The notes below the pieces were generated by a model that worked only from the letters and a program-made list of their open reading frames with translations, was not told the origin of the DNA and searched no databases. Of a stretch of 64,000 nucleotides of DNA, positions 1 through 64,000 are shown one piece after another. This DNA is from an uncultured Oscillospiraceae bacterium. Lineage in GTDB: Bacteria > Bacillota > Clostridia > Oscillospirales > Ruminococcaceae. How positions within the stretch are numbered: the stretch's first letter is position 1; every line of letters begins with the position of its first letter. Where the stretch lies: NCBI GenBank assembly GCA_934446355.1, contig CAKSEC010000013.1, positions 2,474 to 66,473 of the forward strand, read 5' to 3'. The translations under genes were made by a program, and so were the position numbers.

Positions 1-735
1 ATCGTGTGGATAGCCATGAAAAAGCTCGACCTCGTTCCGCATACCAGTGCGTTTCTGGCGGGATATGTCCCGAAAATACTGCGCACCGGATTCAGCGTTT
101 TCATACTGGAATGCTCGTCGGGTATCGTTACGTTCGTGTTCATCATGCAGGCGAACAGCTTCTACGGCGCAGAGGGTGCTTCCGTTTACACGATAATCAT
201 GAACTGGACGCTCATCTGCTTCAACCTCATGATGGGTATTGCGCAGTCAGTTCAGCCGCTTATAAGCATAAGCCACGGTGCAGGAAATGCGGCGAAAGTG
301 CGCGCCTACCGCAAGTACGCAATAGTTTCCTCGCTGATCGCAGGGATCATTTTTATAGTCCTCGGATATTCGATAACAGAGCCGCTCATCTCGGTTTTCT
401 CCGATCAGGATATGGGGCTTGTTGCGCTCGCTTCAGACTGCTTCAGGCTGTATCTTCCGGCGTATTTCATCATGGGCATCGGAATTTCCATCGGTATCTA
501 TTTTCAGGCGATGGGAAAGGCGGCGAAGTCCCTTGTCGTTATGCTTGCAAGAGGAATTGTCCTGCCGGTGGCGTTCGCATTTCTGCTCCCGCTGATGTTT
601 GATAAGGCGGGACTGTGGATCGCCGTTCCTACCGCAGAATTTTGCGCTTCCGTGACCGCTGTGATATTACTGCTGAACGAAAGAAAGCACGTTCCCGAAG
701 CTATTCCCGCAGCCGCCGAAAAGCCGTCCGACCAC
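1..735 (+). CDS. MATE family efflux transporter, C-terminal half (5' end lies left of the window); runs without a stop into the next domain
   Basis: The frame is open to base 1. The sequence has multiple TM helices with MATE-like blocks (MGIAQSVQPLISISHGAG, FQAMGKAAKSL). No stop precedes the following kinase-like domain. Confidence 0.75.
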
Positions 736-1292
736 CTTGTCATCACGATAAGCCGTGAATTTGGAAGCGGCGGCCGTGAGATAGAAAAGCAGTCGCAGCA
801 ATTCTCGGTATCCCGTGCTACGACAAGGAAGTCCCTGAACTTGCGGCGGCAGAAAGCGGATTCTCAGACGACCGTGAGAACAGCGGTGCTTCCGGCGCAG
901 TGATAAACAACGTCCACACGGAAGTTTCTTCGCAGATATATCAGGAGCAGAGCCGTGTAATACGTTCGCTCGCAGACAAGGGAAGCTGCGTTATTATCGG
1001 GCGCTGCGCAGACCATGTGCTTTACGGCAGATGCAGGACGTTCAACGTATTCGTTCACGCACCTCTGAAAATGCGGGTAAAACGTGTCGTTGAGTACGAC
1101 AAATGCACTGAAAAGCAGGCAGTCGAGCACATTACGGCGAACGACCGCTCACGTGCGGATTATCACGACCTGTTCACCGGAGCAAAGTGGGGCGATACGC
1201 TGAACTATGACCTTACGCTGAACAGCCGCATGGGTACACAGCGTGCGGCAGAGGTGATATGCGCCTGCGCTGCAGGAACGGAGAAAGTTTGA
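733..1292 (+). pseudogene. cytidylate kinase-like (AAA) family domain, fused in frame to the MATE ORF and split by a 1-nt frameshift
   Basis: LVITISREFGSGGREI is in the frame of ORF 4..903. The continuation KAVAAILGIPCYDKEV...VIIGRCADHVL is in the frame of ORF 900..1292. The switch maps to the A-run at 785-788. Confidence 0.6.
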
Positions 1293-1578
1293 ATGATGGC
1301 GTGATTTTCGTGAGGGTTTGTTCAAGAAAATCTCAGCAGTATTTGAACAGAGAGCGAGTTTCTTTCAGAAGCTGCTGAGGTTATTCACACTTTGCTGAAA
1401 ACAAAGCCAAGCACATTCGTTATTATTTTCGCAAAAACCACTTAACAAAGCAGAAATATGTGATAAAATACTGATTGCGCTCGCAGGGGGAGTTGTTCAG
1501 AGAAACAACAACCGGACAAGAAACAGACTAAAATGCCTGTTTCTTATCCAGCGTTTTTTGTTTAAGGAGGAATGACGA

Positions 1579-1731
1579 ATGGATTTTATGAACGGGAAAA
1601 TAAAGCCTATCTATTTCAGATATCTTCAAGGCGTTCGGAATCAGAAGTCACTTTCTGTTCCAGTTTCTCATACTGCTTCCCTGCTGCTCCACAAAGCCAC
1701 GATGTCCATGTACGGGTATCTTGGCAAGGGA
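1579..1731 (+). pseudogene. orphan 5' head of a MATE-type transporter gene (only about 17 recognisable codons)
   Basis: AAGGAGG at 1564-1570 lies 8 nt before ATG 1579. MDFMNGKIKPIYFRYL resembles MATE N-termini, and the resemblance ends near 1640 where the reductase remnant on the other strand begins. Confidence 0.3.
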
Positions 1732-2055
1732 TGATTCTAATTCTGCAAATTCATTCCCGGAAAGCGACACATTCCATGCGCCCAGATTTTCCAAAATTCT
1801 TTCCTGATTCTTAGAACCGGGAATCGGTGCGACATTCGGGTACTTATGCAGCATCCAGCTAAGCGAGATCTGTGCTTTTGTCGCATTCTTACGCTGCGCA
1901 TATCGTTCCAGAAGATCAAGAACCGGCCGATTAGCTTCCATATTCTCTTTTTGAATCTGAGGAACATATTTTCTCACATCATCGCTGTGAGAAAAATCTG
2001 AGTCTGCCGTAACATTGCCTGACAGGATTGCGGCGTGCCTTGCTATAGCAGTCAT
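1648..2055 (-). pseudogene. aldo/keto reductase, C-terminal fragment of about 125 aa only
   Basis: ATKAQISLSWMLHKYPNVAPIPGSKNQERILENLGA is a typical AKR C-terminus. The N-terminal two thirds, including the catalytic tetrad region, are absent. The fragment overlaps the start of ORF 2015..2500. Confidence 0.6.
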
Positions 2056-2500
2056 AGGTGTAGCCGTATTCCGGCAGCAGCCGGTTCCTGTTGAGCCAGA
2101 TGAAAGCGGAGTTCTTGTTGGAAGCCCGTTCAGCGATGAAATGACTGCCGACGAACTGCAGCAGCAGCTTGGAATAGATTTTCACATTCCCGATAGCGCA
2201 GAAAACGTGGTATGCTACATCATGGACGGAAATATCGGAGATGTTCGCTTTGAACTTGACGACTGCTCCTATATATTCAGGTTTTCAGAGCAGAGCGGTG
2301 ATTTCTCCGGAATAAACGGCACGCCGCTTTCGAGCGAAAAGATAGACCCTTCAACAAATGCAGTGCTTGACACTATCGCAGACATAGAATACTCAATATA
2401 CAAAATAAGCTGGACGGACGGAAAACTAAACTATATCCTTTCAAGCAGCGGCGAAACCACCGCAGAATCGATCAAGGCAATTTACGAAGAAATCAAATAA
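2015..2500 (+). CDS. hypothetical protein (hydrophobic N-terminus, unknown function)
   Basis: A 161-aa ORF followed by a strong terminator. The N-terminus overlaps the reductase remnant, so the true start is uncertain. Confidence 0.5.
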   Translation: MPDRIAACLAIAVIGVAVFRQQPVPVEPDESGVLVGSPFSDEMTADELQQQLGIDFHIPDSAENVVCYIMDGNIGDVRFELDDCSYIFRFSEQSGDFSGINGTPLSSEKIDPSTNAVLDTIADIEYSIYKISWTDGKLNYILSSSGETTAESIKAIYEEIK

Positions 2501-2507
2501 TTTCCCT

Positions 2508-2556
2508 GTCGGGTAAATTTCAAAATTTTTTTGAAAATTACCCGACATTTTGTTTT
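2508..2556 (+). terminator. rho-independent terminator
   Basis: GTCGGGTAAATTTCAAAA / TTTTGAAAATTACCCGAC long hairpin followed by ATTTTGTTTT. Confidence 0.7.
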
Positions 2557-2629
2557 CCTCGGTCGTTATATGTACAGAAAGGCAAAAATACAAGCCTTCA
2601 AACAAATATATCGAAAGAGGTAAACAACT

Positions 2630-3370
2630 ATGAAAAAGTATCTTGTAATCGCACTCACCGCACTTATGGTAATGTCGCTCGCCGGCTGCTCCAACGCAGC
2701 AAACAGCAGTTCGGACAGTTCGTCCTCAAGCAGCACAGTAAATTCCGACGCAGCGTCTGATAAGACGTCCGACAATTCCGACAGCAATTCTGACGCCGTG
2801 AACAACGTATCTCCCGCAGATGTGGAAGCGGCAATAGCAAAGGCACTTGGCGACGGCTATCTCAGCACCGTGGACGCTCCTGAAGATGAACTGTTCTCAA
2901 CGGTCGTGTCAATGATTGACTTTTCGCAGATAGATGACTATGTTATCAAGCAGGCAAGAGTGAGCGCAGTCAACCCTGATTCTGTTGTCGTGCTGAAGTG
3001 CAAATCCGGCTATGCCGATACCGCAGTCAGCCTGATAAACGAAAGCTTCGCACAGGTTCTGAGTTACAGCAGACTGTATTCGTTCAGCGTCGCAAAGGTC
3101 GAGGGCGCAAGGCTGTATAAATTCGGTGATACTGTGATTTACATCATCGGCGGCGCTTCCGCGGACGATGATACTTCCGCAGAGGACGAAGCCAAGCTTG
3201 CGGCTTCCGAATACGAGAAGATAGACAACGCGATAAAGGAACTTTTCGGCACGCTTCCCGAGAACCTTGCAGTAATAACCGAGCCTGACGATTCCGACAA
3301 CGACGACGGCGGCTTCTTTAACATGACTGACGATTTCAGCCTTGAAGGCGATATCCTTATCGGAGGTTAA
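2630..3370 (+). CDS. lipoprotein, DUF4358-like (partner of the MBOAT/DHHW pair)
   Basis: Signal peptide with lipobox SLAGC and a Ser-rich linker. The gene sits immediately upstream of the MBOAT gene. The family name is recalled from memory and was not searched. Confidence 0.6.
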   Translation: MKKYLVIALTALMVMSLAGCSNAANSSSDSSSSSSTVNSDAASDKTSDNSDSNSDAVNNVSPADVEAAIAKALGDGYLSTVDAPEDELFSTVVSMIDFSQIDDYVIKQARVSAVNPDSVVVLKCKSGYADTAVSLINESFAQVLSYSRLYSFSVAKVEGARLYKFGDTVIYIIGGASADDDTSAEDEAKLAASEYEKIDNAIKELFGTLPENLAVITEPDDSDNDDGGFFNMTDDFSLEGDILIGG

Positions 3371-3375
3371 ATAAA

Positions 3376-4779
3376 ATGGTCTTTTCGAGCCTGTCGTTTC
3401 TGTTTCTGTTCCTGCCTGCGGTGCTGTTGGTGTATTTTATCGTGCCGAGTCAGGGAAAGAATACGGTGCTGTTTTTGTTCAGTCTGCTGTTCTACGCATG
3501 GGGCGAGCCGGTTTACGTGCTGCTGATGATATTCTCGACCGTGCTCGATTATACCTGCGGGCGGCTGGTTGAGAAATATCGTGGGACGAATAAGCAGAAG
3601 ATCGGGCTGATAATTTCCGTAGTCGTGAATCTCGGACTGCTGTGCTTCTTCAAGTATTCCGACTTCCTTATCGGGACGATAAACGGGATCTTCGGCTGCA
3701 GTATTCCCCTGCTGAACCTGCCGCTTCCTATCGGAATTTCATTCTACACATTCCAGACTATGAGCTACACGATCGACGTTTACCGTGGAGAAGCAAAGGT
3801 TCAGAAGAACATCATTTCGTTCGGCGCATACGTTGCGCTGTTCCCGCAGCTTATTGCGGGACCCATCGTGCGCTACCGTGATATTGCGGAGCAGCTTGAC
3901 AGCCGCACGCATTCCACCGATAATTTCGGCGAGGGCGTGAAGCGCTTCGTCACAGGGCTTGGCAAAAAAGTACTGCTGGCAAACAATATCGGTCTGCTGT
4001 GGGATACGATTTCCGGAACAAGCGCAGCTCAGCTTACCACAGTTGCCGCATGGCTCGGAATAATCGCATTCGCATTCCAGATATACTTCGATTTTTCGGG
4101 CTACAGCGATATGGCGATAGGTCTTGGAAAGATTTTCGGTTTTGATTTCTGCGAGAATTTCAACTACCCGTACATTTCAAAAAGCGTCACGGAATTCTGG
4201 CGCAGGTGGCATATTTCCCTCGGCACATGGTTCAGAGATTACATTTACATTCCGCTCGGCGGCAACCGCAGGGGGCTTCCGAAGCAGATACTGAATATTG
4301 CGGTAGTGTGGCTGCTGACCGGCTTCTGGCACGGCGCAAGCTGGAACTATGTGCTGTGGGGCGTGTTCTATGGAGTGCTTCTCGTCTGCGAAAAGCTGTT
4401 CCTGCTGAAATGGCTGGATAGAGTTCCAGCGTTTGTCGGGCATATCTACACTGGACTTGCGGTGCTTCTCGGCTGGATGCTGTTTGCATTCGAGAACATC
4501 GGCAGCGGTCTTGAATATCTGAAAGCTATGTTCGGCGGCGGTGCGGGATTTGTGAACGGAAATACCATGTATCAGCTTTTCAGCTATCTTCCGCTGATGA
4601 TCCTGTGTGCAGTGGCTTCAACGCCGCTTACAAAGCGGGTTTATGGGAAGCTATCCGCAAAGGCGAACGAGGGTGCGCTGCTTACCGCAGATATAGTTCG
4701 GGTCGCCGGAATATGTACGCTTTGCGTGGCGTTCCTGATAAGCGGTTCGTACAATCCGTTCCTGTATTTCAGATTCTGA
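3376..4779 (+). CDS. MBOAT family O-acyltransferase (AlgI/DltB-like)
   Basis: A 467-aa polytopic protein with MBOAT histidine blocks FWRRWHISL and GFWHGASWN. Confidence 0.9.
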   Translation: MVFSSLSFLFLFLPAVLLVYFIVPSQGKNTVLFLFSLLFYAWGEPVYVLLMIFSTVLDYTCGRLVEKYRGTNKQKIGLIISVVVNLGLLCFFKYSDFLIGTINGIFGCSIPLLNLPLPIGISFYTFQTMSYTIDVYRGEAKVQKNIISFGAYVALFPQLIAGPIVRYRDIAEQLDSRTHSTDNFGEGVKRFVTGLGKKVLLANNIGLLWDTISGTSAAQLTTVAAWLGIIAFAFQIYFDFSGYSDMAIGLGKIFGFDFCENFNYPYISKSVTEFWRRWHISLGTWFRDYIYIPLGGNRRGLPKQILNIAVVWLLTGFWHGASWNYVLWGVFYGVLLVCEKLFLLKWLDRVPAFVGHIYTGLAVLLGWMLFAFENIGSGLEYLKAMFGGGAGFVNGNTMYQLFSYLPLMILCAVASTPLTKRVYGKLSAKANEGALLTADIVRVAGICTLCVAFLISGSYNPFLYFRF

Positions 4780-4788
4780 GGAGGATAT

Positions 4789-5913
4789 ATGCGTAACAGA
4801 ATAATTACCCTGATTTTCTGCGTAATGCTGGCGGCTGGGATAATAACAAGCGTGCTGATTCCCGACAAATACTATTCAGAAACTGAGAAACGCACGCTGA
4901 AGCAGCTTCCGAGTATCTCTGCAGACGAGATATTCAGCGGAAATTTCGGTGACGATATTGAAGAATACCTTGCAGACCAGTTCCCCGGACGCAACGGCTG
5001 GGTGACCATAAAAACGCTAACCGACCGCATAAGCGGAAAAACCGAAAGCAACGGGGTGTACTTTGCGGCGGACGGCTACCTTATCGAAGCACACAAGAAT
5101 CTCCCCGCAAAGCAGGCAAAGAAGAACATTGCGGCGCTGAAAGCGCTTTCAGACAGCCTTTCAGCGCAGGGTATCACGATGAAAGTAATGCTTGTCCCGA
5201 CTGCAAGCGAGATTCTTTCGGACAAGCTGCCTTCATTTGCACCGAATGCAAATCAGCATTCCGTTATCGAATACGCGAAAAAACAGGGGCTTGACGTGGT
5301 CGATGTGACCGAAGCCCTGTCCGCACACCAAGATGAATATATCTTCTACAAAACCGACCACCACTGGACTTCGCTCGGCGCATACTACGCCTATGCGGAG
5401 TGGGCGCACTCTAATGGCGGAACTCCTGCACCGCTTTCCGACTGGACGAAGCGCGAACTTTGCGGCGATTTTCGGGGCACGACCTACTCAAAGGTGAATT
5501 ACCCATTTGCGCCGTATGACACTATCGAAGCATACTATAAGCAGGAAAGCCACACCGTGGACTACAACGGCGGCGATTACGTCACCGACAGCATTTACGA
5601 GGAAAAGTTCCTGAGCGGAAGCGACAAGTATGCTGTGTTCTTCAACTCGAACCAGTCCGCCACGAAAGTCACCGGAAACGGCGAGGGGAAGCTGCTTATC
5701 ATCAAGGATTCCTACGCAAATACTTTCGGGCAGTTCGTGGTAGACGACTATGCGGAAACTCACCTTATTGATATGCGCTTTTTCAAGGGGAAAGTCAGCG
5801 ATTATATTGAGGAAAACGGCATAACTGAGGTGCTGTTGCTGTACAATATTCCGAATTTCTGCGAGGATACTCATTTGTCAACTATAAGTGTTACGGCAAC
5901 ACCGCGCAATTAA
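4789..5913 (+). CDS. DHHW family protein (AlgX/AlgJ-like SGNH partner of MBOAT)
   Basis: N-terminal membrane anchor and the literal family motif YKTDHHWTSLGAYYAY. The gene is adjacent to the MBOAT gene. Confidence 0.85.
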   Translation: MRNRIITLIFCVMLAAGIITSVLIPDKYYSETEKRTLKQLPSISADEIFSGNFGDDIEEYLADQFPGRNGWVTIKTLTDRISGKTESNGVYFAADGYLIEAHKNLPAKQAKKNIAALKALSDSLSAQGITMKVMLVPTASEILSDKLPSFAPNANQHSVIEYAKKQGLDVVDVTEALSAHQDEYIFYKTDHHWTSLGAYYAYAEWAHSNGGTPAPLSDWTKRELCGDFRGTTYSKVNYPFAPYDTIEAYYKQESHTVDYNGGDYVTDSIYEEKFLSGSDKYAVFFNSNQSATKVTGNGEGKLLIIKDSYANTFGQFVVDDYAETHLIDMRFFKGKVSDYIEENGITEVLLLYNIPNFCEDTHLSTISVTATPRN

Positions 5914-5986
5914 CGGCTAAAGCCTTTGCTAAGCGACGCCTTCGGCTTACGCAGACGCTTGCTTCTTATCCGACATATTCTCAATG

Positions 5987-6015
5987 TTGACAGACGGGTG
6001 GAAAAGCTGTATAAT
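5987..6015 (+). promoter_or_regulatory. sigma-A type promoter
   Basis: TTGACA (5987-5992), 17-nt spacer, TATAAT (6010-6015), upstream of ORF 6056. Confidence 0.6.
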
Positions 6016-6055
6016 ATAAGCAAATCAAGTCTGCGAATTATTGATCGAATAAAAT

Positions 6056-7054
6056 ATGATGGCAGGTGAAGCAATGAAAAAAGCTATTCCGGTAATTATT
6101 GTTGCGGCTATAGCCGCAGCTGCAGCGGCGATCATTTTCGCTATGCAGATCCCGCAGAAAATCGCTTTCTCTGCCGAAGCCGCCAAGTGCGATTACTTCA
6201 GCGGGAACGATGTCAGGATCCCGCAGAAAATCGCTTTCTCTGCTGAAGCCGCCGCATATCTTTCCGAAAAATACGGCGTGAACGGGGATTGCGTCTACTC
6301 ACGCATGGGCTATACCGACTCGCACCGTGATATCCTCGGAAACGGCTATACGGCAGAGTACCCCGACTTTGCGGTTTTTGAGTCGGGAGGAAACAGCATA
6401 GCGGTTCAGCGTAAGGACGTAAGATTCTGCGACGATGGTCAGAATGCGGATTTCGGTTATATTCTGGCGGAGCATTTTGCAGAAAAATGCGGCGTTGATA
6501 TCACCTTTGCGGAGCTTCGCAACTGCTCTAACGGCAGTATACCGGACAGCACGATAACAAATGTTCTTCGCAGCGATAATTCACTGCTGAATAAGGATAA
6601 CATCGAGGATATCCTGCTTACCTTTGCGGATTCACAGCCGCTTCTGGAACTTGCGCTCTATATTCCTGACAAGTACCCCGACCGGCGCGAACTTACCGAC
6701 AAGCTGTCTGCGGGGCTTTTGGAGGTCACCAAAAACGAGGGATTTTCGCTGGTGCGGTATTTCCTTTATTCTGCCGATGAGGAACTTATCGTGAACAGTA
6801 CCCTTGGTGCTTCAAAAGATAAGGAAATAGACAGCCCTGAATACCGTGCACTGAATTTTCCTTATTACTATGCGGCAAATCCTTATCTTCACGGCGTTTT
6901 GAGAATCGAGGGAACCGTGTACTGCGATAAACCGGTGAATACTTTTACGGCGGCAGGCTGGTGCGTTATGGACAGAGGTTACAGCGCAGGTCTTGGAAGC
7001 AACCCCTATGAGGAATGGAACGGCTGGAATATTTATTCGCTCATGGCGGGGTAA
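6056..7054 (+). CDS. membrane-anchored hypothetical protein (alternative start ATG 6074, MKKAIPV)
   Basis: A 332-aa ORF with an N-terminal Ala-rich TM helix. It contains an in-frame internal duplication. Confidence 0.65.
   Translation: MMAGEAMKKAIPVIIVAAIAAAAAAIIFAMQIPQKIAFSAEAAKCDYFSGNDVRIPQKIAFSAEAAAYLSEKYGVNGDCVYSRMGYTDSHRDILGNGYTAEYPDFAVFESGGNSIAVQRKDVRFCDDGQNADFGYILAEHFAEKCGVDITFAELRNCSNGSIPDSTITNVLRSDNSLLNKDNIEDILLTFADSQPLLELALYIPDKYPDRRELTDKLSAGLLEVTKNEGFSLVRYFLYSADEELIVNSTLGASKDKEIDSPEYRALNFPYYYAANPYLHGVLRIEGTVYCDKPVNTFTAAGWCVMDRGYSAGLGSNPYEEWNGWNIYSLMAG
6149..6253 (+). repeat. 36-bp direct repeat (35/36 identical), copies 69 bp apart, in frame
   Basis: ATCCCGCAGAAAATCGCTTTCTCTGC(C/T)GAAGCCGCC occurs at 6149-6184 and 6218-6253. 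It duplicates the peptide IPQKIAFSAEAA. Confidence 0.9.
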
Positions 7055-7077
7055 TCGGCATTTCACGCTATCAAAAA

Positions 7078-7112
7078 AGCGGCACTTCAAATTTGTGCCG
7101 CTTTTCTTATTT
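7078..7112. terminator. bidirectional rho-independent terminator
   Basis: AGCGGCAC-N9-GTGCCGCT flanked by AAAAAA on the left and TTTCTTATTT on the right. Confidence 0.7.
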
Positions 7113-7205
7113 ACCAGCCCAACAGAGATCCACGCTGTCGGACCATTCGCCGTATATCTTCTCGCCGTTTACCTTGATGAATGGGCGAACTCTATGCTGA
7201 CGCCT
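7107..7205 (-). pseudogene. orphan 3' coding remnant (32 codons) of a cell-surface repeat protein
   Basis: The minus strand reads RRQHRVRPFIKVNGEKIYGEWSDSVDLCWAGK*, directly followed by the terminator. It is out of frame with the gene ending at 7207. Confidence 0.3.
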
Positions 7206-7206
7206 G

Positions 7207-8712
7207 TCAATTCACCATAATATCAAAAGTAGCATTATAAGCGAGGCTGTTTATGTCGATATAAACCGGCTTGCCATCTCCGGCTATCTGCACGAGCGCA
7301 GCGTTCTTCACATTGACAGGAACATCTGTTTCGTTGTCGAGCGTAACGGTATCCAGCAGCACGCCGTCCTTGCTGTAGAAGCTGAATGTCGACTTTCCCT
7401 CTGCGGACAGATTAGCGACGATGCCATTGCAGGAGTAGCCCTTGTATTTTTCTAAATAGGTCTGTGCGGTCGTATAGTCAACGACAATGCTGTTGTTGTA
7501 AGAAAAAAGCACGCCGGGATCAATAAACTTATATGAGCCAAAGAAAGCGATGGCATTCACACGCTTGAAGCCGCTGAGGTCAACGACCGATCTGTCATGA
7601 TTCTGGTCAAGCTTTTCAGGGTCGTTTACCCATTTAACGAACTGGTCGAAAACATCGCTTCCAAATTCATTCTTTAATATGGGTATCAATTCCTGCGAAT
7701 CTATGCCGTCAAGCCTATATCCATATGCAGTCTTAAACTCATCACGCTGAGCGATTCTCATAAAAGCGTCTGTGCCGTGCTGGTCGGTAAGGAACGACAC
7801 AAACCGCCAGCCGTAAAGATACGCTTCCCAGCCCTCCTGCGCAAACAGCGTTTCAGCGTTCTGCGAGGTTATCGCCGTACTGCTGGCGTAATTACTTGCA
7901 CTGTCAAAGTAGTACGGGAATATCCCGCTGTTCATTACCCTTTGAGCGAAGCAGGTCGCAAAGCCCTCGTTCATGACCTTAGTCATAGACGCACCGTTTC
8001 TGAGATGAATGGTGTGACAAAGTTCATGAGTGATTGCAAATCCCTGACCATCATGCGCCAGAAGATCTCCAGGCGATATCGTCGGGCCTGATTCTCCACT
8101 GTATGCGTCTGCAAATTCCGCTTCTGTATCGGTCTTTTTTACGGTTATAGTGACTTTGTCGGAATGAGAGCCGTTTATGAATTTAAGACCTGTTTCCTTT
8201 TCTATTGCGTCGAAAACACGGTTTACGTCGTCAACAATAGTGGACGGCACATATATGCCCTCCGGTATCAGCAGCTGGAATCTGTCAGCTGAAAGCGTTG
8301 TCGCTTTATCCGTTATGTAATATCCCATATCTTCACCCTTGTACAGACTGGGTTTTACGGTAACAGTGCAAGTGTATTTTTTACCGCTGTTTGTCGCCGT
8401 GATTTCAGCAGTGCCCTCTTTCAGCGCAGTGATCTCACCCGCCGAACTTACCTTTGCCACATCGCTGTTGCTGCTGGACCACGTGGTTTTTCCCGCAGCG
8501 TTTTTCAGCGTAAGGGTATAGGTCATGCCGGGGTAAAGCGTTCTCCTGCTGACGCTTAACTTGACCTCAGGCTTTTTCTTCACCGTGATTTTGCAGGTGT
8601 ATTTTTTGCCGTTGTATGTCGCTGTGATTACTGCAGTTCCGTATTTCAGGGCTGTTACCTTACCCTTTGAATTGACCTTTGCCACTGACGGTTTGCTGCT
8701 TTTCCACTGCAC
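7207..8712 (-). CDS. Big_2 (Ig-like) repeat protein with an HEXXH metallopeptidase-like domain; 5' end apparently missing
   Basis: Two Ig-like repeats (KVTALKYGTAVITATYNGKKYTCKITV and EITALKEGTAEITATNSGKKYTCTVTV) and AITHELCHTIHL. There is no signal peptide. The frame is open from 8784 with no ATG, and GTG at 8712 is the first start. Confidence 0.65.
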   Translation of the reverse strand: MQWKSSKPSVAKVNSKGKVTALKYGTAVITATYNGKKYTCKITVKKKPEVKLSVSRRTLYPGMTYTLTLKNAAGKTTWSSSNSDVAKVSSAGEITALKEGTAEITATNSGKKYTCTVTVKPSLYKGEDMGYYITDKATTLSADRFQLLIPEGIYVPSTIVDDVNRVFDAIEKETGLKFINGSHSDKVTITVKKTDTEAEFADAYSGESGPTISPGDLLAHDGQGFAITHELCHTIHLRNGASMTKVMNEGFATCFAQRVMNSGIFPYYFDSASNYASSTAITSQNAETLFAQEGWEAYLYGWRFVSFLTDQHGTDAFMRIAQRDEFKTAYGYRLDGIDSQELIPILKNEFGSDVFDQFVKWVNDPEKLDQNHDRSVVDLSGFKRVNAIAFFGSYKFIDPGVLFSYNNSIVVDYTTAQTYLEKYKGYSCNGIVANLSAEGKSTFSFYSKDGVLLDTVTLDNETDVPVNVKNAALVQIAGDGKPVYIDINSLAYNATFDIMVN

Positions 8713-8856
8713 CTTGCCGTCTGCGTTCTTGAGCTTCAGGGGATTGTCAATAGGGGTACTGCTATTACTCTTAAAACGTCCTGCTCATCAAATTGTTTCG
8801 CAAAAGTACAAACCTCCTGCTTTTCATAAGTTTTTACGTATTTTCAGCAAAAACTA

Positions 8857-8885
8857 TTGATTTTTCAGAGCTTTTTGGATATAAT
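8857..8885 (+). promoter_or_regulatory. sigma-A type promoter
   Basis: TTGATT (8857-8862), 17-nt spacer, TATAAT (8880-8885). AGGAGG lies 7 nt before ATG 8905. Confidence 0.55.
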
Positions 8886-8904
8886 AAGTACAGGAGGCGA
8901 TGAC

Positions 8905-10104
8905 ATGATAATCCGACCCACATATCTCGAAACTCTCAGAAAATACCGCAATATTCCACTGGTCAAGATACTTGCAGGAATAAGGCGCTGCGGTAAATCC
9001 ACTATTCTCGAAATGCTGAAAAAAGATCTGCTGGAAAGCGGAGTTCCTGAAAGCAACATAATTTCCGTCCGTTACACCGCTGAAACTCTCGACCGTCCCA
9101 TGACTGCTCAGGAAATGTTCGATGAAATAAAGTCACAGATGAGCGGTCGGGGAAAATACTATCTCCTGCTTGACGAAGTGCAGGAAGTCACCGGCTGGGA
9201 AAAGGCAGTCAACAGCCTGCTGGAGGACGTGAATGCAGACATCTATGTGACCGGTTCCAACTCAAGGCTGATGTCAAGCGAGATATCCACCTACCTGACC
9301 GGTCGGTACATCTCAATTCCGGTTTATACGCTGTCGTTCGCTGAGTATATGGAGTTCCGCAAGGACAGCGAACTCACGAAAAAGGAACTGCTGAACGAAT
9401 ACATCAGAAAAGGCGGCTTCCCGATAGTGGCACTCGGAAATTTCGACGACCGTTCCTCCTATCAGATAGTGGAAGGAATATACACCTCCGTTGTCACAAA
9501 CGATATTGCCAGACGGCATAACATAACAAATCAGGAATTGTTTAACCGCATCGTTAAATACATCGTCGAGAACGTGGGGAAGACCTTTTCGGCTAACGCA
9601 ATAGTGAAGTTCCTGAAAAACGAGGGGCGTTCCCTGTCGGTGGAAACCGTATACAATTGCCTTGAACGGCTGGAAAAGGCGTTCATAATATACCGCTGTT
9701 CCCGTTACGATATGCAAGGGAAATCCGTGCTTAAAACGCAGGAGAAATTCTACCTTGCAGATTCCTCACTGAAATACTGCATAATGGGCTTCGACCCAAG
9801 GTCAGTTGCCGTAATGCTAGAAAATATCGTATTCTTTGAGCTGCGCAGAAAAGGCTACGAAGTCTATGTCGGCAAGAACGAAACTAAGGAAATAGATTTT
9901 GTTGCCGTCCGCCGTGACGAAAAGGCGTACGTGCAAGTATGCCGGAATATTCCGGAACAGTCTGACCGTGAGATAGCAAACCTCCTTGAAATAAAGGACC
10001 ACTACCCCAAATATGTAGTAACGCTTGACGACCTCGCCGGCGGAAATATCAACGGCGTAAAAATCGTTCATCTGGCGGATTTTCTGCTTTTGAGTGATTA
10101 TTGA
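8905..10104 (+). CDS. AAA-family ATPase with a DUF4143-type C-terminal domain
   Basis: MIIRPTYLETLRKY..., Walker A GIRRCGKST, Walker B LLLDEVQ. Start moved to ATG 8905, which follows the RBS. Confidence 0.8.
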   Translation: MIIRPTYLETLRKYRNIPLVKILAGIRRCGKSTILEMLKKDLLESGVPESNIISVRYTAETLDRPMTAQEMFDEIKSQMSGRGKYYLLLDEVQEVTGWEKAVNSLLEDVNADIYVTGSNSRLMSSEISTYLTGRYISIPVYTLSFAEYMEFRKDSELTKKELLNEYIRKGGFPIVALGNFDDRSSYQIVEGIYTSVVTNDIARRHNITNQELFNRIVKYIVENVGKTFSANAIVKFLKNEGRSLSVETVYNCLERLEKAFIIYRCSRYDMQGKSVLKTQEKFYLADSSLKYCIMGFDPRSVAVMLENIVFFELRRKGYEVYVGKNETKEIDFVAVRRDEKAYVQVCRNIPEQSDREIANLLEIKDHYPKYVVTLDDLAGGNINGVKIVHLADFLLLSDY

Positions 10105-10167
10105 ACTACTGTTCAGTAAATACAAACAAACTAAAAAAAGCTATCGCCTTTCCCGCCCAAAAACTGA

Positions 10168-10211
10168 AATGACCGCAGATAATTCATGCGGTCATTCCGG
10201 GTTATTTTTTT
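10168..10211 (+). terminator. rho-independent terminator
   Basis: AATGACCGCA-N9-TGCGGTCATT followed by CCGGGTTATTTTTTT. Confidence 0.7.
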
Positions 10212-10341
10212 ATGGACAGGGGGATCAAAATTAACAAGCGAATGTGCTTCGCCACATACGGATTAGTTACGCATGGGAAAACGGACAGGATATTGTTATC
10301 CTCAGTCAGATAAAGCTTGGTGTCCAATTGCATCAACATTG

Positions 10342-10788
10342 TTATGCAGTTACTTTTGCTTCATTACTATAAACCGTAATAGTTTCCGTTTTACCGCTTG
10401 AATTTTCCAGCGTAAAGACTGATTTCAATCGGTAAGTGCCGGCGGAAAGTCCGCTTTTGGTGTTGGAAAACGACACTGGGCATTGTTCATAAGAATTAGT
10501 CCAGTATGCGCCATCGACATCATTCCATATTGCGAACCAACCGCTATACTTTTCCAAGGTCTGCTCAACGGTTATACTAACAGCTTCAATTCCACCTGCT
10601 CTGCTAGTACAGGTTGCCGATTTCCCGTTTATGCTAAGATTGCTTGTTGGATTAGTTACTATTTCATAAGCAGGAGCTACTTCGTCAATAATAAACGAAT
10701 CTTCTGTTTCAGCAAACGCCGAAGCGGAAAAACTCGTGCATAAACATACTGCTGACAAAAATATTGCTATTCCTTTTTTACAAAACAT
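10342..10788 (-). CDS. small secreted hypothetical protein
   Basis: A 148-aa ORF with signal peptide ...SFSASAFA/ETEDS, downstream of the sigma/anti-sigma pair. Confidence 0.6.
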   Translation of the reverse strand: MFCKKGIAIFLSAVCLCTSFSASAFAETEDSFIIDEVAPAYEIVTNPTSNLSINGKSATCTSRAGGIEAVSITVEQTLEKYSGWFAIWNDVDGAYWTNSYEQCPVSFSNTKSGLSAGTYRLKSVFTLENSSGKTETITVYSNEAKVTA

Positions 10789-10874
10789 TGATTACACATC
10801 CTTTTTTTATTGAGTGCTTTTCAGCCCTCTATTATACAAATCAGTTATAAGCATAGATTTACTATGCCACCTTT

Positions 10875-11585
10875 TTATTTTTCACAAACTTTGGCTGATT
10901 TAGCCAAATCCGCTAATTCATTTTTAGTAAATTCGCCGAACAATTCTAATATGTAATCTCCAGCATCCCATACAATGAGTGCATATTTCACTCCTCGCGA
11001 ACTATAATCTAAACTTAACCCATAATGACCATTTATTTCGATTTCCTCTAAATCCTGCCTCTCTGTATCGTAATGAGTAGAACCATTATATACTTTCTTA
11101 ACAGTTTGACAAAAAGCTAACGTCTGTTTCGTTTCATTATTCTTATAACTAATATATTCCTCACAAAGTGTTGAATCAACCTGCAACACCTCAAACCCAT
11201 CCGGCAAGCAAGGCAAATAATACTTTTCCTCAATAGTTGTCGGGCAGTTTTCCGTGTTTACCAAAAAAAGCTCAGTATGATCGTTGTACACTTGTCCACG
11301 GAAATTATGAGATATGAAATACGCAGCAACGCACCCGGCAATAATTGCCAAGAAAAGAATCGTCAGCAATACCAGCGCCATTCTTTTGGTAAACCTTATG
11401 CGATAGTGCGGCTTGGAAACCTCATATGCTCCGGACTTGCTCATGTTTTTCTCAAACAGCTTAAAAATGCGTTTCATCGCCCTCTCATGCTTCTTTGAGA
11501 AAACGTGGTCACAGGCATTGTCATATCTAGCCCATTCTAGGCTCAGTGATTCTTCAAGTACGGACCTCAGAACATTTTCACTCAT
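10875..11585 (-). CDS. DUF4367-type membrane protein (putative anti-sigma factor)
   Basis: Start chosen at MSENVL (11585), overlapping the sigma gene stop by 8 nt. It has a single TM helix and a C-terminal YLPCLPDGFEV...INGHYG...WDAGDY pattern. Confidence 0.7.
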   Translation of the reverse strand: MSENVLRSVLEESLSLEWARYDNACDHVFSKKHERAMKRIFKLFEKNMSKSGAYEVSKPHYRIRFTKRMALVLLTILFLAIIAGCVAAYFISHNFRGQVYNDHTELFLVNTENCPTTIEEKYYLPCLPDGFEVLQVDSTLCEEYISYKNNETKQTLAFCQTVKKVYNGSTHYDTERQDLEEIEINGHYGLSLDYSSRGVKYALIVWDAGDYILELFGEFTKNELADLAKSAKVCEK

Positions 11586-12123
11586 GGCGTTTCCTTTCAA
11601 TAAAAGACCTGATGGATTTTCTGGCAAGATAAAGCCGCTGATTTACTGCGGTTTTGGATACTTTAAGTACGTCTGCGGTTTCCGATATTGAAAGCTCCGA
11701 CAAGCAGGTGAGAACAAGGACATTACGCTGAAGTTCCGGCAGATTCTCTATAAAGGCACGCAGTTCATCATGCGATATTTTTTCCAGCAGAGAATCTTCC
11801 AGCGATCCATTGTCTGACAGATATTCTTCGGTTTCAGTAATATTCTCAACTGGGTGCTTTGTCTTTTTATTGAACATATCTACGGACACGTTTCTTACGA
11901 TCGCACTCGCAAAATAAACTCGCTCAATATCTGAACATGAAAAGAACTTCTCCGGTTTCCCCGCAATTCTGATAAATGCTTCCTGTATGGCGTCCTCTGA
12001 ATCCTGAGCATTATGCAGCCGTTCAAACGCTATCGCGTAGAACTTTTTCTTGTTATCTTCATAAAACTCAGACAATATATTCCGTTGTTCCTCGGTTTCG
12101 AGAATGGATAATGCAGCTAACAT
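11578..12123 (-). CDS. sigma-70 family (ECF-like) RNA polymerase sigma factor
   Basis: Region 2 (AQDSEDAIQEAFIRI) and region 4 HTH (LSISETADVLKVSKTAVNQRLYLARK). Confidence 0.85.
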   Translation of the reverse strand: MLAALSILETEEQRNILSEFYEDNKKKFYAIAFERLHNAQDSEDAIQEAFIRIAGKPEKFFSCSDIERVYFASAIVRNVSVDMFNKKTKHPVENITETEEYLSDNGSLEDSLLEKISHDELRAFIENLPELQRNVLVLTCLSELSISETADVLKVSKTAVNQRLYLARKSIRSFIERKRHE

Positions 12124-12286
12124 TTTTTACCTCGGTTATTGTTGATGGTTATAGTAACACATCAAATGTAATAGACTTTTTTCAGTCTTTTAATCATTAT
12201 AGACAAATTAGTCTTATGATTTTATACATTTTCATATGTATCATAAGCCGAACTTCCAAATGAATCCGGCCTATAAATATCATTTA

Positions 12287-12646
12287 TCAGCCATTCTCCT
12301 CGCTATTCCATTGAGCGATCACAGAATACGCATATTCTCTCATCTTCTTTGGGTCATTTTTATATTTGAGATACATTTCCTTATCGCCCTTGGAGTAAGC
12401 ACAAAGCCCCTCTGCTCCCTCAGTATCCAGAAACCTCAAGTTCAGCAGTTTCTTCCTTATGACAACTTCGTTTCTGAAGGTAGGGGCTATCTCCATGCCA
12501 GCTGATTTAGCGTGCTGACGCAATATGTATGACAGCATTGCGATTTCTTGATCAGCGTCATTGACCTTTATTCCGCACGCCGTTATCCTAAAATAGCAAT
12601 CAACCAGCAATATTTCTTCATCTCCTGACCAAACCGGATTTTTCAT
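12287..12646 (-). CDS. hypothetical 119-aa protein resembling the N-terminal, non-nuclease domain of HNH restriction-like proteins
   Basis: The W-x-x-DE-ILL-D-YFR ... FRN...KL-N-FLD ... SKGDKE pattern was recognised by eye. No HNH motif is present. Confidence 0.45.
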   Translation of the reverse strand: MKNPVWSGDEEILLVDCYFRITACGIKVNDADQEIAMLSYILRQHAKSAGMEIAPTFRNEVVIRKKLLNLRFLDTEGAEGLCAYSKGDKEMYLKYKNDPKKMREYAYSVIAQWNSEENG

Positions 12647-12774
12647 AGCTGGGCTCCCTAACTAATAAATAGCGGTTTACATTACTTTAATGCACAGAAC
12701 TCCAAAATCAATGCAGACTGTATTAAGAGCTAGGTGCATCTCATTCAAAACCACCCGAACCGCTCTGCTGCCCG

Positions 12775-13389
12775 TCACTCTGCCCCACCGTCACCGTTCT
12801 CACTATTCGGGTGAATCTGCTGCATATACTGAGGAGATTTTGCAAATGCGATTATTGAATCTATATTGTCTATAATAAAACGCTGTGCTTCCGGAGTATA
12901 GGCATTGACCCAATACTCTCTCGGCATATAACTTGCCCTTCTTTTCTCAGAAATAATACCCAGACCAACACCGGCCTCAGTGGCACGTTTTGAACCGTCG
13001 TCAATATACAGAAAACCAATACTGACAAAGTATTCTGCGACCCACTTCGCTGCAAATTTCTTACAGTTGTTTGGCTCTGTCAGTTCATTTATTCGTTCCG
13101 CAAGTTCTTTCAGGTACACAGGACGATCGAACTCGGCCAAAGCCGCCCGCTGCTCGTCAGTAATGAAGAAATCAGCCTTTTTGCCAGAACCGCCGGATTT
13201 TTTCTTTACTGCCCCATCGTTGGCGATGATCTGTTTCAGAATATCCGAAACATAGTAAAGACAGCGGGTAATGCGGACGTTATTCACCATGTCATCATCA
13301 GCCGCCTCTTCGCCAGTGATGGGATTTATCCCGTCAGCCATCTTGCGTATGTAGGATTCAGCACGTATCAATGTTTCAAGCTCAGTCAT
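12775..13389 (-). CDS. hypothetical 204-aa protein
   Basis: Start moved to MTELETL (ATG 13389), preceded by AGAGGTG. No family was recognised. Confidence 0.55.
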   Translation of the reverse strand: MTELETLIRAESYIRKMADGINPITGEEAADDDMVNNVRITRCLYYVSDILKQIIANDGAVKKKSGGSGKKADFFITDEQRAALAEFDRPVYLKELAERINELTEPNNCKKFAAKWVAEYFVSIGFLYIDDGSKRATEAGVGLGIISEKRRASYMPREYWVNAYTPEAQRFIIDNIDSIIAFAKSPQYMQQIHPNSENGDGGAE

Positions 13390-13514
13390 TTTGTCACCTC
13401 TTGTCTTCCAACCAGATACCCGGCGGTAGTGCTTATATTGATTCAACAAAATCTTCCTTAACCGATTCGATTATGAATCAGTAAATATAACTTACGCAAT
13501 ATCGCCCTCAATAA

Positions 13515-13543
13515 ATTATAACACATATTCACAGCTTTGTCTA
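13515..13543 (-). promoter_or_regulatory. sigma-A type promoter with extended -10
   Basis: The minus strand reads TAGACA, 17-nt spacer ending TGT, TATAAT. It lies upstream of gene 12775..13389. Confidence 0.5.
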
Positions 13544-13613
13544 TACAAAATATAATTTATTCATCTTAATATTATCGAACCCATTATAGAAGAGTCAATC
13601 ATCGCCGGCATAA

Positions 13614-14468
13614 TCAGACCTTTTGTAACTCCCCCACCACCTCCGCAATATCCACATCAACACAAACCGCACGTCCAAAAATCTCTTTCGGCGCATAAAC
13701 CTCGCCCAGATTCACGCAGGCGTAAAAAGCGTTCGGATTCTGATAAGTCATTTTCCAGAACGGGAATTTTATTATACCCGGCGTGTTCATGCCGACGCCA
13801 AGTTCAAGGAAAAGAATATGCTGCCCCTCATGGCTCCGCAGATATTCCTCATACCGCCTTGCCGCCCTGTGCCAGCCGCTGTCCTCGACAAATTTGTCGT
13901 CCGCACGCAGATTCATCACCACAGGCTTACCGCAGCGGGGACATTTCGGTATCAGACTTGACGGTATTCTCATATTATTCTGAGATTCAAACATCGTCCT
14001 TATCGCTTCTTCATTATCCCATGTTTCCTGACAGCAAGGCTCGGAACACTGGAATAACCCATAATCCCCCTGAGTGTAGAAAAGCCGCTCCTTATCAAAG
14101 CCCGCTTTCTGGAACTGATGGTCAACATTCGTGGTCAGGACAAAATAATCCTTATCCCTGACCAACTCGAAAAGCCGCTTATACGTGCTGTTATCGACGT
14201 CCATATAGCGGTTTATGTAAATATATCTCGACCAGTACGCCCAGTGCTCCTCAAGGCTGCCGAACGGGTAAAATCCGCCCTCGTACATATTGCTGAAACC
14301 GTATTTCTCGATAAAATCGGAAAAGTATTTCTCGAACCGCTCCCCGCTGTAGGTGAACCCCGCCGCCATTGAAAGCCCTGCGCCTGCTCCTATAATTATC
14401 GAATCAGCGTTGTTCATCTCGCTTTTCAGCCTTTCAATTTGCGCTGAGTTGCTTTTTGTATATTTCAT
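13614..14468 (-). CDS. SIR2 family protein of the macrodomain-linked (SirTM) type
   Basis: Rossmann IIIGAGAGLS, TTNVDHQF, and a four-Cys zinc site (CSEPCC...CPRCG). Start at MKYTKS (14468) after GGAGTGAGG. The gene overlaps the macrodomain gene. Confidence 0.8.
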   Translation of the reverse strand: MKYTKSNSAQIERLKSEMNNADSIIIGAGAGLSMAAGFTYSGERFEKYFSDFIEKYGFSNMYEGGFYPFGSLEEHWAYWSRYIYINRYMDVDNSTYKRLFELVRDKDYFVLTTNVDHQFQKAGFDKERLFYTQGDYGLFQCSEPCCQETWDNEEAIRTMFESQNNMRIPSSLIPKCPRCGKPVVMNLRADDKFVEDSGWHRAARRYEEYLRSHEGQHILFLELGVGMNTPGIIKFPFWKMTYQNPNAFYACVNLGEVYAPKEIFGRAVCVDVDIAEVVGELQKV

Positions 14469-15207
14469 AGTCCTCACTCCCGAATACATTAAAAATCACT
14501 TTTATGCTGTGCGATTTAAGAAAATCCCTTACCGTGCGTACTGCAATTTCAGCCGCTTCTTTCTTCGGAAAACCGAATACACCCGTTGAAATACAGCAGA
14601 ATGCAACGCTGTCTATTCCATTATGTACCGCCAGTTCAAGGCAGGACTGATAGCAGCTTTTCAGCAGTCTGCAGTGCTCGTCTGTCAGCTTCCCCTGTAC
14701 GACAGGTCCGACCGTGTGAATAACATGACCGCATGGCAGGTTATACGCCGACGTTATTTTCGCCTGCCCTGTCGGCTCAGGATAGCCCTGCTTTTCCATT
14801 ATTTCAGCGCATTCAAGCCGCAGCCTTACTCCCGCAAAAGTGTGTATGCAGTTGTCGATACAGCTGTGGCAGGGCTGGTAGCAGCCGGTCATTCCGCTGT
14901 TCGCAGCGTTGACTATCGCACCGCATTTCAGCGTGGTTATATCGCCTTTCCAGAGGTAAATATTATCCTCAACAGGTGATAAATCGGCTATGTCCGTGAC
15001 GCCTTTTTTGCCCAGTTCTGTTTGCAGGTATTCGTCTTGGACTTTCAGGAAATCGTCCCCGATGGGCTTTGGAGTGCGGACATTCATCAGCGCACGCAGC
15101 AGTCTTTTCTGTTCCGCTTCAGACTGCGGAACTGCGATATCGCTGTACTGCGCCTGTTCTGACAGCAGCTTGTTTATAAGGAAATTTCGTCTTTGGGATT
15201 GAAGCAT
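14434..15207 (-). CDS. macrodomain protein (protein-ADP-ribose hydrolase type)
   Basis: Macro signature AIVNAANSGMTGCYQPCHSCIDNCIHTFAG and ISTGVFGFP, plus the N-terminal extension of about 70 aa typical of sirtuin-linked macrodomains. Confidence 0.85.
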   Translation of the reverse strand: MLQSQRRNFLINKLLSEQAQYSDIAVPQSEAEQKRLLRALMNVRTPKPIGDDFLKVQDEYLQTELGKKGVTDIADLSPVEDNIYLWKGDITTLKCGAIVNAANSGMTGCYQPCHSCIDNCIHTFAGVRLRLECAEIMEKQGYPEPTGQAKITSAYNLPCGHVIHTVGPVVQGKLTDEHCRLLKSCYQSCLELAVHNGIDSVAFCCISTGVFGFPKKEAAEIAVRTVRDFLKSHSIKVIFNVFGSEDYEIYKKQLSAN

Positions 15208-15226
15208 TTTATATTCTCCTAAAAAA

Positions 15227-15406
15227 CAGGGCTGCTAAAGCCAACCCTGCAAGTTTGTCGAAAAGGTATCTTCTTCAGGGTGGCGAGAAAGGCACAGATG
15301 CTAGGAAACGGCATTTCGGCTAGGCTTTGTGCCTGCCGAATATGTCGTTGACGACGCAGATGTGCCTTTATCGACAGCCTGACAGGGCTGTCCGACGGCA
15401 GCCCTG
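15227..15406 (+). repeat. structured intergenic repeat, family 1, copy A (hairpin - core - hairpin)
   Basis: The core is homologous to 16382-16463 and 52581-52776, with conserved loop TAGGCTTTGTGCCT (15321-15334). Flanking hairpins are at 15227-15249 and 15383-15406. Confidence 0.8.
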
Positions 15407-15416
15407 CTTGGTATAT

Positions 15417-16208
15417 TTACGCAAAGAAGAATCCGGCAGTCATGTCAAGATAATTCTCTCCGCTGTAATCGGGATACTGTTCCTTAACGCTGGTCCTGAA
15501 CTCCTCGGCAGTTTTGCAGCCGGAAGCTATCTTCTTCAGATTTTCGAGATACGCTATCTTGGTTTTAGCGTCCTTTAAGTCCTCAGGCGTGTAATGCGAG
15601 GTCAGAATAAGCGTATAGCCGCTGCTGATATAGCCGTTAAGCTGTGCGATCATTCCGTCTGCGTGATCTGCGCCTGCAACGATTGAGTGGCAGTCGTGAC
15701 CGAGCATATGAGTATATACTGCGTTTATTTCGGGGATCTCTATATCAAAGGCTTCGTGCGTCTGTCTTATAACAAAATCAATTCCGCCGATTGTGATCAT
15801 TCCCTCGCCTATCACATTTGTGACCTTGTGCACGGATTTGTCGAAGATATCGCCGAATGCTCCGGTGAAATTATCGATAAGTGCCTTTCCGCCGCCGTTC
15901 TCAGAATACTCGACCGCATTTGCAGTTGCGTACTTGGGAACATCGGGCAGGAATGTCGCTCCTGCGCCGTGATAAGCCACAAGCATTCCCTCGACCCTTA
16001 TTCCGGCGAGGTACTCGGTAAGTTCGGCTATGTTGTCGAAGAAGCAGGGCGATTCGATTACCACTGCCTTTCCTGCCTTTTCAACGATGAAAACCTCGTT
16101 GTCTATAAAATCATTGGTCTTGTAGGCGTGAAGCTTTATCCCGCCGAAATCGTAAACGTTCATTTCGCCCTTTGCGAGTTTTACTGTCTTAAAAGTATTC
16201 TTATCCAT
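15417..16208 (-). CDS. MBL-fold metallo-hydrolase-like protein
   Basis: Start at MDKNTF (16208) after AGGAGGA. Blocks VVIESPCFFDN and LVAYHGAGATF were recognised from memory of MBL-fold annotated proteins, and the product call is tentative. Confidence 0.55.
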   Translation of the reverse strand: MDKNTFKTVKLAKGEMNVYDFGGIKLHAYKTNDFIDNEVFIVEKAGKAVVIESPCFFDNIAELTEYLAGIRVEGMLVAYHGAGATFLPDVPKYATANAVEYSENGGGKALIDNFTGAFGDIFDKSVHKVTNVIGEGMITIGGIDFVIRQTHEAFDIEIPEINAVYTHMLGHDCHSIVAGADHADGMIAQLNGYISSGYTLILTSHYTPEDLKDAKTKIAYLENLKKIASGCKTAEEFRTSVKEQYPDYSGENYLDMTAGFFFA

Positions 16209-16381
16209 AATAAATCCTCCTGTATGGCATTGGTTTTTTCGGAAGATCTCAGCGCTGTTTTTCTGTCCTTGACTATATATTATCACATATTCATTCGTTT
16301 GTGAAGTACGCACTTTTAAGTGACATAGTTACCCGAAAGTGACCTTTGCACTGCAATGCCGTTTACCGCCCGAAAAATATT

Positions 16382-16463
16382 CAGCTTGTTGAAAAGTCTA
16401 CTGCCAGACTGTCGAGAAGCCCTCAGATCCTAGGAACCCGCATAACGACTAGGCTTTGTGCCT
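16382..16463 (+). repeat. structured intergenic repeat, family 1, copy B (left half only)
   Basis: About 90 percent identical to 52582-52663 up to the loop TAGGCTTTGTGCCT. The right arm is replaced by a promoter. Confidence 0.8.
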
Positions 16464-16491
16464 TGATTTTTTGCGGATTGTATGCTATAAT
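16463..16491 (+). promoter_or_regulatory. sigma-A type promoter of the HxlR-type regulator gene
   Basis: TTGATT (16463-16468), 17-nt spacer, TATAAT (16486-16491). Confidence 0.55.
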
Positions 16492-16530
16492 GAATATAAC
16501 ACTATAATTTGAACCTTTGGAGGAACACCT

Positions 16531-16854
16531 ATGTTAAAGCGTGAGGAACTGCCTGAATGCGACGTCGCAACCACCGTGCAGATAATCGGGAACAAGTGGA
16601 AGCTGCTTATAATGCGCAACCTGCTTTCCAGACCGTGGAGATTCAACGAACTGCGCAAATCCCTTGACGGAGTGAGCCAGAAGGTACTGACCGACAGCCT
16701 GCGCCAGCTTGAATCAGATGGAATAATCCTGCGCACGGTCTATCCCGAAGTCCCGCCGAGGGTGGAATATTCGCTGACAGAACTTGGCGAGTCCATGCGG
16801 CCTATCCTCTCCGCCATGGAAAACTGGGGCAAGAGTTATAAGGAAACGCTTTGA
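16531..16854 (+). CDS. HxlR family (winged-helix) transcriptional regulator
   Basis: IIGNKWKLLIMRNLL...RFNELRKSL.GVSQKVLTDSLRQLE.DGII.R...PEVPPRVEYSLTELG. Confidence 0.85.
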   Translation: MLKREELPECDVATTVQIIGNKWKLLIMRNLLSRPWRFNELRKSLDGVSQKVLTDSLRQLESDGIILRTVYPEVPPRVEYSLTELGESMRPILSAMENWGKSYKETL

Positions 16855-16862
16855 TAAAGCAT

Positions 16863-16895
16863 GAGCCGACCTGTGTTTTTCGCACAGATCGGCTT
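16863..16895. terminator. hairpin between convergent genes
   Basis: GAGCCGACCTGTG-N7-CACAGATCGGCT with one mismatch. The flanks are moderately T-rich. Confidence 0.5.
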
Positions 16896-16918
16896 TAGTT
16901 TATTGAATATATTTGAAC

Positions 16919-18547
16919 TTATTTTGAACTTGCTCCACGAACTGCATTCCTGATGGGAAGCACAGACCTCGGCGAAACCGAGAGTTCGTCTACGCCCATC
17001 TTGATAAAGCTTTCCGTAAGTGAGCAGTCTGCGGCAAGTTCGCCGCATATTCCCGCCCAGATACCTGCGTTATGGGCGGCGTCAACGGTCATTTTTATCA
17101 TGCGCAGAACTGCGGGGTGCTTGGGGTCATAGAACCGTTCAAGTCCCTGAGTGCTCTGCCTGTCAACCGCAATGGTGTACTGAGTAAGGTCGTTGGTACC
17201 GATAGAGAAAAAGCTTACCTCCTGCGCAAGTTCAGGCGCTATCATTACTGCTGCGGGCGTTTCTATCATAACGCCGAGTTCCAGTTCGCTGTCAAACGGT
17301 ATCCTTTCCTTTTTCAGTTCAGTCATTACCGCACTGCAGAGCCGTTTAGCCTCCTGGATCTCCCACAGGCTCGAAACCATGGGGAACATTATCGCAAGCT
17401 TTCCGTATGCCGAAGCACGGTAAAGCGCCCTCAGCTGCACCCTGAATATTTCAGGACGGTTAAGGCATATTCTGAGCGCACGCATTCCCAGTGCGGGATT
17501 TTCCTCGTCGGCAAGCCCGAAATAGCCTATCTTCTTGTCTGCGCCGATGTCCATTGTTCTTATGATAACTCTTGCGCCGTTCATTCGCTGAACAACGGTC
17601 TTGTACGCCTCAAACTGTACCTCCTCGGTGGGGAAATCGTCTGAGCCGAGATACAGAAACTCGCTTCTGAACAGACCTATGCCCCTTGCGTCGTTGGTTA
17701 TTACTGCGTCAACGTCGGCGGGCGAGGTTATGTTTGCGTATACCTTTATCTCTTTTCCGTCAGAGGTAATATCGGGCTGCCCTTTAAGCTGCTCCAGCAT
17801 TGCCCTGACCGCCTTTTCCTCACGCTGCTTTTTGCCCAGATATTCCTTTGTGGTGTCGTCCGGGTCGATAACGATATAGCCAACGCTGCCGTCCATTATT
17901 ACCTGTCTGCCCTCGTATCCTGCATTCAGGTCTATGTCGGCGTTTATGATAGCGGGTATTCCAAGCGTCCTTGCAAGAATTGCGGTGTGACTGTTGGCGT
18001 TTCCTCCGGTGAGAATGAAGCCCAGTATCATGCCCTTTTCAAGCTGCACCGTTTCACTTGGGGTCAGGTCGTCGGCGAGTATTATAGAGGGCTTATCCAG
18101 CGAATTTTCATTGATGCAGCCGTTCAGCACAGTTATTACACGGTTCGAGATATCTATGACATCAACGCTTCTCGCCCGCATATAGTCGTCGTCCATGGCG
18201 GAGAACATTGCGGCAAACTCTTTTCCCGCCGTATCAACAGCGGTTTCCGCACTGTATTTCTCGCCGGTGATAAGTTCTGCTATCCTGTCGGTGTAGTCGA
18301 GGTCTTCGAGCATCATGCGGTGTGTTTCAAAAAGCACTGCGGCTTCTTCGCCTATTTCCGCACGTGTTTTTTCCGCAATTTCATCAAGCTGCGCTGCAGC
18401 CTTTTCCGAAGCCGCTTTCCAGCGTTCAAGTTCCTTTTCCGGATCGGCTGCCTGCTTGTCGTCATGTACCACCTGCATACGCTTATAGATGAATACGGGA
18501 CCCTCCGCTATTCCTCCGGATACTCCGGTGCCCTTTATCGCTATCAT
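16919..18547 (-). CDS. ptsI: phosphoenolpyruvate-protein phosphotransferase (PTS enzyme I)
   Basis: A 542-aa protein with GGNANSHTAILARTLGIPA (active-site His region) and FFSIGTNDLTQY. Confidence 0.9.
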   Translation of the reverse strand: MIAIKGTGVSGGIAEGPVFIYKRMQVVHDDKQAADPEKELERWKAASEKAAAQLDEIAEKTRAEIGEEAAVLFETHRMMLEDLDYTDRIAELITGEKYSAETAVDTAGKEFAAMFSAMDDDYMRARSVDVIDISNRVITVLNGCINENSLDKPSIILADDLTPSETVQLEKGMILGFILTGGNANSHTAILARTLGIPAIINADIDLNAGYEGRQVIMDGSVGYIVIDPDDTTKEYLGKKQREEKAVRAMLEQLKGQPDITSDGKEIKVYANITSPADVDAVITNDARGIGLFRSEFLYLGSDDFPTEEVQFEAYKTVVQRMNGARVIIRTMDIGADKKIGYFGLADEENPALGMRALRICLNRPEIFRVQLRALYRASAYGKLAIMFPMVSSLWEIQEAKRLCSAVMTELKKERIPFDSELELGVMIETPAAVMIAPELAQEVSFFSIGTNDLTQYTIAVDRQSTQGLERFYDPKHPAVLRMIKMTVDAAHNAGIWAGICGELAADCSLTESFIKMGVDELSVSPRSVLPIRNAVRGASSK

Positions 18548-18570
18548 ATGAACGCCTCCTCATTACGAAA

Positions 18571-18831
18571 TCAGAAGTTATTCTCTTTAAGGAATGCCTG
18601 AACTGCCTCTGCGGCTGCCTGCTCGTCCTCGCCCTCTGCCTGGATCGTGATGGTGTCGCCGCACTTTATGCCAAGTCCCATAAACGCCATAAGGCGGCGG
18701 GTATCGGCTTTCTTTTCGCCCTTAATTACGGTAACTGTGCTCTTGAAGCCGGCTGCCTTTTTCGCAAGCATTCCTGCGGGACGTGCGTGGATACCAACGG
18801 AATCTGTGATGGTGTAAGTAAATTCTTTCAT
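18571..18831 (-). CDS. ptsH: HPr phosphocarrier protein (Arg at the Ser46 position)
   Basis: An 86-aa protein with GIHARPAG (His15). TRRLMAFMGLG aligns to the canonical KSIMGVMSLG. Confidence 0.9.
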   Translation of the reverse strand: MKEFTYTITDSVGIHARPAGMLAKKAAGFKSTVTVIKGEKKADTRRLMAFMGLGIKCGDTITIQAEGEDEQAAAEAVQAFLKENNF

Positions 18832-18845
18832 GATAAATACCTCTC

Positions 18846-19802
18846 TTATAATTGATCTATTGTAGGATAGGACGCAATTGCGCCCTCTGACTGAACGCTG
18901 AATGCGCAGAAGCGGTTTGAAAAATCAAGGCACTGATTTAATACGCTCTCGTCTGCCGCAGTAATATTTGCAGAATCTATGCCAAGACTTTGCAGCTTCC
19001 ACAGGAAAGAACCGATAAATCCATCGCCTGCGCCTGTCGTGTCGGCTGCTTTCACCTTTTCGGCGGGCGAAAAGGACTTCGCTTTGCTGGTGTAAGCATA
19101 CGCACCGTCTTTCCCGCAGGTGTAGACTACAAGCTTTACCCCGCTTTGCAGAAGCTTCGGAACAGCCTTTTCGATATCGTTTTCGCCTGTGATAAATTCA
19201 AGTTCCTCGTCTGATATTTTCAGAATATCGCACATAGGGATAAACTCGTTCACCCTGTCGTGAAGCTTGTTTTTGTCATTCCAGAGCGGGAAGCGCAGGT
19301 TCGGGTCGAAGCTTATCAGCATACCGTTTTTTCGTGCAATTTCGATCGCACGGATATGAGCGTCTTTCATAGGAAAATCGCCCAGTGACACGCTGCAGAA
19401 ATGCAGCGCATACGAATCGCCGAACCAGCTTTCCTCTATCTGTTCGGGGGACAGCAGCATATCAGCCGCCGGCTTCCGATAGAACGAAAACGTCCTGTTT
19501 CCGTCCTTTTCAAGGCTCACGAATGCAAGCGACGTGTTCGCTTCATCGGTGAAGCGTACTGCGGAAGTGTCTATTCCGAACGCCGCAAGTTCGTCCGCTA
19601 TTTTATGCCCGAAAGGGTCGTTTCCAAGCTGGGTTATCATCATAGATCTGCCGCCTAGCCTTGTGAAAGCGCCGCATACATTAGCGGGAGCGCCGCCCAC
19701 TTTCGGAGAAAATGCGGTCACCTCGCTGATAGCGCAGCCTGTTTTATCGGGGATAAAATCGATAAGCGCCTCGCCTATCGCAATAAGCTTTTTACTCTCC
19801 AA
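18846..19802 (-). CDS. scrK: PfkB-family carbohydrate kinase, probable fructokinase
   Basis: GEALIDF...GGAPANV N-terminus and DTTGAGDGF C-terminal motif, within the sucrose operon. Confidence 0.8.
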   Translation of the reverse strand: MESKKLIAIGEALIDFIPDKTGCAISEVTAFSPKVGGAPANVCGAFTRLGGRSMMITQLGNDPFGHKIADELAAFGIDTSAVRFTDEANTSLAFVSLEKDGNRTFSFYRKPAADMLLSPEQIEESWFGDSYALHFCSVSLGDFPMKDAHIRAIEIARKNGMLISFDPNLRFPLWNDKNKLHDRVNEFIPMCDILKISDEELEFITGENDIEKAVPKLLQSGVKLVVYTCGKDGAYAYTSKAKSFSPAEKVKAADTTGAGDGFIGSFLWKLQSLGIDSANITAADESVLNQCLDFSNRFCAFSVQSEGAIASYPTIDQL

Positions 19803-21150
19803 GATATTTCACCTCCATTTCTTTCAGCCGGAACAGTTCTGCGTTTATGCCCTCTGCTGATATTGTGACCTCGCCGCTGTCGGGGTACATTCTGCTGCTC
19901 AGGACCGTTTTTCCGCCGTCAAGATATATCTCGACTGAACTTTTGTCTGCGATGATCCTTATATCGGCGCATTCGCCGAGCACGGCCCTGCGGACCGTCC
20001 GCCCGCCGCCGTGCTTTTCATCAGTAAATCTTAATTCAAACACATTGCCGTTCCAACTCATTTTCATGAAGCTGTCAAGCGATATCGAAAAACTGCCGCC
20101 GACTTTTGCCGTCAGTTCAAACGGAAGCGTTATCGCAAGGCTTTCTCCGGCGTTCAGGGTATTCCGCTCACTGCGCAGGGACTCAAGTTCCCTGATAGGA
20201 TTCTGCAGCAGCGCACCGCCGCTGTCCGCCGTTATTTCACGGGGAATGGTAAGGCAATGCTGATAGCCAAGCGCACTGGTCGGGTTGCTGTACGGTATAT
20301 CGCCTATGCCCATCCAGCCGATTATGATACGCCGTCCGTCGGGGGCTTCAAAGGTCTGCGGAGCGTAGAAATCGAATCCCATATCCCACTCGGTGAAGCC
20401 TTTCAGACCGCCGTCGTATCTGAAATGTCCAGACTGGTACACGTTCTGGTTCTTTATATCGCTGTGTTCTAGTCCCTGAGGTGAAACGCTCAGATATTTG
20501 CGTCCTCCAACGCTGAAAACATCTGGGCATTCCCACATATAGCCGAAGCCGGAAACCGTGTCCGTGCCGTTATAATACCAGCTTGTCAGGTCGTCTGATT
20601 CGTAAAACAGCACGCAGCCCTTATCGTCAAGCGTCCTCGCGCCAAGGACCATATGCCATCTGCCGTTTTCATACCACACCTTGGGGTCACGGACATGGCA
20701 GGAACAGAATCCGGGATAATTGCAGTTGCGCAGCAGTACCTCTTTTTCGCTCATATGTACCCCGTCAGCCGTTGTGACGTGGATAACGTTCGCACCCCTG
20801 CCGCTTCTGATGTAGTCAAAGCTGCCGTGCTCCTTTACGTTTCCCGTGTAGAACAGGTGCAGAACATCTCCGCTGACCACTGCGCAGCCGGAATATACGC
20901 CGTCCCTGTCCTCAGGGATATCGGGGAAAAGCACTGTGCCTGTGAACTCCCATTTCAGCATATCAGGGCTTCTGTAGTGCCCCCAGCACTTCTTCCCACC
21001 GCCGTCTGCGCTGTCCGGTGCGTACTGAAAATACACGTGATAATACCCGCCGAAATAGCACAGACCGTTCGGGTCGTTTAGCCAGCCGCAGGGAGGTTCA
21101 AGGTGAAGTCCCTGCCGCCACTTTCCGTTTATATATGCCATGGATATCAC
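19792..21150 (-). CDS. scrB: sucrose-6-phosphate hydrolase (GH32)
   Basis: WLNDPNGLCYFGGYYHVYFQY, RDP and MWECPD blocks of GH32. Confidence 0.9.
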   Translation of the reverse strand: MISMAYINGKWRQGLHLEPPCGWLNDPNGLCYFGGYYHVYFQYAPDSADGGGKKCWGHYRSPDMLKWEFTGTVLFPDIPEDRDGVYSGCAVVSGDVLHLFYTGNVKEHGSFDYIRSGRGANVIHVTTADGVHMSEKEVLLRNCNYPGFCSCHVRDPKVWYENGRWHMVLGARTLDDKGCVLFYESDDLTSWYYNGTDTVSGFGYMWECPDVFSVGGRKYLSVSPQGLEHSDIKNQNVYQSGHFRYDGGLKGFTEWDMGFDFYAPQTFEAPDGRRIIIGWMGIGDIPYSNPTSALGYQHCLTIPREITADSGGALLQNPIRELESLRSERNTLNAGESLAITLPFELTAKVGGSFSISLDSFMKMSWNGNVFELRFTDEKHGGGRTVRRAVLGECADIRIIADKSSVEIYLDGGKTVLSSRMYPDSGEVTISAEGINAELFRLKEMEVKYLGE

Positions 21151-23030
21151 CCCTTAACAAGTTCAAGAAGCACGTCGCTGCTGCTGACATTTCCGTCTGC
21201 GGTGCGCTTTATCTCCGAATAATCGTTGGGGTTGGTCACTATGACCGGAGTGACCGTCTTATAGCCCTTGGAAGCGATAAGATCCTTGTCAAAGGTGATG
21301 AGCGTCTGTCCCCTTTTCACCCTTTCGCCCTCGGAAACGTGAGCGGTAAATCCCTCGCCGTTCAGTTCCACTGTATTTATTCCGATATGTATAAGCAGTT
21401 CTGCGCCGTTGTCAAGGTTCAGTCCGATAGCGTGATGTGTGTCGAACAGCGTTCCGACTGTTCCGTCAGCGGGAGCGACCACCTTTCCCTCGCTCGGCTC
21501 GACCGCTGCGCCCAGTCCCAGAATGCCCTCTGCGAATGTAGGGTCGGGGACGTCCTCAAGTGCAATTGCCGTTCCAGCAAGCGGCGAAAGGATCTGGTTG
21601 TCAGCTATTTCAGCAAGCGGTTCTGCGCTTGTTTCTACGGTTTCAGGGGCGGTTTCAGCAGGCTCGTCCTCCTTTATTCCCATGAACCACGATACTGCAA
21701 ACGCAACAGCGAACGATACCACCATTGTGAGGATATATCCGACGAATGTGTCGGTCGTGATGAGCAGTCCGAAAAGACCAGTTACGCCGTTCGCCGTTGC
21801 ATATACGTTCATTATTGAAGCCAGTGCGCCGCCGCAGGCACCGCCTATCATACCGGCAATGAACGGGCGCATGAATCTCACGTTCACGCCGAATATAGCA
21901 GGCTCGGTAATTCCCATGAACGCTGAAAGCGAAGCGGGGAGCGCAAGTGCCTTGGTCTTTTTGCTCTTAGCCTTGAATGCTACCGCAAGAGCCGCTGCGC
22001 CCTGAGCGACATTCGCCGCCGTTGCAATAGGCATCCATGTGTTCATGCCGTTATCGGCAAGCATCATCATTTCTATAGCATTGTACATATGGTGTACGCC
22101 AGCGACTACCGTTGGAGCGTAAACGCCGCCCATAAGGAATGCGCCTATTCCGAACGGAATCGCAATAAGTGCCTGCGCACCGCTCAGTACCCACGATTCA
22201 AGCTGTGCAAATACCGGACCGATAAGCGTCAGGCTGAAAAATCCTGCAACAAGTACCGACACAAGCGGAGTCACGAACAGATCGAGCATTTCGGGGACTT
22301 TCTTGTGCAGCTTCTTTTCGATAACAGACATTAGCCACACGGAAAGTATGACCGGAATAACGTGCCCCTGATAGCCGACATTCTGAATATCCCACAGACC
22401 GAACCACGACCACAGCGTTGTCGTTTCCGCACCGCCTGCGACCGTCCATGCGTTCACAAGGCTTGGGTGTATCATTATCATTCCTATTACTGCACCGAGG
22501 AACTGATTTCCGCCGAATATCTTTGCCGCTGAAATTGCGATAAGAATGGGGAGGAACGTTAATGCAGTGTTTGAAAAGATGTTCAGAAGCTCGTAAATAT
22601 GCGAATTTGCCATGTCGGGGAACACCTGAACAAGACCGCCGAGCAGGCCGTTCAGAAGTCCTGTCGCAACTATCGCAGGAATTATCGGAACGAAAATATC
22701 GCCGAGCGACTTTATCGCCCTTTTGTACCACGGAGATTTTGCCGCCGCAGCCGCCTTGACGTCCTCCTTGGTCGCTGCTTCGATACCGGCTTCGCAAATA
22801 AATTCGTCGTAGACCTTGTTCACCGTGCCTGTTCCGATTATTACCTGAAGCTGACCGGAAGCCTCAAACACGCCCTTTACGCCGTCAATGCCCTCAAGCT
22901 TCGCCTTGTCGATTTTGCTGTTGTCCGCAATAACGAGTCTTAGCCTTGTGGCGCAGTGTGCGGCACTTGCAAGGTTGTCTTTCCCGCCTATTGCGGAAAG
23001 TATCTCATGAGCTGATTTTTTGTAGTCCAT
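21147..23030 (-). CDS. scrA: PTS sucrose-type transporter, EIIBCA fusion
   Basis: EIIB CATRLR, a polytopic EIIC, and a C-terminal EIIA-Glc-type domain (IHIGINTVELNGEGF). Confidence 0.9.
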   Translation of the reverse strand: MDYKKSAHEILSAIGGKDNLASAAHCATRLRLVIADNSKIDKAKLEGIDGVKGVFEASGQLQVIIGTGTVNKVYDEFICEAGIEAATKEDVKAAAAAKSPWYKRAIKSLGDIFVPIIPAIVATGLLNGLLGGLVQVFPDMANSHIYELLNIFSNTALTFLPILIAISAAKIFGGNQFLGAVIGMIMIHPSLVNAWTVAGGAETTTLWSWFGLWDIQNVGYQGHVIPVILSVWLMSVIEKKLHKKVPEMLDLFVTPLVSVLVAGFFSLTLIGPVFAQLESWVLSGAQALIAIPFGIGAFLMGGVYAPTVVAGVHHMYNAIEMMMLADNGMNTWMPIATAANVAQGAAALAVAFKAKSKKTKALALPASLSAFMGITEPAIFGVNVRFMRPFIAGMIGGACGGALASIMNVYATANGVTGLFGLLITTDTFVGYILTMVVSFAVAFAVSWFMGIKEDEPAETAPETVETSAEPLAEIADNQILSPLAGTAIALEDVPDPTFAEGILGLGAAVEPSEGKVVAPADGTVGTLFDTHHAIGLNLDNGAELLIHIGINTVELNGEGFTAHVSEGERVKRGQTLITFDKDLIASKGYKTVTPVIVTNPNDYSEIKRTADGNVSSSDVLLELVKG

Positions 23031-23055
23031 ACCCGATACCTCTTTCGTTAGTATT

Positions 23056-23076
23056 GTTTCACACGGTTTGTGAAAC
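23056..23076. promoter_or_regulatory. candidate LacI-family (ScrR) operator, inverted GTTTCACA octamers
   Basis: GTTTCACA-CGGTT-TGTGAAAC lies between the predicted scrA promoter and the scrA start. Confidence 0.45.
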
Positions 23077-23096
23077 TGATTTCATCTGCTGATCAT

Positions 23097-23125
23097 ATTA
23101 TAGCATACAGGCGAGGCAATGTCTA
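23097..23125 (-). promoter_or_regulatory. sigma-A type promoter of the scrA operon
   Basis: The minus strand reads TAGACA, 17-nt spacer, TATAAT. Confidence 0.5.
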
Positions 23126-23163
23126 TTGACAAATCATAGTAACTTTTGACTCAGGAATTGTAG

Positions 23164-23181
23164 GTTTCACACGGTTTCACA
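23164..23181. promoter_or_regulatory. direct repeat of the same GTTTCACA octamer
   Basis: GTTTCACA-CG-GTTTCACA immediately after the scrR stop. Confidence 0.4.
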
Positions 23182-23184
23182 TTT

Positions 23185-24174
23185 TCAGGGTCTGTTTGTG
23201 GACTCTCTTTCCACTATTTCATAGTCTAGCTTCATGATTTTAGGTATATTCGAGCTTTTGCCGATAGAATTGAGCAGCATTTGCGCTGCTTCTATTCCCG
23301 CCGTTTTATAGTGCAGTCTTGCCGAGGTCAGCGAAACAGCGGTAACAGAGCCTATTTTTGAATCTCCCACCCCGCATATCATTATATCGTCTGGGATCTT
23401 TATGCCCTTTTCGCCGCAGTACAGCATTGCGCCCGCCGCAATATTATCCGTTGCGCAGAATATGCAGTCAGGCTGCTCGCCGCCTGACAGAAGCTTCTTT
23501 GCGCATTTATATCCTGAATCAACGTTAAATTCAGCAATAACGCTGTTGTGCTTTTCCAGCCGGATATCGTTGTCCGAGAGGGCTTTCAGGAAGCCGTTGT
23601 GGCGCGCTTCTCCAGCCGCCTTGTCCTCATCGGTGACGCCTATATAAGCAGGGTGTACCGCTCCCTTTTTCAGCATAAGGTCGGTCAGCGCATACGCTGC
23701 GCCGTAATCGTCATGACACACGCAGCTGAACCCCTTGTACTGCTGTCCCACTATCACGACAGGAATGTGCATTTTGTTCATCAGCGAACGGTGAACGTCG
23801 GTGAATATCGTCGCAAGGAAGATCACGCCGTCCACCCGATTCTGGCGGAAAAGGTCGAGATATTCTATCTCCTTGTTATAGTCGTTTGCGGTATTTACAA
23901 GCAGTATCTGATACCCGTGCTCATACAGCACCTGACTTATTCCCTCGGTTATTCTGGCGCAGCTTTCGCTTGACAGCTTGGGAATAATCACGCCCACCAG
24001 CTTTGTCACTCTCGTCTTTATCGCCTGAGCTGAAAAGCTGGGGGAATATCCGGTTTCCTCTATCGCTTTTTCTATCTTTTCACGCTTATCTTCGCCGAGA
24101 TAGCCGTTATTGAAGTACCTGCTGACCGCCGATTTGGACACGCCGGCGTACTTGGCAAATTCGGATATGTTCAT
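23185..24174 (-). CDS. scrR: LacI family transcriptional regulator (sucrose operon repressor)
   Basis: N-terminal HTH MNISEFAKYAGVSKSAVSRYFN and a periplasmic-binding-protein-like core, adjacent to the scr genes. Confidence 0.85.
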   Translation of the reverse strand: MNISEFAKYAGVSKSAVSRYFNNGYLGEDKREKIEKAIEETGYSPSFSAQAIKTRVTKLVGVIIPKLSSESCARITEGISQVLYEHGYQILLVNTANDYNKEIEYLDLFRQNRVDGVIFLATIFTDVHRSLMNKMHIPVVIVGQQYKGFSCVCHDDYGAAYALTDLMLKKGAVHPAYIGVTDEDKAAGEARHNGFLKALSDNDIRLEKHNSVIAEFNVDSGYKCAKKLLSGGEQPDCIFCATDNIAAGAMLYCGEKGIKIPDDIMICGVGDSKIGSVTAVSLTSARLHYKTAGIEAAQMLLNSIGKSSNIPKIMKLDYEIVERESTNRP

Positions 24175-24210
24175 TTTTCTGCTCCTTTTGTGAAATCGGT
24201 TTTATAGTAT

Positions 24211-24239
24211 TATACCACATTGTTTCAGAGAAATCAAGA
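24211..24239 (-). promoter_or_regulatory. sigma-A type promoter of scrR with extended -10
   Basis: The minus strand reads TTGATT, 17-nt spacer ending TGG, TATAAT. Confidence 0.5.
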
Positions 24240-24362
24240 CGTATTGTTGATAAAATGGGGCATTTCAAATGATTTTTCAGGCTTTTGATAAGTGATCTAT
24301 TCCGGCAACCTCGGCGTTTCCTAAGGCAATACCGCACAAAGATTGTGCGTGTATTGCCCTAG

Positions 24363-24400
24363 TAAAAAATAAACACCTGCGAGTCCCCCGCCCGCAGGTG
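24363..24400 (-). terminator. rho-independent terminator of the 27409-24421 operon
   Basis: The minus strand reads CACCTGCG-N11-CGCAGGTG followed by TTTATTTTTT. Confidence 0.75.
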
Positions 24401-24420
24401 TAACATTAATATGCCCGACC

Positions 24421-25290
24421 TCAAATCTTCCAGCTTCCCCTCTGCCATCTCAGCGCAGCAAGGCTGCCCGCAATAAGTACGCCGATACCCGCCCCGAAAT
24501 ACGCCCAAGACCAACCTATCGGATACACCGGCGCGCGCTGAAACTCTGTGAAATGCAGCCACACTATCGAATTCGACATAGGCAGCGCCCACATAAGCTC
24601 CGACCTTATCGAACACAGCGCAGCACCCGCAGCGGCTATTCCCGCACATACCGCCGAGCCTGCAGCCTTTTTGCCGATTATCATAAAAAACAGCAGTATC
24701 ATACCCAGCAGGAATAAATAGGCGAGCACCAGCAGACTGCTCTGCACCGCCGCTTCAGTCAGCGTGAAGTGATTAAACAGGTTTTTCGGCAGAAGCAGTG
24801 CGCCGAAATTCTGCGAATATTCAGGGTGCTCCACAGCGAAATCAAGAACCACGCCGCTCCACTGCCCTCCCCACTGTGCGCCTGCTATCACGGGAAGTAC
24901 GCCTGAAGCGAAAATAAAGGCGAGATACGAAATACACATCATTGCCAGATTTATGAGCTGCCCCACAAACCAGTTGAGCTTTCCTGTCCTGACTATCTCG
25001 AACATCATGCTTGCGTCCGTTCTCGGAAAATCAGAGGATATCGCAAAAAAGCCAAGCGGTATTATCAATAGTAGCGAGCCTGAATTAAGGGCAGCAATAT
25101 ACGGTTCAAGGACGTTCAGCGGCTTTCCCATGATATCTGCGTTTTCGGCAAGCGGCTTCACTGCGAACAGATAAACGAAAACGAAAAGCATTGCAAGAAT
25201 TATCATTCGGGGACTTATCAGCCATTTGCAGAACTCAGTTTTCGCACAGGAAAACGCAGTCTTTACGCTAAGTCTGTTCACGCTCAGCAC
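24421..25290 (-). CDS. polytopic membrane protein, ABC-2-permease-like
   Basis: A 289-aa ORF with about 6 hydrophobic helices. Its start overlaps the stop of the upstream gene by 7 nt. Confidence 0.65.
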   Translation of the reverse strand: MLSVNRLSVKTAFSCAKTEFCKWLISPRMIILAMLFVFVYLFAVKPLAENADIMGKPLNVLEPYIAALNSGSLLLIIPLGFFAISSDFPRTDASMMFEIVRTGKLNWFVGQLINLAMMCISYLAFIFASGVLPVIAGAQWGGQWSGVVLDFAVEHPEYSQNFGALLLPKNLFNHFTLTEAAVQSSLLVLAYLFLLGMILLFFMIIGKKAAGSAVCAGIAAAGAALCSIRSELMWALPMSNSIVWLHFTEFQRAPVYPIGWSWAYFGAGIGVLIAGSLAALRWQRGSWKI

Positions 25291-26141
25291 CCCCTGTCCG
25301 CACGCTTTTCCATAACGGCTGCGAACCCAGAAAAAGCGGCTGCCGCAAGAAGCAGGTTAAGCGCAAGAATCACTGCGGAATCACCGCCAAACGGCATTTC
25401 AAAAAGATATGTTATCGCATTAGGGTAAAGCGGCATGGTCTGCTGATATATTTCGTAATTCCCCGCCGCCGACAGATTCGTCTGCACGGCGGAAAGCACG
25501 GTTTCGTAGATGAATTTCAACAGGAACGGCACGCACAAAATTATGTAGGTATTCGTGCAGAACGAGCAGAGAAAAAACGCAGGCAGTACGCTAGCCGCAC
25601 CGTATGAAAACGCTCCGGCAGTCTTGCTGAACAGCACCGAAAATGCACCGTTCGGCAGATAATATTCGAGTATTTCTGTCGGCTGCGTATTCGGGAACAG
25701 GATATACACAAGCACCGCAAACAGGCTTACTCCAATCAATACCGCAAGGCCGCCGCTCAGCAATGCCGAAAAAAGCTTCGATATATAATACCGTATACGC
25801 CCCGCCCTGACTATTGTATACCGCATATTGCCGCTGTTTCGCTCAGCAATAAAGGACGTCACGAACGGCAGCGCAGCCGTTATCGGCAAAGCCATTGCGG
25901 AATATCCCGTAAGTGCTTTCCCGATAATTATTGCCGGAATAAAATCGCCGCTTTCCGCCATAACGCTGCGGTCGAGCGAGAACAAAGCCTCCAGCACCGA
26001 ATATACCCTGCCGTTTGAGTTATCCGCATACACCTGCAGCGAAAAGCACAGCACGGCGGTGACAGCTGCCGACAGTATAAAGCCTTTGTTCATAACGCAG
26101 CGCATCAGGTCGCATTTCAACGCTTTCATCATTTTCTCCAT
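25284..26141 (-). CDS. polytopic membrane protein, ABC-2-permease-like
   Basis: A 285-aa ORF with about 6 helices. ATGA start/stop overlap with the upstream lipoprotein gene. Confidence 0.65.
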   Translation of the reverse strand: MEKMMKALKCDLMRCVMNKGFILSAAVTAVLCFSLQVYADNSNGRVYSVLEALFSLDRSVMAESGDFIPAIIIGKALTGYSAMALPITAALPFVTSFIAERNSGNMRYTIVRAGRIRYYISKLFSALLSGGLAVLIGVSLFAVLVYILFPNTQPTEILEYYLPNGAFSVLFSKTAGAFSYGAASVLPAFFLCSFCTNTYIILCVPFLLKFIYETVLSAVQTNLSAAGNYEIYQQTMPLYPNAITYLFEMPFGGDSAVILALNLLLAAAAFSGFAAVMEKRADRGC

Positions 26142-27409
26142 CAGTCCGCCTGAACGTAGAGATAAATTTCGCCAGTCAGCATATTAACGAAAGCATGATA
26201 TATCTCCCTGCCCGTGTTCATCTTGAATTTCCAGCAGGGGTATGCCGTTTCGACAGCCGCCTCGTTTTCGGTTTTGGTCTGAAGCCACACCATTGAAACC
26301 TCGTTTACTGCAAAATTCATCGTGCCGCTGAAAAATTCGCTGATGATTCTTGCCGCATATTCCGGCGTAATTACCGAGGTCTGCGGCTCGCTTTCAGTTA
26401 TTTCATAGCCGCGGCCTATGCCGAGAAAATGGTGTATTTTATTCGTCGCTATCATGTCGATACTGCCTGCCGCCGAGTTATAGCCCTGCTTGTCGTAATC
26501 GGTTTCGATAAGCGTAACGCCAAGGTCATTTCCCTTTGTGTTGCGGTAATCGAATAATACGCCGCCGTATTCGACAGTCGTGACAAAGTTGAAGCCATAG
26601 CACCCGCCTCCTATATCCACAACGTTCACCGCAACGATTTTTGGCGTGGGAATATTGCCCTCATACGGCGTAATATCAAGACTATCGAGATAATTCTGCG
26701 CAAATTCCGCAGCCTGCGCTATCGAAATTTCGCCGTCAGTAAGGCGGTAGGCGTCCGTGCAGGTCAGGTCCTCAGTGTAGAACACCGCACGGTGCGCAGC
26801 GTTATTGTTTATCATGAAATACATCGAACGTCTGGGGTGGTCACTTTTGTCATAGTCGATAAGCGTACCGCTGTCATAGCCCCGCAAAACGCCGAACATC
26901 ATGTCGATAAAATAATCCTCGTTATCTATCGTCACCCATGGGTATTCCGTTTCAAGTCCGTTTTTGTAATCGTCTATTCCGGGGTGATTATACGGGTAGG
27001 CAAGACCGTTTTCCTCGCTGTAATTACCGTCAACAAAGCGTATCTCGTATTTCTTTTCCTCGCCGGTGTATTTTCCGTCCGTGAGGAAGTCGGCGGCATC
27101 GCTGAAAAACTCGTATATCTCGTCGGGACTTTTGCCCGAAAGCGGCGTCATAGTAAGCGTGCAGGCGTGGTCCGCCTGAGGTGCTTTGAATACGGTATTC
27201 CTGAAATTCAGGTTGTCATAGGTACTGCTGCGCAGATTGCCGCAGCTTTCCTCAAAGCTTTCTGAGATAACGAAAAGTTCCGCACGTTCCGTTATTTCGA
27301 CCTCGGTTTCAACTGATTCCGACGTGCTTTCCGGCGTACCGCCGCAGCCTGATAAAAGGGTCAGGCTGAATATAATGGCAAGCAATTTTGCTGCGTGCGT
27401 CTGTTTCAT
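26141..27409 (-). CDS. lipoprotein of unknown function
   Basis: A 422-aa ORF with signal peptide and lipobox LLSGC. Confidence 0.7.
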   Translation of the reverse strand: MKQTHAAKLLAIIFSLTLLSGCGGTPESTSESVETEVEITERAELFVISESFEESCGNLRSSTYDNLNFRNTVFKAPQADHACTLTMTPLSGKSPDEIYEFFSDAADFLTDGKYTGEEKKYEIRFVDGNYSEENGLAYPYNHPGIDDYKNGLETEYPWVTIDNEDYFIDMMFGVLRGYDSGTLIDYDKSDHPRRSMYFMINNNAAHRAVFYTEDLTCTDAYRLTDGEISIAQAAEFAQNYLDSLDITPYEGNIPTPKIVAVNVVDIGGGCYGFNFVTTVEYGGVLFDYRNTKGNDLGVTLIETDYDKQGYNSAAGSIDMIATNKIHHFLGIGRGYEITESEPQTSVITPEYAARIISEFFSGTMNFAVNEVSMVWLQTKTENEAAVETAYPCWKFKMNTGREIYHAFVNMLTGEIYLYVQAD

Positions 27410-27500
27410 GCGTATCTTTCCTCCCGATTGACGTTCGCCGTCTGTATACGATATAGGAGTGCTCGTCCGGCTGAATAAGTGAAAATCGCCTTATCCCCTT

Positions 27501-27529
27501 ATTATACGCATGGACAAACCGCCTGTCAA
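27501..27529 (-). promoter_or_regulatory. consensus sigma-A promoter
   Basis: The minus strand reads TTGACA, 17-nt spacer, TATAAT, about 90 nt upstream of ATG 27409. Confidence 0.6.
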
Positions 27530-27555
27530 TTTATGAAACAGTAACTGGTCAAAAT

Positions 27556-29658
27556 TCAGCGATTTTTGGTCAGATCATCCGGTTTTCTAACTAAAGTGCT
27601 GTCGCTTTGCTTTTCCAGCCTTACTATAGTGGTGACTACTGTTTCACCATAGAAGCTGCCCTCATAGCCTTTCAGCACCCCATCGGCAGAGTAAAAGATG
27701 TATCCGTTATCAAGGTCGCCCATCTGCCATTCCTCTGCGACATATTCCACACCGCCTATGCTGACGGAGTACGCCTTGACGAAATGCAGCGGGTTTTGTT
27801 CGTCAGCGCTGAACAGCGGGCAGTACATCTTGTCGCCATCGGTGTTGGCGAAGCAGTCGAATTTACGTTCGTCATAGCGTGACTGCTGATATGCGCTCTC
27901 GTATATACTGCCGTCAAAGTAGATGGTTTCCCAGCCGTGGTCAGGCTCGCTGCGGTCGTCGTGCTTCACAAGGTCCCACCGTTGATACCCGTTCGTTCCG
28001 TCTGTCGAATACACCGAATATTCCAGCCGTGAAGCGCCCGTCTGATAGGTTTCCAGAGTGTACGCACCGCCGTCTGCAGCGTATTTTCTCCATTGCGAGA
28101 ACACGTTCGGGTCGCTTATCTGACCGCCAATCACACGTTCGCCGGACAAATCAAGCAGACCGAGCCGCTCAGTGTCCTGCGCCGCATATTCAGCGGCTGT
28201 GAGTTTTTCAGGCGGGGCGTATTCCTCAAATGACCCGCCCATATCGTTCACTGACCGGTCGGCACGCTCTAAGATTATCGGAAGATCCCCGTTTTTCTGC
28301 GTGAACGAATGATACTGCAGATACAGCGTGACGCTGCCGTTTTCAGCGCTTATACTGCCATGCTTCACACCGTGATATTCCACATCATAGCCGCCGTCAG
28401 TCCTGACGATATCGTAAATATCGGTCGAGCCATAATTATATATCAGCAGTCTGCTGTCACTTATCGTGAACGTTATGCCCGAATAATCCGTCCAGCCGTC
28501 CGACGCTTCCTTTGCATACTCTGCAAAGTCCATGCCGCCGACAGATACAGGTTTCCAATCCCCGAACAGCTGCGGCTCTACGTATATTCCAAGCGGTTCG
28601 CCTGTTGCAATGCAGTATGTGCCCACCGGACACAGCCTGCCGTTTTCGCCTTTAAGGCAGCCGTTTTCGCCGCTCCAGCTAATGAATGTCTTGTCGTGGT
28701 AGCTTTCCTCGCAGGGGGCTTTCCATGGTTCCTGAACGGACACATCGTAGGTGACAAAGTATTTTTCGTCCGCCGACCAGTTAGCCGAAACTCCGACAAA
28801 TTCCTCCATGTAAAACATAAGCTGCAGCGTGCAGTCTGCGGCTTCGGAAAGACGCTCGCTGGCATTAAAGCTTTCTGCAACACGGCCGGCGCATTCATTG
28901 GTGAGTATCGGGTCGTTGTATGTACCGTTCACGCTCCAATTTCCGTTTTCGTCAGAGCAGAACACGGCGTGCGCAGTGCCATAGCTGTTGATATAGCTTT
29001 CGTTATAGTACCCGCTTTCTCCATCGAGGGTGGCAAATGCCGCCTGCGCTCCCGCTTTTGCTATTTCGTTCAGTTCGGAAATGCAGCCGGTCATGTTGGC
29101 GTATTCGTATTCGGCAAGCGACGTGCCGTATTTCAGCTGCGGGTATGTACGCACAGCGGACAGATTGCCGTCAAAAACTCCGTCTGCGAAGTTATATGAA
29201 TCGGGCATTTTCGCCGGAATATCCCGCTCGCTTTCAGCGTCAATCAGCGATATTCCCACGCTGTCTGCAAAGCGGCTGTCAAGGCAGACCTCCATATAGC
29301 AGGACGACAGGACGCATTTCTCGGCAAACTCGCTCACAGTATTCTGAGGACAGCCGCCGTCGGATATCACGCTGTACCCGTCCTCGCCGTACAGCAGCTT
29401 GATTTTTACGTTCTCCGCACCGTTTTCAAGTACGCTGGAGAACTTGTCGGCAGCGATGCGGTGTATAGCTTCGGCGGACATTGGTTTAGCGGGCGAACTG
29501 TCCGAAGTTATGTCAGGAAGCAGAAATTCAAGTCCGCCGCCTGAAGCGGCAGACGGCTGCGAAGCCTCCAAGCCGTCTTGGCTTGTATTGGTATCCCTGT
29601 ATGAGCATGAGGTCAGAAGCGTTATGGCTGATAACAGCAGTGGAAGTAATCTATTCAT
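27556..29658 (-). CDS. large lipoprotein of unknown function
   Basis: A 700-aa ORF with signal peptide and lipobox LLTSC. Confidence 0.7.
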   Translation of the reverse strand: MNRLLPLLLSAITLLTSCSYRDTNTSQDGLEASQPSAASGGGLEFLLPDITSDSSPAKPMSAEAIHRIAADKFSSVLENGAENVKIKLLYGEDGYSVISDGGCPQNTVSEFAEKCVLSSCYMEVCLDSRFADSVGISLIDAESERDIPAKMPDSYNFADGVFDGNLSAVRTYPQLKYGTSLAEYEYANMTGCISELNEIAKAGAQAAFATLDGESGYYNESYINSYGTAHAVFCSDENGNWSVNGTYNDPILTNECAGRVAESFNASERLSEAADCTLQLMFYMEEFVGVSANWSADEKYFVTYDVSVQEPWKAPCEESYHDKTFISWSGENGCLKGENGRLCPVGTYCIATGEPLGIYVEPQLFGDWKPVSVGGMDFAEYAKEASDGWTDYSGITFTISDSRLLIYNYGSTDIYDIVRTDGGYDVEYHGVKHGSISAENGSVTLYLQYHSFTQKNGDLPIILERADRSVNDMGGSFEEYAPPEKLTAAEYAAQDTERLGLLDLSGERVIGGQISDPNVFSQWRKYAADGGAYTLETYQTGASRLEYSVYSTDGTNGYQRWDLVKHDDRSEPDHGWETIYFDGSIYESAYQQSRYDERKFDCFANTDGDKMYCPLFSADEQNPLHFVKAYSVSIGGVEYVAEEWQMGDLDNGYIFYSADGVLKGYEGSFYGETVVTTIVRLEKQSDSTLVRKPDDLTKNR

Positions 29659-29786
29659 GGCAGCCTCCTTTTTTACTTATTCTAGCATATTATCAGGAAA
29701 AATGCAACGGGCGAGTGGTATCTGTAACCAAATTGTAACATAACTGCCGGCGACATCTGAAATATCCGATTTTACAGATAAATCAC

Positions 29787-29815
29787 TTGAAAAAAGCGCA
29801 GTAAGGCGGTATAAT
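29787..29815 (+). promoter_or_regulatory. sigma-A type promoter upstream of the Rpn-family gene
   Basis: TTGAAA (29787-29792), 17-nt spacer, TATAAT (29810-29815). Confidence 0.55.
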
Positions 29816-29935
29816 AAAGATAGAATAACGATTCTGAAAGGAGAATGCCTTATGTGACGAGATGTTGTTTCGGCGAAACTCGATGTAATATTCAAGAAGC
29901 TGTTTACCGAAAACAGCGACCTGCTCCATTCCTTT

Positions 29936-30589
29936 GTGTCAAGCCTTCTGGATATTCCGCCTGAGAGCATAAAAGAAATAACCATATCCAACCCCGAATT
30001 GCCGCCTGAAACAGTAGCAAGCAAGTTCAGCCGCCTTCATCTGAGTCTTAATGTGAACGACAAGCTTGTAAATGTTGAAATTCAGGTCAAAATCGACAAC
30101 GACTACCGTGACAGAACACTGTTCTATTGGGCGAAGCTGTATACCTCGGAACTTAAAAGCGGCGAGGATTACGGCAATCTCAAACAGACGATCACAATAA
30201 ATATCATCAATTTCAATATGTTTGAGGGCAATGATTATCATACCGAGGTTGCGGCTATGATAAAGGGGAAAAACGAGATTTTCTCGGATAAGTTCAGTAT
30301 GCACTTCTTTGAGCTGAAAAAGATAAGCAAACACCCGAAAACAAGCCGTGAACAATGGCTGCAGTTCATTAACGCTGACAGTGAGACCTGTGAGCTTTCA
30401 CGCCTGCGTGAAAAGGCTCTCCATGATGAAGCCTCTGCATTAAAGCAGGCGACGAACGAGGGAATAACAATTGGTGAGCAAAGAGGCATTGCAATAGGCA
30501 AAGAAAAAGCACTGGCTCGAATGATTGAAAAGCTGAGAGCAGTGGGCATGACTGAGGAACAGATCGAAGCTATCGTATCGTCAAAGTAA
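29936..30589 (+). CDS. Rpn (YhgA-like) family PD-(D/E)XK nuclease / putative transposase; native start disabled
   Basis: VNVEIQVK core, FYWAKLY, IINFNMF. Homology continues upstream to 29858 (RDVVSAKLDVIFKKLF). The in-frame ATG at 29852 is followed directly by TGA. Confidence 0.7.
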   Translation: MSSLLDIPPESIKEITISNPELPPETVASKFSRLHLSLNVNDKLVNVEIQVKIDNDYRDRTLFYWAKLYTSELKSGEDYGNLKQTITINIINFNMFEGNDYHTEVAAMIKGKNEIFSDKFSMHFFELKKISKHPKTSREQWLQFINADSETCELSRLREKALHDEASALKQATNEGITIGEQRGIAIGKEKALARMIEKLRAVGMTEEQIEAIVSSK

Positions 30590-30621
30590 CAGGCTGATAC
30601 GCTGTTCTCGGAAGGATAATA

Positions 30622-31495
30622 ATGAAACTTTCTTGCCGTAGCGAGAGAAGAAAACTTTACCCGTGCTGCGGAGCAGCTTCATGTAACGCAGCCTACTCTG
30701 TCCCGTCAGATCGCCGATCTGGAGGAGGAACTTGGCGTAAAGCTGTTCACCCGAAGCAATCACAGCATAGTCCTGACGCAGGACGGAATGCTGCTCAAAC
30801 GCCGTGCGCAGGAACTTATTTCACTTGCGGACAAAACGAAGCGTGATTTCCTCTGCAAAGAGGAAAATCTGGAGGGCAGTATTTCGATAGGCAGCGGTGA
30901 ATTTCTGTCGACTGAGATACTCTGCGGCTGCATTGCAGCTTTCCGCAGGAAATACCCGCTTGTGCTCTATGAACTTTACAGCGGCAACGCCGATAACATC
31001 AAAGATAATATCGAGCGTGGACTGCTTGATATCGGGCTTATGTCAGAGCCTATCGACATACGCAAATACGAATTTATCTCAATGCCGATAAAGGAACAGT
31101 GGGGTGCGCTGGTGCGTGAGGATTCCGCACTTGCCGAAATGGACTACATAACTCCGGACGACCTTGTGGGACTTCCGCTTATATCAGCGGTAAGCAATAT
31201 AGCACAGAGCAGCATTGGCAAATGGCTTGGTAATCGGCTCGGAGAAGCCGAGTTCATTGCAAAGGGAAACCTGCTTTATAACGAAGCGCTGCTTGCGCAA
31301 AGCAACATCGGGACAGTGATCGCAATGCGCCTGAACTGCCGTTATAACGGGCTTAAATTCGTTCCGTTCAAGCCTGTTCTTGAAAGCACGACTGCGCTTG
31401 CATGGAAAAAGGAACAGCAGTTTTCCGCTGTGGCTTCTGCGTTTATCGACTTTGCAAAGAAATACATTTCGGGCATATCTCGTGATGATTTATAA
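30622..31495 (+). pseudogene. LysR family transcriptional regulator with a disrupted 5' end
   Basis: The HTH (FLAVAREENFTRAAEQLHVTQPTLSRQIADLEEELGVKLF) is in the frame of ORF 30788..31495 but begins right after TGA 30623-30625. ATG 30622 is one base out of frame. Confidence 0.6.
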
Positions 31496-31528
31496 GTATT
31501 AGACATTCAGGTGAATTGCTGTTATAAT

Positions 31529-31562
31529 AAAGGTGTTCCAGATGGATCGCCTTTATTTTTTT
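31529..31562 (+). terminator. rho-independent terminator after the LysR gene
   Basis: AAAGGTG-N12-CGCCTTT (one G-T pair) followed by ATTTTTTT. Confidence 0.55.
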
Positions 31563-31579
31563 GAGAAAGGGCTGACTGA

Positions 31580-31957
31580 ATGACGATAGAAGAAGCCAGC
31601 GAGCGTTACAATATCCCGATTAAAATACTCAGGGAATACGAAAGCTGGGGACTGTGCGGCGAGGTAAAAAAGGTCATGGGCGCATGGCAGTACGACCAGA
31701 CGGATATCGAGCGGCTGAGCCTTATTATGACGCTGCATGACGCAGGCTTCACGAATGAAGAAGCGGAGCGGTATATGCGCCTTACGCTGTCGAACAGCGA
31801 AACCACTGAGGAGCGCATGGAAATGCTGCGAAAAAAGCGAAACAACACGCTCGCCGAGATTCATTTCAGGCAAAAACAGCTTGACCGGCTCGATTATCTG
31901 CGGTTTGAGATCGCCGCAGAAAATCGTTTTGTACAAAGACAGGAGGAACCACGATGA
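31580..31957 (+). CDS. MerR family transcriptional regulator
   Basis: N-terminal HTH MTIEEASERYNIPIKILREYESWGL and a coiled-coil tail. Confidence 0.8.
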   Translation: MTIEEASERYNIPIKILREYESWGLCGEVKKVMGAWQYDQTDIERLSLIMTLHDAGFTNEEAERYMRLTLSNSETTEERMEMLRKKRNNTLAEIHFRQKQLDRLDYLRFEIAAENRFVQRQEEPR

Positions 31958-32646
31958 AAAAAGCGATATCTTTATTCATTACAACATTTATGCAGTTTAT
32001 GATACCGGGCTGCAGCGGTACGGCAGGAACGAGCGGTTCGGCGCTATCTCAGCCTGAAAGCAGCACCAGCGGCAGTGCTGATGAAAAACCGCAGGAGTCC
32101 TCAGCTGCTCCCGAATCGGCGGAGAGTAACGCTGAGCCCACAAATGAACCTCAGCCTGAAACCACGGCAGATCAAACGCTTGTGGTCTACTTTTCCTGCA
32201 CCGGCAATACCAAAGCTGTTGCCGAGAAAATAGCCGACATTTGCAGTGCCGATATTTACGAGATAGTGCCCGCAGAGCCTTACACATCAGCCGACATTAA
32301 TTATAACGACGATAACTGCCGTGCAAACCGTGAGATGAACGACGAAAGTTCACGTCCCGCTATCGGCAGTCAGCCGATAGATATTTCAGGCTATGACGCG
32401 GTATTCATTGGCTATCCCATCTGGTGGGGCACAATGCCGAGGATCATCAACACATTCCTCGATACTTACGACCTTTCCGGCAAGACCGTTATGCCGTTCT
32501 GCACTTCCGGCGGAAGCGGTATCTCAACGTCCGTTTCCGTCATAAAGAACGCCGAGCCTGACGCTGACGTCCGCAGCGGTCTGAGGGCAAGCGACGCTGA
32601 CGACAGCGATATCGAAACATGGATAAGCGATAACAATATCGGATAA
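31954..32646 (+). CDS. flavodoxin-like protein with lipoprotein signal and acidic linker
   Basis: FMIPGCSG lipobox-like signal, an S/E/P-rich linker, then LVVYFSCTGNTKAVAEKIA and IGYPIWWGTMP. Confidence 0.8.
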   Translation: MKKAISLFITTFMQFMIPGCSGTAGTSGSALSQPESSTSGSADEKPQESSAAPESAESNAEPTNEPQPETTADQTLVVYFSCTGNTKAVAEKIADICSADIYEIVPAEPYTSADINYNDDNCRANREMNDESSRPAIGSQPIDISGYDAVFIGYPIWWGTMPRIINTFLDTYDLSGKTVMPFCTSGGSGISTSVSVIKNAEPDADVRSGLRASDADDSDIETWISDNNIG

Positions 32647-32669
32647 ATTCCGCAAAAAGGGGTCAAACC

Positions 32670-33218
32670 GTGAAAACAAATGCAATTATCATGCTGTGCG
32701 CTTTTATGTTCCGCTGCCTGACCGGCTGTTAAGTTCAGCCGTTTGAACCTGATATATCGTCCGACGGGACAAGCAGCGAAATTCTGCCCTCGCTATCTGA
32801 TGGATCAGAAACTTCGTCAGACGGCGTGTCAGACGTTCAGCCTAGCGATGATACTTCCGCAGAACACACTGCAAAAATGACGGTAAACGATCAGGAGATA
32901 CTAATCACCCTTTACGATACACCGACCGCAAATGCGCTTTATGAAGCGCTCCCGATGGAACTGTCGTTTTCGGACTACAGCGGCACCGAAAAGATAGCCT
33001 ACCCGCCTGAAACGCTCCCTACCGAGGGCGAGCCGGACGGCTGCGACCCCGATGTCGGCGACCTCTGCCTGTACGCTCCGTGGGGGAATCTCTGCATATT
33101 CTATAAGGATTTCCGGTACTCCGTTTCGCTCATAAAGCTTGGGCGTGTGGAATCCGGCATGGATATTCTTTCGGGAATGGACGGGGATTTTACTGTAGTG
33201 TTGGAAAAATACCAATAA
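32670..33218 (+). pseudogene. cyclophilin-like-fold lipoprotein interrupted by an in-frame TAA
   Basis: GTG 32670 starts the signal peptide VKTNAIIMLCAFMFRCLTGC. TAA at 32730-32732 follows, and the same frame continues into ORF 32826..33218 (LYAPWGNLCIFYKDF). Confidence 0.6.
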
Positions 33219-33296
33219 TGCAGGGCGTAGGCTAAACAGTTATTTCACTTTTCCGTGCAGCACCTCCGAATCTTTGAGAAAAAATCAAAAAAGTGG

Positions 33297-33325
33297 TTGA
33301 AAATAGCGATGATACGTGCTATAAT
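33297..33325 (+). promoter_or_regulatory. consensus-like sigma-A promoter
   Basis: TTGAAA (33297-33302), 17-nt spacer, TATAAT (33320-33325). Confidence 0.55.
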
Positions 33326-33372
33326 AAACTCGTTAGAGTATCCTAACCCAAACATACACAGGAGGTCTGCAT

Positions 33373-33861
33373 ATAATTTTCTTTATCGAATGTATCGTTG
33401 CCTGCGCTTTATTTACCGTTGCGCTGGAGATAATGTGCGCAAGGCGCAGAGAAATATTTACGAATGATTATCCACCGATCGTGACGGATAAGCTTCGCAG
33501 TCTTAATTTAGTTGCTGAAAAGCCGCCCACAAAGAAAAGCGACATAATCCGCAAAGTAATAGCAATTATTATATATGCGGTGCTGTTTTCTCTTGTCCTG
33601 CGGTTTATCAACGACATTACGACTTTCTTGGACGCCGCACTGACCGCATATCTGCTGTGGCTGGTGGTCGATTGGTATGATTTTCTGGTGGTGGATATTC
33701 TGATGGCGCCGTTTGATAAATTCTACAAGGTGGCTAAGGTCAGCCCGTTCGATAAGTCAGCGGTCTGGTTTCATTTCAAGGGCAGCGTGAAAGGCACGAT
33801 AATCGGGCTTGTGTTTGCGCCTGTCGTTGGGCTTATTGTAATGCTGATGCAGGGGTTTTGA
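33373..33861 (+). CDS. small membrane protein; probable non-ATG (ATA/ATT) start
   Basis: AGGAGG at 33360-33365 lies 7 nt before ATA 33373. A hydrophobic helix IIFFIECIVACALFTVALEI is encoded upstream of the first ATG (33433). Confidence 0.5.
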   Translation: MIFFIECIVACALFTVALEIMCARRREIFTNDYPPIVTDKLRSLNLVAEKPPTKKSDIIRKVIAIIIYAVLFSLVLRFINDITTFLDAALTAYLLWLVVDWYDFLVVDILMAPFDKFYKVAKVSPFDKSAVWFHFKGSVKGTIIGLVFAPVVGLIVMLMQGF

Positions 33862-33876
33862 GAATGTCGATACATA

Positions 33877-33907
33877 AAAGGAGCGGCTTTGTGACCGCTC
33901 TTTTTTA
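33877..33907 (+). terminator. rho-independent terminator
   Basis: GGAGCGG-N8-CCGCTC followed by TTTTTTAT. Confidence 0.6.
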
Positions 33908-33966
33908 TCTCTATAAACAGATTAAGTGGAGAATATTATAGCATAACCGCATGGTTATGGTATAAT

Positions 33967-34051
33967 TTGCCGATATGCACGGAGTTCGCCAGAGGCGAAC
34001 GTATGTGCAAGGCATTTTGATTTATAATAAACGCTTTGCGTTTATTATAGC
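33967..34051 (+). repeat. 85-nt hairpin repeat, family 2, copy 1
   Basis: About 90 percent identical to 42913-42997. Hairpins are GTTCGCC-AGA-GGCGAAC and ATAATAAACGC-TTT-GCGTTTATTAT. Confidence 0.85.
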
Positions 34052-34080
34052 TTGAAAAAAGCCGGCGGGCGTGATATAAT
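34052..34080 (+). promoter_or_regulatory. sigma-A type promoter
   Basis: TTGAAA (34052-34057), 17-nt spacer, TATAAT (34075-34080). Confidence 0.55.
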
Positions 34081-34158
34081 GAATTAACTGGTTCGGTCAA
34101 ACTGCCGTGCAAATCAGGATTTGCAGGAAGCAGCGGATTTTGGAGTAGGGTGTGTAGT

Positions 34159-35124
34159 ATGAAAAGAGTATTAAACAGAATATTAAAGGTTGTCCTGATA
34201 ATCGTCGCTGTCATCGCATTATTTGTGATAGTTTCTTTCGTTCGCCATAAAATATGCAGTTCCAGCGAAGAAAATCTGCTGACGCCCTTAGGCGAACTGG
34301 TAGGGGTCAACGGACACAATATGAGCGTATACACTGAGGGCAGCGGAGATAAAACACTTGTGTTCATGTCTGGCGGCGGTACCTGCTCTCCGATATTGGA
34401 CTTCAAGTCGCTGTATTCGCTGCTGAGCAAAGAATATAAAATCGCAGTGGTGGAAAAGTTCGGCTATGGTTTCAGCGATGTTGTCGATGAAAGCAGGGAT
34501 ATAGACACAATATTAAGCGAAACAAGAATGGCGCTTGATAAAGCGGGAATAGAAGCCCCGTATGTGCTTTGCCCGCATTCGCTGTCCGGATTGGAGGCTT
34601 TATACTGGGCACAGAATTACCCCGAAGAGGTCGAGGCGATCGTCGGTCTGGATATGGCTGTGCCGGACTATTATGATGAAATGAACATCAGCATTCCGGT
34701 ATTAAGGCTGGGACAATTGGGAGCAGCACTGGGAATCACAAGGTGGATACCCAGTCTTGCAGAAAGCGACGCCATCAGATATGGTACGCTGTCTGATGAG
34801 GAAAAGGAGATCTACAGAGCCTTATTCTATCAGCGGACAGCAACCGATCCGATGATAAACGAAGCCAAAGTTGTAAAGGATAATGCAAATATCGTAAAAG
34901 CGGGCGGCATTCCGCAGGTACCCATGCTGTTGTTTATCTCTGACGGCTCAGGCGGAACGGGCTTCACCGAAGAAAAATGGAGAAGCATTCCCAAAGAATA
35001 TATTTCAGGTTCTGACAATGCAGGTTTTATTGAATTAGACTGTCCTCATTATGTTCACGACTATGAATATGATGAGATAAGCAAAGGAATCATGGACTTC
35101 ATCAGCAACAAGACATATTCATGA
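34159..35124 (+). CDS. alpha/beta hydrolase with N-terminal membrane anchor
   Basis: MKRVLNRILKVVLIIVAVIALFVIV anchor and nucleophile elbow HSLSG. The ORF opens at GTG 34150. Confidence 0.75.
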   Translation: MKRVLNRILKVVLIIVAVIALFVIVSFVRHKICSSSEENLLTPLGELVGVNGHNMSVYTEGSGDKTLVFMSGGGTCSPILDFKSLYSLLSKEYKIAVVEKFGYGFSDVVDESRDIDTILSETRMALDKAGIEAPYVLCPHSLSGLEALYWAQNYPEEVEAIVGLDMAVPDYYDEMNISIPVLRLGQLGAALGITRWIPSLAESDAIRYGTLSDEEKEIYRALFYQRTATDPMINEAKVVKDNANIVKAGGIPQVPMLLFISDGSGGTGFTEEKWRSIPKEYISGSDNAGFIELDCPHYVHDYEYDEISKGIMDFISNKTYS

Positions 35125-35774
35125 AAGGAACTGTAACTATGACCGGCGATCAAATAATGAAAATCAAAAATTTCAGGTATCTGAACCAGAGTGCGCTAAA
35201 AGGCAAGATCCTCTTTACCGGCTCGTCTTTAATGGAGATGTTCCCTGTCTGCGAGATAGCAAAAAGCAGCGGCATTGATAAAGTCATATATAATCGGGGC
35301 GTCGGCGGGCTGAATACAGATGAATTTCTGGAGAATATCGACGCACTGCTTCTGGATCTCGAACCGTCTGAGTTATTCATCAACATCGGTACGAATGATA
35401 TTACTAAAGAGCGATTCGGCGACGGTTGGCTCGAACATCTGACGGATAATCTATGCAAAATCGTCGAGGTCACAAAAAGCAGGCTTCCTGAAACTCAGAT
35501 TTACTTAATGGCGTTCTTCCCCGCTAATCTGCACCTGCCTTGGCAGACAGAAGAGTCTATCCAGTGGATGAAGCTTCGCACGCCGGAAAATCTGGCTCTG
35601 TGTAACAAGCACCTGAAAGATATCGCAGCAAAATACGGCTGCAGTTATCTCGACTGCAACGCAGAACTTACCGACGAAAACGGCGAGCAGAAATCGGAAT
35701 TTGCCATTGACGGCGTACATATGTACGCAAACGGGTATCTGAAAGTATTTAAGGCAGTCGAGGCGTATCTATAA
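35121..35774 (+). CDS. SGNH/GDSL-type hydrolase
   Basis: Blocks FTGSSLME, GVGG, GTND and DGVH. ATGA overlap with the upstream gene. Confidence 0.75.
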   Translation: MKGTVTMTGDQIMKIKNFRYLNQSALKGKILFTGSSLMEMFPVCEIAKSSGIDKVIYNRGVGGLNTDEFLENIDALLLDLEPSELFINIGTNDITKERFGDGWLEHLTDNLCKIVEVTKSRLPETQIYLMAFFPANLHLPWQTEESIQWMKLRTPENLALCNKHLKDIAAKYGCSYLDCNAELTDENGEQKSEFAIDGVHMYANGYLKVFKAVEAYL

Positions 35775-35863
35775 CTGTTTGCTATATTCAGGGCATTTCA
35801 CTGCAGCGGTTGAAATATTCCGGCTTATGTGATATATTACAAACCGAAAACGGAGAGGATAAA

Positions 35864-36667
35864 ATGACTTATTACATAATAGACGCATTTGCAGACAGCC
35901 TGTTTTCAGGCAATCCTGCCGGAGTCTGCATTGTTGACAAGCCAGTTTCAGACGATATAATGCAGAAAATCGCATTTGAAAACAACCTTTCAGAAACGGC
36001 GTTCGTACAGAAAATCGGCGACGAATATTTGCTTCGATGGTTTACGCCAACATTTGAGATAGACCTGTGCGGTCATGCTACTTTGGCGGCGGCTTTTGCG
36101 GTATTTAATTATATCGAGCAGGCTTCAGATATTATACGGTTCAATACGCTTAGCGGGATACTGACAGTAGAACGAAAAGGCGATATATATGAAATGTCCT
36201 TTCCCATAAGGAAGCCGGAAAAGGTACAAGCTACAGATGAAATAATCAATGCGCTGGGATTTATTCCTGCACAGCTTTATTCACAGCGTGACCTTTACGC
36301 CGTTGTTGACAGCGAGGAAGATGTCCTGAATTATGTTCCCAATTACGACAAGCTGAGCAAGCTTGATAAATGGCTGGGCATAGCGATTACCGCAAAGGGT
36401 AAGGACTGCGATTTCGTATCAAGGTTTTTCTGCCCTGAATTAAAGCTTGAGGACCCCGTGACCGGCTCGTCGCACAGCAGTCTTGTTCCGCTGTGGAGCG
36501 AAAAGCTGAACAAAACCGAATTTACTGCAAGGCAGCTTTCAAAGCGCAGCGGTACGCTTTACTGCAAGCTTTGCGAGAATGATATAAAAATCTCCGGCAG
36601 GGCGGTGTTGTATCTGCAAGGGGGAATAATGTGCGGGCAAACACTTGACAGGGCAAACAAAATATGA
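35864..36667 (+). CDS. PhzF family isomerase-like protein
   Basis: MTYYIIDAFADSLFSGNPAGV, SETAF and CGHATLAAA. Start moved to ATG 35864 after GGAGAGG. Confidence 0.8.
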   Translation: MTYYIIDAFADSLFSGNPAGVCIVDKPVSDDIMQKIAFENNLSETAFVQKIGDEYLLRWFTPTFEIDLCGHATLAAAFAVFNYIEQASDIIRFNTLSGILTVERKGDIYEMSFPIRKPEKVQATDEIINALGFIPAQLYSQRDLYAVVDSEEDVLNYVPNYDKLSKLDKWLGIAITAKGKDCDFVSRFFCPELKLEDPVTGSSHSSLVPLWSEKLNKTEFTARQLSKRSGTLYCKLCENDIKISGRAVLYLQGGIMCGQTLDRANKI

Positions 36668-36708
36668 TACACTTTATACATTAACTGAAAGGGCGGTGAG
36701 GAGGCATT

Positions 36709-37329
36709 ATGCTAAGCAACATTAAATGGCTATTCTTCGACGTAGGCTCAACGCTTGTTGACGAAACCGAGTGCTACAATCATCGCATACAAGACGCTAT
36801 TGCAGGGACAAATATTACCTTTGAAGAGTTCAATGAAAAGCGTATGTTCTTTGCAAAACAAAATCTAAAGGGGGATATTGAAGCACTCAGATTTTTCGGA
36901 CTTACCAAAACTCCTTGGCATCATGAGGAAGAAAAACCTTATAATGATACTGAAAGCGTTCTCAAGGCTCTTTGCGAAAGAGGATACAATATCGGTGTTA
37001 TTGCAAATCAGTCAGCGGGCACACAAAAACGCCTTGAAAACTGGGGGCTTATGAAATACATACAGCTTGTAATAGCTTCTTCCGAGGAGGGCGTTGCAAA
37101 GCCCGATAAAAGGATTTTTGAAATCGCACTTGAACGCTCCATGTGCAGTCCGTCTGAAGCTGTGATGATAGGCGATAGAATTGATAACGATATTATTCCT
37201 GCTAAGAAAATGGGAATGGCGACTATCTGGGTAAAGCAAGGCTTCGGTAAGTACTGGACGTTCACTAACGAAAGCGAAAAAGCTGATTTTGAAGTGAATA
37301 ATTTAACAGAACTGCTGGCTTTGCTGTGA
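36709..37329 (+). CDS. HAD-superfamily hydrolase
   Basis: FFDVGSTLVDE (motif I variant) and MIGDRIDNDI (motif IV). Confidence 0.7.
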   Translation: MLSNIKWLFFDVGSTLVDETECYNHRIQDAIAGTNITFEEFNEKRMFFAKQNLKGDIEALRFFGLTKTPWHHEEEKPYNDTESVLKALCERGYNIGVIANQSAGTQKRLENWGLMKYIQLVIASSEEGVAKPDKRIFEIALERSMCSPSEAVMIGDRIDNDIIPAKKMGMATIWVKQGFGKYWTFTNESEKADFEVNNLTELLALL

Positions 37330-37346
37330 ATTGTGGGGATAAATAT

Positions 37347-37820
37347 ATGTGCTTTATTTGTGACAGGATCAAAATGATAACGCAAAGAATTAACCCGTAT
37401 TTTGTAAAGGAACTTGAAACGGGTTATGTGGTCATTGGAGATAATCAGCATTTTAAGGGTTACACCCTATTTCTCTGCAAGGAACACAAGACGGAACTGT
37501 TCCAGCTTGATCGTTCACAGAAAATGAAGTTTTTAGAGGAAATGTCTATTGTTGCAGAAGCAGTTTCTAATGCTTTTGGAGCCGAGAAAATGAACTACGA
37601 ATTATTAGGAAACGGCGATACTCACCTCCATTGGCACCTGTTCCCCAGGCGGAGCGGGGATATTGAAAACTACGGCAACAACGGAAAGGGTCCGGTCTGG
37701 TGGTATCCTATGGAGAAGATGTATTCTGATGATAACAAACCGACAGAAACCGAATTATCCGAAATGAAAGAAATACTCCTGACTGAAATAGACAAACTGC
37801 TTGACACACATAAAAAATAA
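37347..37820 (+). CDS. HIT family protein
   Basis: CFICDRI zinc-knuckle-like N-terminus and histidine triad DTHLHWHLFPR. Start moved to ATG 37347. Confidence 0.75.
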   Translation: MCFICDRIKMITQRINPYFVKELETGYVVIGDNQHFKGYTLFLCKEHKTELFQLDRSQKMKFLEEMSIVAEAVSNAFGAEKMNYELLGNGDTHLHWHLFPRRSGDIENYGNNGKGPVWWYPMEKMYSDDNKPTETELSEMKEILLTEIDKLLDTHKK

Positions 37821-37829
37821 TGATATAAT
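37801..37829 (+). promoter_or_regulatory. perfect consensus sigma-A promoter overlapping the HIT gene stop
   Basis: TTGACA (37801-37806), 17-nt spacer, TATAAT (37824-37829). Confidence 0.6.
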
Positions 37830-37858
37830 GTAACTACTTTGAAAGGCAGGTGAATGAT

Positions 37859-37924
37859 ATGAAAACAGCCACAAACCATAGCGGGAATATATCATTCACA
37901 CCTGTGCGCCTAACATCACGGTAA
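37859..37924 (+). CDS. candidate 21-codon leader ORF (MKTATNHSGNISFTPVRLTSR)
   Basis: AGGTGA lies 6 nt before ATG 37859, and the stop is TAA 37922-37924. The ORF sits between a promoter and a terminator-like hairpin. Confidence 0.3.
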   Translation: MKTATNHSGNISFTPVRLTSR

Positions 37925-37940
37925 ATCGAATGGTAAAATC

Positions 37941-37972
37941 AAAGTGTTCCCGTTTTGGGGACACTTTTGGTT
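37941..37972 (+). terminator. terminator-like hairpin inside the 5' leader of the GNAT gene (possible attenuator)
   Basis: AAAGTGTTCCC-GTTTT-GGGGACACTTT (one G-T pair) runs into TTTTGGTTATT. The RBS AAGGAG follows at 37977. Confidence 0.45.
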
Positions 37973-37986
37973 ATTAAGGAGTATTT

Positions 37987-39387
37987 ATGAGCATTCTGAA
38001 TTTTACCGGCGTTACCAAGGAAAACCGCAGCGAATTTCACCGCCTGATGCAGCGGTATGCAAAGGAACTCGACGAGCACCAGAACCGCACTACCGACCCC
38101 GAAATTCTGAGGAAATGGACGGACAGGATAATTGAAAAGCAGCTTGAACCGGCAGCGTTTCTTAGATTATGCTATGCACGCTCGTCTGTGGTCGGATTCC
38201 TTTTCGGGAAAATCGACAGACCAGAAGATAAAGGCTTCAGGAAAATCGGCTTCGGTTATGTAACGGAATTTTTCGTACTGCCCGAATATCGGCGCAAAGG
38301 TTACGGCAAGGAAATGTTCCTGCATTTGCAGGCTATGTTCAGGAATGGCGGTGCAAAGAGAATGTACCTCACCGCCGATCCGGTGACCGGAAAACCGTTC
38401 TGGGAAGCTGTGGGCTTCGTCAGAACCGGCGAAATATCTTCCGAAAACGGTCAGGGAATGTACGAAAAGGCGATTCCGGACGAAGCGATTTCCTTTTCGG
38501 TGAGAGAATTTATCGACATAGAAACTGCCCGAAAAATAGCGCAGGCGCAATGGAACGCCCCCGAACAGTACGACGATATCGTACATTTTACATTCAGCGG
38601 AAAGACAGAAACAGACTGCTTCAATGTCATCGCACAGAACGAGGCTGGCGATGTGGTGGGAAGATTATTCTGCCTGCAAAACAGCGAGGACAAAAGCCTG
38701 TGGTATTACGGCGACCTGTTCGTTGTTCCCGAATACCGCCGCAGGCATATTGCAATGAAAATGCTGGAGTTTACCGAGCACGTCCTGTGCGATAAATGGT
38801 GCGGTACGCTAAGGTGCTATGTAGAACCTGAGAATGCAGTATCGCTTGATTTGCAGGCAAAGGCAGGATTTACCGAACGTCCGTATCAGGGCTTTAACAA
38901 ACTGATTAATGATGGGCAATTGATGTTTGAAAAGGAACTGCCCACTTTTAATGTTACCGAAGCCTGCGGCAAAACCGCTGCGCAATACATAGCTGCGATT
39001 TTCGGAAGCAATGCGGAAGTGCTTCAAAACGGAAGGATTCCGTACAGAGAATGGTGCAGTTTGCTTTCTGCGAACGACACGGACGAGAAGCACTTTCTTA
39101 TCTGCAAGGGCGCTGTTCCGTGTGCATACCTGAAAGTAAACGGTCTGGAAAGCGGGAACGGCACAGGCCGGATATCGGTGCTAGCGGTAGAGCCTGCATT
39201 TCAGCGGAAGGGAGCGGGCGGGTATGCCGTGCGATATGCTGAAACTTTTCTGCGGAATGCTGGAAAAACGTGCGTGAAGATACATACGACCGCAGATAAT
39301 ATTCCTGCTCAAAGACTGTATGAAAAGTGTGGATATATCCTCGAAGAAAGCAGTGATGATATACCCACCTACATCAAAACATTATAA
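37987..39387 (+). CDS. GNAT family N-acetyltransferase with three tandem GNAT-like modules
   Basis: A 466-aa ORF. Acetyl-CoA motif A-like RRKGYGKEM is in module 1 and QRKGAGGYAV in module 3. Module 2 has a degenerate RRRHIAMKML. Confidence 0.75.
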   Translation: MSILNFTGVTKENRSEFHRLMQRYAKELDEHQNRTTDPEILRKWTDRIIEKQLEPAAFLRLCYARSSVVGFLFGKIDRPEDKGFRKIGFGYVTEFFVLPEYRRKGYGKEMFLHLQAMFRNGGAKRMYLTADPVTGKPFWEAVGFVRTGEISSENGQGMYEKAIPDEAISFSVREFIDIETARKIAQAQWNAPEQYDDIVHFTFSGKTETDCFNVIAQNEAGDVVGRLFCLQNSEDKSLWYYGDLFVVPEYRRRHIAMKMLEFTEHVLCDKWCGTLRCYVEPENAVSLDLQAKAGFTERPYQGFNKLINDGQLMFEKELPTFNVTEACGKTAAQYIAAIFGSNAEVLQNGRIPYREWCSLLSANDTDEKHFLICKGAVPCAYLKVNGLESGNGTGRISVLAVEPAFQRKGAGGYAVRYAETFLRNAGKTCVKIHTTADNIPAQRLYEKCGYILEESSDDIPTYIKTL

Positions 39388-39438
39388 CAGTATAGAGACA
39401 GTCACAGTAAGCAGAAGTTCGAGGGAAATTATAAATGA

Positions 39439-39472
39439 GGACGCCCCCAAAAGGAGGCGTCCCGCTGTTTTT
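39439..39472 (+). terminator. rho-independent terminator
   Basis: GGACGCC-N10-GGCGTCC followed by CGCTGTTTTT. Confidence 0.6.
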
Positions 39473-39484
39473 GAAAAGCCGGAA

Positions 39485-42400
39485 TCACTGCTCAATGTCG
39501 CTTACATACATTATGTAGTCATTGGTCCTTACGGCGCCCTCGGCGTCAGTGAAATGCTGAGTGAGAATGTAGTTTCCAGAGTAACCCGGATCATAGATGA
39601 ATATTGGATAACCCACGCTGTTGCATATCATTATCTGATTGGAAGATACAATGACATATGCGTCCTTGGGCAGCTGCGCAGCCATTTCTTCCTTGGTGAT
39701 ATTCACCACAGAGTTTCTGTCAACATCATACGCAGAGCAGTAATCAACATACCACTCGCCTGAAATAACGTCAAGTGCCTTGTCCATTATCGTAGCATTA
39801 TCAGCCGAGGGTATCAGCGGATATGTGCCGGTCGCCCATGCTTCACCTGAGTAGTCGTTGAAGGTCACGCCCTGAGCGAAGCTCCACTTGTCGGTGCAGC
39901 CTATCTTGAAATCAAGCGATGTGACAGCACTATATATTTCGCCTTCTTCAACGGTCACGCCAAGAAGCTTGCCTTTTTCGATAACAAATATTATAGAAAT
40001 ATTGTCCACGTCAATGTCTGCTCTTATCGCACTGAAAAGCTGATCCTTATAAGCGTCCAGTTCCTTTGTGAATATGCTGTCGAGCGGCTTGATGTTTTCA
40101 TTGGCGTGTACAGTGCCGTCGCTGGAGATCAGTATCTGATAATTTACAGAGTATTCGGGGTCTAAAGATGCGCCATGCGACTGCATGAACTTGTTGAAGT
40201 CCTCATAAGCCTTCTTTGCAGCCTCGTTGTATTTTTCAGCGAGGGCTGTCTTTTCGCTGACTCTCTGCTCTGTTTCGGAAGTTCCTATACTCATCGACTT
40301 ATTCGAGCCGATAATAAAGCCGTCCTTGATCCCGACATAAGAGTAATAGTCGCTTCCGTCCAAGCTGTCAAACTCAAACATTCCGTCATAATAGTTAAAG
40401 TAGTTCGGCAGCTTTGAGGGCAGGTCTGACGGGTCGTCAGTGAGCACCGTGCATACGCCGGTAATACTGCCGTTTGTTATGCACAGCTCTGCATATACAT
40501 TCTGACACGCATTCGAGCTGAAAACGTTCTGCAGATCCATATCAAGGTCGCCGGAATCAATGACAGTCAGCTTGCCTTCATTATCGAACCACAGCTTCAG
40601 CGTGAATGTCTTTCCTTCGATCAGGGCATAAGTGTCATAAATATCGTTATACACGAATCCGGTAAAGATGTCGCTTGCCATTGAATTAGCATAGTAAGCG
40701 GAGTTTTCAGGGTCGTAACTGCTGTAATGCGCATAGAATTCCTTGTTCTTTTCAAGGGATTCAATTTCTCCGTCTATTCTGTCTGCGCTATAGCCGAATG
40801 TGTCCAGCATAGCTGCGATACTAGCGTTTTCCGCTGATTTGTTCTTGAAATAGTTCAGTGCGGAAAGCTGCATTTCAAGCGCTTCAGTGCCGGTGATATC
40901 GCTCAGGCTGTAAACGTTCGTTACGTCTGCCGGCGCTGCTGCGATATCTCCCGAAACGGGCTTTGTAAGTACGGAGAACGAAGCCGTACCCATCTTGTAA
41001 ACGTCTGCGCCGAAGGTGGTCTTTATTCCGTCGCCGTCCCTTACAGACTCAATGCTGATTTTGGACTTGGAAAGAATCGAATACAGGTCGTACTGAGTAT
41101 CGCCTATCTCGAAAGTCATGCTGGAAAGGTCGTCCTTCATTGACTTGACGTTCAGGCTTATATCATACTTGCCCATGAGCACGTCAGAACCGAGGAACTG
41201 CGCCGTGGCAATGTTAGAATACTCGACCTTCAAGCCGACCGGCTTTCCGCTGCCCGAATTATTCACACTTATCTCAAATATGCCGGAAGCGTTGTCAATC
41301 TTGGTGGAAACGAGCTCAACTATCTTTGTTCCGTTTTCGGTAAGGGATACTGCAGTGTTGCCGCCTGCGGTCAGGCTGCTGAATGTTACGCTCTGATATT
41401 CACCGTAGTTTCTGTAGGACATTGTCGCTTCAAAGCCACAGGGGGTATTATCGGAAGTTACATAGCTGTCGATTGTGAGGTTCATATCAAGAGAATCGTC
41501 GTCAATGCTGTTCTCGATATCAATTATAATATCTTCAACTGCGTAATCGAAATAAGCCGGTTCATAACCGAAGCCATTAACGATCTCTACAACATAGCTG
41601 TCCTCTTTTATAATGTTGAGTACGTCAATAAGGAAATTGCAGATATCCTTCTGACCAAGGGTCACGGAAACGCACGTACCCTTGAAAGTCTTTTCGTGCT
41701 CGGAATCGCCGACTGTAAATTCTGCGCTTTCATAGGTAAACTCAGCGTTCTTATACGCCTTTTCCCAAGCCTGCTGTATCTTGTCATACACTGCGGAAAG
41801 CTTGGTCTGGTCGATCTCGAACGGCTCGGCTGTTTCTTCCTCACTAGCCGAAACATCAGACTGTATGAGTATCGGCTTGTCGAGAATGCCCGGAACGCTC
41901 GCATAGGCATTGCCGTTCTCGTCTATGTACACGTTTGCGGTGACAAAGTCTGTGCCGTTGGTCTTTGCTGAAAGAGCAAACTGGGTCGAGTCGCCGGATT
42001 TTGCGCTTACATTCACACTGGACGAGTTCACCATAGACAGAATGCTGTCCAAAAATTCCTTGTTATCGCCGAGCGCATTGGAAAGGGTATTGTCAAGCTG
42101 AATGTTCGCCGACAGGTCAGCGCTCATTCCCTGTCCGCCGGTCACCTTTCCAAGTTCGGAAGCCGCCAGAACGATGTTCTCTCCGGAAACGCCCGAACCG
42201 TACATGATAGTGGACAAAGCGTCCTGCACAGATGAACCGGTATCAGGCGTAAACGACTTCATTAAATCAGCGGTTGAGTTGAGTGTCTTTGTGCTGTCGT
42301 TTGCAACAGCGGAAATGATCGGATCGTTATTCTTGACGTTATCGACATAATCCGTCACAAGCGAGATAGCGTAACGCTGCTCGCCCATGATAAGTCTCAT

Positions 42401-42811
42401 CAGCGTCGGACGTCCGAAGAAATAGAACAGCGCTCCGGCAATAGCGAGAAGCACGACCACAGCCGCAATTATTATCGGCACAATGTGTACTTTCTTCTTT
42501 TTTACAGCGGCTGCCGGCGCTGCTGCGGCAGGCTCAGGAATATAAGCGGGAGCAGGAGCAGGCGCAGGCTCGGCGGTCATTACCGGTGCTGCGGCAGGCT
42601 CTGCGGTGTAAACGGGTGCTGGCGCAGGAGCAGGCGCTGAAGCGGGTGCTGCGGGAGTAGGTACAGATGAAACAGGCGCAGCGGGAGTAGGTGCCGATTG
42701 AGCAGGGATCGGAGCAGCTGAAGCTGCCGGTTCCTGTTCGACCCTCGCCCCGCAGAAGCCGCAAAATAGTGCGCCCTCGTCAAGGGGGTTGTTACAATTT
42801 TTACAATTCAT
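39485..42811 (-). CDS. zinc-ribbon / Pro-Ala-rich / single-TM protein with a large extracytoplasmic domain
   Basis: A 1108-aa ORF with MNCKNCNNPLDEGALFCGFCGARV, a PA-rich tract of about 90 aa, and TM helix IVPIIIAAVVVLLAIAGALFYFF. Confidence 0.75.
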   Translation of the reverse strand: MNCKNCNNPLDEGALFCGFCGARVEQEPAASAAPIPAQSAPTPAAPVSSVPTPAAPASAPAPAPAPVYTAEPAAAPVMTAEPAPAPAPAYIPEPAAAAPAAAVKKKKVHIVPIIIAAVVVLLAIAGALFYFFGRPTLMRLIMGEQRYAISLVTDYVDNVKNNDPIISAVANDSTKTLNSTADLMKSFTPDTGSSVQDALSTIMYGSGVSGENIVLAASELGKVTGGQGMSADLSANIQLDNTLSNALGDNKEFLDSILSMVNSSSVNVSAKSGDSTQFALSAKTNGTDFVTANVYIDENGNAYASVPGILDKPILIQSDVSASEEETAEPFEIDQTKLSAVYDKIQQAWEKAYKNAEFTYESAEFTVGDSEHEKTFKGTCVSVTLGQKDICNFLIDVLNIIKEDSYVVEIVNGFGYEPAYFDYAVEDIIIDIENSIDDDSLDMNLTIDSYVTSDNTPCGFEATMSYRNYGEYQSVTFSSLTAGGNTAVSLTENGTKIVELVSTKIDNASGIFEISVNNSGSGKPVGLKVEYSNIATAQFLGSDVLMGKYDISLNVKSMKDDLSSMTFEIGDTQYDLYSILSKSKISIESVRDGDGIKTTFGADVYKMGTASFSVLTKPVSGDIAAAPADVTNVYSLSDITGTEALEMQLSALNYFKNKSAENASIAAMLDTFGYSADRIDGEIESLEKNKEFYAHYSSYDPENSAYYANSMASDIFTGFVYNDIYDTYALIEGKTFTLKLWFDNEGKLTVIDSGDLDMDLQNVFSSNACQNVYAELCITNGSITGVCTVLTDDPSDLPSKLPNYFNYYDGMFEFDSLDGSDYYSYVGIKDGFIIGSNKSMSIGTSETEQRVSEKTALAEKYNEAAKKAYEDFNKFMQSHGASLDPEYSVNYQILISSDGTVHANENIKPLDSIFTKELDAYKDQLFSAIRADIDVDNISIIFVIEKGKLLGVTVEEGEIYSAVTSLDFKIGCTDKWSFAQGVTFNDYSGEAWATGTYPLIPSADNATIMDKALDVISGEWYVDYCSAYDVDRNSVVNITKEEMAAQLPKDAYVIVSSNQIMICNSVGYPIFIYDPGYSGNYILTQHFTDAEGAVRTNDYIMYVSDIEQ

Positions 42812-42912
42812 TTCGTTGTCCTTTCTGACAGAAATATGTCAAAAAATTAATTCAGCCTTGGTGCAGGTGAATCTCTGCTGTCGGTGCGTTACGGTATGTA
42901 CACGCACATTGA

Positions 42913-42997
42913 TTGACGATATGCACGGAGTCCGCCCTCGGCGGACGTATGTGCAAGGCATTTTAATATATAATAAACGCCTTGCGTTTATTATATC
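42913..42997 (+). repeat. 85-nt hairpin repeat, family 2, copy 2
   Basis: The first hairpin is GTCCGCC-CTC-GGCGGAC, a compensatory change relative to copy 1. The second hairpin is identical except for its loop. Confidence 0.85.
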
Positions 42998-43160
42998 ACA
43001 GGGTTATTTGTTTGTCAATAAATAATGATGGATAACGATAAGGCTATGTTGTATCGTCAATACGTCTTCATATAGGAAAAACACCGCTCTGCAGTCAATG
43101 CAAAGCGGTGATATCGGCATTATCAAAACTGTAAACAAATTCACGCGAAAACCCACACTC

Positions 43161-44378
43161 CTATATCGTAACACGGAAAACAACCATCTCATTGCAGCTG
43201 CTAACATCAATTCGTCCGCCATGTGCGGCAGCGGCAGCTTTCGCAATAGAAAGCCCTATCCCTGTTCCGCCGATGTTCGATGAATGGGAACTGTCACCAC
43301 GGTAAAACCGATCGAATACCCTTGATACATCAGGCATTTTGTCCTTGTCGCAGGTGTTTGAAACGGTTATCTCAGCCTTTTTATCATGCCGCCGCAGGCT
43401 TAGTGAAACCGTGCCGCATTCATCAGAGTACTTGAATGCGTTGTCAAGAAGTATGGAGATCATTTGCTGGATAGCCGCCTGCTCTCCCACAAGCATTATG
43501 CCGCTTTCGATATTCTGGACAAATGTTTTGTTTTGAGCCTTCGCAAGGAGTTCAAAAGGCTCTGCGGTCTCCCATATTGCGTCACTGAGCGAAAATTCCG
43601 ATTTTTCAGGAAAAGGGTTTTCCTCATAAAGTCGGGAAAGCGTCACCAGATTTGTTATAAGCTTTGACATTCGGGTAACCTGCGTCTGAATGTTCTGCAC
43701 CCATTCGTCGTTTTCATATTCCATAGCCAGCACGTCCGCACTGGTGGAGATAGAGGTCAGCGGAGTTTTAAGTTCGTGTCCGGCGTTCGTTATAAACTGC
43801 TTCTGTGATTCAGCGTTTCGCATATACGGAAGAATCGCCCGATAGGAAAACAGAAGGACAAGCAGGAACACTACCGCCAGACAGCCTGTCGCAATTATGG
43901 CTGTAATTATCACCAGCGAACTTATCGTTTCAAGCTCACGTTCGGAATTAAGAAAAATTATCAGCGTACCTTCATCCGAATATTGCGCAATATATCGGTA
44001 TCCATTCTGGAATCCATGCTCTTTTTTTCGCTTAAGTACCGTATCCGCAAAGTCGATCGCATCATTCTCCGACACAGACGCAATGAAGTCATGATTGACG
44101 TCCGTCACTTCCCCGCTGCTATCAAATCTGACCGAAAAGAACCTGACCATATATCTCACCTCAGGCGAGAATCTGTCCGGCTTGCCGACCGGCGGCGGTC
44201 CCCCGTGAAAATCATCTTTGCCGTTTTCCTCCGTAAGAAGGCGTTCCAGCATATCGTCCAGTCCCCCTGTGACCGCATGATAATTCCACAGATTCACAAG
44301 GCAGAGCAGAAGAAGCACCACGGAGGATATAGCCGCCATTGCAGCACCGATAAAACGCCAGCGCATCTTCTTCAGCAT
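43161..44378 (-). CDS. sensor histidine kinase
   Basis: Two TM helices, H-box HELKTPLTSI, N-box LLDNAFKYS and G-box GGTGIGLSIA. Confidence 0.85.
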   Translation of the reverse strand: MLKKMRWRFIGAAMAAISSVVLLLLCLVNLWNYHAVTGGLDDMLERLLTEENGKDDFHGGPPPVGKPDRFSPEVRYMVRFFSVRFDSSGEVTDVNHDFIASVSENDAIDFADTVLKRKKEHGFQNGYRYIAQYSDEGTLIIFLNSERELETISSLVIITAIIATGCLAVVFLLVLLFSYRAILPYMRNAESQKQFITNAGHELKTPLTSISTSADVLAMEYENDEWVQNIQTQVTRMSKLITNLVTLSRLYEENPFPEKSEFSLSDAIWETAEPFELLAKAQNKTFVQNIESGIMLVGEQAAIQQMISILLDNAFKYSDECGTVSLSLRRHDKKAEITVSNTCDKDKMPDVSRVFDRFYRGDSSHSSNIGGTGIGLSIAKAAAAAHGGRIDVSSCNEMVVFRVTI

Positions 44379-45049
44379 CTCATTTCCTCCAGTGTGTACC
44401 CTGCCCCGCGTATCGTTGTTATCTCGATATTTGCCGACAATTCCCTGAGTTTACGTCTGAGGAAACCGATATATGTCCAGACGACGTCCGTTTCTGCCGC
44501 TGAGTCCGTTCCCCAGATACGGTCCATCAGGTGTTCTGTCGAGAATATCTGACCGGGGTGACGGATAAACAATTCCATAAGCTGAAATTCCTTATTGTTG
44601 AGCCTTGTTTCGCCACGGTCAGTCACTATCACAAAACGGCTGCAGTCAAGCGTAACATTTCCGTATTTTATCAGAGCGGGAGTATATACGTCGCTTCTGC
44701 GTGTGAGGGCACGTACACGGGCAAGAAACTCGCTTGTGGCAAACGGCTTCGGCAAGTAATCATCTGCTCCTGCGTCAAGTCCCGTCACACGGTCCTCCAC
44801 CTCGGCTTTGGCGGTCAGAAATAATGTCGGTGTGGCTATCCCAAGTTTACGAATTTTCCTCAGAAGCGTGATCCCGTCCATTCTGGGCATCATGATATCC
44901 AGAACAAGAACGTCATAAATCGAACCTGTGATAAATTCAAAAGCTTCCTGTCCGTCATGCACTATGTCTACTGTATATTTTTCCTTTTCAAGTATTATCT
45001 TAAGCGCTTTCGCAATACTGACCTCATCTTCTGCTATCAGAACTCTCAT
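44372..45049 (-). CDS. OmpR-family response regulator
   Basis: MRVLIAEDE, VLDIMMP, and a winged-helix C-terminus (ETDVVWTYIGFLRRKL). Start at ATG 45049 after AGGAGG. Confidence 0.85.
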   Translation of the reverse strand: MRVLIAEDEVSIAKALKIILEKEKYTVDIVHDGQEAFEFITGSIYDVLVLDIMMPRMDGITLLRKIRKLGIATPTLFLTAKAEVEDRVTGLDAGADDYLPKPFATSEFLARVRALTRRSDVYTPALIKYGNVTLDCSRFVIVTDRGETRLNNKEFQLMELFIRHPGQIFSTEHLMDRIWGTDSAAETDVVWTYIGFLRRKLRELSANIEITTIRGAGYTLEEMRC

Positions 45050-45273
45050 CTGCATTCCTCCTGTCTGTTCATATTCTAACACATGATATTGAAATGTATC
45101 TGAAATCGAATATATCTACGCGTTTATTGTACCACATTTTCTGTGCGGTGGGAATGGCTGTTCCGATATTTCAGAAAAAATACACAAATCTTTTCAGGTT
45201 CATTTCGGGATAGGTATGTAAAATCTATGTTAAGCCATTCGAAGATTTACGGCGGCAGAAAGGAGCGGTATGA

Positions 45274-45966
45274 ATGGACCCAACCCCGAATTATCGGCAT
45301 GAACTGAAATACCAGATCAGCAAAGCCGACAGCTATGCGCTTAAACAGCGGCTGAGAAGAGTAATGAAGCACGACCCGCACGCAAGGCAGGACGGGCTGT
45401 ATGTGATACGCAGCGTGTACTTTGACAATTTCCGTGACAAGGCACTGCGTGAAAAAATCAACGGTATTCAGCGCCGTGAAAAGTTCCGCATTCGCTACTA
45501 CAACGACGACCTGTCATTCATCACGCTTGAGAAAAAAATCAAGCACAACGACCTTTGCATGAAAATCGACGCACAGATCACATATGAGGAATACAGAAAG
45601 ATCCTTCTTGAACCGGGCGGCTGGATGCTGAGCCACAAAGATCCGCTTATACGTGAACTGTACTGCAAAATGAAAACGCAGCAGCTAAAGCCCCGTGTTC
45701 TTGTGTCATACGTGCGTGAGCCGCTCGTATATCCTGCCGGAAACGTCCGTGTGACCTTCGATTCGCAGATCAGAACAAGTCTGTTCGACACCTCTTTCGC
45801 CGACGGCTTCCGTGGGGATATTAGTGCAACTGATACTCCGGACACAACGATTCTTGAGGTCAAATATGATTCGTTCCTGCCGGATATCATCAGAGATCTT
45901 CTGCAATCTGAGGAATTAAGACAGCAGGCATTTTCAAAATACGGCGTATGCCGCCGCTTCGGGTAA
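45274..45966 (+). CDS. VTC-domain (triphosphate-tunnel, polyphosphate-polymerase-like) protein
   Basis: RHELKY at the N-terminus and alternating charged strands (FRIRYY, ITLEKKIK, TILEVKYD) typical of tunnel-fold enzymes. The family name is recalled and was not searched. Confidence 0.7.
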   Translation: MDPTPNYRHELKYQISKADSYALKQRLRRVMKHDPHARQDGLYVIRSVYFDNFRDKALREKINGIQRREKFRIRYYNDDLSFITLEKKIKHNDLCMKIDAQITYEEYRKILLEPGGWMLSHKDPLIRELYCKMKTQQLKPRVLVSYVREPLVYPAGNVRVTFDSQIRTSLFDTSFADGFRGDISATDTPDTTILEVKYDSFLPDIIRDLLQSEELRQQAFSKYGVCRRFG

Positions 45967-45994
45967 TAAATATCTATAATTAAGGAGTAAAACA

Positions 45995-46666
45995 ATGAGT
46001 TTCAACGACATTTTCAAATCCAGCTTTCTGGAGAACGTTTCGGAGTTTTCGATACTCGACACACTTATCGGTCTTGCCTTTGCGCTTGCAATAGGTCTGT
46101 TCATCTTCATCATCTATAAGAAAACGCTGACCGGAGTGACGTATTCAAGCGGATTCGCACTGACGCTTATCGGGCTGTCCCTCGTCACGACTTTGGTCAT
46201 TATGGCGGTAACCTCAAACGTTGTGCTTTCGCTCGGCATGGTAGGTGCGCTGTCAATTGTCCGCTTCCGTACTGCAATAAAAGAACCAGTGGAGATAGTG
46301 TTCCTGTTCTGGTCGCTGGCGGTAGGTATAGTTATCGGCGCAGGTATGATCCCGCTCGCCGTTATAGGTTCGGCAATTATCGGCGTAATACTTCTGATTT
46401 TCGCTAACCGCAAAATACACAACAACCCCTATATCCTCGTGGTGAACCTCGCTGACGAAAAAGCCGAAACCGCTGTATTCGATATTCTCGGAAAAAACAC
46501 CGAGCACTTTATCGTAAAATCAAAAACCGTAAACGCAGGCGGTATAGAGCTTACGACAGAGCTTCGCACAAAGAATGCGACCGTTTCTTTCGTAAACCTT
46601 ATCTCTCAGCTTCCCGGCGTGGTAAATGCGACGCTCGTCAGCTATAACGGCGAATATATGTCATAA
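45995..46666 (+). CDS. DUF4956-type membrane protein
   Basis: A 223-aa ORF with 4 predicted TM helices plus a soluble tail of about 85 aa, in the conserved position between the VTC and CotH genes. Confidence 0.65.
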   Translation: MSFNDIFKSSFLENVSEFSILDTLIGLAFALAIGLFIFIIYKKTLTGVTYSSGFALTLIGLSLVTTLVIMAVTSNVVLSLGMVGALSIVRFRTAIKEPVEIVFLFWSLAVGIVIGAGMIPLAVIGSAIIGVILLIFANRKIHNNPYILVVNLADEKAETAVFDILGKNTEHFIVKSKTVNAGGIELTTELRTKNATVSFVNLISQLPGVVNATLVSYNGEYMS

Positions 46667-46681
46667 GCGGAGGAGGAAAGC

Positions 46682-48718
46682 ATGGTCGCACATAAGCACA
46701 TTTCAAAGATCATCGCTGTGGTCATGGCGGCCGCCGTCTGCCTGTGCCTCTGCGCTGTCGCCTTTTCAGAACAGATCATATCTGCGGTCGGAACCAGCGG
46801 CATTTCAATGGAGTATGAAACCAAGCTGTTTGACACAAGCAGCATAATGACCGTCAATATTCTGATGGACAGTGACGACTGGAACGATATGCTCGAAAAC
46901 GCCACGGCTGAGGAATACTACCAATGCGACGTTGAGGTAAACGGCACGACCTTTTACCGGGTGGGTATCCGTCCAAAGGGGAACACCAGTCTGTCCTCCA
47001 TCGCCAGCGATCCCACGACGGACCGTTACAGCTTCAAGCTGGAATTTGACCACTATGTGGACGGACAGACCTGCTTCGGTCTGGATAAGCTGATACTGAA
47101 CAACAACTACGCCGACGCCACCAGCATGAAAGAAGCGCTCATCTACGATATGTATAAGTATCTCGGTGCGGACGCTTCCCTTTACAACTATGCAAAGATA
47201 TCGCTAAACGGCGAGTACTGGGGCGTTTACCTTGCGCTTGAAGCGGTCGAGGACAGCTTCCTGCTGCGCAATTACGGCGCACAGAACGGGAATCTCTATA
47301 AGCCGGACAGCATGAATATGGGCGGCGGAAAGGATAACGGCGGCTTCAATGGCATGGATTTTGGCGGAATGGACTTCGGAAACATGACCCCGCCGGACTT
47401 TCAGGATAATTCCGACCTGACAGATTTCAAGGGTCAGATGCCGGATATGTCAGATTTGTCCCAGAGCACTGATACGGATAGTTCGCCGGAGGAATCTGCC
47501 GACTTCGGAGAACGTCCCACGATGGATTTTGATTCTGCAGGCGATAAAGGCGGCTTCTCAATGGGCGGGGGCGGCGCAAACCTGAACTACACAGATGATG
47601 AACTGGACAGCTATGAAACCATCTGGGACGGCGAAGTCACTTCAACCGGAAAAGCCGACCACAAGCGTGTCGTCACAGCGCTCAAAAACATATCCGAGGG
47701 CAATGACCTCGACAGCTACATGGACATCGACAACCTGCTGCGCTACATGGCAGTGCATATATTCTCTGTCAACGAGGACAGCTTATCCGGCTCGATGGCG
47801 CACAACTATTACCTCTATGAAGCGGGAGGAAAGCTGAATCTCATTCCGTGGGACTATAACCTCGCTCTCGGCGGAATGGGCGGCGGAAACGACGCCACAA
47901 GCGTTGTGAACGACGCAATAGACAACGCATTCTCCAGCACAGAATTTTTCGATACTTTGATGGAGGACGAAGCATACCACAGTCAGTATTATGAGTACCT
48001 GCAGCAGCTTATAAGCGAATACATAGACGGCGGAGGCTTTGACGCTTTCTATGAGCGGGTGCGCAGCCAGATAGACGAACTGGTGGAAACCGACCCCACT
48101 GCGTTCTACTCATATGACGAATACCAGACTGCAGCCGATACCCTCTATCAAGTGGTAAAGCTGCGCGGCGAGTCTATTCAGGGTCAGCTTGACGGAACGA
48201 TACCGTCTACTGAGTCAGAGCAAAGCAACAGCAGCGCACTTATCGACGCTTCCTCGCTAAATCTGAGCGTTATGGGCAGCATGAATAACGGCGGCGGCAG
48301 ATTTGATTTCAATGAGCAGCCTGCTTCTGAGAATACGGCTAACGAGTCAGACGCAGAACAGAGCGATTCGGAAACGTCAACTGTCCCGGATACGTCCGCT
48401 GGAGGAAACGGCGGGCAGCCTTCTGATTTTGCCCCAACGCAATTCGGCGGTGAAACGCCTGATGGGTTTGACCCGTCAAAGTTCGGCGGAGGAGGTCAAA
48501 GACCTTCCAATGATACGCAGACAAATGAGGATTCGCAAAACGGCGGGAACGGCGATTTTGGCAGCCGTCCCTCAATGGACGATTTTCCGAACGGCATTTC
48601 CGGCAGTACGTCAACAGCAATGTCCTCAGAGAATCTGGTGATGTATGGGGTATCTTTGGCGGTTATAATCGCCGCAATACTTTTTGCGGTACTATATCGC
48701 AGGAAGCCAAGGAAGTGA
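46682..48718 (+). CDS. CotH kinase family protein with N-terminal signal/anchor and C-terminal TM anchor
   Basis: A 678-aa ORF with FKLEFDH..., LILNNNYADATSMKE and NYYLYE...IPWDYNLA blocks. It has Gly/Asp-rich inserts and a C-terminal VMYGVSLAVIIAAILFAVLYRRKPRK. Confidence 0.75.
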   Translation: MVAHKHISKIIAVVMAAAVCLCLCAVAFSEQIISAVGTSGISMEYETKLFDTSSIMTVNILMDSDDWNDMLENATAEEYYQCDVEVNGTTFYRVGIRPKGNTSLSSIASDPTTDRYSFKLEFDHYVDGQTCFGLDKLILNNNYADATSMKEALIYDMYKYLGADASLYNYAKISLNGEYWGVYLALEAVEDSFLLRNYGAQNGNLYKPDSMNMGGGKDNGGFNGMDFGGMDFGNMTPPDFQDNSDLTDFKGQMPDMSDLSQSTDTDSSPEESADFGERPTMDFDSAGDKGGFSMGGGGANLNYTDDELDSYETIWDGEVTSTGKADHKRVVTALKNISEGNDLDSYMDIDNLLRYMAVHIFSVNEDSLSGSMAHNYYLYEAGGKLNLIPWDYNLALGGMGGGNDATSVVNDAIDNAFSSTEFFDTLMEDEAYHSQYYEYLQQLISEYIDGGGFDAFYERVRSQIDELVETDPTAFYSYDEYQTAADTLYQVVKLRGESIQGQLDGTIPSTESEQSNSSALIDASSLNLSVMGSMNNGGGRFDFNEQPASENTANESDAEQSDSETSTVPDTSAGGNGGQPSDFAPTQFGGETPDGFDPSKFGGGGQRPSNDTQTNEDSQNGGNGDFGSRPSMDDFPNGISGSTSTAMSSENLVMYGVSLAVIIAAILFAVLYRRKPRK

Positions 48719-48757
48719 TGTTTCTTTGAACTTCCGGCTCACTGACGGTCAGAACTC

Positions 48758-48786
48758 TTGACAGTTCCTGTTTTTTATGTTAATAT
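48758..48786 (+). promoter_or_regulatory. sigma-A type promoter
   Basis: TTGACA (48758-48763), 17-nt spacer, TAATAT (48781-48786). Confidence 0.45.
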
Positions 48787-48895
48787 GAAAGTGATGATAC
48801 ATATTGTAACATGAGTTATCTTGTGTGTCATTACTTTTTTCATTTATTGAGTTTATTCTATAGATCTATAGGACAGGAAAGAGAACGGAGGGTAT

Positions 48896-50248
48896 ATGGG
48901 CAGATTTTCAATGAACGTAAACGTAAAATGTGCGGATCTCGCCAGCAAATTCACCGAAATCATGAAAAAGAACGGCTATGAGATATGCACTGAGGACAAT
49001 GCTTCTATGTCGTACCTGATAGCGCAGGGCAAAGATTGGGCTACGCTTGCGGGAAAGGGTTACAATTCGGACGCCCAAAAGACGCAAGACGATTCAGAGC
49101 TTATTGCAAAGGAACTGAAAACCCCCGCATTTATGGTCGAGGTGGTGGACAGCGATTGGGCGATTATAGAGCTGAACGGCTCAAAGGTGATAGTCGGCGA
49201 CGGTTCGGGCTATGGAATAGAGGACAAGCCCGCTCCCGACAAAGCGGTCTGGGAGCCGCTGCTCACTAATGGTACGTTTGAGCAGCTGACTGAGATCTGG
49301 CAAACGGACGAGGTCTTTGTCGAGGACATACTCGCTAAGTCTGCGCCGCTGTTTGGTATAGACCCGCAGCTTATTACGGCGGACTACCGTGATATTTCAG
49401 AGATGACGGACGGCGGGAACATCTCCGCGCTTTATTTCAAGAAAATAGGCGCAGGCAAAATGATGACTCTGAATGCGGCGTTTAAGAAGGTGTTCGGTGA
49501 AGCCCTTGTACCGCTTGGCTTTAAGCTGATAAAAGGCAGATATCCTTATTTCGTGCGGGTCGTACCGGGCGGGGAGATAGTTCACGTTATTACATTATTA
49601 AACGACAGCACAAATGAAAGAGGAAAGAAATGCTTCAAGATTTTTGGCGGAATCGCTACCGTATATCGTGATGAAATTGATTTAAGCAAAAGTCCGTGGA
49701 CTGAGAATGTGAACTGGATGCGAAGCAGTGCTAACATACAAAACACGGCCGATATAACATATGATTTTGCATATGAGGGCGGATTTCGGGAGTTTTTGTT
49801 TGAAGCCGACAACGAAAGCGAAATGCTTTACGAGCTGGAACATTCGCTCGATGTAACACGTAAGATCTTGCTGCAAGTTATTTCAAAAGCGGTCGATATT
49901 GACTCAGCTATCGAGTGTTTTTATCAATTAGGTATGCCGTTAATCCTTGATGAAAGGTTTGAGGGACTGTTAGTCCTTAAAGCTAAAAATTACTCCGACA
50001 TAATCAAAAAAGATATTAAAAAGCACAATGATAAATATAAACAAAAAATGGAACAGGGAGTAACCGGATACACGTCTGAAGAATACGAAAAGGGGATCCA
50101 AAGAGCCAATGGGGTTCTTCAGCGTGAGGTATCAAAGGTCGAGAATATTCTCAATGATCCGGAATTGCTGGCGAAATATACGGCGGAACTTGAAAGGCGC
50201 AAGGCGATCAATACTGAGAAGTTTAGATCATATGGTTTGGATATGTGA
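48896..50248 (+). CDS. hypothetical 450-aa protein in an AT-rich patch
   Basis: A long ORF with no family recognised, no signal peptide, and a Lys/Glu-rich helical C-terminus. Confidence 0.6.
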   Translation: MGRFSMNVNVKCADLASKFTEIMKKNGYEICTEDNASMSYLIAQGKDWATLAGKGYNSDAQKTQDDSELIAKELKTPAFMVEVVDSDWAIIELNGSKVIVGDGSGYGIEDKPAPDKAVWEPLLTNGTFEQLTEIWQTDEVFVEDILAKSAPLFGIDPQLITADYRDISEMTDGGNISALYFKKIGAGKMMTLNAAFKKVFGEALVPLGFKLIKGRYPYFVRVVPGGEIVHVITLLNDSTNERGKKCFKIFGGIATVYRDEIDLSKSPWTENVNWMRSSANIQNTADITYDFAYEGGFREFLFEADNESEMLYELEHSLDVTRKILLQVISKAVDIDSAIECFYQLGMPLILDERFEGLLVLKAKNYSDIIKKDIKKHNDKYKQKMEQGVTGYTSEEYEKGIQRANGVLQREVSKVENILNDPELLAKYTAELERRKAINTEKFRSYGLDM

Positions 50249-50306
50249 GGCGTCGATAAGATTTTGTAACAAAAGTGGAGTAAGTCATTAACTGCGCTGT
50301 AATGTT

Positions 50307-50349
50307 CCACTATTGTAACACTATTGCGCCCTTTTTGTTACAATAGTGG
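50307..50349. other. 14-bp perfect inverted repeat carrying the TTGTAACA motif
   Basis: CCACTATTGTAACA-N15-TGTTACAATAGTGG with no T-run. TTGTAACA also occurs at 50264 and 48804. Confidence 0.6.
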
Positions 50350-50464
50350 ACGCCTGACCAAAATCTGTGATAATACCGGTCTTATTTCAAAGCAAACTGC
50401 AATTTCTGAATACCTATCGGAAAGAAAAAGACTGTTAATGAATTTCACTAAAATCATACTTCAG

Positions 50465-50498
50465 CGGCATGAACAAGATATCATGCCGTCGTTTTTTT
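50465..50498 (+). terminator. orphan rho-independent terminator with no long ORF upstream
   Basis: CGGCATGA-ACAAGATA-TCATGCCG followed by TCGTTTTTTT. Confidence 0.6.
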
Positions 50499-50523
50499 GA
50501 AAATCACCCGCAAAAATCAGATT

Positions 50524-50674
50524 GTTGCAAAATGCAACCTGACGTCACAGGCAGGAAAAAATGTTGCAAAAACACGAATTACATGCCGCATAACTAAGCC
50601 GAAAATCGACCCTAACGCAACTTTGTTGCAATTTGCAACAGCATTTCTAAACCCGAAGTTGCACTGCGTGCAAC
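50524..50674. repeat. array of GTTGCA-based palindromes
   Basis: GTTGCA-AAA-TGCAAC (50524-50538), GTTGCAA (50563-50569), TGTTGCAA-T-TTGCAACA (50624-50640), GTTGCAC-TGC-GTGCAAC (50658-50674). Confidence 0.8.
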
Positions 50675-50922
50675 ACTAACAAACCGCTTGGTTAAGCGGA
50701 ATCTCGCTGCTTACCTTACCTGACAGTTCGGGGTGCAGCTCAAAAAATGCAAGAGCATAAGGGGCGGTGACGTCACGGGCTAAAATCCCGTGACGGTCAG
50801 CATAGCTGACGCCGCCTGCCCTGCTTCGCAGGAACTATTTTTGGTCGGCATCGGGAATGCCGACGGGGTGTGAAACAGGTCAATTCAGACCTCAATTCAT
50901 CTTATGAAAGGACAATAATACT

Positions 50923-51207
50923 ATGTCAATTACAGAAATCAAAATCAGAAAGACTTACAATGAGGGCAGACTGAAAGCAATAGTTTCGCTTGTACTAAGC
51001 GATTGCATTGCCATTCATGAAATCAAGGTAATTCAGGGCGGCGACAGGCTGTTTGTGGCTATGCCATGCCACAGGGAATCAGACGGGAGTTATCGGGACA
51101 TTATTCACCCGATAGGTCAATCGGCACGCAGGGTGCTTGAGGACGCAGTTATTAACGCCTATCGAACCTGCGTTTCCGGTCAGGAGATATCCGAAGCTGA
51201 AACGTAA
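50923..51207 (+). CDS. spoVG: SpoVG family protein (accessory paralog)
   Basis: MSITEIKIRKTYNEGRLKAIVSLVL...LFVAMP...RDIIHPI aligns along its full length with canonical SpoVG. Confidence 0.85.
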   Translation: MSITEIKIRKTYNEGRLKAIVSLVLSDCIAIHEIKVIQGGDRLFVAMPCHRESDGSYRDIIHPIGQSARRVLEDAVINAYRTCVSGQEISEAET

Positions 51208-51566
51208 GTGCGTTCGGCTGAACGGATTTCAGCATATATTTCTTGTGCATTTTGCTGAATTTTTATCAGAATACTTAATGCCGAAGCCGTATTTCTCTTT
51301 AATATCGAAATTTTCACCGCACCAAAAATCCCATATATGAGCAAAATGTATGTCTTGTGCATTATGGCAAATGCTAAAAAGGTCAATACGCTTAACAAGG
51401 AGAAAGCGGTTGACTATAGCAGATAAATGTGATATACTATTACCAGAAGAAACACTTAGTTTTGACATCATTTTGTTTGGCACTACCAGCTTGACATAAT
51501 TCCATTACAGATATACCGGATCGCTGTATATTCCGCTCAGGCGAATATATGTAATGTGTTCTGATT

Positions 51567-51620
51567 AATCCGCTGTTATCCTGATGCAATTATTGCGTTC
51601 AGATGGCAGCGGATTTTTTG
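51567..51620 (+). terminator. long imperfect hairpin plus T-run
   Basis: AATCCGCTG ... CAGCGGATT followed by TTTTTG. No annotated ORF lies upstream on this strand. Confidence 0.4.
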
Positions 51621-51701
51621 TCGTTTGTACCGAATATTATATTTCCAGAATAAAGCACATTTTCCCGCACAAAATATCAGAAAAGAAAGGAGTGGGCCGG
51701 C

Positions 51702-51998
51702 ATGAGGCTTGATATCCACGAGGAAAACAAGATGGCAATAATCTGGGCGGCTTCTGATGAAAACACAGACGTTCTGCCGCCGGAAATAGCTTCACAGCTT
51801 GAAACGCTGAGATCCAAGCACAAGAAATTCCGTGTAATTATCATGCACTCAGGAAGCGACGAGTTGTTCGAGCCTATGCTGACTTTGCTTCTCAGAAACC
51901 GCATGAAAAAAGCCCTGAATGAGGTCAGGGGAGAAAAAAACAGCAGCCCAAGTCCCCTGCCTCACCAGACGGGCTGTCAGGAAACAGTCGGATTCTAA
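51702..51998 (+). CDS. hypothetical 98-aa protein (alternative start MAIIWAA at 51732)
   Basis: AAAGGAG RBS upstream and a terminator directly downstream. No family recognised. Confidence 0.5.
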   Translation: MRLDIHEENKMAIIWAASDENTDVLPPEIASQLETLRSKHKKFRVIIMHSGSDELFEPMLTLLLRNRMKKALNEVRGEKNSSPSPLPHQTGCQETVGF

Positions 51999-52033
51999 GC
52001 CGCCCATTGCAGTCAATGCTTCGGGCGGTTTTC
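51999..52033 (+). terminator. rho-independent terminator
   Basis: GCCGCCC-N17-GGGCGGT followed by TTTT. Confidence 0.45.
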
Positions 52034-52097
52034 TGCTGTCAAGTTTTTCGGGTTGGTGTCATCGGGGGCAAGTCCCGCAAGTATCGCTTCATAGTAG

Positions 52098-52556
52098 GAT
52101 CACTATACCGCATGGCGTGAACTGGAAGCGCTTAATTCTGCAGGATATATTCGTGCGATAGGCGTATCGAATTTCGAGCCTGACCGGCTTATCGACCTTG
52201 CTGCCTACAACAGCGTAAAGCCCGCTGTAAATCAGATAGAAACTCATCTTTACTGCCAGCGTCAGAAAGAGCACGAATGGGAAAGAAAATACGGAGTTGC
52301 GCACATGGCATATGCGCCGCTCGGACAGGGACACGCAAACGAAATGTTCTCCGAGCCAGTCGTCTGTGAAATAGCCGCAAAATACGCAAAGACCCCCGCA
52401 CAGATACTGCTGCGCCGCACCATTCAGGACGGTGTTACTGTCATACCGAAGTCGGTACATACAAAGCGTATCGCTGAAAATATCAGCATATTTGATTTTG
52501 AACTATTATTGAATATGCGGTCGCTATTAGGACAGAACCGCTGTTTATTACAAAAG
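52098..52556 (+). pseudogene. aldo/keto reductase (2,5-diketo-D-gluconate reductase-like), internal fragment
   Basis: TAWRELEALNSAGYIRAIGVSNFEPDRL...NQIETH...AYAPLGQG...IPKSVHTKRIAENISIFDFEL. About 100 N-terminal residues and the last roughly 25 residues are missing. Confidence 0.65.
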
Positions 52557-52558
52557 AT

Positions 52559-52798
52559 ATCCACCGGTCCCCCGGTGGATCAGTGTGTTGAAAAAGTCTA
52601 CGACCAGACTAGCGAGAAGCCCTCAGATTCTAGGAACCCGCATAACGACTAGGCTTTGTGCCTGTCGTTATGCGGGTTGTGGCAGGACGCCACAAGTGAA
52701 AACCCCAAGCGCAGCACGACGCTGCGCATTAAAGGTTTTCGCCTTACGACGAAGATGAGGGTTTATCGACAGTCTGATCCACCGGTCCCCCGGTGGAT
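52559..52798 (+). repeat. structured intergenic repeat, family 1, copy C (identical 22-nt hairpin at both ends)
   Basis: ATCCACCGGTCCCCCGGTGGAT at 52559-52580 and 52777-52798 brackets a 196-nt core with five predicted stems. Confidence 0.85.
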
Positions 52799-52808
52799 AT
52801 CCATATTT

Positions 52809-53501
52809 TCAGCCCTGCCCGTAGTAAGCATTCGCACCGTGCTTTCTGAGATAATGCTTATCCAAAAGTTCCTGCTGCATTCTGCCTGCGGTGGGAGCGA
52901 TGGTCAGCGCATGGTAGTTCATGAATGCGACTTCCTCCAGCACAACGGAATTGTGAACCGCTTCATGGGCGTCCTTACCCCATGTGAAAGGACCATGGCT
53001 CTTAACAAGCACCGCCGGAATGCTCATGGGGTCAACTCCTGCAAATGTTTCTATTATGACCTTTCCGGTCTCCTTCTCGTACTCGCCGTGAATTTCCTTG
53101 GGAGTCATCGCACGGGTGCAGGGGATCTCGCCATAGAAGTAGTCGCCTTGGGTAGTTCCCATTGGCTGGATACCAACGCCAGCCTGCGCAAATGAAGTCG
53201 CCCAGCGGCTGTGGGTGTGTACGACTCCGCCGATAGCCGGGAATGCACGATAAAGTTCAAGATGAGTGGGCGTGTCGCTGGAGGGCTTCCACTTGCCCTC
53301 GGCGACCTTTCCGGTCGCAAGCTCAACTACCACCATATCCTCGGCGGTCATTCCCTCATAGGGCACACCGGAGGGCTTTATAACCATCATGCCGCTCTCA
53401 CGGTCGACGGCGGAAACATTGCCCCATGTGAACGTTACAAGGTTGTATTTCGGAAGCAGAAGATTGGCTTCCAGTACTTCCTGCTTTAATTTCTCTAACA
53501 T
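52809..53501 (-). CDS. araD: L-ribulose-5-phosphate 4-epimerase
   Basis: [36 protein letters not shown] and HTHS. Start at ATG 53501. Confidence 0.9.
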
Positions 53502-53514
53502 ACTGCGTCCTTTC

Positions 53515-55086
53515 TTACTTCGCTGCTGCAAATTCAGCCGCCAGTCCGCGCTTGTAGTTCTCCATGAATTTCCGGAAACCCTGTGCGCCCTTTTCCTCAG
53601 GCTGTAATGTAGTGGATTCCATGCTGCTGAATACCTTGCCGCCGAGGAACTCCGGCAGGGACTTTCCGCCGCATACGGAGTATGCCGCAAGCAGAGCCAT
53701 TCCCCATGCGCCGCCCTCGCCGGCGGTTTTCATGACGGATACCGCACAGCCAAGCCCGTCCGCAAGGAACTGCTGCGCAACTCCCTTTGTCTTGAACAGA
53801 CCGCCGTGTCCGGTTATCTTGTCAACGGAAACCTGCTCCTTGTCGAACAGGATATCCATGCCGAGTTTCAGTGCTGCCATCGTGGAATAAATCTCTGCAC
53901 GGAACAGGTTTGCAAGGTTGAATTTTCCGTCCGGGGTGCGGAAATACATCGGTCTGCCGTTCTCAGCGCCGGCAACAGGCTCGCCGGAAAGGAAATTGTA
54001 CACAACGGTATCGCCGCAGTCCGGATCGCCTTTCAGCGCATGATAATACAGCATATCATAAAGCGCAGGCTTTGCGGTCGGGTGACCGCTCAGTTCCGCA
54101 AATTCGCCGAAGATCCTTACCCATGCGTCCAACTCAGAGGAACAGTTATTGCAGTGCACCATAGCCACCGGAGCACCGTCCGGGGTGGTCACTACGTCTA
54201 TCTCAGGGTAGTAGCCTTTGAGCGGCTTGTCAAGAACAAGCATAGCAAATATTGAAGTTCCTGCAGATACATTTCCGGTTCGTGGGAGAACGCTGTTCGT
54301 TGCAACCATACCGGTTCCAGCGTCGCCCTCCGGCGGGCACACGGGGACTCCCGGCTGAAGCGTCCCTGTCGGGTCGAGGAACTTTGCACCTTCCGCAGTC
54401 AGCACGGCTTCCTTTGCGCCGGCATTAAGCACCGCCGGCAAGACTTCCAGCAGCTTTCCGGAGAATCCCTTTTCCGAAAGGCTTTTATCGACCTTTGCTA
54501 TGTATTCTGCGTTATACCCGATAACGTCAACCGGGAAGATCCCGGAGGCCTCGCCAACGCCGACCTGACGCTTTCCTGTCAGCAGATAGTGGATATGCCC
54601 CGCAAGCGTATTGACGTGTGCGATGTTCTTAACGTGCTCCTCGCCGTTCAATACCGCCTGATAAAGATGTGCAATACTCCACCGCTGCGGTATATTGAAT
54701 CCGAGCAGCCCCGACAGCTCAGAAGCCGCCTGCTCGGTAATAGTGTTTCTCCATGTGCGGAACGGAACCAGCAGTCTGTCGTCCTTGTCGAACGCCATGT
54801 AGCCGTGCATCATGCCGGAGATCCCCATTGCGCCGTAACCCGTGGGAGTTACGCCGTATTTGCTCTTGACGTCCTCAGCAAGGCTTGCGTAGCAGTGCTG
54901 AAGTCCTGCCGTGATATCTTCCAGCGAGTAAGTCCACACGCCGTTTTCATAGCGGTTCTGCCAGTCGTGGCTTCCCGAAGCGATGGGCGCAAATGTATCG
55001 TCTATCAGCACCGCCTTGATTCTGGTGGAACCAAATTCGATACCCAGATATGTTTTGCCGTTTTGTATTTTTTCCTGTATCGTCAT
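53515..55086 (-). CDS. FGGY-family sugar kinase, probable L-ribulokinase
   Basis: [15 protein letters not shown]-terminus, the FGGY fold length, and its position between araA and araD. Start at MTIQEK (55086). Confidence 0.8.
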
Positions 55087-55090
55087 ACTA

Positions 55091-56557
55091 TCACCTCTTG
55101 AGAGCTGCAGCAGCGTCAAGCAATGCAAGCTGCTGCTCAAAGCTGTTGATATCAGTCTTGTCGTCGATTACCACAAGCTCCGTATTCGTCATCTTTGCAA
55201 ACAGGCGGATATCATCGGCCGTGAGAGCCGTGGAAACTACCGCATGATGTGCACCGCCGGCATATATCCATGCTGCCGCACCAGTTGCGAAATCCGGCTT
55301 CAGCTTCCACATCAGTCTTGCGACAGGAAGCTTCGGCATGGGAGCAGGCTGCTTTACAAGCGTGATCTCAGCGCATACAAGACGGAATCTGTCGCCAAGG
55401 TCTATCATGGAAACTGCGATACCCTCGCCGTCAATGCCGTCGAACACAAGGCGTGCCGGGTCGGATTTTCCGCCGATCCCAAGCGGGTGCACCTGAATTT
55501 CCGGCTTGTTTGCTGCGAACACCGGAGATACCTCAAGCATATGCGCCGCAAGCTCCAGTTCCTCGCCGGAAGTGAGGTCGTAGGTGTAGTCCTCCATAAA
55601 TCCGGTGGAACCCTTTCTCCCCTCGGACATCTTGAACAGAACCGCACCGAGTGCCGCAGTCTTGTAGTCGCCCTCAGGACCGAAGCCCACGCCCTTTGCC
55701 ATGAGATTCTGCGCCGCGATTCCGGGAAGCTGGTTCAGCCCGTGGAGGTCCTGGAACGTATCGGTGAATGCGCCTATCCTTTCCCGTGCGATGAACTTGT
55801 CGAGAGCCACTTCGTACTTAGCCTGCTCGCGGACAGCGGCGATGTTGTCAGTCGCCATCGTGTACTTTTCGGTGTATTCAGCCATTTTAGCGTCTATCTC
55901 TGATTCAGTAACGCTGTCTGCGATCTCCGCTACATCGCCGATACCGTAGTAGTTCACGTTCCAGCCAAAGCATATCTCGCTTTCAACACGGTCGCCGTCC
56001 GTAACTGCGACATCACGCATATTGTTTCCAAGCATTGCTACCCTCAGAGTCCTGCTGAATGCAGCAGCAGAAGCCGCATGAGCAAATCTGCGTATCTTCT
56101 CAATAACGTCCTCGTGCTGATAGTAGCCCACAACGACCTCGCGCTTAATGCCGAGCCTTGTGCAGATGAATCCGAACTCACGGTCGCCGTGCGCAGACTG
56201 GTTGAGGTTCATAAAGTCCATGTCAATGCTGTCGTAAGGAAGCTTTTCATTGAACTGCGTATGCAGGTGGAGCATGGGCTTTTTCAGGGCTTTCAGCGCT
56301 CTTATCCACATCTTGGCGGGAGAGAACGTGTGCATCCACATGATAACGCCTATGCACTCCTTATCGGAGGAAGCACGAACGCAGATGTCCTCGGCTTCGT
56401 CGGCGGTCTTTACCACCGGCTGGAATACGACTTGTGCGATGTCTGAGAGCTTTTCGTTCAGGAAATCAGCCATCTGGGTGCTGTCCTTTGCCGCCTGCGC
56501 AAGAGTTTCCTCGCCATAAAGGTCCTGACTTCCGGTAACAAAGTATATCTTGTTCAT
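55091..56557 (-). CDS. araA: L-arabinose isomerase
   Basis: A 488-aa ORF with MNKIYFVTGSQDLYGEETL and FMEDYTYDL... blocks. Confidence 0.9.
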   Translation of the reverse strand: MNKIYFVTGSQDLYGEETLAQAAKDSTQMADFLNEKLSDIAQVVFQPVVKTADEAEDICVRASSDKECIGVIMWMHTFSPAKMWIRALKALKKPMLHLHTQFNEKLPYDSIDMDFMNLNQSAHGDREFGFICTRLGIKREVVVGYYQHEDVIEKIRRFAHAASAAAFSRTLRVAMLGNNMRDVAVTDGDRVESEICFGWNVNYYGIGDVAEIADSVTESEIDAKMAEYTEKYTMATDNIAAVREQAKYEVALDKFIARERIGAFTDTFQDLHGLNQLPGIAAQNLMAKGVGFGPEGDYKTAALGAVLFKMSEGRKGSTGFMEDYTYDLTSGEELELAAHMLEVSPVFAANKPEIQVHPLGIGGKSDPARLVFDGIDGEGIAVSMIDLGDRFRLVCAEITLVKQPAPMPKLPVARLMWKLKPDFATGAAAWIYAGGAHHAVVSTALTADDIRLFAKMTNTELVVIDDKTDINSFEQQLALLDAAAALKR

Positions 56558-56573
56558 AGTAAATCTCCTTTAC

Positions 56574-56610
56574 AAAAAAGCCGCACTGAAAGGGTATGTT
56601 TCAGTGCGGC
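56574..56610 (-). terminator. strong rho-independent terminator between the ABC importer genes and araA
   Basis: The minus strand reads GCCGCACTGAAA-N7-TTTCAGTGCGGC followed by TTTTTT, about 17 nt before the araA RBS. Confidence 0.75.
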
Positions 56611-56616
56611 CTGTTA

Positions 56617-57654
56617 TTACGCCTTTTTCTTGTTCTTTCTGGAAAGAACAACGCTCTGGATAACAAGGAACAGGCAGATCATCGCCGCAACGGTAATGTT
56701 CGTCCACCATGCGTCGTCAAGTCCGAGGGAAGAAACAATGTTCTTTATCGTACTCAGCGAGATGACTCCGAACAGCGTTCCTATGATGTTGCCGGAACCG
56801 CCTGAGAGCATCGTGCCACCGATGATGGAGGAAGCGATCGCGTTCATCTCGGCTCCGCTTGCATGGGAGGGTGAACCGGAGCCGACATGAAGGAAGTAAA
56901 CAAAGCCGCCTATACCTGCGAGCACTCCGCACATCAGGTAAGCGAAGAACTTTGTGCGCTTAACGTTGATACCGAGCATATTTGCGCTCTGACTGTTGCC
57001 GCCGATTGCATAGAAGCCACGTCCGAGCTTGCCCCATTTGAGGAACAAGAACAGTAAAACCACTATCAGCAGCGCAGCTACAACGCCTATTTCTATGTAC
57101 GCCGGAACAAATACGCCGTGCTTGTTCGTGGAGCCTATTCCGGGAAGTGTTAATCTTGTTTCCTTGAGTGCGCGGAACTCTTCGTTCTCAACGTTGAACT
57201 GCGTTGCGTTGACGATGGTAGTCATGCCCTTTGCGAAGAACATTCCCGCCAGCGTTACGATGAACGGCTGTATTTCCAGATATGCTATCAGATATCCCTG
57301 AACAAGTCCGAAAGCGGTTCCTATTCCGAGGGCTATCAGGATAGAGGTCAATACATTGCCTCCGCCGTAGTCGAGGTTCATTGCGCAGCACATACATACG
57401 AGCGACGTAACCGCGCCGACCGAGATGTCGATACCGCCGGTTATCATTACAAGGCTCATTCCACAGGAGAGGATTATCAGAGCTGCGTTCTCATTGAGTA
57501 TGTTGAAGAAAGTCTGCACTTTCGTGAAGCCTGAGCCGATGAACACCACAGCGCAGATGTACATTACAACGAATATCGCAATGGTGATGACCAGAAGCAG
57601 ATTAGAGTCAGATAATCTCCGTGAACTGCCGTTGGAGTTTTTCAGAAATTTCAT
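56617..57654 (-). CDS. sugar ABC transporter permease (YjfF/RbsC-like)
   Basis: A 345-aa polytopic protein adjacent to a second permease. Confidence 0.85.
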   Translation of the reverse strand: MKFLKNSNGSSRRLSDSNLLLVITIAIFVVMYICAVVFIGSGFTKVQTFFNILNENAALIILSCGMSLVMITGGIDISVGAVTSLVCMCCAMNLDYGGGNVLTSILIALGIGTAFGLVQGYLIAYLEIQPFIVTLAGMFFAKGMTTIVNATQFNVENEEFRALKETRLTLPGIGSTNKHGVFVPAYIEIGVVAALLIVVLLFLFLKWGKLGRGFYAIGGNSQSANMLGINVKRTKFFAYLMCGVLAGIGGFVYFLHVGSGSPSHASGAEMNAIASSIIGGTMLSGGSGNIIGTLFGVISLSTIKNIVSSLGLDDAWWTNITVAAMICLFLVIQSVVLSRKNKKKA

Positions 57655-57655
57655 A

Positions 57656-58774
57656 CTAATTCGCCTCCTTGACGGGATTTCTGCGAGAAGCTATCTTCTT
57701 GCGGAGCGATGCAAGCTTGCTGCGTACAGTAGGAGCGCTGAGAACTACCAGAATAATTACTACGACCGCCTTGTATGCGGGAAGTGCAGTAGGAGCAACC
57801 TGGAACTTATAAAGAGTCGTCGTCAGGAACTGGATAACATAAGCGCCGAGTATTGAGGACGCCATGTTGAACTTACCGCCGCTGAGCGCATTTCCGCCGA
57901 GGGCTACCGCAAGGATAGCGTCCATCTCGATGTCCTTTGCAACTACCGAGTAGTTGATGGAGGAGATACGGCTGACCTTGATGAAGCCTGCGACCGCAAC
58001 GCACAGCCCAAGTATAACGTAGGTCATGAACTTGATTCGTGCGGGGTTCAGACCGTTAAGTCTGGAGGATTCGGAGTTTATGCCGACCGCCTGTGTGAAC
58101 AGTCCCAGCTTTGTGAACCGGAGCACCAGTGCGATTATCACAATACATATTGCTGCAATGAATATCGGGGTCGGGAGCGGCAATCCGGGAATGAAGTTGC
58201 CGAACCAGCCGAAGCTTTCGTCGTTGATGACGGGAAGCTGGTTGTTGTTTATCCATGCCGCGATAGAACGTCCTGCGGTGAAGAGGATAAGCGTTGCGAC
58301 CATCGGCTGTATCTTGAAGTAAGCCACCAGAGCACCGTTGAATGCGCCTAACAGCATTGATACGACAACACAGGCGAGGAATGCAACGATTATCGGCGCA
58401 TGAAGCGTTTCCGGACTGACCTCGCCGCCGCAGAGAACTCTCAGAACAACGCTGCCCGCAACTGCGATAGTCGCACCGACGCTGATATCCTGTCCGCCGG
58501 AAGCTGATGTTACCAGCGTCATGCCGATAGCAAGAATAGCAAGCTCTGAAGCGTTATCAAGGATAGTGATGATGTTGCCAGAAATAACCATATCGCCGGC
58601 ACTGTTCGGAGCATATTTGATCGCAAAGAACGATGGGTCAGCGATCAGGTTGAACAGCACCAGTATCAGCAGTGCCGCCAACGGAATAAATATCTGATTC
58701 CTGACCGCTCTTTTCAGAAAAGCAAGGAACTTGTTCCCGCCTGTTTTTTCAAGCGTTTTCATGAACCTTTTCAC
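57656..58774 (-). CDS. sugar ABC transporter permease (YtfT/RbsC-like)
   Basis: A 372-aa polytopic protein. Confidence 0.85.
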   Translation of the reverse strand: MKRFMKTLEKTGGNKFLAFLKRAVRNQIFIPLAALLILVLFNLIADPSFFAIKYAPNSAGDMVISGNIITILDNASELAILAIGMTLVTSASGGQDISVGATIAVAGSVVLRVLCGGEVSPETLHAPIIVAFLACVVVSMLLGAFNGALVAYFKIQPMVATLILFTAGRSIAAWINNNQLPVINDESFGWFGNFIPGLPLPTPIFIAAICIVIIALVLRFTKLGLFTQAVGINSESSRLNGLNPARIKFMTYVILGLCVAVAGFIKVSRISSINYSVVAKDIEMDAILAVALGGNALSGGKFNMASSILGAYVIQFLTTTLYKFQVAPTALPAYKAVVVIILVVLSAPTVRSKLASLRKKIASRRNPVKEAN

Positions 58775-60281
58775 CTCCTGCGATCGTTTCCATTATCTTG
58801 GACTGGTTCAGGTCGGAGCCGGTAAGCTCGCCTGCGGTCTTTCTGTCGCGCATTACAATCAGTCTTGAACATACGTTCAGCATTTCGTCTATCTCAGAGG
58901 AGATGAACGTTACGCTCTTGCCCTCGGCGGCGAGTTTGAGAACCAGCTTCTGAATTTCGAGCTTGGTGCCTACGTCGATACCTCTCGTGGGTTCGTCGAG
59001 GATAAGGTATACAGGGTTCGCAAGAAGCCATCTTGCGAGAATAACTTTCTGCTGATTACCGCCGGAAAGCGACTTTATCGGAGTGTCCGGGGAAGCCGTC
59101 TTTATTTCCAGCAGCTTTATGTATTCGTCGGCATATTTCGCAGCGTCCGCCTTTGATATCGGCCGGAACATTCCACGCATTACCTGCAGCGCAAGGATTA
59201 TATTATCCTTGACGGACAGGTCGCCGATGATACCATCGTGCTTTCTGTCCTCGGGGAGGTAGCTTATGCCGTGCTTCATTGCGTCAAGCGGCTTTCTTAT
59301 CTTGACCGGCTTGCCGTTCATCTTGACCGTGCCGCCGATTATAGTGTCGGCGCCGAAAATCGTGCGGACTGATTCGCTTCGGCCTGAGCCGAGAAGTCCG
59401 GTGAAGCCGTTTACCTCGCCCTTTCTTATCGAGAAATTGAAAGGCGCTATGCCGGCGTTGCTGGCAAGTCCCTCAGCCTCGAATACCGGAGGCTCGCCGT
59501 TGGTTTCCTGCTCGACCTCGTGGGGCTTATCCATGTCGGACAGCTTGTTGAGGTCCTTACCGAGCATTTTGGAAACCAGCTCGACTTTCGGAAGATCAGC
59601 TGCGTTGTACTCGCCCTCGAATTTGCCGTCACGCAGTACCGTTATCTTGTCACAAACCGCATAAACCTGATCGAGGAAGTGCGTTACGAATATTATTCCA
59701 ACGCCGCGGCTCTTAAGGTCGAGCATAAGCTTGAACAGCTTCTCAACTTCCTGCTCGTCGAGTGAAGAGGTCGGCTCGTCGAGGATAAGCACCTTGCAGT
59801 CCATATCGACTGCACGGGCTATCGCAACCATCTGCTGGACTGCGAGGGAGCAGCTTCCAAGCTGCTGATTCGGTCTTGCCGGGATATCAAGCGATTCAAG
59901 AAGCTTGCCGGCGTCTGAATACATCTTCTTCCATTTAGTGAAAGCGCCCTTTGATCTGCCGATGTACATATTCTCGGCAACCGTCAGGTTCGGGCAGAGT
60001 GTGATCTCCTGATAAACCGTGCTTATTCCAGCTTTCTGTGCGTCTTGGGTCGACCTGATAACGACAGGAGTAGGATTTCCGGACATATAGATGCTGCCGC
60101 CGTCCTTTTCATATACACCCGTGAGTACCTTTATAAGTGTGGATTTACCAGCACCATTCTCGCCCATCAGCGCGTGTATTTCACCCTTGCGCAGTGTGAA
60201 TTCAACGTTCTGGAGTGCTTTCACACCGGGGAATTCCTTACATATGCCCTCTAGCCTGAGAACAACATTTTCATCACGCAT
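58749..60281 (-). CDS. sugar ABC transporter ATP-binding protein (duplicated ABC domains)
   Basis: GENGAGKST Walker A, LSGGNQQK signature and ILDEPT Walker B twice. Confidence 0.9.
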   Translation of the reverse strand: MRDENVVLRLEGICKEFPGVKALQNVEFTLRKGEIHALMGENGAGKSTLIKVLTGVYEKDGGSIYMSGNPTPVVIRSTQDAQKAGISTVYQEITLCPNLTVAENMYIGRSKGAFTKWKKMYSDAGKLLESLDIPARPNQQLGSCSLAVQQMVAIARAVDMDCKVLILDEPTSSLDEQEVEKLFKLMLDLKSRGVGIIFVTHFLDQVYAVCDKITVLRDGKFEGEYNAADLPKVELVSKMLGKDLNKLSDMDKPHEVEQETNGEPPVFEAEGLASNAGIAPFNFSIRKGEVNGFTGLLGSGRSESVRTIFGADTIIGGTVKMNGKPVKIRKPLDAMKHGISYLPEDRKHDGIIGDLSVKDNIILALQVMRGMFRPISKADAAKYADEYIKLLEIKTASPDTPIKSLSGGNQQKVILARWLLANPVYLILDEPTRGIDVGTKLEIQKLVLKLAAEGKSVTFISSEIDEMLNVCSRLIVMRDRKTAGELTGSDLNQSKIMETIAGGEKVHENA

Positions 60282-60401
60282 TGTCTTCGCCTCCGGTTTG
60301 TTAGTTAACAGAATGGTCCGATATAAGGGATGTGTTATCCATCATATCGGACCGTTTCCGTCATGGCTGATCAGCTGATTCAGCTAGGCTGTTCAGAACG
60401 A

Positions 60402-61418
60402 TCAGATACCGTACTTGTCAACGTCCTCCTGAGTGATCGTGGAAGCGTCGAATCCCTTCTCGTCCATAATGATGACCTTGTTTGCGGGAGCTGTGCCGTT
60501 CTCAAGATCCTTGATGATGGAGTCGATGTAGGAAGCCTGGAAAGGATTGCACTGGCCATCGTAGTTCCAGCTGCCGGAAAGGAGGTTATTAAGAGCCCAC
60601 TTGTTGCAGTCGAAGCCCATTACGATAACATCCTTGCCAACGCCGTGGGAGATGTTAGCCTTGTCGAGGGCTGCAACTGCGCCCTTTGCCATATCGTCGT
60701 TCTCAGCGTAGATAACGTTGAAGGAAGTGCCGCTGTCGATGATGGACTGAACGATCTGCTGTGCTGTTTCTGCGTTCCAGTCAGCGGTCTGCTGTGTAAC
60801 GAGGTTCCAGCTGTCTTCCTCAGCTACCTTGGTGTCGAGGGCGCCGGTTCTGCCGACCTGTGCAGCGGAACCCATCGTGCCCTGGATATGTACTATGTTA
60901 TACTCCGAAAGTCCCTGGGAAGCCAGCCAGTCAACTGCGGTCTGACCTTCCTTAGCCATATCAGATACAATGGAAGCTTCGTACAGGCTTTCGTCAGCGT
61001 CGATGGTTCTGTCGAACAGAATGACCTTGATACCCTGAGCCTGAGCGTCCTTGAGCACGGAGTCCCAGCCGGAAGTGCCGGCAGCGGAGATGAGCAGGTA
61101 ATCCACCTCGGACTGAATGAATGTCTGCGCCATTGCGATCTGCTCGTCGTTCTTAAGGCTGTATGCAAAGGAAGCATCGTAGCCGTTCTCCTCTGTGAAT
61201 GTAGCCTTCATGTCCTTATCGTTCGCTGTACGATAGCCGGACTCGTTGGGGTCGTTGTTGATTATTCCAACTTTAATGAGGTCTCCGCTTGCAGAACCAG
61301 AGCCAGATCCGCTGCTGCCGGATTCAGCAGTGCTGCCGTTGCCTGAGCTGCAGCCTGCGAGTACGCTTGCGGTGAGTGCCAGACCGAGTACCGATGCGAG
61401 TATCTTCTTGATTTTCAT
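60402..61418 (-). CDS. sugar ABC transporter substrate-binding lipoprotein
   Basis: Signal peptide with lipobox LAGC, a Ser/Gly linker, and a periplasmic-binding-protein type I fold pattern. Confidence 0.85.
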   Translation of the reverse strand: MKIKKILASVLGLALTASVLAGCSSGNGSTAESGSSGSGSGSASGDLIKVGIINNDPNESGYRTANDKDMKATFTEENGYDASFAYSLKNDEQIAMAQTFIQSEVDYLLISAAGTSGWDSVLKDAQAQGIKVILFDRTIDADESLYEASIVSDMAKEGQTAVDWLASQGLSEYNIVHIQGTMGSAAQVGRTGALDTKVAEEDSWNLVTQQTADWNAETAQQIVQSIIDSGTSFNVIYAENDDMAKGAVAALDKANISHGVGKDVIVMGFDCNKWALNNLLSGSWNYDGQCNPFQASYIDSIIKDLENGTAPANKVIIMDEKGFDASTITQEDVDKYGI

Positions 61419-61661
61419 AGCTTTTTCCCTCCGATAAAAAATGATCGTTGTGGTTTTGTTTTGGAACGCTTATAACAAATTCCCAGCATGATTGCTACAA
61501 ATTTTATTTTTGTCTGCGTTCCTGTTTGCTGTCCTTATTTTAGCACAAAGGAATAACAAAATCAATGCACAAATCGCACATTATTTTCGAAAAGTTTTTG
61601 TGCACATTCTACAAAAAGCATACTTTTTCGGCAAACAAGTGTGATGCCGAGTAAAAACATC

Positions 61662-61690
61662 TTGACAAATCGGAAGCAAAGTTGTATCAT
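61662..61690 (+). promoter_or_regulatory. sigma-A type promoter of araR
   Basis: TTGACA (61662-61667), 17-nt spacer, TATCAT (61685-61690). Confidence 0.45.
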
Positions 61691-61755
61691 ACGCATAGAT
61701 GAATTTGTATTCTTTCAAAGTTCAGATTTGTACTTTAATATAGGAGCGATAATAT

Positions 61756-62805
61756 ATGACTAAATATGAAGCTGTTGCGCAGGCAATAAAAACCGATATT
61801 GAAAACGGAGTATATACCGAGGGGCAGGCAATACCTACAGAGGAACTGCTCACTGCTCAGTATGACGTCAGCCGCCAGACGATACGCAAGGCATTAACGC
61901 TCTTGGTGGAAGATAATCTTATAATTAAGCGTCAGGGCAGCGGTTCAGTGGTACGGCCGAAGCGGCTGAATCCAAGGACCGGAAAAATAGCGGTAGTTGC
62001 AACGTACATCAGCGATTACATTTTTCCGAGTCAGCTTCGGGCTGTTGAGGAAGTTCTGTCTGAGAACAAGTACACTGCTGTTCTTTCGGCGACCCGCAAC
62101 CGTGTTTGTAACGAGCGTGCTATTCTCGAAGAAATACTCAAGAATCCCGTTGACGGCATACTGATAGAGGGTACAAAATCCGCAATACCGAACCCGAATT
62201 TCGATTTATATGAGAAACTTATCGGCATGGGTATCCCGGTGGTCTTTTTCAACGGATATTACCCTGCCCTCAGCGGCACATATTCAGTCTGCGCAGACAA
62301 TCAGGCCGGAGGCGCTGAACTTGTGCGCCACCTGATCGAACGTGGCCACACGAAAATCGCTGGATATTTCAAAAGCGATGATATCCAAGGACATCAGCGG
62401 TATTGCGGCTTTATTACAGAGTTGTTCCGCAGCGGTCTGATAATTCCTGATGAGAACGTGCTTTGGTACACCACGGAAACAAAAGAAAATCTTTTTGATA
62501 ATCCAGAGGAAGTATTAAAGCATCTCGGCGATAACACAGCAGTCGTGTGCTATAACGATGAGGTGGCATTCGGACTTGTGAAATGCCTGCTCTCAGCCGG
62601 CAAACGCATTCCGGAGGACGTTGCAGTAGTAAGCTTCGACAACAGCGCTCTCAGCCGTATATCTCAGGTGCCTATAACCTCGCTTTCCTATGAGGATAGG
62701 AACATCGGCAGGATAGCCGCACAAAAGCTCGTAGATATCCTGAACGGCAAGCAGGTTTCTTCTGAGGTGCTGCCGTGGACTTTTATTCAAAAGGAAAGCT
62801 CATAA
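61756..62805 (+). CDS. araR: AraR-type regulator (GntR HTH + LacI/GalR-like sugar-binding domain)
   Basis: LPTEELLTAQYDVSRQTIRKALTLLVEDNLIIKRQGSGSVV followed by a PBP-like domain, divergent from the ara genes. Confidence 0.8.
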   Translation: MTKYEAVAQAIKTDIENGVYTEGQAIPTEELLTAQYDVSRQTIRKALTLLVEDNLIIKRQGSGSVVRPKRLNPRTGKIAVVATYISDYIFPSQLRAVEEVLSENKYTAVLSATRNRVCNERAILEEILKNPVDGILIEGTKSAIPNPNFDLYEKLIGMGIPVVFFNGYYPALSGTYSVCADNQAGGAELVRHLIERGHTKIAGYFKSDDIQGHQRYCGFITELFRSGLIIPDENVLWYTTETKENLFDNPEEVLKHLGDNTAVVCYNDEVAFGLVKCLLSAGKRIPEDVAVVSFDNSALSRISQVPITSLSYEDRNIGRIAAQKLVDILNGKQVSSEVLPWTFIQKESS

Positions 62806-62842
62806 ATCAAAACCACACATAAAATACTGGATATCTTATCAT

Positions 62843-62885
62843 AAAAGCCATCTTTTGCTTGTAGGGAAAAGATGGCTTTTTGTAT
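62843..62885 (+). terminator. rho-independent terminator
   Basis: AAAAGCCATCTTTT-N10-AAAAGATGGCTTTT followed by TGT. Confidence 0.75.
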
Positions 62886-62972
62886 ATCATATTTCTGACA
62901 GATTTCTTTTTACGTCCTTTATGTTTTACCACATATTCTGCAAAAGCTCAACATTTTCGCCCACCTCTCCCC

Positions 62973-63001
62973 TTGATTTTTCTCAAATAATATGTTACAA
63001 T
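62973..63001 (+). promoter_or_regulatory. sigma-A type promoter with extended -10
   Basis: TTGATT (62973-62978), 17-nt spacer ending TGT, TACAAT (62996-63001). Confidence 0.5.
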
Positions 63002-63036
63002 GACATTATGATGAAAATCGAAAGGAGAAAACCACA

Positions 63037-64000
63037 TTGGAATCATCTCCCGTGATAAGCATAGCCGGCTACTGCCGAATTTCCGTGGATATGGAAGTAG
63101 ACCGTGACAACACCTCTATTGAGAACCAGAAAGCTATAATCTCGGAGTACGTCAGGGTGAAGTTTCCGGACGCAGAACTTACTTTCTACGAGGACCGTGA
63201 CCGCTCCGGATACACATTCGACCAGCGGCTGGGTTACCAGAAAATGCGCAAAAAGCTGATGAGCGGCGAACACAATATACTGATAATAAAGGACTTCAGC
63301 CGTTTTTCCCGCCGAAACAGCAAGGGTCTGGTCGAGCTTGAGGACCTGCGCGACAAGGGCGTCCGAATAATCGCCATCGGCGACAGTATCGACTACCCGA
63401 CATTCGACGACTGGATGTCGATACAGTTCAGGTTTCTTGTGAACGAAATGCCGGTCACCGACGCCAGCAAAAAGGTCAAGAGCGTAATAGCCAACCGCCA
63501 GAAGGACGGAAAATGGCTCTGCGCCGTGCCCTACGGCTATCGTCTGGAGGGTAACAAGAATCTCACGATAACCGTTGATGAGGAATGCGCCCCCGTCGTG
63601 CGCAAAATATTCGAGCTGTATTCCGAGGGTATGGGCTACCGGAAAATCGCAAACTACCTAACCGACCAGCACATTCCCACTCCACGGACGATAGAGCGTG
63701 AACGAAAGATCGCCGCCGGCGAGGACTGCAAAATCAACGCCCGCCCAGAATGGAGCCTTATAACCGTGTCCGAGATACTGCGCAACGATTTCTATATTGG
63801 GACGTTCAGGCAGGCAAAATACAAGCGCACCAAAATAAACGGCGCAGACAAAAAGACCGACGAAAGCCAGCATATAATATTCGAGAACCACCACCCCGCA
63901 ATAATCAGCGACCGGCTGTTCCTGTCCGTTCAGCAGCAGCTTGACAGCCGCACAAACGGGAATTATCGGGGCGTAAAGAAGTACGAGAACGTATATTCGG
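63037..64000 (+). CDS. large serine recombinase, 5' part (continues beyond the window)
   Basis: TTG start 9 nt after AAAGGAG. Resolvase catalytic region IAGYCRISVD...SIENQ, then the recombinase domain (PYGYRL...). There is no stop before base 64000, and the ORF is absent from the ORF track for that reason. Confidence 0.85.
   Translation, partial: MESSPVISIAGYCRISVDMEVDRDNTSIENQKAIISEYVRVKFPDAELTFYEDRDRSGYTFDQRLGYQKMRKKLMSGEHNILIIKDFSRFSRRNSKGLVELEDLRDKGVRIIAIGDSIDYPTFDDWMSIQFRFLVNEMPVTDASKKVKSVIANRQKDGKWLCAVPYGYRLEGNKNLTITVDEECAPVVRKIFELYSEGMGYRKIANYLTDQHIPTPRTIERERKIAAGEDCKINARPEWSLITVSEILRNDFYIGTFRQAKYKRTKINGADKKTDESQHIIFENHHPAIISDRLFLSVQQQLDSRTNGNYRGVKKYENVYS

Follow-up and report, generated by a model that had tools for sequence, protein, structure and literature searches.

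The window (the whole 64-kb stretch of DNA that was analysed) was searched throughout with a covariance model; three copies of one interspersed element, A, B and C, were found, and no others. The neighbouring genes are ordinary chromosomal ones (among them those for a Macro-domain protein, HxlR regulator, PTS enzyme I, HPr, AraD-type aldolase). For copy A the score was 107.7 bits (+ strand) against 39.8 bits (− strand); for copy C it was 45 bits, in the apical part, and copy B scored weakly. Three occurrences of the 14-nt loop TAGGCTTTGTGCCT were counted (0.27 expected in the window), the third in copy B; folding of the + strand against shuffles gave z = −9.3 (copy A) and −13.8 (copy C). The sequence features of copies A and C that a preliminary description of this DNA had listed were found at their coordinates; the basal helix P1, a 3-bp UGC/GCA helix, copy B and the origin of the flanking hairpins as duplicated target are additions to it.

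Copy A: The whole element occupies 15251–15381 (+). Its 5′ arm (15251–15275) consists of the terminal repeat a, AAGTTTGTCGAAAAGG (15251–15266), and a 9-nt spacer; a is similar to a′ and to the reverse complement of b. The core rod (15276–15381; covariance model, pair counts) is built from P1 (15276–15286 with 15371–15381), the outer helix P2 (AAAGGCACA, 15288–15296, with TGTGCCTTT, 15361–15369), a tandem G∙A segment (15297–8 with 15359–60), P2b (15299–15301 with 15356–15358), the internal loops UAGGAA (15302–15307) and UGACGAC (15349–15355), and the inner helix P3 (15308–15320 with 15335–15348, one bulged T), which encloses the 14-nt loop (15321–15334) within the apical sequence CUAGGCUUUGUGCCUG (15320–15335), all on the + strand. 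To the left lies a target-derived repeat with the hairpin A-CAGGGCTG-ctaaagc-CAACCCTG-C (15226–15250, stem-loop 15227–15249), which was scored as terminator-like on the − strand and is followed on that strand by TTTTTT and then by the Macro-domain gene with its RBS and ATG. The right hairpin, A-CAGGGCTG-tccgacgg-CAGCCCTG-C (15382–15407, stem-loop 15383–15406), is a diverged duplicate of the left one, the two forming an imperfect direct repeat (15226–15250/15382–15407).

Copy B: This copy (16382–16463, +) retains the 5′ arm and, of the core, the 5′ half; it is 93% identical to copy C (repeat family D1) and stops immediately behind the apical loop. Its broken end borders on the −35 element of the hxlR promoter (TTGATT-17-TATAAT, 16463–16491); the first T of this strong promoter-like site, which also carries TG, is the end of copy B. 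A block 76% identical to the promoter-like site was found at 62971–63003. Copies A and B are fixed in the window's own species (every contig recovered; all strains with the neighbouring proteins).

Copy C: This is a long variant (52581–52776, +) with the 5′ arm at 52581–52604, the core at 52605–52776, and an extra two-hairpin domain (~52679–52746, +) between the 3′ strand of P3 and GACGA. It is enclosed by a 22-bp target duplication that is still perfect, ATCCACCGGTCCCCCGGTGGAT (52559–52580), itself a perfect hairpin, and an identical sequence at 52777–52798. Directly upstream, an aldo/keto-reductase remnant (52305–52652) was noted, the frame of which enters the element; the match is limited to the C-terminal ~50 residues and lies below the Pfam cut-off, and the remnant is probably a pseudogene.

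Other repeats of the window: A second family (D3; 33967–34049 and 42913–42995, 83 nt, 89% identical) combines a GC-rich hairpin (GGAGTTCGCC...GGCGAAC) with a following AT-rich palindrome (TATAATAAACGC..GCGTTTATTATA). A 69-nt tandem repeat (D12; 6148–6253, 97% identical) lies inside the ORF 6056–7054, and a 225-nt-spaced repeat (D2; 8354–8685, 76% identical) inside the ORF 7207–8712(−).

Size and distribution of the family

Species-representative genomes were scanned with the exact pattern CTAGGAA-N(8-30)-TAGGCTTTGTGCCT. The further copies on which the preliminary description had made its reading depend were obtained in this way: at least 108 loci (L numbers below), in about 38 assemblies among the matches listed, with up to 14 loci per assembly among those matches. 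The carriers among the matches listed are almost all Oscillospiraceae/Ruminococcaceae gut MAGs (humans, rabbits, deer, others); CAAGDT01, JBJERM01, CANRKB01 and CAMAGG01 are examples of such lineages. With the covariance model, ~10 additional copies with altered loops were detected in the same loci as the exact-pattern matches. The basic element measures ~131 bp, or ~196 bp with the optional domain, and has no conserved ORF. One copy lies on a 5.8-kb bin contig filed as Escherichia coli (L016), which is almost certainly mis-binned Oscillospiraceae DNA. In two species a copy is located 28 nt upstream of an rpoD/sigA-like start codon (L007:2529–2660, L103:1826–1957).

In many cases a short-read contig terminates within the element, frequently at the invariant loop, so that the repeat evidently breaks the assemblies of carrier genomes. 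Contig ends of this kind were observed at L109:1–117 and, one end each, in L042, L046, L053, L085, L087, L093 and L099.

Rfam 15 gave no match at gathering thresholds over the whole window, as the preliminary description had left to be checked; around copies A and C, with E up to 10, hits were at chance level only (E ≥2, ≤15 bits). The family is absent from the 2.9 million viral contigs of IMG/VR, where a scan with the arm motif gave chance matches only; no copies were found in PLSDB plasmids or GenBank phages, and no filled copies in the JGI metagenome contigs, a collection without these taxa. The loop sequence had no matches in the full text of the literature searched and was absent from the first 200 of the 408 supplementary files of a human-microbiome structured-RNA survey. 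A ~130-base non-coding mobile repeat of gut Oscillospiraceae is thus apparently undescribed in the resources searched.

Secondary structure

The ~105-nt core forms a single rod (P1, P2, P2b, P3, cap). P1 pairs (C)AGGCUGnCGA with UCGnCAGCCU(G) and adjoins a conserved G∙A mismatch; P2 (9 bp) is followed by a symmetric CAGAUGC/GCAGAUG segment able to form tandem G∙A pairs, within which P2b (UGC/GCA, 3 bp) covaries between G-C, U-A and A-U; the internal loop UAGGAA stands opposite UGACGNC, GGAA/UGAC being a second tandem-G∙A option; P3 (13 bp) leads to the invariant cap.

Covariation was evaluated on 89 further copies (84 distinct sequences), which are related, not independent. Over the 84 distinct copies, standard pairs filled 95.0% of the cells, and double-sided changes were found at 28 of the 40 pairs; 518 cells were doubly changed (160 in shuffles), the observed values being reached by none of 500 shuffles, and the covariation score was 0.443 (0.052–0.085 with the partner slid by 1–3 columns). 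P2 occurred as 41 and P3 as 74 distinct helix types, and the loops were near-invariant across copies. As the copies are related, the pair counts are not independent events. The preliminary claim that two helices differ between copies A and C and yet remain complementary was confirmed and extends to the further copies.

Outside the main helices, the apical mini-stem covaries in variant copies (AGGC/GCCU to AGCC/GGCU or AACC/GGUU), and a non-Watson-Crick covariation of loop positions (U27:C82 to G27:A82) was found in 3 copies, CUAGGAA with GACGACGC becoming CGAGGAA with GACGAAGC. One variant carries an extra hairpin within the 5′ loop; 10 copies are of the long form, the conserved two-hairpin domain of which shows covariation of its own.

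Strand specificity and exchange between copies

Non-Watson-Crick pairs, read on the + strand over all helices, were G:T in 196 and A:C in 51 cases. P2 contributed 117 G:T and 1 A:C (48 to 1 when each distinct helix type was taken once), P3 46 G:T and 18 A:C (40 to 18 on the same basis), and P1 32 G:T and 30 A:C, which is symmetric. With RNA parameters, the + fold was more stable than the − fold in 82 of 84 copies (mean difference 12 kcal/mol); with DNA parameters, the + fold was more stable in 78 copies and the − fold in 4. The interior is therefore constrained as a single strand of + polarity, G:T being tolerated, A:C not, and the + fold being the more stable. These data show selection of P2 and P3 on the + strand only, and P1, by its symmetric mismatches, behaves as a DNA-level inverted repeat. 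The view that the + strand fold is selected and not drifting junk, put forward from copies A and C, is borne out by the covariation and by both strand comparisons. A mild excess of + strands on the strand of negative GC skew was also observed (66 vs 38, p = 0.008).

Three comparisons of loci bear on the origin of the compensatory changes. L007 and L103, orthologous copies upstream of rpoD, have flanks 97.5–99% identical and cores just 93% identical, with four fully compensated pair changes in P3; L019 and L028 have cores 100% identical and flanks 80–92% identical; L056 and L097 carry, at one orthologous site, the long and the short form, respectively. Gene conversion or replacement thus contributes to the "compensatory" pattern. 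Accordingly, the compensatory changes first seen between A and C stand as strong covariation, and in part they come from exchange between copies and from non-independent amplification. Neither the strand asymmetry nor the invariant loops nor the loop covariation can be put down to conversion.

Ends and target duplications

The transposed unit runs from 5′-CAGCTTGTYGAAAAAG to TATCGACAGCCTG-3′ (the 3′ end also given as CTTTATCGACAGCCTG-3′). The termini CAG...CTG belong to ~16-nt imperfect inverted repeats with the end motif CAGSYTGTNGAWAAAG; a third, internal copy of the terminal repeat (a′, the 5′ strand of P1) lies 24 nt in, and a single 16-mer consensus underlies a, a′ and the reverse complement of b. 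In the Lapin-019 subfamily, a and b changed together (GTCGA to GTATA). The 5′ arm (a and the ~9-nt spacer) was recognisable in about half of the copies.

Exact junction-anchored duplications of at least 6 bp were sought in 46 copies, and 13 were found (0.4 expected), measuring 6 bp in 4 cases, 8 bp in 2 and 21–30 bp in 7. In copies with an intact arm they adjoin the CAG...CTG ends without a gap. Imperfect long repeats were present in about a dozen more copies, copy A included; flank alignments scored ≥11.5 in 24 of 102 copies and never >9.0 in mismatched-flank controls. Each long duplication is a whole terminator-like hairpin with its loop, repeated in direct orientation; several of the short duplications, as read from their sequences, have a mini-palindrome at the centre (AATT, TAATTA, AATT-TGG-AATT). 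A hairpin abuts at least one side of 55% of copies (7% of random windows). The flanking hairpins vary between loci; they are the insertion target, duplicated in direct orientation, and hence are not part of the element; in this respect the preliminary description, which had counted the terminal hairpins as belonging to it, was in error. The twin hairpins on either side of copies A and C are explained by duplication of a target hairpin on insertion.

Mobility is documented by four identical copies at four sites of one MAG (111.0 bits each), the flanks of which are a perfect 22-bp duplication, a perfect 27-bp one, one of 8 bp, and a hairpin duplication with a single indel. L004 is filled where the orthologous site of L038 is empty and has just one terminator hairpin, with a T-run and a TGTATAAT box after it; this is the only filled/empty pair, and it is without a duplication. 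Between L019 and L028, synteny breaks exactly at the 3′ end of the element. The exact empty site of copy C had no match in metagenome_contigs, a collection without these taxa, and empty sites of hairpin-type insertions were not recovered. Copies without a recognisable arm showed no duplication adjoining a′; they are read as old insertions, in which arm and duplication have decayed and the core is intact. The short form (a′...b) as a separate transposable unit was rejected, as no duplications abut a′. At L072:1700–1790 (−), a copy and a hairpin are followed by a fragment made of a 5′ arm and the perfect complement of a 3′ end, and at L020:4040–4120 two elements stand head-to-head across one hairpin; from such piling of elements around one hairpin (L072, L020), duplicated hairpins seem to stay good targets.

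Search for a mobiliser and exclusion of other identities

Clustering of 1178 ORFs from the 108 loci gave no recurrent neighbour protein other than housekeeping genes. In ~680 kb of flanks of these loci, nothing convincing was found in the search for transposase, RT and HUH motifs, YxDD-motif matches falling in scattered ORFs without recurrence; an autonomous IS with the same ends was not found in these flanks or in the window. Candidates for such an element (inverted pairs of end motifs 0.5–3.5 kb apart) proved to be other MITE copies or host genes; two pairs enclosed pyrF (L060) and an RNase R-like gene (L071), and their motifs were unrelated. The ends of the E. coli H-repeat have no real resemblance to those of the element, and an ISAs1-type origin of the ends (CAGGG) was set aside; a similarity of the element to IS903-like ends is a mere possibility.

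No sigma-70-like promoter was found on the + strand of copies A or C. The orientation of the element (E) towards neighbouring genes was near random (<E< 30, >E< 26, >E> 19, <E> 13), and together with the merely mild skew excess this excludes a leader, a riboswitch and a dedicated terminator. A fixed orientation and position upstream of a gene, which a cis-regulatory RNA (riboswitch, leader, attenuator) should have, was not found. One-sided hairpins were left-only in 18 and right-only in 15 copies; as the two are equally frequent, the downstream hairpin is not kept as the RNA's own terminator, and an sRNA gene with its own terminator was rejected on these counts. A conserved small ORF (ATG...TGA in the core) was rejected because single-base indels shift the frame (105- vs 106-nt cores). 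REPIN/RAYT membership was discarded (duplications present, no recurrent neighbouring protein family), as were an IS200/IS605-derived element or TnpB omega-RNA (TIR and TSD present, no such genes, no Rfam match) and a retron msr-msd (no recurrent adjacent ORF, YxDD-motif matches scattered).

The element has terminal inverted repeats and duplications that directly abut its ends, and it is small, non-coding, multi-copy and polymorphic for presence or absence (L004/L038), as a MITE is; the variable duplication length (6, 8 or 21–30 bp) is atypical for a MITE. Duplication, of variable length, of target inverted repeats is shared with the IS1630 type of the IS30 family; interspersion, direct-repeat flanks and compensatory changes that keep a predicted fold at the RNA level are shared with bcr1. 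That the element might be IS-derived, an outcome that the preliminary description had reckoned with, holds in kind, since it is mobile MITE-like DNA with inverted-repeat ends, but no known IS or Rfam family matches it.

Interpretation

Inverted-repeat ends, abutting duplications and independence of orientation point to a non-autonomous DNA transposon moved in trans. The family of copy A is, on balance, probably MITE-like mobile DNA moved in this manner, with a + strand fold that acts as RNA. Insertion duplicates either 6–8 bp or a whole 21–30 bp hairpin resembling an intrinsic terminator, and the transposase, presumably supplied in trans, would attack an inverted repeat or cruciform symmetrically at its base, like that of IS1630. 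The simplest account of the selection on the + strand fold is an RNA that undergoes processing or binds a protein; as RNA, the fold would most likely be a protein-binding or processing module for persistence or mobility, kept by selection and spread between copies via gene conversion, and the same fold might alternatively be carried by a single-stranded DNA intermediate of + polarity. A protein site of the K-turn type is suggested by the tandem G∙A motifs. Counted against this explanation are the near-random orientation with no + strand promoter seen in A or C, the failure to find a transposase, RT, HUH enzyme or autonomous element in ~680 kb of flanks, and the single filled/empty pair, without duplication, in a set of related copies.

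A closer tie between RNA and transposition, in which the + strand RNA would be needed for the element's own movement as a SINE-like template or as a cofactor or scaffold of a trans-encoded enzyme, is considered unlikely. A similarly small chance is given to genes for small RNAs of the host, acting in trans or as part of an RNP and spread by duplication, with mobility incidental. Loops invariant over about 38 species with covarying helices and optional domains, the constraint specific to the + strand, cores preserved despite decay of the 5′ arm and duplications, and the copy conserved upstream of rpoD in two species would all suit such genes; terminal inverted repeats and target duplications at the ends, identical copies at different sites and many copies per genome would not, nor would the missing promoter (A, C) and the symmetric retention of hairpins (18 left-only, 15 right-only). 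If, instead, a SINE-like + strand RNA were copied into nicked targets by an RT encoded elsewhere, P1 and the terminal repeats should not be DNA-level inverted repeats with symmetric mismatches and co-evolving ends; moreover, the 5′ ends are discrete rather than graded, a 3′ tail is absent, no RT lies nearby in the flanks of the 108 loci, and we know of no bacterial precedent for such a retroelement. It is judged very unlikely, even with the variation of the duplications from 6 to 30 bp, the strand-specific structure expected of an RNA that needs recognition, and the absence of a recognisable 5′ arm from about half of the copies on its side.

Two further readings make do with DNA. The fold might have no function at all, in a neutral palindromic repeat the arms of which stay complementary through gene conversion or hairpin-templated repair; the block of compensated changes between L007 and L103 amid flanks 97.5–99% identical, the identical cores of L019 and L028 within flanks of 80–92% identity, and the long and short forms at one orthologous site speak for it. 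As neither conversion nor repair explains the 117:1 excess of G:T over A:C, and the invariant unpaired loops, the non-Watson-Crick covariation and the conserved optional domain are likewise left unexplained, it is rated as more doubtful still. Least probable of all is handling of the element, as single-strand DNA, by an HUH enzyme (as for REPIN/RAYT or an IS200/IS605-derived palindrome), with the + hairpin as substrate. The DNA-parameter fold does favour the + strand (78 copies vs 4), the orientation is biased relative to local GC skew (66 vs 38, p = 0.008), and REPINs likewise keep their hairpins; but target duplications and terminal inverted repeats are present here, and HUH elements, to our knowledge, make neither. 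No RAYT, TnpA or TnpB gene flanked by copies was found at the 108 loci, and no IS605-associated Rfam family matched.

The uncultured Oscillospiraceae rank among the major bacteria of the gut, and hardly any of their non-coding RNA or mobile-element biology has been described. The family is abundant there (three copies in 64 kb), sits tight against gene ends and start sites, and either duplicates terminators or takes their place; its probable effects are to shape operon boundaries and to break assemblies. The puzzle that it poses is the contrast between transposon-like DNA ends and an interior like that of a selected structured RNA. Knowledge of the enzyme that moves the element, and of the reason why the fold of one strand is protected, could extend the rare insertion of the IS1630 type, by which the whole palindrome is duplicated, to a large new clade, or bring to light an RNA-dependent step in bacterial transposition; should the movement itself depend on RNA, the family would be a new class of RNA-dependent bacterial mobile element and not an ordinary MITE.

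Comparison with known systems

SPRITE of Streptococcus pneumoniae is a ~105-nt interspersed repeat with a structure like a Rho-independent terminator (PMC3184786). Its terminator-like hairpin lies inside the repeat, whereas the hairpins of the present family are locus-specific and target-derived. REP and REPIN sequences are, like the present element, abundant extragenic palindromic repeats near gene ends, the hairpin being preserved across copies. REPINs lack both target duplications and terminal inverted repeats, and they go together with a single-copy RAYT gene that has REPs on both sides. They also carry GTAG/CGTC tags (PMC3733652). None of these REPIN features (tags, tie to RAYT, lack of TSD and TIR) was seen in the present element.

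Correia/nemis elements and other bacterial MITEs have a fixed short duplication, TA in the case of Correia. Correia/nemis (Neisseria), ERIC and RUP resemble the present family in being small, non-coding and multi-copy, with TIRs and target duplications, and they are intergenic, with transcripts that can fold as long hairpins (PMC3184786). For Correia elements and other MITEs, no multi-helix fold with a strand-specific wobble bias, invariant loops and modular domains has been reported.

By analogy, the nearest counterparts are hairpin-duplicating insertion of the IS1630 type and bcr1 of Bacillus, the latter being the closest described system. IS1630 (IS30 family, Mycoplasma fermentans) makes 16–26 bp duplications of inverted repeats (PMC3317919), and ISMhom-1 is comparable (PMC7648426). 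Hairpin duplications of 21–30 bp and mini-palindrome-centred ones of 6–8 bp in the present family are alike in kind. IS1630, however, is an autonomous element of 1.2–1.4 kb with a transposase gene and 27-bp terminal repeats, whereas the present element has no ORF and repeats of ~16 nt; the link is one of behaviour only, no IS30-like gene having been found near the element.

bcr1 (group A bcr, Bacillus cereus group) is a ~155-bp non-coding repeat with 5-bp direct repeats that is transcribed, variably placed between strains and regarded as mobile sequence of a special class whose mobiliser is not known (PMC3184786). Both are interspersed repeats of Firmicutes, flanked by direct repeats and maintained in their RNA-level structure by compensatory changes; a likeness in sequence is not expected. 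The duplication of bcr1 is fixed at 5 bp, that of the present family extends from 6 to 30 bp, up to a whole terminator hairpin; the two-stem cruciform-like fold of bcr1 is replaced by one long rod with invariant loops, tandem G∙A pairs and optional domains; and, unlike bcr1, the present family is sharply split into DNA-like ends and an RNA-like interior.

Follow-up and report, generated by a model that had tools for sequence, protein, structure and literature searches.

The window (the whole 64-kb stretch of DNA analysed here) contains an araD gene for L-ribulose-5-phosphate 4-epimerase at positions 52809-53501 of the minus strand (230 aa; PF00596; 95% identical to P0001). Between araD and the remnant of an aldo-keto reductase gene, an identical 22-nt hairpin, ATCCACCGGTCCCCCGGTGGAT, occurs twice in the same orientation and with the loop TCCC in both copies, at 52559-52580 and 52777-52798 (no strand assigned to either), and both copies abut a strongly folded core of 196 nt (52581-52776). 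The site reads ...ACAAAAGAT, ATCCACCGGTCCCCCGGTGGAT and CAGTGTGTTGAAAAAG at the left border and GGTTTATCGACAGTCTG, ATCCACCGGTCCCCCGGTGGAT and ATCCATATTTTC... at the right border. This arrangement had been described in the first-pass annotation, and both the reading of the sequence and a search for the hairpin with up to three mismatches bear it out: there are exactly two occurrences in the window, compared with 0.00 expected by chance. The same 22-mer was found in none of 331 fetched loci and in no viral contig.

When the insert and one copy of the repeat are removed, the flanks join into one longer hairpin, GATATCCACCGG-TCCC-CCGGTGGATATC, with a 12-bp stem and an energy of -21.3 kcal/mol, as had been proposed. 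In this reconstruction, the element-free allele between the reductase remnant and araD would read ...ACAAAAGATATCCACCGGTCCCCCGGTGGATATCCATATTTTC..., and the rebuilt hairpin starts 7 nt past the araD stop codon. Read on the minus strand (52580-52559), the left copy of the hairpin (ATCCACCGG-TCCC-CCGGTGGAT) followed by ATCTTTTGTA was called terminator-like in the terminator scan, which fits a terminator now serving araD. The T-run on the plus strand (ATCCATATTTTC) is weaker and was not called by the scan. As a G+C-rich stem-loop with a T-run close behind a gene stop, the duplicated hairpin is a predicted intrinsic terminator. The neighbour that the first-pass annotation names as a reductase gene is not intact: no more than the C-terminal half of an aldo-keto reductase is left, and its frame is disturbed near the end.

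The 196-nt insert, hereafter copy C, has no transposase gene, and the sole open reading frame across the core runs in from the upstream gene fragment. All of its internal features are given for the plus strand. The left terminal inverted repeat, CAGTGTGTTGAAAAAG (52581-52596), corresponds to CAGCTTGTCGAAAAAG both in the family consensus and at the left end of full-length insertion sequences (IS), and the right terminal inverted repeat, TTTATCGACAGTCTG (52762-52776), corresponds to TTTTTCGACAGACTG at the right ends of full-length copies. The two ends of copy C are complementary at 12 of 15 positions and form part of inverted repeat I1, whose 40-nt arms (80% complementary) take in the hairpins as well. 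The inner box CAGACTAGCGAGAAGC (52605-52620) repeats the left end in direct orientation and, by pairing with the right end, closes a long hairpin at its base. It is followed at 52630-52663 by an invariant CTAGGAA, the 5' arm of a covarying stem and an invariant apical mini-hairpin, CTAGGCTTTGTGCCT, and at 52679-52742 by a module of three helices (GTGGC/GCCAC, GAAAACC/GGTTTTC and GCGCAGC/GCTGCGC) that is found only in the long form of the element and is missing from its short form of 127-132 nt. The minimum-free-energy fold contains all five core helices named in the first-pass annotation.

Two further copies of the repeat lie on the plus strand of the window. Copy A (15250-15381) is a short form of about 131 nt, and it indeed follows the same logic as copy C, with two diverged hairpins (CAGGGCTG...; 15227-15249 and 15383-15406) on either side. 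Copy B (16382-16463) is a 5' fragment that ends right after the apical loop. For a census in other genomes, with one genome per species, we used the probe CTAGGAA-N12-16-CTAGGCTTTGTGCCT. The invariant core motif was found in at least 108 stretches, often many per MAG, and the hosts of the listed copies are gut MAGs of Oscillospiraceae, Ruminococcaceae or Clostridia with one exception, a record titled Escherichia coli (L016). At least 115 copies share a common plan that consists of the left end CAGCTTGTCGAAAAAG, a spacer of about 9 nt, the inner box CAGGCTGTCGAGAAAG, a long hairpin whose loops do not vary, and the right end CTTTATCGACAGCCTG. The listed copies fall into two size classes, 127-132 nt (short) and 193-199 nt (long), and their ends are conserved. 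Identical elements occupy different sites of one MAG in two cases (L022/L023 and L006/L027/L047/L049/L055). Dispersed copies and signs of recent movement, as expected of a MITE, are both evident from these at least 108 stretches and from the identical copies within MAGs.

A genome-wide census had been suggested as a way to relate the copies to gene 3' ends. Only four of the listed copies lie between divergent gene starts, as expected if insertion takes place at gene 3' ends. With respect to the gene whose 3' end adjoins, the plus strand of the element is antisense in 62 and sense in 36 of the listed copies. In 45 listed copies the right end is kept (1.5 mismatches per 15 positions) and the left end is unrecognisable (7.3 mismatches vs 8.0 for random sequence). 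These copies keep the hairpin and the right end, and many of them retain a decayed remnant of the left end together with the left flanking hairpin. For this reason, and because neither a tail nor a reverse transcriptase is present, we rejected retroposition with 5' truncation as their origin.

The DNA just outside the element ends is different at each site and frequently matches within a site, as seen across the listed copies. Both ends are recognisable in 52 of the listed copies. In 22 of these, the flank repeats score beyond the 99th percentile of a null distribution built from mismatched partners, and these repeats are G+C-rich hairpins of 20-30 nt that touch both ends exactly (distance 0 and 0). 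Hairpins with a dG of -10 or lower flank 20 copies on both sides and 10 copies on one side, compared with 5% of control windows taken 300 nt away; the other 22 of the 52 have no flanking hairpin. A few copies at sites without a hairpin are bordered instead by 8-bp A+T-rich duplications (L022, ATTTGGAA; L104, ATAATTAC). The identical elements L022 and L023 of one MAG differ in just this respect, with a duplication of 8 bp in the former and of 27 bp, a hairpin, in the latter. Diverged duplication pairs retain their pairing through compensatory changes (L076, L020). Since the hairpins differ between sites and match within a site, they are target DNA that was duplicated on insertion, and not ends of the element. 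Target-site duplication is therefore site-specific in this family, and in copy C it is a perfect 22 nt.

The first-pass annotation had called for empty sites in related strains. Empty sites exist for other copies and for other families. For copy C no empty allele turned up; the exact araD protein has no database record, and in araD relatives at 88-95% identity, including the nearest one (95%), the downstream DNA is different. In L038, a single terminator hairpin (AACGCCGTGCCG-ATTAT-CGGCACGGCGTT, then TTTG) stands exactly where L004 has a long-form MITE, beside which the left hairpin alone remains. Behind an araD orthologue, L315 has one hairpin. In L314 that hairpin is doubled, and its two copies, each of about 35 nt, bracket a 190-nt element that ends in TTTTTTGACAAGCTG, an IS1182-type right end. 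Another such element, starting with CAGTCTGTCAAAAAAA, lies in L311 at the base of the same araD-orthologue hairpin. The change from one hairpin to two is thus seen directly at loci other than copy C.

The annotation had also called for a transposase with matching ends, either of the Y1 type or another. A metagenome scan was carried out with the left end and its adjacent hairpin as the probe, and rows from one conserved coding gene that shares the 22-mer of that scan were filtered out. It returned 39 IS left ends, and 36 of them abut a hairpin within 0-2 nt. Autonomous elements with the ends of the MITE were identified in six loci (L254, L282, L296, L320, L321, L326). Full-length elements measure 1518-1632 bp, have the ends CAGCTTGTCGAAAAAG ... 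TTTTTCGACAGACTG, and contain one open reading frame of 486-524 aa, which occupies 1501-3075 in L320. The complete copies from the metagenome scan measure 1518-1600 bp and encode 486-502 aa. The encoded protein matches the NCBIfam model NF033551, 'IS1182 family transposase', with 415.5 and 400.8 bits (cut-off 270), an assignment that rests on the partner element outside the window, and it also matches the Pfam families DUF772, DDE_Tnp_1 and DDE_Tnp_1_6. The transposase family is very large, with at least 7652 proteins at E <= 1e-80 among 8000 candidates scored. Perfect hairpin duplications surround full-length copies in long contigs (29 nt in L320, 26 nt in L321 and 26 nt in L326). Insertion into palindromes or hairpins with a duplication of variable length, the behaviour of IS1182-type elements, was accordingly found here, and the literature concurs. 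The range of duplication lengths for IS1182 in the ISfinder table is '0-60 bp'.

A tblastn search for an IS1182 transposase was negative in the 64-kb window and in the MITE-bearing loci L001-L108, so that the co-residence of MITE and transposase is seen only at the family level, in Thermocaproicibacter melissae. In this cultured member of the Oscillospiraceae, plasmid pTVN (NZ_CP101828.1) carries a relative with a hairpin next to each end; its gene product, WP_283109454.1, bears the annotation 'IS1182 family transposase'. The transposase sought was found in the full-length elements, but as an IS1182 DDE enzyme and not as Y1. One further full-length candidate, L124, was rejected, as its end-adjacent open reading frames come from an unrelated element that is IS21-like (istA/istB) by eye. 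A separate scan of viral contigs with the 16-nt left end gave mainly coincidental coding matches (KLVEK-type codons) and only about ten real element ends.

On this evidence, copy C is very probably an IS1182-type MITE that inserted into the araD terminator hairpin with a 22-bp duplication. The ends that it shares with the full-length copies suggest that it was mobilised in trans by an IS1182-family DDE transposase. Of the two readings offered in the first-pass annotation, the census, the pairs of empty and filled alleles and the cognate transposase bear out the miniature mobile element that targets and duplicates terminator hairpins. A match of the core to a known element family had been named as evidence against that reading, and in one sense there is such a match, namely to the IS1182 family system.

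The core itself had been suspected to carry a conserved structured RNA. Its fold has an energy of -140.4 kcal/mol, with z = -15.1 on the plus strand and z = -10.8 on the minus strand. In 84 distinct short copies among those listed, 98.0% of cells are in standard pairs vs 81.3% in shuffles, although the copies are related by descent, so that cell counts exaggerate how many independent events took place. Covariation scores 0.485 vs 0.154 in shuffled alignments (none of 500 shuffles reaches 0.485) and 0.05-0.10 with slid partners. Changes on both sides were observed in 20 of 33 pairs, and covariation extends to the three extra helices of the long form. No variation was seen in the loops CTAGGAA, CTAGGCTTTGTGCCT and GAC..CG.AG.T, an invariance that is biased by the choice of copies through an exact match to the apical motif. 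G·U/U·G combinations number 164 vs 16 for A·C/C·A, and as a result of this excess the plus strand pairs at 98.0% and the minus strand at 92.7%. Hence the structure is conserved with abundant compensatory changes, but the part of the claim that concerns RNA finds no matching Rfam family: the covariance-model check gave no match at the gathering score in the whole window, and only chance-level hits at E <= 10 in 52400-52950.

Since the core helices covary and favour the plus strand, an RNA role is possible. In addition to its origin as an IS1182-type MITE, the core may also be kept as a structured RNA made from the plus strand, with candidate roles as a small RNA, as a transposase-binding RNA, or as a site that stabilises or processes the 3' UTR. 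This addition appears rather unlikely to us, with arguments on both sides. The 16-nt left end also begins other small elements with unrelated interiors, including families of 265 nt (L005) and 173 nt (L126, L145 and L172), an element of 793 nt (L116) and a minimal element of only 43 nt (L314). Such same-end MITE families indicate that the interior is not needed for mobility, yet it is conserved in the family of copy C, and the copies without a left end still keep the hairpin and the right end. Against an RNA role, no promoter-like site for the core was found in our scan. The plus strand is also mostly antisense to the abutting gene, so that read-through transcripts would mainly carry the other strand, and G·T is tolerated in folded single-stranded DNA as well.

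The geometry of the duplications was analysed by rebuilding the empty site in 11 perfect cases, 8 of them around MITEs and 3 around full-length elements. In every case, the two ends of the duplication are offset from the stem base by the same distance or by distances that differ by 1: (2,1), (-1,-1), (1,1), (0,0), (3,3), (2,2), (3,3), (2,2), (-1,-1), (-2,-2) and (8,9), with (3,3) for copy C. The dyad thus lies at the centre of the duplicated segment, whose length varies with that of the hairpin. Where a DDE transposase produces a target duplication, joining took place on each strand at the 5' edge of the segment that became duplicated; here, the palindrome's two-fold axis relates the two joining positions to each other. 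The centring of the duplication on the symmetry axis of the hairpin suggests symmetric strand transfer at the stem base. A fixed 8-bp stagger across a stacked cruciform was considered and rejected, because it predicts a duplication of the palindrome plus 8, and the observed lengths are the palindrome -6 to +4, with the outlier L023 at -17, where the span includes weak outer pairs.

These data also bear on the possibility that the hairpin was duplicated after insertion, by slippage, template switching or gene conversion, or that the insert is a terminator-homing retroelement like the group IIC introns, which insert after terminator hairpins. Inverted loops or swapped arms in some duplication pairs (L071, L065, L254) are typical of quasi-palindrome template switching and would agree with such an origin. 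We nevertheless regard it as very improbable, since the duplications abut the ends exactly and are dyad-symmetric in all perfect cases, the same pattern surrounds full-length copies that encode a DDE transposase, duplications of 8 bp occur at hairpin-less sites, and there is no intron or reverse-transcriptase signature, nor any Rfam hit. A group II intron in particular was rejected, as copies A and B do not share the GTGTG that follows the left hairpin of copy C and no ribozyme match was obtained.

Returning to insertion by an IS1182-type transposase, we propose the following course of events for copy C. The element would have integrated into the G+C-rich terminator hairpin between araD and the aldo-keto reductase remnant through two strand transfers at mirror-image positions, one per strand, each 3 bp inside an end of the 12-bp stem. 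When the two single-stranded gaps were repaired, the intervening 22 nt would have been copied, which left a full hairpin on each side of the element. In this proposal, the target captured by a symmetric transpososome would be the hairpin or cruciform, or simply the palindrome, and the element would be joined across the stem base; on ordinary DNA the stagger would be 8 bp, and on hairpins the length of the duplication would follow the hairpin, at 20-30 bp. The transposase may recognise the hairpin or cruciform structure itself, and strand transfer may be concerted across the stem base. The mechanism of IS1182 transposition is given as 'Unknown' in the literature (PMC6199540).

Two further readings lose most of their ground to the evidence above. 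A resident, non-mobile ncRNA gene or cis-regulatory element with functional flanking hairpins, its repeats being the outcome of gene duplication, would account for the strong structure, the covariation and the position next to terminators; it is highly improbable in view of hundreds of copies at unrelated loci with near-identical ones within one MAG, the site-specific duplications, the empty and filled alleles, and ends in common with transposase-bearing IS. The weakest reading is an IS200/IS605- or REPIN-type element in which a Y1 (HUH) transposase recognises subterminal hairpins that belong to the element, the second option of the first-pass annotation: it fits the hairpins at both borders, the extragenic location and the small, highly structured element, but IS200/IS605 elements lack terminal inverted repeats and target duplications, and the border hairpins of copy C are site-specific duplicated target DNA next to 16-nt terminal inverted repeats, with a same-end partner that encodes a DDE IS1182 transposase, so that we consider this reading ruled out for practical purposes.

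The closest known systems belong to the IS1182 family. ISCbo5 and ISBma2, from Clostridium botulinum group III, C. novyi-NT and Burkholderia, were reported to insert into hairpin-forming inverted repeats at gene ends and to be 'surrounded' by the hairpin (PMC3098183). Their transposase family is the same, and the full-length relatives found here show exactly this hairpin bracketing; the likeness to ISCbo5/ISBma2 is drawn from their description. Both are autonomous and about 1.5 kb long, in contrast to copy C with its 196 nt, no transposase, a covarying multi-helix interior and a host among the gut Oscillospiraceae. IS1272/TnSha1 of Staphylococcus, also of the IS1182 family, inserts into terminator hairpins in either orientation and without a primary-sequence consensus, reportedly with partial deletion of the hairpin and no target duplication (PMC4923244), and for palindromic targets in the IS1182 family that paper cites Siguier et al. 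2015. Because IS1272/TnSha1 is reported to delete part of the hairpin and the family of copy C duplicates the whole of it (22 nt in copy C, 20-30 nt family-wide), the behaviour differs within the IS1182 family. The T. melissae pTVN element has the same left-end architecture, namely CAGCCTGTCGAAAAAG followed by GTCCAG-loop-CTGGGC, a T-run, a promoter-like site and an ATG. It differs in being autonomous and in having two flanking hairpins of different sequence, and its DNA identity to L320 is 69.6%.

Among other bacterial elements, the classical MITEs (Correia/NEMIS, RUP, ERIC, MITEAba12, QMITEs) are likewise small, with terminal inverted repeats, target duplications, many intergenic copies and folded transcripts (PMC10969869). 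They have short duplications of fixed length and do not select hairpins by their structure, unlike the family of copy C. REP/REPIN-RAYT systems and the miniature elements of IS200/IS605 are similar as extragenic palindromes that are often located in 3' UTRs. However, their hairpins are the conserved element, cut by Y1 and without inverted repeats or duplications, whereas the hairpins of copy C are target DNA. A preference for stem-loops behind genes is also known for IS1397/ISKpn1, for IS110/IS1111 in REPs and for group IIC introns. These depend on one specific repeat, on RNA-DNA pairing or on retrohoming, and none is known to copy the hairpin in full. In a review of prokaryotic MITEs from 2024, there is no mention of MITEs derived from IS1182 or of hairpins as targets (PMC10969869), and we found no description of IS1182-derived MITEs in the literature searched. 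Since IS1182 elements have already been reported in terminator hairpins, the kind of element is known; what is new is an undescribed and abundant MITE family of the known IS1182 system, and not a new kind of element.

For the host, the A- and T-runs on the outside remain next to the outer copies of the hairpin, so that a complete terminator would still be met from either side after the element is crossed. As far as can be judged from sequence, terminator function would in this way be preserved on the far side of the insert in each direction, and insertion into a terminator would be possible while each side keeps a complete one. Terminator hairpins are probably low-cost landing places. For annotation, it matters that these elements abound in uncultured gut Oscillospiraceae, where they lengthen 3' UTRs, create look-alike 'double terminators' and break metagenome assemblies, and that they could pass for small-RNA genes. 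With its hundreds of insertions, the MITE family provides a natural data set for IS1182 transposition, and the combination of hairpin-scaled duplications, dyad-symmetric cuts and 8-bp cases elsewhere makes structure-directed target capture directly testable. It is conceivable, though rather unlikely, that both propositions hold jointly, that is, that IS1182 transposases choose their targets by DNA shape and that the core of the MITE is kept for an RNA or folded-single-strand function. If so, the MITE would be more than a passive parasite of terminators.

The 'reductase' lying upstream of copy C (52581-52776 of the window, plus strand), one of the three window copies of the MITE family, is an aldo-keto reductase of which just the C-terminal half is present, from ...YTAWRELEALNSAGYIRAIGVSNF... 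on, with stop codons immediately 5' of it. A frameshift probably occurred after FDFEL. The called ORF of this remnant (51919-52652) crosses the left hairpin of copy C and terminates within the MITE. Copy B, which together with its 3' DNA was located at 16382-16500, has its end point exactly behind the apical loop CTAGGCTTTGTGCCT. Directly 3' of copy B there is TGATTTTTTGCGGATTGTATGCTATAATG, judged by eye to be promoter-like, and the gene downstream of both starts at 16532. The window also contains a second repeat family unrelated to the MITE, with two 83-nt members (33967-34049 and 42913-42995; 89% identity) that carry the terminal palindrome TATAATAAACGC..GCGTTTATTATA. In addition, short tandem or near-tandem direct repeats spaced 69 and 66 nt apart (families D3/D6 and D5 of the repeat search) were found at 6129-6253 and 42518-42635; these may be coding repeats.

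Among the 115 family copies, 45 have no recognisable left end but retain the hairpin together with a right end that is almost perfect (e.g., loci L021, L084, L098, and L106). Many of these copies have the terminator hairpin on the right side only. Deletion or one-ended events could account for the missing left end, or these copies could form a hairpin-only subfamily. In some duplicated hairpin pairs, namely at L071 (where they flank the MITE), L065, and L254, the two copies differ by an inverted loop (AGAAAT versus ATTTCT) or by swapped mismatched arms, a pattern suggestive of template switching in the course of gap repair. One typical family copy with the hairpin duplication was found in a record titled Escherichia coli (L016), which is probably a mis-binned Clostridia contig.

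For the IS1182-family elements, we observed one IS with two different flanking hairpins in reciprocal combinations (L322, L323, and L331 versus L325 and L326). The simplest explanation is that a single genome contains two identical copies of this IS and that assembly or recombination has crossed between them. On a viral contig (L124), an IS1182-type end adjoins two neighbouring ORFs (11348-13614) that were judged by eye to be an IS21-type istA/istB-like pair.

The same 16-nt end was identified on at least four further miniature families with unrelated interiors, of about 265 nt (L005:3810-4078, minus strand), 173 nt (L126, L145, and L172), 793 nt (L116), and 43 nt (L314:2404-2446). At locus L296, a full-length IS1182 copy (IS left flank at 9935-9979) sits in the internal hairpin (GCCTGCGAAGCAGGC) of a MITE of the 265-nt family; therefore, the elements nest in one another's hairpins. 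Hairpin duplications are also present in several of these other miniature families, and the whole set of MITEs seems to be driven by one type of transposase.
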